Positions 1 to 10,567 of a stretch of 10,567 nucleotides of DNA are shown one piece after another (positions within the stretch are counted from its first letter, which is position 1; each line of letters begins with the position of its first letter). The notes beneath the pieces are model-generated. The model saw only the letters and a program-made list of their open reading frames with translations, was not told where the DNA came from and did no database searches. The DNA comes from a virus (taxonomy: Duplodnaviria > Heunggongvirae > Uroviricota > Caudoviricetes). Position numbers and translations under genes: made by a program. The DNA is taken from the IMG/VR virus record IMGVR_UViG_2802429231_000001, one strand, 5' to 3'.

Positions 1-28
1 TAATATCTAAAACAAAAAGGATAAAAAT

Positions 29-535
29 ATGAAATTATATAAGTCATTGTATAGCTTTTTATTAATGTCCTCTTTTCTGCCATTATCAGCAATGGCAGGT
101 TCTACCGTTTGGACGGTAGGAGGTGAGCAAGGGTGGAGAGAAATCTCTGCAACCAATGACGATGGTTATACAATTAACTTTTCTTGTGATGCTGGAGCAA
201 GGGAAGGTTCCGAAGATCATATAGCTGGAAGAAATTTGTATGTAAGTGGAGGGAAAGAGAATGCTGATTTTTCTACACGCGACACAATTTCTCGTAAAGC
301 TGATGTAATTACCTTAATTGTTGGTTCGGATAGCTTTAATATTGGTACGCAAAACACTGCTCCAAATCGTAGGGAATGGTATTCTTTTTGGAAGTCAGCG
401 TCAGCCACAAAAGAAAAAAACATGGATGTATATATCGGATCGCGTCGAATTACATCATTCTCTCTTGATGGAATTTCAAGTATTTACAAGGAAGCTAAAA
501 ATGATGGATGTTTAAAGCAAGATGACGGTGAATAA
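29..535 (+). CDS. Small secreted/periplasmic protein of unknown function (168 aa precursor, predicted Sec type I signal peptide, two Cys in the mature part)
   Basis: ATG at 29 preceded by AAGGA (18-22). N-terminus MKLYKSLYSFLLMSSFLPLSAMA|GS has a basic n-region, hydrophobic core and A-M-A cleavage motif (nt 29..97). There is no Cys at the cleavage site, so it is not a lipoprotein. Lower G+C than the phage genes downstream. The last 14 nt overlap the start of the next ORF. Confidence 0.6.
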   Translation: MKLYKSLYSFLLMSSFLPLSAMAGSTVWTVGGEQGWREISATNDDGYTINFSCDAGAREGSEDHIAGRNLYVSGGKENADFSTRDTISRKADVITLIVGSDSFNIGTQNTAPNRREWYSFWKSASATKEKNMDVYIGSRRITSFSLDGISSIYKEAKNDGCLKQDDGE

Positions 536-1706
536 AGTGAAGGATATTAAAAAACTTGCACTTGGCTCAGTAAGCGATCTCTATAATAGAGATTCAAATA
601 TTACCTGGCGTGATAATTTAAGTAAAATCAAAATGCCAGGATATACATCGGCAAGTGATTTATTAAAATCAGAATATGCTTCTAATAATTTGGTTAGACA
701 GTTGGCAGAACTGCAAAAAAACGCAATCATTCCATCGTATAGAGAACATATGGCAAACTTGCAAGAACAGTTAAGAATAGGGCGGCTAGCTCAAGAACAA
801 ATAGCAAGATTGAATTTGCAATCGTTACTTAGTGATTCTGTTAAAAAACAGCTTGCGAACATGACGAGCTTGAGAAGAATAAATAGCAAGCATCGTGAAT
901 TTCTTGAAATTCTACAGAAACAGGCCAAGGTTTATCCCCCGCATGATGCAAATAAATACATTCAAATGCTAAGGAAGCAGGCAGAAATTGCTATGCCGTT
1001 ACGAAACCAGTTCGAGATGCTTAATAAGCAAGCTGGTTTAAATAACATGCAAGCAATACTTAATGAATTGCGACAAAATGTAAGTCATAAGATAGATTTA
1101 AACAATGAAATAAAAGAATCATTAAAACAATATACCCTAGCGCAAAAGGCTTCATTACATCAAATAATGGAGCAAAGTCTTTCATCAATTGCACAGGCTT
1201 ATGTCGAAGGTGCTATTGAAACATCTCACAACGAAAGTGATGTTCAAGACAAAGGATTAAATAAATCCAGTTCGACGTTCATTGATTCATTTAAGTCGCT
1301 CCCTCACCCGCTTCAGTTTATTATTATGTGGCTTTTAACAGAAGTGGTGCTTGGCGCTATTGCTGATTATGCAAAAGAACAAATCTTATCGCAAATACAC
1401 AAGACAGAATCATATTCTGTATCCCTATATGAGGATGCACCAATATCAAAACAAAAATTAATTAAAGAAAACACAGAAATTAAGTGGGAAGATCTCAATG
1501 GTTTTAGGTTTATAACTGGTGATAACGTAAGATTACATGTCAGTCCTTCTTTAAATAGTGAAGTGATTGAATGCATTGGCAAAAACACAATTGTTGCTAT
1601 TTTAGATAAGAAAGATCGTCAATGGCTTTACGTGCAGGTTAAATCAGGGGATGAGTTTATTACTGGTTGGATTACACGAACATACACAAAGCCTCTTAAG
1701 GCTTGA
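522..1706 (+). CDS. Single-pass membrane protein: N-terminal coiled-coil region, one transmembrane helix, C-terminal SH3b-like domain (394 aa)
   Basis: Long ORF in the most AT-rich part of the window. Heptad-like Q/L/K/E-rich helical region at about nt 670..1210. Hydrophobic segment LQFIIMWLLTEVVLGAIA at nt 1311..1364. C-terminal segment DNVRLHVSPSLNSEVIECIGKNTIVAILDKKDRQWLYVQVKSGDEFITGWITRTY (about nt 1500..1690) matches the bacterial SH3 (SH3_3) pattern of NVR, a hydrophobic core, W-x-x-V and G-W near the end. ATG 522 overlaps the upstream ORF; an in-frame GTG at 537 is an alternative start. Confidence 0.7.
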   Translation: MTVNKVKDIKKLALGSVSDLYNRDSNITWRDNLSKIKMPGYTSASDLLKSEYASNNLVRQLAELQKNAIIPSYREHMANLQEQLRIGRLAQEQIARLNLQSLLSDSVKKQLANMTSLRRINSKHREFLEILQKQAKVYPPHDANKYIQMLRKQAEIAMPLRNQFEMLNKQAGLNNMQAILNELRQNVSHKIDLNNEIKESLKQYTLAQKASLHQIMEQSLSSIAQAYVEGAIETSHNESDVQDKGLNKSSSTFIDSFKSLPHPLQFIIMWLLTEVVLGAIADYAKEQILSQIHKTESYSVSLYEDAPISKQKLIKENTEIKWEDLNGFRFITGDNVRLHVSPSLNSEVIECIGKNTIVAILDKKDRQWLYVQVKSGDEFITGWITRTYTKPLKA

Positions 1707-1819
1707 ATTTTATCTCCGCATCTTCGGATTGGGTGTTGATGACGATGTGCTACTTGAAGCACTTGAGTTGTTTTAACGTAGTATCTGAAATGTGTAGACT
1801 GACCGGTAACAAATGACAA

Positions 1820-2427
<608 letters not shown>

Positions 2428-2437
2428 GGTCGTTGAT

Positions 2438-3049
2438 ATGGGACTTAATGTTGCATCAGTAAAGTCTTATATATCTTCGGCATTAACGACGACATTATTT
2501 GGCTCCGGCGTTGGTGAGCGGGAAGTTGGTAAGCTGACGTCAATCATCATGAACAAAATGCTGTTCGCGCAAGGATGGCAGTTCTCTGTCGAAGTTGATG
2601 GGCTGGAGGGGGCAGACTTCTTTGCCAAAGACATTACCTACCACGATTACAGCATCGAATATGAAATGATTAAAATCGGCGGAGGGAATATCCTTCAGCC
2701 AACGGAGCGTTCGCCTGGGCAGATAACAATGATGGTCAGGGATACCGGTGATGGCCTCGTTTTGGACTGGTTTAAGACGGCAAAAAGTCGGGTGATCAAT
2801 CCTGACGGCACCGTGAACATACCGTCTAAATATTTGCTCAATGTGCGTATTTATCGGTTGCTGTCTTCCGGTTTAACCAAACTGGAAAATGAGATGACGG
2901 TATTCCCGGTTACTACCGGCGATGTCACCTATGCGCGGGATCAGGTCACGGAATTTAAGTCATTCCCAATGACCTTCGCATTGCACAGCACGTTTAACCA
3001 ATCCTCAAGTTCTTTGGCTTCCCTTCTGGGCTTTAGTTTTTCTCTTTGA
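2438..3049 (+). CDS. Tail tube protein of a contractile tail (T4 gp19 / Afp1 / Hcp-like tube family), 203 aa
   Basis: SD TGAGG 8 nt upstream. Motifs WQFSVEVDG...ITYHDYSIEYEMIKIGGG...SPGQITMMVRDTGDGLVLDWF parallel the conserved tube blocks recalled from Afp1 (YRFxVxVxD...IEYRDG...PGQ...ITLRKG...LFDW). Position is immediately upstream of the chaperone-position gene and the tape-measure gene. Confidence 0.7.
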   Translation: MGLNVASVKSYISSALTTTLFGSGVGEREVGKLTSIIMNKMLFAQGWQFSVEVDGLEGADFFAKDITYHDYSIEYEMIKIGGGNILQPTERSPGQITMMVRDTGDGLVLDWFKTAKSRVINPDGTVNIPSKYLLNVRIYRLLSSGLTKLENEMTVFPVTTGDVTYARDQVTEFKSFPMTFALHSTFNQSSSSLASLLGFSFSL

Positions 3050-3063
3050 ATTAAGGAGCAAGG

Positions 3064-3945
3064 ATGCTTTTACCCCTTTTCCCGCTACCATCGCGGCCAA
3101 CTGAATTGATCCAGTTCCGTCAGCCAAATATTGCTGATGCGATGCGTTTCAACTCGATAACACCGGAGGAACAAGAACAACAGACAACGGCATATTTAAA
3201 AGCCTTGCTGGCTGAACCCGCGAAACATGATCCCCTGACATGGACGGCGCAGGACCGGATTACCGCGTTATGGTGGATATTTACCGGCTCCCGTGAAACA
3301 CCGGTCGAGACATTCACCTACACCTGTAAACATTGCGGTAAAGAGCATTATTACGATTGCGATATGAATGCTCTGGCTGAAGATATCCAGGTCCTGGAAG
3401 TGGAACCTTTCATTGACGATATTGAGGTGTCTGTAGAGGGAGTGCCTTATCAATGGCGTATCGTGCCGCTTGATGGTTGGGCAATGGAAATGCTGGAGAT
3501 GCGCCGTGCAGCATTGCCACCTGAAGACGACGCGGAATTCAAAGAAGCGATCGTTGATTTGCGTTTTTGGGAATTCGCTTATCAGTGTGAGCTTTATAAC
3601 GATGTTAGCGGTACTCGTGAAGATCAGGCTGAGCGTCGTTATGAAACGATTAAACGGATGGCCATTGATACTGAATTTATGAAGCTGGCGGCACACATCC
3701 GACTGGCTCATGAAAAGCTCGAACATGGTTTACCGTGCTACATCGATAAAGGTGAAATGCGTCTTCGTCTCCCGCCGCATAAATGCCCAAACCAGGATAA
3801 AAAGGAGTCCACAGAGGGTGCGTATACCCGTCTGTGGGTGCCCTTTCGGGCTACCGACTTCATTCCACAGGTGGGGATTGAAAAGCTATCAGACCTTAGT
3901 GTCCAACCTGGTTTTGTATGGGGGTATACCGATTCAGGACGCTGA
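3064..3945 (+). CDS. Cys-containing protein of unknown function (293 aa) in the position usually occupied by tail assembly chaperones, between tube and tape measure
   Basis: Strong SD AAGGAG 6 nt upstream of ATG 3064. Contains a C-K-H-C-x6-C cluster (TYTCKHCGKEHYYDCD) plus further Cys, suggesting a possible metal-binding site. The functional call is positional only. Confidence 0.55.
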   Translation: MLLPLFPLPSRPTELIQFRQPNIADAMRFNSITPEEQEQQTTAYLKALLAEPAKHDPLTWTAQDRITALWWIFTGSRETPVETFTYTCKHCGKEHYYDCDMNALAEDIQVLEVEPFIDDIEVSVEGVPYQWRIVPLDGWAMEMLEMRRAALPPEDDAEFKEAIVDLRFWEFAYQCELYNDVSGTREDQAERRYETIKRMAIDTEFMKLAAHIRLAHEKLEHGLPCYIDKGEMRLRLPPHKCPNQDKKESTEGAYTRLWVPFRATDFIPQVGIEKLSDLSVQPGFVWGYTDSGR

Positions 3946-4026
3946 AAGGCTCACTGAATCCTATGCGTTTTTCCTGTTGGAGAAACTGGAAGAAAAACTT
4001 AAACCGAAACGGTAGGCGATAAGATC

Positions 4027-7000
4027 ATGGAAAGAAAAAACGCCAACATTGACGATGTTATAAGGACAGTTGAAACCGCCAGCGCAAAAGAGCTGGAAGA
4101 GCTTGCTGGTATCCGGGAAGCTGTTGAAGATTTGAAAGGTGGGCGAGTTGCTACTGTTGATCCTGTCTCTCGCAGCGTGTCGGCATTAAATCACACAATC
4201 GAAAATTCCCGGCCTGACTTTGTGGCCAAAGCGCCATCAGTAGACCCTATTGTTGACGCAATGAAACGGCTTAATTTAGGGGACGTTTCTCGTGTAGTTC
4301 AGGAAGATGTTGCTCAACAGGAACAGCGGGCCAAATCAACCACACCAAATGGTAAAAAACGACGCAGGAAGGCTATACCAGAGGATGTAAAGGCGCAACG
4401 GACCGAAGCAGCCGAACACGCTCGCGAAATGTTCGGTCAAAAAGGCGGTGCGCAAAAAAGCCAAAACCAACGCGATGCGCGTGGTCGTTTTATTGGAAAG
4501 TCAGGGAGTAAGGCCGCAGCGGAAGATGCCCGTGCTGAACGAGCAGAAAAGGCCAGGCGAAAAGAGGATGATGAGCGTCTAAATGCTGAATCAGGTTTAT
4601 TAAAAAAACTGTCAAAAGTAGCTGAAGGCATAGGTAACCCTTCAGAGACTCGTGCCGTCGATGCGTTAGGTTATGCCGTTGCTGGTCCATTGTGGGCCGC
4701 AGGGAAGGAGCTTGGCGGGATATCAAAAGAAGTTGGTGGATCGCTTAATGGTGCCAGAAAGTCTATTGCCGATGTGATTCGTGGCAATGACGATAACAGC
4801 CGTAGAAAAGGTTTTTTTAGGCGTAAATCGCAAAATAGTGCCGATGTCGTTCAGGTTAACACCCAAAAACGGACGGTTCAGGAACTTCAGGATCAGACCA
4901 GCGAAATTAAAGATGGCAATGACAAGATTCTCAGCGCCCTTGATCAGATAGCCAAAAACACCGGGAAAAAGAAGGGCGGCTTGCTGTCCAAATTATTTAG
5001 CCTGTTAGGGAAGGGGGCCGGTGGCGTCGCGTCGTTGTTAATGGGGCGTGGCATGCTGAAAAAAGCTGGAGCACTCGCTTTTGGCGCTCTGGGGGCAAAG
5101 AAACTTGTAGGAATGCTACGCGGTGGTGGCAAGAAGACTCTCGCCCATGAAGGCGGAGATTTGGCTGCCCGGGCAGCAGGTAAACTTGGATTAAAGGCAG
5201 TTGGTAAAGGGGCGTTACGCGCAATTCCCCTAGTCGGCACAGTGGCTGGAGGTATTTATGATGCGGTAACCGGTTGGAATGATACAGAAGCGCAACGTCG
5301 AGCGTTTGGGCTTAAATCAGGACAAGATCCATCATTCCAGCAAAAAGCCGCTTATACGTTAGCTAATGTTCTTGATATGGGGGGACTGGTATCTGGTATT
5401 AGCAGCGCCATTGGTGAGGTTCTCAAATCACTTGGATTTGAGGATATCGGCAATATGTTGCAATCATTTTCGACGGAAAGTATTGCCCTGGCCATTGATA
5501 GTGGGATTACCAACTTAGAAACATATATTTCTAACCTTGGCGACACCATTTCTACCAAGTTCGATGATTACACAGCAAAGATTGGTGATGCTGTTTCAGC
5601 ATGGTTTAGCGATACATCTAATAAGCTGCTTGAAAAGCTGGATGCCATCAAAGACTTCTTTACTGTCGATAACCTGAAACAGGTTTTCAGTGATGCAATT
5701 GATAGTGCAATTGATTTCATTAAGAACCCAGGGAAACACATTAAAGAGGCGGCTGGTAATATTTGGGATGGGGTTAAAAATTTACCAGGTAAAGCATTAG
5801 ATGCAGCGGTTGATGCCGTTAAAAATACCCCTGCGGCAATGATTGTATCAAAAATACCCAATCCGATCGGCGAGGCTAATGCGAAAGAAATCACTCCAGA
5901 GTTAAAAGCTCCGGTTAATAGCCACCAGGGGACATCTGATTCTAAAACTGAATCCGATGCCAAACAGACTAATATTGCTGCCCGCGTGATAAATGCGGCT
6001 CTGGATATGGCGAAAGATAGCAATAAAACAGTTAAAGAAACTGCTAATCAGATTATCAATGCAAATGCCGTAGAAACAGGAAATAAAGCAGCACAAACAA
6101 TTGATGCTGCCTTGGGGCAGTCTGCTACAGGTAAGGAGGAAGCATTAAGTGCATATGAGATAGATAAACGTCGATTTAACAATGGCAAGGATGTTTCTTT
6201 GCCAAAATTAAATGCTGCCGGATACCAATGGATTTCTGACAATGCCGATTATTTTGATGAGCTTGAACGTAAGTATGGGCTTGAAAAAGGGATTCTGTCA
6301 GCAGTTGCATCCGCAGAGTCTAGTGCAGGCCAGAGAACTGGAAATCCAGTAGACAAAAACGGGAACAAACTTTCATCTGCCCTTGGGGCTTTTCAGATCA
6401 CTAAAGGTACAAGGGAGGATCTTGGACTCAGCGATGCTGATGCCATGGATACACGAAAAGCAGCTGATGGTGCCGCCAGATACCTAAGTATGCTGATGAA
6501 CCGTTATAACGGTGATCAGGGTCGTGCAATAGCTGCCTATCATGCTGGTATGGGGCATGTTGATAAGGGGAGAGTAGTCGCAGGTACCGGCGAATATGTT
6601 ACTCGTGTCAGAGGGTATCAGCAGATGCTCAATAATGGTGCCGTTTATGGCTCTAAGGTAGATCATAGCGCACCAGCAATTTACGAAAAGATACCTGATA
6701 ACGCCGTTATCGATCAGTCTACTGGCCTGGCGTTTACCCCTGGTGATAGCCCGTTTGAGAAAGGCGGTCTGGTAGACAAAATCGGCAATGCTGTTGGCGT
6801 TAACGATCTGGTCAACAAATTCATGAATGGCCGGGGTATGCGTCGGGAAGTCGTTCAGGGAACGCTCGAAGAACGTGCACGAGGGAAGGGGACCGCAACA
6901 GCAGCTGGCAATGTGTATGTTGATACTCCGATGCCAGTTGAAGAGGCGCGTCCGGTGGCCAGCAACTCAAGTTACTTTGACCAACTCGGCGCACAAATGG

Positions 7001-7401
7001 GGATTGATGGACTATTCGATAAACTCCGCAACTCGCCGGGGATGCGGAAAAATAATGCGCTTGAACCAGCCTCCACGTCCCAGGTGACGACTGCCGCCAA
7101 CGATTTGCAGCAACCAACCGGTCGTATGCAGATAGACGGACAGGTTATTAGTGACCTTGGCGGCTCCGGTGCCAAGCCGACAATGCAGTTGGCTGATAAT
7201 ACCGTTTCACTTGATGGTGAAACGAAGCGGCTGTTTGCGCAGATGACCTCATTGCTTGCCAGGATTGAAGAGCACACCAAAGACTCGGCGAAAGGCCAGG
7301 GAACTGTCGTAAAGGTCAGCACGCCTCAGCCGGGCGTTATGCGCACGGTACCACTGTCAATTGATGATCCGTTGATGAATGACTACGCGAGAGTTGATTG
7401 A
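4027..7401 (+). CDS. Tail tape-measure-like / injection protein with embedded soluble lytic transglycosylase (SLT) domain, 1124 aa (architecture resembles phage P1 Sit)
   Basis: Longest ORF in the window. N-terminal charged helical region; K/R/E-rich low-complexity stretch (about nt 4335..4610); Gly/Ala-rich hydrophobic glycine-zipper-like segments (about nt 4965..5280); SLT domain at about nt 6200..6620 with ...SAVASAESSAGQ... (putative catalytic Glu codon 6316..6318), GAFQIT and AAYHAG motifs typical of family 1 lytic transglycosylases. The SD is weak. The stop TGA 7399..7401 overlaps the next start. Confidence 0.8.
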   Translation: MERKNANIDDVIRTVETASAKELEELAGIREAVEDLKGGRVATVDPVSRSVSALNHTIENSRPDFVAKAPSVDPIVDAMKRLNLGDVSRVVQEDVAQQEQRAKSTTPNGKKRRRKAIPEDVKAQRTEAAEHAREMFGQKGGAQKSQNQRDARGRFIGKSGSKAAAEDARAERAEKARRKEDDERLNAESGLLKKLSKVAEGIGNPSETRAVDALGYAVAGPLWAAGKELGGISKEVGGSLNGARKSIADVIRGNDDNSRRKGFFRRKSQNSADVVQVNTQKRTVQELQDQTSEIKDGNDKILSALDQIAKNTGKKKGGLLSKLFSLLGKGAGGVASLLMGRGMLKKAGALAFGALGAKKLVGMLRGGGKKTLAHEGGDLAARAAGKLGLKAVGKGALRAIPLVGTVAGGIYDAVTGWNDTEAQRRAFGLKSGQDPSFQQKAAYTLANVLDMGGLVSGISSAIGEVLKSLGFEDIGNMLQSFSTESIALAIDSGITNLETYISNLGDTISTKFDDYTAKIGDAVSAWFSDTSNKLLEKLDAIKDFFTVDNLKQVFSDAIDSAIDFIKNPGKHIKEAAGNIWDGVKNLPGKALDAAVDAVKNTPAAMIVSKIPNPIGEANAKEITPELKAPVNSHQGTSDSKTESDAKQTNIAARVINAALDMAKDSNKTVKETANQIINANAVETGNKAAQTIDAALGQSATGKEEALSAYEIDKRRFNNGKDVSLPKLNAAGYQWISDNADYFDELERKYGLEKGILSAVASAESSAGQRTGNPVDKNGNKLSSALGAFQITKGTREDLGLSDADAMDTRKAADGAARYLSMLMNRYNGDQGRAIAAYHAGMGHVDKGRVVAGTGEYVTRVRGYQQMLNNGAVYGSKVDHSAPAIYEKIPDNAVIDQSTGLAFTPGDSPFEKGGLVDKIGNAVGVNDLVNKFMNGRGMRREVVQGTLEERARGKGTATAAGNVYVDTPMPVEEARPVASNSSYFDQLGAQMGIDGLFDKLRNSPGMRKNNALEPASTSQVTTAANDLQQPTGRMQIDGQVISDLGGSGAKPTMQLADNTVSLDGETKRLFAQMTSLLARIEEHTKDSAKGQGTVVKVSTPQPGVMRTVPLSIDDPLMNDYARVD

Positions 7402-7757
7402 TGGCCAACAATAACGAAATTGATCCTTTGCTGACGCTGGAGTTATCCGGCGTAAAAACGTATGAGTCCCAGGAGGAGGCCTGGGGCGCTCGTTTATATG
7501 AGTGGCTAAACACTTATCAGGGTGAGGTATACGGGGATCCGTCATGGGGCAATGTTTTACCGCAGTTTAAACACGAACCGACCAACTTGTCGCATGTTCA
7601 AATTGCGGTTGAGGCAATGCTGTTGCAAAAACTGACGATAGATTTACCTGACATACCGATTTCTGGCTTGTCAGTAGCCGAGGGAGATGCTTTTGATAAG
7701 TTGAAAATATCCATTCGTATCAGGGATATAACTATCACACAGGACGTGGTGCTATGA
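7401..7757 (+). CDS. Small baseplate protein, possibly GPW/gp25-like wedge protein (118 aa from ATG 7401; an in-frame TTG at 7398 is also possible)
   Basis: ATG 7401 overlaps the upstream stop by 1 nt (TGATG). Size and position match gp25/GPW-like proteins. The stretch LNTYQGEVYGDPSWGNVL...HEP loosely resembles the gp25-family block (L-T-x-x-GER-x-x-P-x-FG ... EPR). Weak motif support only. Confidence 0.5.
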   Translation: MANNNEIDPLLTLELSGVKTYESQEEAWGARLYEWLNTYQGEVYGDPSWGNVLPQFKHEPTNLSHVQIAVEAMLLQKLTIDLPDIPISGLSVAEGDAFDKLKISIRIRDITITQDVVL

Positions 7758-9187
7758 GTAAAACAACACCGACTAAAGACAGTATTCGTGCAGAGTTTGA
7801 AGAGCTTGTCGAGAAAGATTCATTCTGGTCGAAGTTTGTCGGCTCTCAATTTGTCTCGATGCTGACATTGTTTATTACCCAGATTGTCTACAGGTGCTTT
7901 CAGTATGCCGATGCGGCGCTGGCTGAAGGCTTTATATCGACCGCGACGCGGCGTTCCTCTATCCTGGCAGCGGCAGAAACGAATAGTTACGTTGGTACCA
8001 AGCCAACACCGTCATCGGGGATGATTGAGATCACCGCCACAAGTGAAGATGCCCCAGCGGTAATTCCCAAAAACATGCCTTTAATATCTGACGACCAGTA
8101 CCCTTACATGACTATGGATGTATGCAGGTTGGTTGACGGCACCGGTACGGTAGAAGTGGCACAGTTGGAAATCCAGGAGGTGACATATACCGTTACGGCT
8201 GCCAAAGAATTTCTGGAAGTCGTGTTATCAAAGGCTCTCACTGCTGTCTGCTATAAGCTGGAAGTATTCGTGACGACCGATGGTAAGACCACGCAGTGGT
8301 CTTCCAGCACAATGTTCCGGTTAGCTGGTAGTAAAAGCCAGGTCTACGTTGAGTTTTATAAACCATCCGAACAGTTGGGTGTCCGATTCGGCGATGGGCT
8401 AATTGGGCAAATACCGCCAGAAGGCTCGACAATTACGCTTAAGGTATGGTGCACCAACGGCGATATAACCCTGGTTGCTGGCCAAAACCTGACTCCTGTT
8501 GATTCTGCGGCTAATTTAGCTAATTTGATTTCAGTTAAGACAACGACACCTATAACCGCAGGTACCGATGCTGAAACAACGGAGATCACACGTAACCGTG
8601 CACAATATTACCTTGCCTATGATGATCAGGTCGTATGGGGCGGGGACTATACGTATTTTCTGGTGCGTAACATCCCGGGACTGTCCTGGGTAAAGGCATG
8701 GGGCGAAGGCCAGCAAGAGAAATTAGATGGTGCTTATAATGTTCGGAATATCAATAAGATATTTATTTCAGGATGGCATCCAAACAAAAGCCAGTCAGAG
8801 CTTGAAGAAATGATCCTGGCCGCCTTTAAGAAGGTGCCGAATGAGTTGAACAAGAAATTCTCGTATAAAGAGGTCAGAAAACTACCCTTTAAGATCACCA
8901 TCACTGGGCGGATATCGGCAAGCCTGACCATTGAGAACGTGACTGATGAGCTGAAGTCGGCACTGGAAACAAAATTTGGGCGTGACTCAACTTTCTTTGA
9001 TCCGAACCGTGTCGGCAAGTACATCCTAATCAAGAAAAAAGACGTTTGGGCATTTATCGAAACGCTGGGTTATTTCCGCGACTTTTATCTGGAATTTGTC
9101 GAGTGGAATGAGTCCAACGGCTTTTACGATTTCGTTTATCTGGATACAGAAAACTCCACCTTTAATATTTCGTATGAGGAGGAGTGA
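7754..9187 (+). CDS. Putative baseplate J-like (gp6/gpJ-family) baseplate protein, 477 aa
   Basis: ATG 7754 overlaps the upstream stop (ATGA). Lies immediately after the gp25-like gene, as in P2 (W-J) and Mu (gp46-gp47) baseplate modules. Size is compatible. No motif was verified by eye. Confidence 0.55.
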   Translation: MSKTTPTKDSIRAEFEELVEKDSFWSKFVGSQFVSMLTLFITQIVYRCFQYADAALAEGFISTATRRSSILAAAETNSYVGTKPTPSSGMIEITATSEDAPAVIPKNMPLISDDQYPYMTMDVCRLVDGTGTVEVAQLEIQEVTYTVTAAKEFLEVVLSKALTAVCYKLEVFVTTDGKTTQWSSSTMFRLAGSKSQVYVEFYKPSEQLGVRFGDGLIGQIPPEGSTITLKVWCTNGDITLVAGQNLTPVDSAANLANLISVKTTTPITAGTDAETTEITRNRAQYYLAYDDQVVWGGDYTYFLVRNIPGLSWVKAWGEGQQEKLDGAYNVRNINKIFISGWHPNKSQSELEEMILAAFKKVPNELNKKFSYKEVRKLPFKITITGRISASLTIENVTDELKSALETKFGRDSTFFDPNRVGKYILIKKKDVWAFIETLGYFRDFYLEFVEWNESNGFYDFVYLDTENSTFNISYEEE

Positions 9188-10023
9188 TGCAGCGTTCCTG
9201 GTTTAATAACCGGCTTACATCAGCTAAGCAAAAGTCATTACTTTATAAATCATTGGCTGATTTGGTTCAGTCAATGATGGACACCTTTGTTGACCCATGG
9301 TTGGAGCGAATTACCAACCGGAAGTCTATTTTCTCCATGAGCAAGGAGGATCTGGAGACTAGGACAAATGAACTTGGCCAGTTTTTTACTATCAGAACGT
9401 CGAATTCATCTTCCGTTCCGATGTTGTTACAACAGCGGTTTGATGAGATCCATTTTAAGGGTACTGAACGCCCTATAAACCAGACAATTTATCGCGAATT
9501 TAACGGTATATCGGTTTTATGGGATCCCATATATGCTCCGGTGGACTTTGAACGTCATCCCTATGGCACGGTCCTGATTCCAGAAAGCACACTGGAAACC
9601 ACCGGCGGCACATTCGGCGAGATGTTTCTGACTTCCAGAGGAATGATCAGTATTCCCATAAACGACCTGGCCCGGACAATGGGTATTACTGGAACGATAG
9701 ATCAGTCCGCAATTACAGAAGAAATTCTCAGAAAGTTTAATCAGTTCGTAAAGCCTCTACTGCCACTGCATATAGTGTTTGATGGGCTTACGCTCTATTT
9801 GTCGGTTGTTGTAAATGAACAGGCCGACATGATCACTTTGAATGAGATTTCTGATACCGAAAAAGCATTCTGCTGGTTTGAAACTTCGGATACAACTTCG
9901 CTTACTGAAGTTACGTCGATTAACGCCCCGATCACTGCAACGCCGGGCGGCACTATTGTGAAAGCAACGCCTACGTTTGATCGCACCCGCGCAGATGATT
10001 TGCTGTTGGATAGCGATGCGTGA
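9187..10023 (+). CDS. Putative baseplate or tail-fibre attachment protein (P2 gpI-like position), 279 aa
   Basis: ATG 9187 with GAGGAGG 4-5 nt upstream; overlaps the upstream stop (TGATG; an in-frame GTG at 9184 is also possible). The call is positional only. Confidence 0.5.
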   Translation: MQRSWFNNRLTSAKQKSLLYKSLADLVQSMMDTFVDPWLERITNRKSIFSMSKEDLETRTNELGQFFTIRTSNSSSVPMLLQQRFDEIHFKGTERPINQTIYREFNGISVLWDPIYAPVDFERHPYGTVLIPESTLETTGGTFGEMFLTSRGMISIPINDLARTMGITGTIDQSAITEEILRKFNQFVKPLLPLHIVFDGLTLYLSVVVNEQADMITLNEISDTEKAFCWFETSDTTSLTEVTSINAPITATPGGTIVKATPTFDRTRADDLLLDSDA

Positions 10024-10026
10024 CAA

Positions 10027-10051
10027 TCACCCCGTCCGCAGGGCGGGGTGA
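10027..10051 (+). terminator. GC-rich hairpin (8-bp stem TCACCCCG/CGGGGTGA, 9-nt loop) starting 4 nt after the 9187..10023 stop; possible weak terminator, attenuator or RNA-stability element
   Basis: Read directly: 10027..10034 is the reverse complement of 10044..10051. It is flanked by the direct repeat TGACAA (10021..10026 and 10050..10055). There is no clear U-tract downstream, so intrinsic termination would be weak at best. Confidence 0.3.
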
Positions 10052-10101
10052 CAAGTTACTTATCTTACAATGAGGCTTCACAACATTGATTAGGGAAAAT
10101 C

Positions 10102-10545
10102 ATGTCTGACGTCTCAACAAACCTCTATAAGAGTCAGTTGTTGGACTATTACTATCAGCGGCGCGCTGAATCGTCCATTAACAAAGGCTCTCGATTTTTA
10201 ATCAGCAAGGCCGTTTTCGGTACCAGTTCACTGGTTACTAAGAAAGGAGATGGCACTTATGAGATTGGAGAACTGCCAAAGGCTTTCGATCTGGCAGAAC
10301 TGACCAGTCAATTTTGCACCATCAACCTCGTCCCAACCTACTCAGGCGGGATAATTACTGTCCGAATGGACCTTGATCAAAGTCAGTTGCAGGAAGGGAA
10401 AAACTACCCATTCAACACTCTGGTTGTTCTGGATAACGAGAATAAGCCAATCGCCATTATTTGTGTCCAGGAAGACTCGCTGTATGTGGGCAAAACATAT
10501 ACCGCTGAACCGCCCCGGTTTTCCTGGAGAGTATTTTACCTGTGA
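10102..10545 (+). CDS. Small protein with tail-fibre collar-like (P2 gpH N-terminal-like) domain, 147 aa; probable tail fibre or fibre-attachment component
   Basis: ATG 10102 with GGGA upstream. The blocks FLISKAVFGTS...TINLVPTYSGGIITVRMDL...FNTLVVLDNENKPIAIICVQEDSLY resemble the tail-collar fibre domain found at the N-terminus of P2-type tail fibres, as recalled from memory. The ORF terminates at 10545, 22 nt before the window end. Confidence 0.5.
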   Translation: MSDVSTNLYKSQLLDYYYQRRAESSINKGSRFLISKAVFGTSSLVTKKGDGTYEIGELPKAFDLAELTSQFCTINLVPTYSGGIITVRMDLDQSQLQEGKNYPFNTLVVLDNENKPIAIICVQEDSLYVGKTYTAEPPRFSWRVFYL

Positions 10546-10567
10546 ACTCAGGCTGCCAGCTCATCAT

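Follow-up and report, generated by a model that had tools for sequence, protein, structure and literature searches.

A three-gene cassette of predicted envelope proteins fills the sim slot of a P1-like phage-plasmid

Comparison with phage P1 and its relatives establishes two overlapping genes, ORF1 and ORF2, at the left end of the 10,567 bp DNA stretch analysed in this work (the window), as the distal two genes of an AT-rich three-gene cassette that fills the sim (superimmunity) slot of P1. The order of the predicted products is a secreted protein (SimA-long), a periplasmic protein of the YfjT family (ORF1) and an inner-membrane protein with an SH3b domain (ORF2). On sequence comparison the slot has at least eight alternative fillings without homology to one another, this cassette among them. 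From the slot and from the predicted envelope nature of the proteins, a phage-blocking role of the cassette is plausible.

Results

The window belongs to a P1-like phage-plasmid and is matched at 100% identity by the E. coli plasmid pCFSAN004176P_03. Homology to P1 begins at position 1808, and the late operon is ~98% identical to that of P1, with the exception of a divergent part of sit (6086-6693). The late promoter LPsit has its -22 box (AAATGACAA) at 1811-1819 and its -10 element (TAGAAT) at 1824-1829; all cassette types converge at this promoter, and the right junctions lie just upstream of it. On the left, the boundary of the cassette falls within the 5' end of simA, with the conserved immI/PsimA regulatory region lying upstream of it. 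The upstream regulatory DNA is 96.6% identical to P1, the 5' end of simA is common to both, and PsimA is predicted to be a weak promoter only. The module follows the simA start and precedes pmgC, in the slot between the immI region (c4/icd) and LPsit where P1 has simA-simB-simC. An Rfam scan of the window gave no match. The coordinates of the features are collected in Table 1.

Table 1. Features of the cassette and its surroundings in the window
Feature	Position	Strand	Basis or remark
SimA-long/ORF1 spacer, 3' end	1..28	+	Shine-Dalgarno AAGGA at 17-21; whole spacer 88 nt
ORF1, 168 aa, YfjT-family (PF27224) periplasmic protein (predicted)	29..535	+	ORF call, profile match, predicted signal
ORF2, 394 aa, inner-membrane SH3b protein (predicted)	522..1706	+	ORF call; 14-nt overlap with ORF1
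ORF2 transmembrane segment, aa 263-284 (predicted)	1308..1373	+	Kyte-Doolittle 19-residue mean 1.83
ORF2 SH3b domain (Pfam SH3_3, aa 334-388)	1521..1685	+	profile match E=1.1e-5
Terminator-like hairpin AAGCCTCTTAAGGCTT, then T-rich tail	1689..1704	+	at ORF2 stop codon; consensus scan only
LPsit, P1 late promoter and right edge of variable cassette	1808..1829	+	P1 homology, P1 annotation
pmgC, tub, pmgB, sit, pmgA, bplA, gene 16	1861..10023	+	conserved P1 late tail/baseplate operon; outside module
Sit aa 921-963, motif common to Sit and SimA-long	6787..6915	+	BLASTP E=6e-9 and 8e-8

The initial annotation had described two overlapping ORFs upstream of the tail genes as a candidate two-gene envelope system, and had named P1 Sim among its precedents. 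Both ORFs and their overlap were confirmed, and the comparison with Sim proved apt, the module lying exactly in the P1 sim slot, a position that independently supports a role of the exclusion type. The system is not self-contained: a third cassette gene upstream of the window (7449-7940 in L002) encodes the 163-aa, predicted secreted SimA-long. No promoter-like site was found when the spacer between this gene and ORF1 was scanned. SimA-long and Sit have a motif of ~45 aa in common, which was found also in the Sit protein of JK004.

The G+C content is 37.9% in ORF1 (GC3 27%) and 35.0% in ORF2 (GC3 29%), against 45-49% in pmgC through gene 16; for window positions 1-1807 and 1808-10567 the values are 35.9% and 47.1%, respectively. 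Earlier hand counts of 40, 30 and 50% for the two ORFs and the downstream genes were roughly right, except that the figure for ORF2 was too low. The separate acquisition that they suggested is evident from the distribution of the module, which P1 and P7 lack and in whose place most P1-like relatives have non-homologous cassettes.

Intact reading frames were kept in homologues down to ~30% identity and in alleles at 53-100% identity. The dN/dS values were 0.09-0.14 for ORF1, 0.09-0.21 for the SH3 part of ORF2 and 0.40-0.64 for its N-terminal part. Because frames remain intact in distant homologues and dN/dS is low, ORF1 and ORF2 are real genes, not chance ORFs. The same values show purifying selection on both genes, in ORF2 at its SH3 domain, whereas the N-terminal part of ORF2 is fast-evolving.

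ORF1 is predicted to be a periplasmic protein exported by the Sec pathway. As the initial annotation had it, the protein starts with a canonical signal peptide (aa 1-23, nt 29-97), composed of MKLYK, a hydrophobic core and an AxA site (AMA↓G); all of 14 homologues have the alanine at -1. The cysteines C53 and C161 are likewise without exception in the homologue alignment, which fits a possible periplasmic disulfide. ORF1 is a member of Pfam PF27224 (YfjT) and PHROG 3429, both families with no function assigned to them; PF27224, whose match spans the mature domain as a whole, is precomputed on a cluster 100% identical to ORF1 and on ORF1 relatives. Alignment with hhalign makes K-12 YfjT a remote relative (probability 97.6%, E=4e-12, 24% identity). 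The family recovered by exhaustive profile search is small, with 61 clusters below or at an E value of 1e-3, and a functional name is absent from all 61 clusters. The AF2 model of ORF1 has a mean pLDDT of 83.7, and a fold search against solved structures returned no significant relative. The best structural neighbours, both weak, were the periplasmic proteins IalB and MotY.

The RefSeq start for ORF2 is the GTG at 537, which gives a protein of 389 aa. ORF2 has a single hydrophobic segment, preserved in position among its homologues, and lacks an N-terminal signal. Because basic residues are richer on the N-side flank of the segment, an N-in/C-out orientation is suggested. The SH3_3 match, at 26.0 bits, is 1 bit under the gathering score of 27 and is borderline but consistent; PF08239 (SH3_3) is precomputed on nearly all ORF2 homologues, and the SH3b domain is almost invariant among homologues of 30-100% overall identity. 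In the AF2 model seven beta strands were placed at 328-391 (pLDDT 55-70), and helices across most of 25-303 with low confidence (mean pLDDT 41). Of the topology originally proposed, the single membrane segment and the C-terminal SH3b domain stood, while the coiled coil is at best weakly indicated, because the predicted helices are of low confidence. The N-terminal ~250 aa are predicted to be helical and are hypervariable, short LxKQA-like repeats being their sole conserved motif; in the ORF2 of the window, self-BLAST gave no significant internal repeats beyond short LxKQA motifs.

ORF2 belongs to PHROG 7086, a family with no function assigned to it. The weak matches of the module were to profiles for tail-fibre assembly and tail chaperones (E 0.009-0.05) and, for the C-terminal part of ORF2, to the SH3 segment of an amidase PHROG. 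Searches of the PDB by sequence and profile, with ORF2 and with its SH3 part, gave insignificant matches only, tblastn of ORF2 against 50,697 phage records gave no match, and profile searches of ORF2 revealed neither an enzymatic nor a pore-forming domain. Membership of the module in the P1 late tail/morphogenesis operon was rejected on the basis of its location upstream of LPsit, its absence from P1 and P7 and the lack of a tblastn match to ORF2 in the 50,697 records.

BLASTP comparison of ORF1 and ORF2 with SimC, and of ORF1 with SimB, gave E values of at least 1.9, and the PHROGs differ too; neither ORF showed homology to SimA, SimB or SimC. In PADLOC-DB 2.0, ORF1, ORF2, SimA-long and SimA/B/C had no match with an E value of 0.1 or below. 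Among the PHROGs searched no exclusion-annotated family was matched, the hits being 3429 and 7086, which have no function assigned to them, and the weak ones described above, and SH3_3 alone was matched in the Pfam and NCBIfam libraries. The idea of a defence system was not upheld by the PADLOC search, nor by the PHROGs, where known functions appeared only among the weak tail and amidase matches. The pair, initially regarded as belonging to no recognised family, can now be assigned to PF27224/PHROG 3429 (ORF1) and SH3_3/PHROG 7086 (ORF2), and the sim region already figured among eight regions of P1-like phage-plasmids described as hypervariable and low in G+C (PMC9603915).

Among 85 related loci (IMG/VR and genome contigs), the slot is hypervariable between flanks that are 97-100% identical. 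The allele types were A (14 loci), B (20), C (10, plus 3), D (6), E (3), F (18), G (1) and H (1), and every slot allele encodes exported, lipoprotein or membrane proteins. Some cassette copies (L038, L043) are truncated or rearranged. In PLSDB, SimC is found in the slot of 141 P1-like plasmids, a YfjT-family gene in 177 and a lipoprotein cassette in 205, which together roughly cover the 506 plasmids with PmgC (identity at least 95%). An ORF2 relative is carried by 64 PLSDB plasmids. Many of the carrier strains are STEC or livestock isolates.

The two families do not always travel together. A YfjT-family gene often stands at this locus without ORF2, as in cassette types B and E, and ORF2 relatives occur alone, with no adjoining YfjT-family gene and in a different context, in non-P1 Citrobacter plasmids; the ORF1 search of PLSDB matched no Citrobacter plasmid. 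An obligate ORF1 + ORF2 pair was therefore rejected (177 versus 64 PLSDB plasmids).

A divergent allele of the Sit SLT domain was present in six of nine type C loci (Fisher p=0.003, from raw counts that ignore linkage), a loose association that linkage may explain. Coupling between cassette type and Sit allele was rejected as evidence, ORF2-bearing cassettes occurring also with the P1-type allele. The functional link to the SLT domain proposed in the initial annotation remains speculation, to which this association is all that can be added.

Discussion

In P1, sim confers superinfection exclusion (Kliem & Dreiseikelmann 1989; Maillou & Dreiseikelmann 1990; as cited in PMC9177967 and PMC2409434), and the sim genes are not needed for lytic growth (PMC10695390). 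The window cassette and P1 simABC have the slot, orientation, upstream regulatory DNA, simA 5' end and low G+C in common; simABC is dispensable cargo, and its products all bear N-terminal signal sequences. The window cassette differs in having an inner-membrane SH3b protein, absent from P1, and a full-length SimA (163 aa) where P1 has a 52-aa stub.

Pfam PF27224 includes YfjT and YkfB of the K-12 cryptic prophages CP4-57 and CP4-6, and ORF1 is a member of it, a predicted secreted protein in a family of ~150-170 aa. K-12 YfjT adjoins the lipoprotein YfjS in CP4-57, and ORF1 likewise stands beside envelope-protein genes on a mobile element; yet ORF1 is only remotely related to YfjT, and membership in PF27224 says nothing about mechanism. 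Over its C-terminal ~60 aa, ORF2 matches SH3_3, the type of bacterial cell-wall-binding domain present in endolysins and NlpC/P60 hydrolases. Unlike these enzymes, ORF2 has no catalytic domain; instead, its SH3b domain is joined to a predicted membrane anchor and an extended helical part of variable sequence. Peptidoglycan binding by its SH3b domain is assumed here.

Small membrane or periplasmic proteins or lipoproteins, encoded by phages or prophages, that block phage entry include T4 Imm and Sp, P22 SieA, HK97 gp15, TP-J34 Ltp, T5 Llp and phi80 Cor. The tail lysozyme is inhibited by T4 Sp, and the tape-measure protein is the target of both Ltp and gp15. These blockers offer an analogy to the action on Sit proposed below, without homology to the cassette in the PHROG search, and to our knowledge none of them relies on an SH3b domain or on a protein of the YfjT type.

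The reading that we prefer, tentatively and with slightly less than even confidence, is that the prophage produces the cassette proteins, which, like SimC, act in the envelope and exclude superinfecting phages. Superinfecting phages, most likely P1-like ones, would be stopped after adsorption and before their DNA enters the cytoplasm. ORF2, anchored in the inner membrane, would present its conserved SH3b domain at the peptidoglycan/periplasmic face, with ORF1 and SimA-long as soluble periplasmic partners. Together they might obstruct peptidoglycan penetration, or formation of the inner-membrane channel, by the tail tip and the Sit transglycosylase, and SimA-long, with its Sit-like motif, might serve as a decoy.

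In favour of exclusion we count the simABC slot and the exclusion that sim confers in P1, the hypervariability of the slot and its near partition in PLSDB among three cassette classes, the restriction of its alleles to envelope proteins, the purifying selection together with the fast evolution of the ORF2 N-terminal part, and the motif common to SimA-long and Sit. Counted against it are the lack of similarity to SimB and SimC, the absence of a PADLOC or exclusion-PHROG match, the low-confidence ORF2 model and a promoter, PsimA, that is weak and only predicted. The fastest-evolving part of ORF2 is moreover predicted to be cytoplasmic, unlike the site where a blocker would be expected to diversify, Citrobacter relatives of ORF2 occur in another context, and a hotspot position fits any other cargo too. 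With no homology to Sim, exclusion or defence proteins and no relative among solved folds, the case for exclusion is made by position and envelope localisation only.

Alternatively, the cassette may be a lysogenic-conversion module that alters the host envelope (peptidoglycan or inner-membrane stability, stress, colicin tolerance, colonisation) and has no part in exclusion. This would agree with the exported or membrane-bound, AT-rich products, which resemble those of classic morons, with the remote homology of ORF1 to the YfjS-adjoining YfjT, with the weak, periplasmic structural neighbours IalB and MotY, with the many STEC or livestock carriers and with the solitary ORF2 relatives in other phage-plasmids. 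We nevertheless consider it rather unlikely: the one gene of the slot that has been characterised serves exclusion, a turnover of alleles this extreme, set between flanks that hardly differ, is commoner at conflict loci, and Pfam, NCBIfam and PHROG searches revealed no homology to a known fitness or virulence factor.

It is improbable that ORF2 defends against unrelated phages by abortive infection or the like, as a sensor-effector in the membrane with ORF1 as an accessory. The variable cytoplasmic helical domain would then be the effector or specificity element, as could be argued from the contrast between the invariant SH3 domain and the hypervariable, repeat-containing N-terminal part (dN/dS 0.40-0.64), predicted to be cytoplasmic, and from the occurrence of ORF2 alone in other elements. 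Against this stand the negative PADLOC search, the failure to detect an enzymatic or pore-forming domain in ORF2 and the lack of any conserved N-terminal motif other than the short LxKQA-like repeats.

Even less probable is a role in the element's own lytic cycle (tail assembly, lysis control or injection helpers). Although the genes adjoin pmgC-tub-sit on the same strand, and the weak tail-fibre-assembly, tail-chaperone and amidase SH3 matches were obtained, they are missing from P1, P7 and most P1-like phages, all of which are viable; LPsit and the terminator-like hairpin separate the foreign-composition cassette from the late operon, and the equivalent sim genes are non-essential (PMC10695390). 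That the cassette is non-functional DNA hitch-hiking at a recombination hotspot, as a known low-G+C variable region (PMC9603915) and the truncated or rearranged copies in L038 and L043 might suggest, is very hard to reconcile with frames intact over alleles of 53-100% identity, dN/dS well below 1 and the conserved SH3 domain and ORF1 cysteines.

The exclusion reading can be extended to a more daring proposal, which we regard as doubtful: the sim slot could be a swap-in hotspot for periplasmic blockers of phage genome delivery that differ in mechanism. Here ORF2, as an SH3b anchor in the inner membrane, and ORF1 would work with SimA-long, a secreted decoy mimicking a C-terminal motif of the injected tape-measure/transglycosylase Sit, to jam incoming P1-like tails as they penetrate peptidoglycan or form a channel. 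If true, the mechanism would be new, and the YfjT/YkfB family of cryptic prophages would gain its first function.

Phage-plasmids of the P1 type, which carry resistance genes, are common in both E. coli and Salmonella. Apart from C1/C4 immunity and the Sim work of 1989-90, little is understood of what determines which P1-like element gains entry to a cell that is already occupied. In the sim slot, three main cassette classes roughly partition the population and several rarer ones complete it, all of them encoding envelope proteins. An active ORF1 would give the YfjT/YkfB family, part of the K-12 y-ome, a first function. Should the exclusion idea fail, the locus would still be a clean example of cassette exchange with a promoter on each side. 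An old curiosity of one gene thus becomes a testable set of alternative exclusion (or envelope-conversion) modules.

The cassette and its boundaries

Phage P1 and the related P7, RCS47, SJ46 and JL22 share about 98% identity with the window between positions 1808 and 10505. Positions 1-1807 had no DNA-level counterpart in P1 or among 50,697 phage records, and ORF2 gave no tblastn match in those records. The first 1900 nt, which include the whole module, were 100% identical to the 95.7-kb circular E. coli plasmid pCFSAN004176P_03, and 24 complete E. coli genomes carried at least 80% of them.

The superimmunity genes simA, simB and simC of P1 lie between its immI operon (c4, icd, ant) and LPsit/pmgC. 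The same slot in pCFSAN004176P_03 holds instead, in this order, the genes of a 163-aa protein (SimA-long; 'simA domain protein' in RefSeq), ORF1 and ORF2. Since the first ~48 residues of SimA-long, signal peptide included, match residues 10-52 of the 52-aa P1 SimA, and both proteins match PHROG 3933 (a family of 213 positions), P1 SimA looks like a stub of the longer secreted protein. From icd to the start of simA the DNA of P1 and the plasmid was 96.6% identical, a stretch that comprises c4, two promoters (P1c4 and P2c4), the C1 operator and the predicted PsimA; the plasmid departs from P1 near simA codon 43. At the right end every cassette type joins the conserved sequence just upstream of the -22 box of LPsit, and a terminator-like hairpin extends into the stop codon of ORF2. 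These shared flanks show that ORF1 and ORF2 are the distal two-thirds of a cassette with a conserved promoter region on each side.

A perfect inverted repeat that overlaps the LPsit -10 element and precedes the pmgC start is kept in P1; in the other cassette types single bases differ in one of its arms or in the spacer. Further downstream, BplA carries the name 'bleomycin hydrolase' in RefSeq record NZ_CP012491.1; as Pfam assigns gp6-like and Baseplate_J domains to this baseplate protein, the name is probably wrong.

Coordinates of features in the window and in related loci (L002 is the window's plasmid, pCFSAN004176P_03)
Feature	Position	Details
SimA-long gene	L002 7449-7940	upstream of window
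ORF1	29-535	168 aa
ORF2	522-1706	394 aa; RefSeq start GTG 537
Right junction	1808	
LPsit	1811-1819; 1824-1829	-22 box; -10
Inverted repeat	1821-1853	10 bp; TCGTAGAATC, 13 nt, GATTCTACGA
P1-like late region	1808-10505	pmgC, tub, pmgB, sit, pmgA, bplA, gene 16, start of R
Replaced SLT segment of Sit	6086-6693	aa 687-889
SimA-long-like motif of Sit	6787-6915	aa 921-963
BplA	7754-9187	L002 15754-17187
ypjK-yfjS-yfjT, K-12 CP4-57	L091 10446-11616	
Citrobacter ORF2 relatives	L092 3258-4601; L093 2484-3929	447-481 aa
Type F gene pair	L007 3856-4920; L033 2172-3295	
Extra slot protein	L033 3611-4870	419 aa
Type D/E elements, icd-proximal region and cassette start	L008 2300-3240; L063 150-1062	
YfjT-family fragment in extra DNA, type C	L043 3644-3811	

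Properties of ORF1 and ORF2

The initial annotation had described two AT-rich ORFs, one for an exported and one for a membrane SH3b protein, and this description was borne out. The G+C contents were 37.9% (ORF1; GC3 27%) and 35.0% (ORF2; GC3 29%); the seven genes downstream lie at 45-49%.

ORF1 begins with a canonical Sec signal (MKLYK, a hydrophobic core and AMA|G), and the alanine at -1 and two cysteines are invariant across homologues of 27-51% identity. The protein belongs to Pfam PF27224 'YfjT', and YfjT of the K-12 cryptic prophage CP4-57 is a remote homologue (hhalign probability 97.6%, E=4e-12). An exhaustive profile search returned only 61 clusters, mostly ~150-aa proteins of P1-like plasmids and jumbo phages. 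In CP4-57 yfjT is the last gene of ypjK-yfjS-yfjT, which encode a small protein, the inner-membrane lipoprotein YfjS and YfjT, and may be an analogous envelope module of a cryptic prophage.

In ORF2, which lacks a signal peptide, the only hydrophobic span is aa 263-284. The C-terminal part matched SH3_3 (E=1.1e-5, 1 bit below the Pfam cut-off), and PF08239 was precomputed on nearly all homologues. The AlphaFold2 model, which is of low confidence (mean pLDDT 41), is mostly helical between 25 and 303 and places seven strands at 328-391. In this family, confined to Enterobacteriaceae phage-plasmids, the SH3 end (GWITRTYTKP) is nearly invariant, and the N-terminal ~250 aa differ between members in both sequence and length (344-481 aa for the whole protein); some Citrobacter variants carry tandem 19-residue repeats there in variable copy number (SERITKLAQGSTIADSVSL). 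Both ORFs are under purifying selection, with dN/dS values of 0.09-0.14 for ORF1 and, for ORF2, 0.09-0.21 (SH3), 0.33-0.38 (TM and linker) and 0.40-0.64 (N-terminal part).

ORF1 and ORF2 are not an obligate system. The two-gene unit initially proposed has a third gene, SimA-long, and YfjT-family and ORF2-family genes were each found apart. Cassette types B and E carry YfjT-family genes without ORF2. No Citrobacter plasmid matched in the ORF1 search, whereas ORF2 relatives (36-55% identity) are present there, solitary and in opposite orientation between VRR-NUC and HNH endonuclease genes of ~97-kb plasmids that are not P1-like.

Alternative cassettes at the slot

Eighty IMG/VR and five genome loci were fetched via PmgC and the interval was classified. 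All alleles were AT-rich (36-42% G+C), with products that are exported, lipoprotein or membrane proteins.

Cassette types between the immI region and LPsit
Type	Content	Loci
A	as in P1: SimA stub, SimB, SimC	14
B	SimA-long (215 aa), 158-aa YfjT-family protein (phage Ro157c2YLVW has this type)	20
C	window type: SimA-long (163 aa), ORF1, ORF2	10 (3 more truncated at contig ends)
D	116-aa three-TM protein, YfjT-family protein (28% identical to ORF1), shorter ORF2 (344 aa, 68% identical)	6
E	like D, ORF2 replaced by reverse-strand 297-aa membrane protein	3
F	173-aa glycine-rich lipoprotein, 179-aa secreted protein (charged)	18
G	SimA-long variant, SimC-like protein (34% identical)	1
H	type F plus 419-aa membrane protein	1

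Type C cassettes are further mosaic internally: in one (L057) ORF1 was 95% identical and ORF2 only 53%, its middle being swapped between a conserved start (10 residues) and a conserved SH3 end. In PLSDB, PmgC of at least 95% identity was encoded by 506 plasmids. Across the same database SimC occurred in 141 plasmids, a YfjT-family protein in 177 and the lipoprotein of type F in 205; these three classes therefore roughly partition the P1-like plasmids. Members of the ORF2 family were present in 64, and about 34 carried the window's allele (ORF1 at least 80% identical).

Several cassettes had features of their own. The type F lipoprotein, the commonest slot occupant in PLSDB, is named YfgH-like in one record; the gene 3' of it encodes the secreted protein, which is highly charged, TolA-like and ends in SSWW. 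The extra protein of L033 combines hydrophobic segments at the N-terminus with a proline/lysine-rich repeat and, C-terminally, a region that may resemble a DUF559/Vsr-type endonuclease. Types D and E open with the three-TM protein in place of SimA-long, and their icd-proximal region lacked blastn similarity to the P1 c4/PsimA region; their immI specificity may differ. In L043 (type C) part of a second YfjT-family gene lies in an extra ~1.4 kb between ORF2 and pmgC, a remnant of successive cassette exchanges.

Relation to Sit

Residues 122-168 of SimA-long were 49-51% identical to a segment of Sit (E=6e-9 and 8e-8). The shared motif of ~45 aa (..N.PGMR...VQGTLEERARG.G..) lies just after the SLT domain in Sit, with a weaker second copy at aa ~991-1010, and recurs both in Sit of Cronobacter phage JK004 and in a SimA-long variant (L059) that has diverged by 65%. 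From this resemblance, SimA-long could carry the motif as a periplasmic decoy. The SLT-domain segment of the window's Sit is itself replaced, without a blastn match to P1 and with 37% aa identity. This allele occurred in 11 of 74 related loci and was enriched in type C (6/9); it was also seen beside cassettes of types A and G, and the P1-type allele beside cassettes with ORF2. Linkage would explain the association just as well as function.

Possible function

In P1, sim confers superinfection exclusion by way of a protein that is processed and exported (Kliem & Dreiseikelmann 1989; Maillou & Dreiseikelmann 1990, cited in PMC9177967 and PMC2409434), and the sim genes are non-essential (PMC10695390). 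With the module in the sim slot, the exclusion role first suggested is better placed than could be known from the window, but the role itself is one we infer. The analysis supports the position and boundaries of the cassette, its allelic turnover, its envelope localisation signals and selective constraint. On these grounds the cassette may quite possibly be a functional analogue of sim that blocks a post-adsorption step in the envelope. A specific picture, in which the SH3b domain of ORF2 would sit at the peptidoglycan face and ORF1 and SimA-long, as partners in the periplasm, would act on Sit or the tip of the incoming tail, is speculative and rather improbable in its details.

The localisation signals would also fit an envelope lysogenic-conversion function unrelated to phages, which we consider the less likely reading, if a serious one. 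ORF1 and ORF2 matched no PADLOC model and no exclusion-annotated PHROG; a membrane defence of the abortive-infection type appears unlikely. The cassette adjoins the late promoter, and an accessory role in the lytic cycle seems slightly less probable still. Junk DNA, set beside the dN/dS values, is scarcely credible.

The preferred reading, a sim analogue, concerns a locus with a history: simABC is one of eight hypervariable, low-G+C regions in P1-like phage-plasmids, in a listing that leaves the alternative contents undescribed (PMC9603915). The ORF1/ORF2 module is one allele of this already recognised variable region.

What the first reader, a model, noticed from the sequence alone, without database searches (positions are those of the whole stretch)
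29..540. Secreted partner protein translationally coupled to the membrane protein
The ATG of the second ORF (522) lies 14 nt inside the first ORF, which ends at 535. This indicates operon organisation and probably stoichiometric co-expression of the exported protein and the SH3b membrane protein. The mature exported protein is about 145 aa with two Cys, compatible with a periplasmic disulfide.
Basis: seen in the sequence. Interest (0 to 1): 0.4.

Follow-up and report, generated by a model that had tools for sequence, protein, structure and literature searches.

The report
Exported protein gene abutting SH3 membrane gene
Two tightly packed genes for cell-envelope proteins, one exported and one membrane-anchored, occupy the "superimmunity" slot of a P1-like phage-plasmid; the tight junction is real but ordinary, and the two proteins are not obligate partners.

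Summary
The sequence facts hold. ORF1 (29-535, 168 aa) has a Sec-type signal peptide (AMA|G), giving a mature protein of about 145 aa with two Cys (C53, C161). ATG 522 starts the longest form of ORF2, 14 nt inside ORF1. However, GTG 537, one base after the TAA, has the better Shine-Dalgarno (GGTGA; -7.7 vs -3.9 kcal/mol) and is RefSeq's choice in 3 of 4 plasmids checked. The overlap itself is therefore uncertain, but the junction is tight under either start.

The window is a P1-like phage-plasmid. The low-GC cassette replaces P1 simB-simC, downstream of the conserved Oc4/PsimA region and just upstream of pmgC-tub-pmgB-sit.

ORF1 belongs to a small exported family (PF27224, phrog_3429) under strong purifying selection (dN/dS about 0.1). 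ORF2 has a hypervariable helical N-terminus, one transmembrane helix and a near-invariant SH3b domain.

The "partner" reading is weak. At least 113 plasmids and several phages carry an ORF1-family gene without ORF2. Citrobacter elements carry ORF2 without ORF1. One lineage separates the two genes by 74 nt.

Most likely these are independent envelope modules of a variable superinfection-exclusion locus, co-transcribed here. That function is inferred from position only.

The parts
17..21 (+). Shine-Dalgarno-like AAGGA, 7 nt upstream of the ORF1 ATG
   Evidence: Sequence; anti-SD duplex -5.4 kcal/mol
29..535 (+). ORF1: 168-aa exported protein of the PF27224 / phrog_3429 family, function unknown
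   Evidence: ORF list; phrog_3429 E 4e-70; PF27224 precomputed for P0001; dN/dS 0.08-0.10 against three variants; AF2 model pLDDT 84, mixed beta/alpha
29..97 (+). Predicted Sec signal peptide (aa 1-23, K2/K5, hydrophobic core, AMA|G). No lipobox Cys, so not a lipoprotein
   Evidence: Sequence; an equivalent N-terminus in all 19 family members
185..187 (+). Cys53 codon, invariant in the family
   Evidence: Alignments A3/A4
509..511 (+). Cys161 codon (GCLK motif); the second Cys, present near the C-terminus in most family members
   Evidence: Alignment A3; two Cys in the mature part in 18 of 19 members
522..524 (+). ATG: longest possible ORF2 start, 14 nt inside ORF1, with a weak SD
   Evidence: duplex -3.9 kcal/mol; used by PGAP in one plasmid
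527..531 (+). GGTGA Shine-Dalgarno for GTG 537, embedded in ORF1 codons 167-168
   Evidence: Duplex -7.7 kcal/mol, spacing 5 nt; invariant in four variants
537..539 (+). GTG: better-supported ORF2 start, one base after the ORF1 TAA (TAA-A-GTG)
   Evidence: PGAP start in L002, L007 and L009
537..1706 (+). ORF2: 389 aa (394 from ATG 522). Helical, hypervariable N-terminal region, one transmembrane helix, C-terminal SH3b domain (phrog_7086)
   Evidence: N-terminal 250 aa dN/dS about 0.5 and mosaic, C-terminus near-invariant
1308..1376 (+). Predicted single transmembrane helix (aa 263-285 of the 394-aa form)
   Evidence: Kyte-Doolittle 19-mer maximum 1.83; a single comparable segment 128-133 aa from the C-terminus in 15 of 15 homologues
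1521..1685 (+). SH3_3 (bacterial SH3) domain, aa 334-388
   Evidence: Pfam E 1.1e-5, 26.0 bits against cut-off 27; 15 of 15 homologues match, best 2.3e-9
1689..1714 (+). Weak terminator-like hairpin (AAGCCTCTTAAGGCTT) plus a T-rich tail, overlapping the ORF2 stop
   Evidence: Consensus scan on the identical plasmid L002 5689-5704; number of hits no greater than in shuffles
1808..1860 (+). Right boundary of the cassette: homology to P1 resumes here (late promoter LPsit region upstream of pmgC)
   Evidence: Megablast to P1 starts at about 1808; P1 annotation

Best explanation
The window is a P1-like (Punavirus) phage-plasmid. Bases 1-1800 are a low-GC accessory cassette in the 'sim' (superimmunity) slot, downstream of the conserved C1 operator Oc4 / PsimA region and immediately upstream of the late operon pmgC-tub-pmgB-sit. 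In this lineage the slot holds three envelope-protein genes. The first, just left of the window, is a full-length secreted 'SimA-like' gene. ORF1 is a Sec-exported periplasmic protein of about 145 aa, probably with one disulfide. ORF2 is an inner-membrane protein with a variable cytoplasmic helical N-terminus, one transmembrane helix and a periplasmic SH3b domain that probably binds peptidoglycan. ORF1 and ORF2 are co-transcribed. ORF2 most likely starts at GTG 537 (possibly also ATG 522), with its SD inside the end of ORF1, so ribosomes finishing ORF1 can reinitiate on ORF2. The two proteins are independent modules of a recombination-prone locus, not an obligate complex. The most likely role of the cassette is envelope-level superinfection exclusion of P1-like phages, by analogy with P1 Sim, which acts between adsorption and DNA entry. 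Shown here: the gene structure, export signals, genomic context, family distributions and selection pattern. Inferred only: membrane topology, the disulfide, actual coupling and the exclusion function.
For: Context: P1 homology covers only bases from about 1808 onward. P1 carries simA-simB-simC at this position. Oc4/PsimA and the first ~45 codons of simA are almost identical between P1 and the plasmid that matches the window. GC is 0.35 against about 0.47 in the backbone. sim is a published hypervariable, low-GC region of P1-like phage-plasmids (PMC9603915). P1 Sim is reported to cause superinfection exclusion (references cited in PMC8546580). ORF1 is a real exported gene: dN/dS 0.08-0.10; signal peptide and two Cys conserved; confident AF2 model. 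ORF2 architecture: SH3_3 in 15 of 15 homologues; a single hydrophobic helix at a fixed distance from the C-terminus; N-terminal region mosaic and fast-evolving. Junction: better SD for GTG 537; PGAP start calls; invariant junction; no consensus promoter or terminator between the genes. Independence: 177 against 64 plasmid records; ORF1-only loci; ORF2-only loci; 74-nt spacer lineage. Supporting the exclusion idea for the locus: the upstream SimA-like protein carries a roughly 40-aa C-terminal copy of a motif from Sit, the phage's own tape-measure/transglycosylase (E about 1e-8). ORF1-family genes also occur in jumbo phages.
Against: There is no experimental or homology-based functional evidence for either protein. 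PADLOC, NCBIfam and local Pfam give nothing for ORF1. There is no homology to SimB or SimC. Fold searches give only a weak IalB-like hit. The ORF2 model was unusable (pLDDT 38), so the topology rests on hydropathy alone. ATG 522 cannot be excluded: solo Citrobacter homologues have a similar number of residues before the shared DIKK motif. The recurrence of ORF1-ORF2 adjacency with two ORF1 alleles only 29% identical could reflect a functional link rather than a shared insertion hotspot.
Confidence: 0.5

Rival explanations
1. One reading: ORF1 and ORF2 form an obligate periplasm/membrane complex (for example, mature ORF1 bound to the SH3b domain), and the overlap enforces equimolar synthesis.
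For: Junction sequence invariant across variants of 86-100% identity. SD embedded in ORF1. Both proteins are targeted to the envelope. ORF1-family and ORF2-family genes are adjacent in two lineages whose ORF1 alleles share only 29% identity. The SH3b domain is near-invariant.
Against: At least 113 plasmids, several P1-like phages and jumbo phages have an ORF1-family gene without ORF2. Citrobacter elements have ORF2 without any ORF1-family gene. A 74-nt spacer replaces the tight junction in one lineage. ORF1 and the ORF2 N-terminus have very different divergence and recombination histories. The junction RNA is unstructured with an exposed SD, so independent initiation is possible.
Confidence: 0.2
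2. ORF1 is a periplasmic inhibitor of a peptidoglycan hydrolase, working like Ivy, MliC/PliC or PliG. It would neutralise the SLT domain of Sit from an incoming phage, or protect the lysogen's cell wall.
For: Small periplasmic protein with a Cys pair. Encoded next to the operon that includes Sit, which has an SLT domain. Located in a superimmunity locus.
Confidence: 0.1
3. The cassette is lysogenic-conversion cargo that benefits the host (envelope or adhesion function) and is unrelated to phage exclusion.
Against: The fold match is marginal. ORF1 has no outer-membrane or surface-anchoring feature. The family also occurs in jumbo phages. The slot is the one that holds the exclusion gene in P1.
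Confidence: 0.15
4. The genes act in lysis or its timing (SH3b cell-wall targeting, as in endolysins), expressed alongside the adjacent late operon.
For: Weak hit of the ORF2 C-terminus to an amidase PHROG through its SH3 part (phrog_1794, E 4e-4). Position directly upstream of the late promoter LPsit.
Against: No catalytic domain is detected. The cassette lies upstream of, not within, the late transcription unit, and follows the PsimA/Oc4 region. P1 sim-locus genes are non-essential for lytic growth (PMC10695390).
Confidence: 0.07

Closest known systems
Bacteriophage P1 sim operon (simA-simB-simC; Sim superinfection exclusion)
   Same: Same genomic slot and the same upstream regulatory region (Oc4/PsimA and the 5' end of simA are almost identical). 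Low-GC variable cassette. Encodes signal-peptide-bearing envelope proteins.
   Different: ORF1 and ORF2 have no detectable similarity to SimB or SimC (blastp and hhalign). This cassette adds a membrane-anchored SH3b protein. An exclusion phenotype has not been tested.
Classic translationally coupled gene pairs (e.g. E. coli trpE-trpD and trpB-trpA)
   Same: Stop and start codons overlap or abut, with the downstream SD inside the upstream coding sequence.
   Different: Dependence of ORF2 translation on ORF1 translation has not been shown. The junction is unstructured with an exposed SD. The arrangement is not conserved in related loci (74-nt gap).
Envelope-level superinfection-exclusion proteins of other phages (T4 Imm/Sp, P22 SieA, Streptococcus phage TP-J34 Ltp). 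This comparison is from general knowledge and was not tested here.
   Same: Small phage-encoded periplasmic or membrane proteins that block genome entry. Ltp targets the tape-measure protein; here the neighbouring SimA-like protein carries a Sit (tape-measure) motif.
   Different: No sequence relationship was found (PADLOC, Pfam and PHROG annotations give nothing). ORF1 is not a lipoprotein.
IalB (invasion-associated locus B, PDB 3dtd)
   Different: Similarity is marginal (Foldseek E 0.04, TM about 0.35; 11-14% identity). There is no Pfam IalB hit. IalB's own biochemical function is unknown, so it gives no mechanistic lead.

Membership tests
PF27224 / phrog_3429 (uncharacterised exported phage protein family) - ORF1 | Full-length profile match | tested here: met
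   phrog_3429 E 4.2e-70, residues 4-166 against profile 1-158 of 158. PF27224.1 is listed as precomputed for the identical protein P0001. That model is absent from the local Pfam copy.
PF27224 / phrog_3429 - ORF1 | N-terminal Sec signal peptide plus conserved W28, G35, C53, W117 and a C-terminal Cys | tested here: met
   Alignments A3/A4; 19 of 19 with signal-peptide features and 18 of 19 with two mature Cys.
Bacterial SH3 domain (Pfam SH3_3, PF08239) - ORF2 C-terminus | HMM score at or above the gathering cut-off for this protein | tested here: inconclusive
   26.0 bits against cut-off 27, E 1.1e-5. The 99%-identical P0007 carries a precomputed PF08239.18 hit.
Bacterial SH3 domain (Pfam SH3_3, PF08239) - ORF2 C-terminus | Domain recognised consistently across the homologous family | tested here: met
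   15 of 15 aligned homologues match SH3_3, best E 2.3e-9. The AF2 secondary structure shows six beta strands at 330-385, but at low confidence.
P1 Sim superinfection-exclusion system | Located in the sim operon between Oc4/PsimA and pmgC | tested here: met
P1 Sim superinfection-exclusion system | Sequence homology to SimC (the active Sim protein) or SimB | tested here: not met
   No blastp hit at E <= 1. hhalign probability 0.1-1.2%, aligning signal peptides only.
P1 Sim superinfection-exclusion system | Blocks P1 infection after adsorption and before DNA entry | not testable with these tools
   Requires plating and DNA-entry assays.
Translationally coupled gene pair | Stop/start overlap or abutment, with the downstream SD inside the upstream ORF | tested here: met
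   ATG 522 gives a 14-nt overlap, or GTG 537 gives a 1-nt gap; SD at 527-531.
Translationally coupled gene pair | Downstream start masked by mRNA structure that upstream ribosomes must open | tested here: not met
   Junction 490-570 folds no better than shuffles (MFE -8.8 kcal/mol, z 0.20).
Translationally coupled gene pair | ORF2 translation depends on ORF1 translation | not testable with these tools
   Needs nonsense-mutant and reporter experiments.
Periplasmic lysozyme / lytic-transglycosylase inhibitors (Ivy, MliC/PliC, PliG) | Sequence or fold match to an inhibitor family | tested here: not met
Bacterial lipoprotein | Lipobox with Cys at +1 of the cleavage site | tested here: not met
   The signal peptide ends LSAMA|GST, and there is no Cys before residue 53.
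Known anti-phage defence systems (PADLOC-DB) | HMM match to any defence-system protein | tested here: not met
   No family matched ORF1, ORF2 or the upstream SimA-like protein.

The most novel reading that the evidence does not exclude
The three-gene cassette is a previously uncharacterised allele of the P1 superimmunity locus that excludes superinfecting P1-like phages at the cell wall. Its parts are the secreted SimA-like protein with a Sit-mimicking C-terminus, exported ORF1, and the SH3b membrane protein ORF2. In this reading the SimA-like protein acts as a decoy for a motif of the tape-measure/transglycosylase Sit. ORF1 and the peptidoglycan-anchored ORF2 provide additional or specificity-determining blocks. 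The fast-evolving ORF2 N-terminus would reflect an arms race among co-circulating phage-plasmids.
Probability: 0.25. Interest if true: 0.55.

Novelty: new variant of a known kind. Interest (0 to 1): 0.3.

Why it matters
The reported feature, a stop/start junction between two operon genes, is routine and teaches little by itself. The context is more useful. P1-like phage-plasmids are widespread carriers of resistance genes in Enterobacteriaceae, and what decides which of them can coexist or exclude each other is poorly understood. This cassette is carried by dozens of sequenced plasmids. It is a concrete, testable candidate for an alternative exclusion module, built from proteins unrelated to P1 SimB and SimC. 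If it does exclude phages, it would help explain compatibility among phage-plasmids. It would also add a new exported family (PF27224) and an SH3b-anchored membrane protein to the known envelope-level anti-phage proteins.

Tried and rejected
- Structure of ORF2: the AlphaFold2 run on a 15-sequence alignment gave pLDDT 38, so it was not used for fold search.
- afdb50 fold library: not installed.
- PDB sequence-profile searches for both families: only noise.
- PADLOC and NCBIfam: nothing for any of the three proteins.
- Long repeat proteins P0066, P0067 and P0073, which appeared as weak ORF1 hits: these are PKD, ice-binding or ChW repeat proteins and were rejected as spurious.
- ORF1 against SimB/SimC by hhalign: signal-peptide similarity only.
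- Comparative discrimination of ATG 522 from GTG 537: failed, because the junction is invariant in all variants fetched.
- Rfam scan of bases 1-2000 and a repeat scan: nothing relevant.
- The antisense ORF at 217-423 was disregarded, because the substitution pattern fits the + strand ORF1.
- Lobocka et al. 2004 (P1 genome paper) is not held in the library. Literature searches found no study of these proteins.
- A first ungapped dN/dS run was misaligned inside ORF2 and was replaced by a codon alignment.
Full report
**1. What the sequence shows**

ORF1 runs from 29 to 535 on the + strand (168 aa, stop TAA 533-535). The longest form of ORF2 starts at ATG 522 and ends at 1706 (394 aa), so the stated 14-nt overlap exists. 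The ORF2 frame has a stop at 513-515, so no start upstream of 522 is possible.

- The ORF1 N-terminus is MKLYKSLYSFLLMSSFLPLSAMA|GST. It has two Lys, a hydrophobic core and an AXA site, with no lipobox.
- Cleavage there leaves 145 aa with Cys53 and Cys161.

**2. Which start does ORF2 use?**

Two in-frame candidates are plausible.

| Candidate | Upstream element | Anti-SD duplex | RefSeq/PGAP choice |
|---|---|---|---|
| ATG 522 | distant GGAUG only | -3.9 kcal/mol | 1 of 4 related plasmids |
| GTG 537 | GGTGA (527-531) at 5-nt spacing | -7.7 kcal/mol | 3 of 4 related plasmids |

- The -7.7 kcal/mol value is similar to those of the neighbouring P1 late genes.
- GTG 537 lies one base after the TAA.
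- The 27-nt junction is invariant in variants of 86-100% identity, so comparison cannot decide between the two starts.
- Solo Citrobacter homologues have about six residues before a shared DIKK motif. This fits the ATG form slightly better.

I favour GTG 537, at roughly 60:40, and both starts may be used. Either way the ORF2 ribosome-binding site lies within the last codons of ORF1.

The junction RNA is no more structured than shuffled sequence (z 0.2). Reinitiation is therefore possible, but independent initiation is not prevented. No consensus promoter or terminator lies between the genes. A weak terminator-like hairpin overlaps the ORF2 stop.

**3. Genomic context**

From about base 1808 onward the window is 96-99% identical to phage P1 and its relatives. 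The genes there are pmgC, tub, pmgB, sit (SLT-domain tape measure) and baseplate genes.

- Bases 1-1800 do not match P1 and have GC 0.35 against about 0.47 for the rest of the window.
- In P1 this position holds simA-simB-simC, the superimmunity operon.
- The whole 1800 bases are 100% identical to several ~95-kb IncY plasmids of E. coli and Salmonella. In total 62 plasmid records match.
- In one identical plasmid (L002), the P1 regulatory region (C1 operator Oc4, predicted PsimA) and the first ~45 codons of simA are almost identical to P1. The sequences then diverge.
- In L002 the locus reads: a 163-aa secreted SimA-like protein, an 88-nt spacer, ORF1, ORF2, then pmgC.
- The sim region is already described as one of eight hypervariable, low-GC regions of P1-like phage-plasmids (PMC9603915).
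- P1 Sim is reported to cause superinfection exclusion (references cited in PMC8546580).
- The P1 sim genes are non-essential for lytic growth (PMC10695390).

**4. ORF1**

ORF1 matches phrog_3429 over its full length (E 4e-70). Its database twin carries a precomputed PF27224 hit. All sources name it "hypothetical protein".

- The family is small: 22 representatives among 1.8 billion proteins.
- Members occur in P1-like elements, Cronobacter phage JK004, and jumbo phages of Serratia and Klebsiella.
- All 19 aligned members have a Sec-type signal peptide. Eighteen have exactly two Cys in the mature part.
- Against three variants, dN/dS is 0.08-0.10, so this is a genuine, constrained gene.
- AlphaFold2 gives a confident model (pLDDT 84) of about nine beta strands and two helices.
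- No similarity to SimB, SimC, lysozyme inhibitors or PADLOC defence proteins was found.

**5. ORF2**

Homologues (47 clusters) come almost entirely from ~95-kb contigs of Escherichia, Salmonella, Citrobacter and Yersinia.

- The last ~130 residues are highly conserved and the final ~45 are nearly invariant.
- A single hydrophobic 19-mer (Kyte-Doolittle 1.6-2.0) lies 128-133 residues from the C-terminus in 15 of 15 homologues.
- All 15 match SH3_3, with best E 2.3e-9. The window protein itself scores 26.0 bits against a cut-off of 27.
- The N-terminal ~250 residues are helical, vary in length, contain repeats in some homologues, and evolve quickly (dN/dS about 0.5).
- The gene is mosaic. One variant is 100% identical over the C-terminal 140 residues but only 44% identical before that.
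- There is no signal peptide, so the likely topology is N-terminus in the cytoplasm and SH3b domain in the periplasm. This is an inference.
- The AF2 model was too poor to use.

**6. Are ORF1 and ORF2 partners?**

The distributions argue against an obligate pair.

- ORF1-family genes occur in 177 plasmid records and ORF2-family genes in 64.
- Three loci go straight from an ORF1-family gene to pmgC. These are phage Ro157c2YLVW, Cronobacter phage JK004 and a Salmonella arizonae plasmid whose ORF1 homologue is 56% identical.
- Jumbo phages carry the ORF1 family alone.
- Citrobacter elements carry a solo ORF2 homologue on the opposite strand to its neighbours. No Citrobacter plasmid has an ORF1-family hit.
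- In a large E. coli lineage (L012) a 29%-identical ORF1 allele sits next to a 68%-identical ORF2 allele, but 74 nt separate them.

Adjacency therefore recurs, while the tight junction is specific to this lineage. The recurrence could reflect a functional link or simply a shared insertion hotspot.

**7. Best explanation**

The finding is a pair of co-transcribed accessory genes for envelope proteins in the sim slot of a P1-like phage-plasmid. ORF1 is periplasmic. ORF2 is a membrane protein with an SH3b domain. A stop/start junction allows, but does not prove, translational coupling. The most likely function is envelope-level superinfection exclusion. That rests on three lines of indirect evidence:

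- the position in the sim slot;
- the predicted cellular location of all three products;
- the presence of the ORF1 family in other phages.

No direct evidence supports it. Rival readings are scored separately in the report: an obligate complex, a transglycosylase inhibitor, host-benefit cargo, and a lysis function.

**8. Novelty and score**

The junction itself is ordinary. The cassette is an uncharacterised variant of a known kind of locus, and both protein families are already catalogued as being of unknown function. Interest is 0.3.

Noticed in passing
L002 3449-3940 (identical plasmid NZ_CP031351.1), ending about 88 nt left of window base 29: A 163-aa secreted protein lies directly upstream of ORF1. 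Its first 42 residues are 90% identical to P1 SimA (52 aa). P1 'simA' therefore appears to be the truncated 5' remnant of a longer gene, interrupted where simB-simC begin. Full-length versions (163-215 aa) occur in Ro157c2YLVW, Cronobacter JK004 and a S. arizonae plasmid.
   Followed up: partly
window 6784-6915 (Sit aa 920-963), compared with L002 3812-3937: The C-terminal ~40 residues of the SimA-like protein (GIDSIRNAPGMRHQNVQGTLEERARGPG) resemble a segment of the phage's own tape-measure/transglycosylase Sit (FMNGRGMRREVVQGTLEERARGKG). Identity is 39-51% with E about 1e-8. A second, weaker match falls at Sit 977-1010. This could be a decoy or mimic relevant to superinfection exclusion.
   Followed up: partly
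window 537-1295 (ORF2 aa 1-253) and homologues P0051/P0052: The ORF2 N-terminal region is mosaic and fast-evolving. In L008 it is 44% identical while the C-terminal 140 residues are 100% identical. In Citrobacter werkmanii homologues it contains tandem ~19-aa repeats (SVSLSERITKLAQGSTIAD).
   Followed up: partly
L002 3965-4000, just left of the window: A 10-bp-stem hairpin (GGGCAUAGUG...CACUAUGCCC type) lies in the 88-nt spacer between the SimA-like gene and ORF1. It folds better than shuffles (z -2.8) and has no U-tract. A TATAAT hexamer follows it directly. Its role is unknown.
   Followed up: no
L012 1535-1885 (NZ_CP067237.1): In another P1-like lineage the SimA-like gene is replaced by a 116-aa protein with several hydrophobic segments. 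It is followed by a 29%-identical ORF1 allele and a 344-aa SH3 protein. The ORF1-family gene is the most constant member of the non-P1 sim alleles.
   Followed up: partly
window 1-1800 compared with 1801-10567: There is a sharp composition step: GC 0.34-0.37 in the cassette against 0.41-0.53 in the P1 late genes. This is consistent with horizontally acquired cargo.
   Followed up: yes
window 1814-1860: A 17-nt inverted repeat (88% complementary, 13-nt spacer) lies in the region homologous to the P1 late promoter LPsit, just upstream of pmgC.
   Followed up: no

Follow-up and report, generated by a model that had tools for sequence, protein, structure and literature searches.

The closest described relatives of the protein considered here are the Sit proteins of phages P1 (YP_006507.1, 1140 aa) and P7 (AAQ07509.1, 1130 aa), which are encoded in the same operon and likewise have the SLT domain at roughly two-thirds of their length. 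The P1 record (annotation of 1998-2004) describes sit as "structural injection transglycosylase; putative tail ruler," and later papers name Sit as the P1 tape measure protein, which is held to occupy the lumen of the tail tube and the center of the baseplate. This published view follows from the "putative tail ruler" annotation and from three kinds of experiment. First, P1 Sit was detected in virions by LC-MS/MS, and that paper adds a size argument based on a tail of 120 nm. Second, the P1 cryo-EM paper labels Sit as the TMP; it reports low-resolution density at the center of the baseplate, and Sit itself is not resolved. Third, P1 sit is essential by CRISPRi (knock-down blocks plaque formation), although polar effects on pmgA, bplA, and gene 16 could account for this. 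Sit is already known, then: its transglycosylase motif was reported in 1998, and its tape-measure role is a textbook assumption.

The window, by which we mean the whole 10,567-nucleotide stretch of DNA that we analyzed, is 99.9% identical over 10.5 kb to the E. coli plasmid NZ_CP012491, and its relatives at 99.9% identity are IncY P1-like phage-plasmids of E. coli. The first-pass annotation had described a 1124-aa open reading frame at 4027..7401, and we find it there, on the plus strand and with an ATG start. Sequence comparison identifies it as sit from a P1/P7-type phage-plasmid (IncY, Escherichia). The protein matches phrog_2533 over its full length (positions 1-1130, 2268 bits). The gene is 97-98% identical to P1/P7 sit at the nucleotide level across 82% of its length, and the proteins are about 99% identical across aa 1-686 and 894-1124. 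Full-length similarity and a conserved position in the LPsit operon place it in the orthologue group of P1 Sit. The exact or near-exact protein is also present in RefSeq, and its clusters occur on more than 200 contigs. Our best explanation overall, to which we give a probability of about 0.8, is that this is a P1-type Sit, a virion tape measure with an exchangeable internal SLT lytic transglycosylase.

The late operon has the order LPsit-pmgC-tub-pmgB-sit-pmgA-bplA-16, which is identical in P1 and P7:

1811..1829, plus strand: late promoter LPsit, with -22 box AAATGACAA (1811-1819) and -10 box TAGAAT (1824-1829), aligned to the annotated LPsit of P1 and P7
1861..2427, plus strand: pmgC (188 aa), head-tail adaptor in P1 (phrog_1851, E = 1.5e-102; P1 position)
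2438..3049, plus strand: tub (203 aa), baseplate tube initiator, "tail tube" in the old annotation (phrog_1842, E = 5e-106; P1 annotation)
3064..3945, plus strand: pmgB (293 aa), essential tail-morphogenesis gene, putative tape-measure chaperone (phrog_1854, E = 1e-154)
4027..7401, plus strand: sit (1124 aa), virion tail-lumen or tape-measure protein with an internal SLT lytic transglycosylase (ATG start; phrog_2533; P1/P7 alignment)
7401..7757, plus strand: pmgA (118 aa), gp25-like baseplate wedge protein (PHROG match; P1 annotation; literature)
7754..9187, plus strand: bplA (477 aa), baseplate wedge protein of the Baseplate_J or gp6-like type (Pfam and PHROG matches; P1 annotation; cryo-EM paper)

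The -22 box of LPsit has one mismatch to P1, and a search for the promoter pattern gives one hit in the window and none in 200 shuffles. The ATG of pmgA overlaps the stop codon of sit (TGATG). The protein had been placed after tube and chaperone-position genes. The order pmgC, tub, pmgB, sit stands, but Tub should not be taken for the major tube protein: in the P1 cryo-EM paper, Tub is the tube initiator of the baseplate (and PmgC is the head-tail adaptor). A pmgB knock-out makes no tails, and its chaperone role is a published hypothesis.

Within Sit, we distinguish the following parts:

4144..4440, plus strand: 99-aa unit, aa 40-138 (sequence comparison of variants)
4975..5436, plus strand: Gly/Ala/Lys-rich, moderately hydrophobic zone, aa 317-470 (composition and hydropathy)
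5158..5661, plus strand: best-conserved core of the Sit family, aa 378-545 (BLASTP, phrog_7182)
5872..5922, plus strand: 17-aa unit EANAKEITPELKAPVNS, aa 616-632 (sequence comparison of variants)
6085..6705, plus strand: exchanged cassette with the SLT domain, aa 687-893 (P1/P7 alignment)
6250..6567, plus strand: Pfam SLT (PF01464) match, aa 742-847 (Pfam profile search)
6316..6318, plus strand: Glu764 (GAG), predicted catalytic acid in the motif A-E-S (82-domain alignment; T7 gp16 alignment)
6706..7398, plus strand: C-terminal region, aa 894-1124 (about 99% identical to P1/P7)

The tape-measure reading that was proposed from the sequence agrees with the published view of the P1 orthologue, and we consider it supported, with caveats from the ruler arithmetic and the profile searches (below). 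Sit lies where a tape measure is expected: six diverged lineages keep the order pmgB-sit-pmgA-bplA. The homologues from D6 and from the Pantoea, Serratia, and Vibrio P1-like plasmids, which have 1048 to 1318 aa and no SLT domain, are also encoded between pmgB and pmgA. The core of Sit (aa 378-545) is common to the D6, Pantoea, and Serratia homologues, with 35-44% identity (BLASTP, E = 1e-20 to 1e-29). The Pantoea homologue shares the C-terminus of Sit as well, over the final 80 or so residues. The C-terminal region of Sit, which presumably docks in the baseplate hub, has no match in Pfam even at E ≤ 10. The "glycine-zipper hydrophobic segments" that had been noted are partly borne out. There is a Gly-rich zone (aa 301-400 contain 22 Gly and 17 Ala, with a net charge of +16), and four GxxxG motifs lie within aa 310-420. 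But the highest 19-residue Kyte-Doolittle mean, 1.35, falls short of what is usual for a membrane-spanning helix, and Sit has no match among the glycine-zipper models of Pfam. A full-length single-sequence AlphaFold model (pLDDT 39) was unusable, and we drew no helical fraction from it.

Sit might instead be an ejected, hub-associated "injection" protein, muralytic and membrane active, that does not fix tail length by itself; some other mechanism would do so, or other factors would act along with Sit. The original name, "structural injection transglycosylase," fits this idea, and so does the ruler arithmetic. At about 1.5 Å per residue, with the globular SLT domain counted in, 1124-1140 aa would span about 1690-1710 Å (1686 Å for 1124 aa). 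The P1 tube has 53 rings of 40 Å, or 2120 Å (the whole P1 tail is 2450 Å), so Sit is about 20% short, and the tube would need 1.89 Å per residue of the whole protein. The search with tape-measure profiles that the first-pass annotation had called for also failed to support a tape measure: no curated tape-measure profile of Pfam matched at E ≤ 10 (N-terminal 685 aa and C-terminal 235 aa), and none of NCBIfam matched Sit at E ≤ 0.1. Furthermore, the length of Sit varies by about 10% among near-identical phages, with no reported classes of tail length. On the other hand, the hub protein gp6 is gp27/Mu gp44-like and has only 338 aa, and no other P1 gene of suitable size is known. The place of sit between the putative chaperone and wedge genes is the classical one for a tape measure, and a PHROG with the label "tail length tape measure protein" is matched by the D6-type homologues (the only Sit homologues for which this is so). 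On balance, we think it unlikely that Sit is an injection protein of this kind, and we prefer to view it as a tape measure.

Nature has already provided length variants of this tape-measure candidate. A scan of viral contigs, which we used to survey both alleles and lengths but not for the frameshift comparison below, yielded 80 near-identical loci. Natural Sit variants range from about 1100 to 1263 aa and arise from in-frame duplications: the 99-aa unit is doubled in the variants of 1223-1263 aa, and the 17-aa unit is present in 1, 2, or 3 copies. We found no length-change experiment on Sit in the literature, and these two kinds of duplication make the ruler role directly testable.

Turning to the enzymatic part, sequence and structural modelling confirm that the family-1 (SLT/GH23) lytic transglycosylase domain of Sit is complete; it is predicted to be active. 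We assign it because four tests agree, and the original reading of this domain holds up in each. First, PF01464 matches with 52.3 bits (cut-off 21.3, E = 5e-14). Second, the motifs are where they had been claimed to be: the codon at 6316..6318 is Glu764 (GAG) in AESSAG (aa 763-768), and GAFQIT and AAYHAG lie at aa 787-792 and 836-841. In an alignment of 82 diverse SLT domains, E764, S765, G787, Q790, Y838, and G841 fall in invariant columns, so that Sit has the catalytic Glu and the Ser of motif I, the G-x-x-Q motif, and the A-Y-N/H-x-G motif. Third, a six-sequence profile of the cassette, when compared to the PDB, matches T7 gp16, MltC, Slt, Slt70, and 9b45_a ("gp41 Tape measure protein"). 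With the cassette as a single sequence, the PDB search gave no match, and a word-indexed search of proteins, with the cassette as the sole query, gave just fragments. Fourth, an AlphaFold model of the domain (pLDDT 82.4, pTM 0.76; folded at about aa 709-869) has the goose-lysozyme-like all-alpha fold, and the top Foldseek matches in the PDB are Slt, MltF, MltC, MltD, MltE, and g-type lysozymes, each with a probability of 1.0. The domain spans about 66-77% of the length of Sit and is followed by about 255-277 residues, which agrees with the earlier estimates of two-thirds and 270. We found no enzymology or ejection assay of Sit in the literature.

Similar domains are found in other virion proteins. 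Among solved structures, T7 gp16, a virion protein that is released at infection, is the closest in sequence to the SLT profile (E = 3e-15), and its residue 37, in a TES motif, aligns with Glu764. It differs from Sit in being a podovirus core protein whose SLT domain is N-terminal, and there is no similarity beyond the domain. The protein in 9b45_a has an embedded SLT domain at residues 488-580 of 858. Mycobacteriophage TM4 gp17 is a tape measure with an embedded muralytic motif, but that motif is not SLT. The scaffolds of TM4 gp17 and 9b45_a are unrelated to Sit in sequence. The TM4 motif aids the infection of stationary-phase cells and is not required for viability. Because that embedded motif is dispensable under good growth, we suspect by analogy that the SLT activity of Sit may matter only under particular conditions.

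Could the SLT domain be a late lysis enzyme (an endolysin) with no part in entry? The C-terminal half of Sit does match some PHROGs labelled "endolysin" (phrog_669, and phrog_873 for the D6 type). However, Sit is a 120 kDa virion component that is encoded in a tail and baseplate operon, and T7 gp16, which is ejected, and a tape measure protein deposited in the PDB are among the nearest solved relatives of the domain. P1 also encodes its lysis functions in a cassette of their own (lyz, lydA/B), which counts against a lysis role for Sit. We find a lysis role very improbable.

The cassette is the one part of Sit that differs strongly between the window and P1/P7. These roughly 207 aa are about 37% identical (about 45-55% at the nucleotide level) and have other loop lengths, while the flanks are 95-100% identical; the window protein is 6-16 aa shorter overall. 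The nearest phage relative of the window cassette is in the Sit homologue of Cronobacter phage JK004 (QVJ82365.1, 1068 aa), with 56-78% identity. The gene order of JK004 is that of the window, and outside of the cassette its Sit is about 50% identical to ours, which equals the distance between P1 Sit and JK004. In D6-type relatives, an unrelated endolysin-like module stands where the cassette would be, and it matches PDB 7q47_A ("Endolysin," E = 8e-18). Judging by these alignments, two divergent SLT alleles exist among P1-like elements, and the muralytic unit acts as a cassette that is exchanged within a conserved scaffold. The window-type allele is present in 61 PLSDB plasmid records, versus 414 for the P1-type allele, and at the DNA level it is absent from sequenced phage records. 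The cassette does not stand out as foreign by its GC content (0.459, against 0.461 in the P1 cassette).

Both of these alleles retain every invariant SLT residue despite being only about 37% identical, and the replacement, where there is one, is another muralytic-type module, which points to selection for SLT activity. For the same reasons, and even though some relatives have exchanged the whole domain for another, we give hardly any credence to the idea that it is an inactive relic that serves only as a structural spacer.

If Sit is a tape measure with an active SLT domain, then by analogy to other phages we propose the following. Sit, aided by PmgB, would lie inside the growing tail tube during assembly. 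Upon contraction of the sheath, it would exit via the tip of the tube, and the SLT domain would cut the MurNAc-GlcNAc bonds of peptidoglycan locally. We infer that such ejection and local cutting would widen the path of the tube and the DNA through the periplasm. The Gly-rich hydrophobic core of Sit may touch the inner membrane.

An extension of pmgB would fit the tape-measure reading. Tape-measure genes are preceded by a frameshifted pair of tail-assembly chaperones, and a conserved +1-frame extension of pmgB resembles such a pair. The relevant features are as follows:

3841..3849, plus strand: candidate +1 frameshift site CCC TTT CGG inside pmgB, a hypothesis (comparison of 13 loci)
3845..4015, plus strand: +1-frame extension of pmgB (frame conservation)

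In the 13 loci that we examined (about nine lineages), the +1 frame is open and its peptide is conserved, and the +1 frame scores best in 14 of 15 pairwise comparisons. (A scan of genome contigs with PmgB gave two identical loci only.) TTT CGG is kept in 12 of the 13 loci, while D6 has TTT CTC. Two stop codons delimit the site: a +1-frame stop lies three codons upstream of the TTT in one locus (L100), and a zero-frame stop lies nine codons downstream of it in Vibrio. The putative long form of PmgB would have 316 aa and would end in ...VPF|GLPTSFHRWGLKSYQTLVSNLVLYGGIPIQDAERLTESYAFFLLEKLEEKLKPKR*, with its stop 11 nt before the ATG of sit and with LWVPFGLPTSFHR as the trans-frame tryptic peptide. 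These patterns suggest an undescribed frameshift in the chaperone gene, as a candidate.

We also considered another shift site and another origin of the +1 frame. A G5 run (TGGGGGT, at about 3918-3924) is absent from Pantoea, Serratia, D6, and Vibrio and lies downstream of where the conservation of the +1 frame starts, so we rejected it as the shift site. An independent small gene is disfavored, as D6 has no ATG, GTG, or TTG upstream of the conserved motif, although there are possible starts elsewhere (ATG in JK004 and TTG in others). An argument from the rarity of CGG is weak, as CGG accounts for 28 of the 135 Arg codons in the operon.

Taken jointly, a programmed +1 frameshift in pmgB at CCC_UUU_CGG (giving about 316 aa) would supply the G/GT-type chaperone pair that has been missing from P1-like myophages, the scaffold of Sit would be modular, with swapped muralytic cassettes (two SLT alleles and an endolysin-type module), and Sit would fall outside the rule of 1.5 Å per residue. 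We regard this combination as an even bet.

Our results serve mainly to anchor a correct annotation of the operon for the tail and baseplate in P1-like phage-plasmids, a group that commonly carries resistance genes in Enterobacteriaceae. The pmgB extension is a concrete candidate, open to testing, for the frameshifted chaperone that until now seemed to be missing from P1. And the length variants, along with the swapped muralytic modules, are natural material for asking whether Sit measures the unusually long tail of P1 and what wall cutting contributes.

The gene at 4027..7401 (+ strand, ATG start, 1124 aa), which the first-pass annotation placed correctly, is a P1-type sit gene within its operon. 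Its DNA is 97-98% identical to sit of P7 and P1 across 82% of the gene, the whole window is 99.9% identical to the E. coli IncY plasmid pCFSAN004176P_03, and about a thousand plasmids in PLSDB match the window at least partially. The PHROG names of the neighbours (PmgB-like, PmgC-like) pointed to phage P1, and the gene order, pmgC-tub-pmgB-sit-pmgA-bplA-16-R, is that of P1 and P7. Finding sit is a rediscovery, given the earlier P1 annotation, the literature, and the copies in RefSeq. In the P1 record the product is a [quoted passage not shown]; a GenBank entry from 1998 names it "structural lytic transglycosylase." Gonzales et al. 2022 found Sit by LC-MS/MS of purified virions, named it the tape measure protein, and put its SLT domain at about residues 750-900. 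A 2026 cryo-EM paper on P1 lists Sit as the TMP, with Sit itself unresolved and low-resolution density at the baseplate centre, and a CRISPRi screen scored sit as essential. So the virion location and essentiality of Sit are known from literature on the P1 orthologue. RefSeq includes the same or almost the same 1124-aa protein, in clusters that occur on >200 contigs. What is worth following is the swap of a cassette within sit, the length variants of Sit, the failed ruler arithmetic, and a candidate frameshift in pmgB. The features of the window that we refer to below are:

1811-1829: late promoter LPsit, conserved
3841-4015, + strand: extension of pmgB in the +1 frame, including the candidate shift site, conserved in relatives
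3841-3849, + strand: candidate shift site CCC TTT CGG, of which TTT CGG is conserved

A perfect 11-bp inverted repeat (CTCGTAGAATC ... GATTCTACGAG, 13-nt spacer, window 1820-1854) lies over the -10 box of LPsit and is kept in P1 and P7. Farther upstream, window 29-1706 is a variable accessory locus adjoining the c4/icd/ant region: a low-GC stretch (0.34-0.37) with ORFs of 168 aa and 394 aa, the latter with an SH3_3 domain at its C-terminus; the corresponding site is occupied by simABC in P1 and by upf50.5/upf50.0 in P7. Downstream of sit, RefSeq names BplA (7754-9187) a "bleomycin hydrolase" in many P1-like plasmids. This looks like a propagated annotation error, as both Pfam (Baseplate_J, gp6-like) and the P1 cryo-EM paper identify BplA as a baseplate wedge protein.

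The SLT domain of the window's Sit is intact, as judged from its sequence. All three motifs that had been proposed are present (AESSAG at aa 763-768, GAFQIT at aa 787-792, and AAYHAG at aa 836-841), the putative catalytic Glu is indeed Glu764 (codon 6316-6318), and Pfam PF01464 matches aa 742-847 (E=5e-14, well over the gathering score). A profile built from six Sit-type SLT domains matched, in the PDB, T7 gp16 (E=3e-15), MltC, P. aeruginosa Slt, E. coli Slt70, and 9b45_a, which was deposited as "gp41 Tape measure protein" and has an internal SLT domain. Glu764 aligns with the catalytic Glu of T7 gp16, residue 37, which lies within its TES motif. Alignment with 81 diverse SLT domains shows E764, S765, A785, G787, Q790, G829, A837, Y838, and G841 to be invariant. 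Given this alignment, AlphaFold produced a confident model of aa 700-900 (pLDDT 82.4, pTM 0.76), whose best matches in the PDB are all family-1 lytic transglycosylases or goose-type lysozymes (probability 1.0). By every aspect of sequence and predicted fold, this is an SLT domain and a predicted transglycosylase.

Comparisons with relatives indicate that this module is a swapped cassette. The window's Sit is ~99% identical to Sit of P1/P7 at aa 1-686 and 894-1124, but only ~37% identical at aa 687-893. At the DNA level, identity falls from >=95% to 27-62% (mostly 45-55%) at about nt 6085-6705 and then returns to 98-100%. Cronobacter phage JK004 has a Sit homologue that, within the cassette, shares 56-78% identity with the window and 22-46% with P1; outside the cassette it is equally distant from both. 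PLSDB plasmids carry the window allele 61 times and the P1 allele 414 times, and at the DNA level the window allele is absent from sequenced phage records. The 77 complete sit ORFs in P1-like contigs from IMG/VR comprise 63 of P1/P7 type, 11 of window type, and 3 that are truncated. (The truncated ORFs, among loci L007-L086, encode 265, 492, and 499 aa and may be defective prophages or sequencing errors.) The distant homologues in D6, Pantoea, Serratia, and Vibrio share a core with window aa 378-545 and lack any SLT domain; at the equivalent site, D6 has a module that matches PDB 7q47_A, "Endolysin" (E=8e-18). The catalytic residues are all kept in both SLT alleles, and the replacements are of muralytic type, which speaks in favour of selection for wall degradation at this position. 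Among the phage-plasmid papers that we searched, we found none that describes this variation.

Whether Sit is a tape measure is less clear than the literature implies. The first-pass annotation had called it tape-measure-like, and in favour of this, the P1 orthologue is a virion protein, and in six diverged lineages sit has a putative chaperone gene upstream of it and the wedge genes downstream. On the other hand, tape-measure profiles in Pfam and NCBIfam do not match any part of Sit, and the classical length rule fails: 1124-1140 residues at 1.5 Å each give 1690-1710 Å, even with the globular SLT domain included, versus a P1 tube of 2120 Å (53 rings with a 40 Å rise) and a whole tail of 2450 Å. 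(Gonzales et al. 2022, in their size argument, assumed a tail of 120 nm.) If Sit is a simple ruler, much of it must be more extended than a helix; structure prediction for the full-length protein was uninformative (pLDDT 39). A tape measure is still the best reading, because there is no other candidate gene, the protein is found in virions, its gene is suitably placed, and homologues of the D6 type match a PHROG with the label tape measure; that it acts as a ruler is inferred. Overall, a tape-measure-like protein with an SLT domain is supported.

Natural variants offer a ready-made test of the ruler hypothesis. Close relatives with the window's SLT allele have Sit of 1223, 1231, 1240, or 1257 aa (P0007, P0013, P0015, P0025, and P0049 are the length-variant proteins). 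The added length comes from a 99-aa unit that is present twice (window aa 40-138, nt 4144-4440), one or two further copies of a 17-aa unit, EANAKEITPELKAPVNS (aa 616-632, nt 5872-5922; 1-3 copies among natural variants), and eight additional residues in the Gly-rich zone. All of the length changes are confined to the N-terminal two-thirds. Lengths range from about 1100 to 1263 aa, and both allele classes fall into the same two groups (about 1100-1145 and 1225-1263 aa).

The first-pass annotation referred to "chaperone-position genes." Tail formation requires PmgB, for which a role as tape-measure chaperone has been proposed from its position alone. We suggest that pmgB may contain an undescribed programmed +1 frameshift, which would yield a hypothetical 316-aa PmgB-long. 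In the window, the +1 frame stays open beyond the pmgB stop and closes 11 nt short of the sit ATG. The extension is also found in JK004, Pantoea, Serratia, D6, and Vibrio, and in seven other viral contigs (these twelve loci are L004, L087-L090, L093-L098, and L100), always with a conserved motif of the form W-x-T-L-(I/V)-N-N-L-x-L-Y-G-x-Q-P. Where a sit start could be located, the end of the extension falls in the range from 11 nt upstream of sit to 4 nt within it. Beyond the pmgB stop, the +1 frame scored highest in 14 of 15 pairwise comparisons and had no stops in the loci compared; between the window and JK004, third codon positions are favoured, with 10 of the 18 substitutions. In D6, there is no ATG, GTG, or TTG upstream of the motif in this frame. 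The shift would be bounded by a +1-frame stop in L100, three codons before the conserved TTT CGG, and by a zero-frame stop in Vibrio, nine codons after it. On CCC_UUU_C, both tRNAs could re-pair one base downstream. Tail-chaperone genes shift -1, -2 (Mu), or +1, depending on the phage, according to a review, and the literature combining "pmgB" and "frameshift" does not describe a shift in pmgB. A pmgB deletion was complemented only 4.7-fold by ppmgB, which fits a missing extension but is not diagnostic, as pmgA and pmgC were also complemented poorly. If the frameshift is real, it would lend weight to PmgB as the chaperone and to Sit as the tape measure. A related point is that the annotated sit start of phage D6 (L087, 5331-5440) probably lies some 36-45 codons upstream of the true one: the conserved +1 ORF in pmgB extends to 5437, and residue 45 of the annotated Sit is where the phrog_7182 profile starts.

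We infer that Sit would line the tube lumen during tail assembly, that contraction would expel it via the tube tip, and that its SLT domain would then cut peptidoglycan locally. Because P1 gp5 is without the lysozyme domain found in T4 gp5, Sit probably provides the wall-cutting activity. By analogy with TM4, this activity may be relevant chiefly when the cell wall is altered or highly cross-linked.
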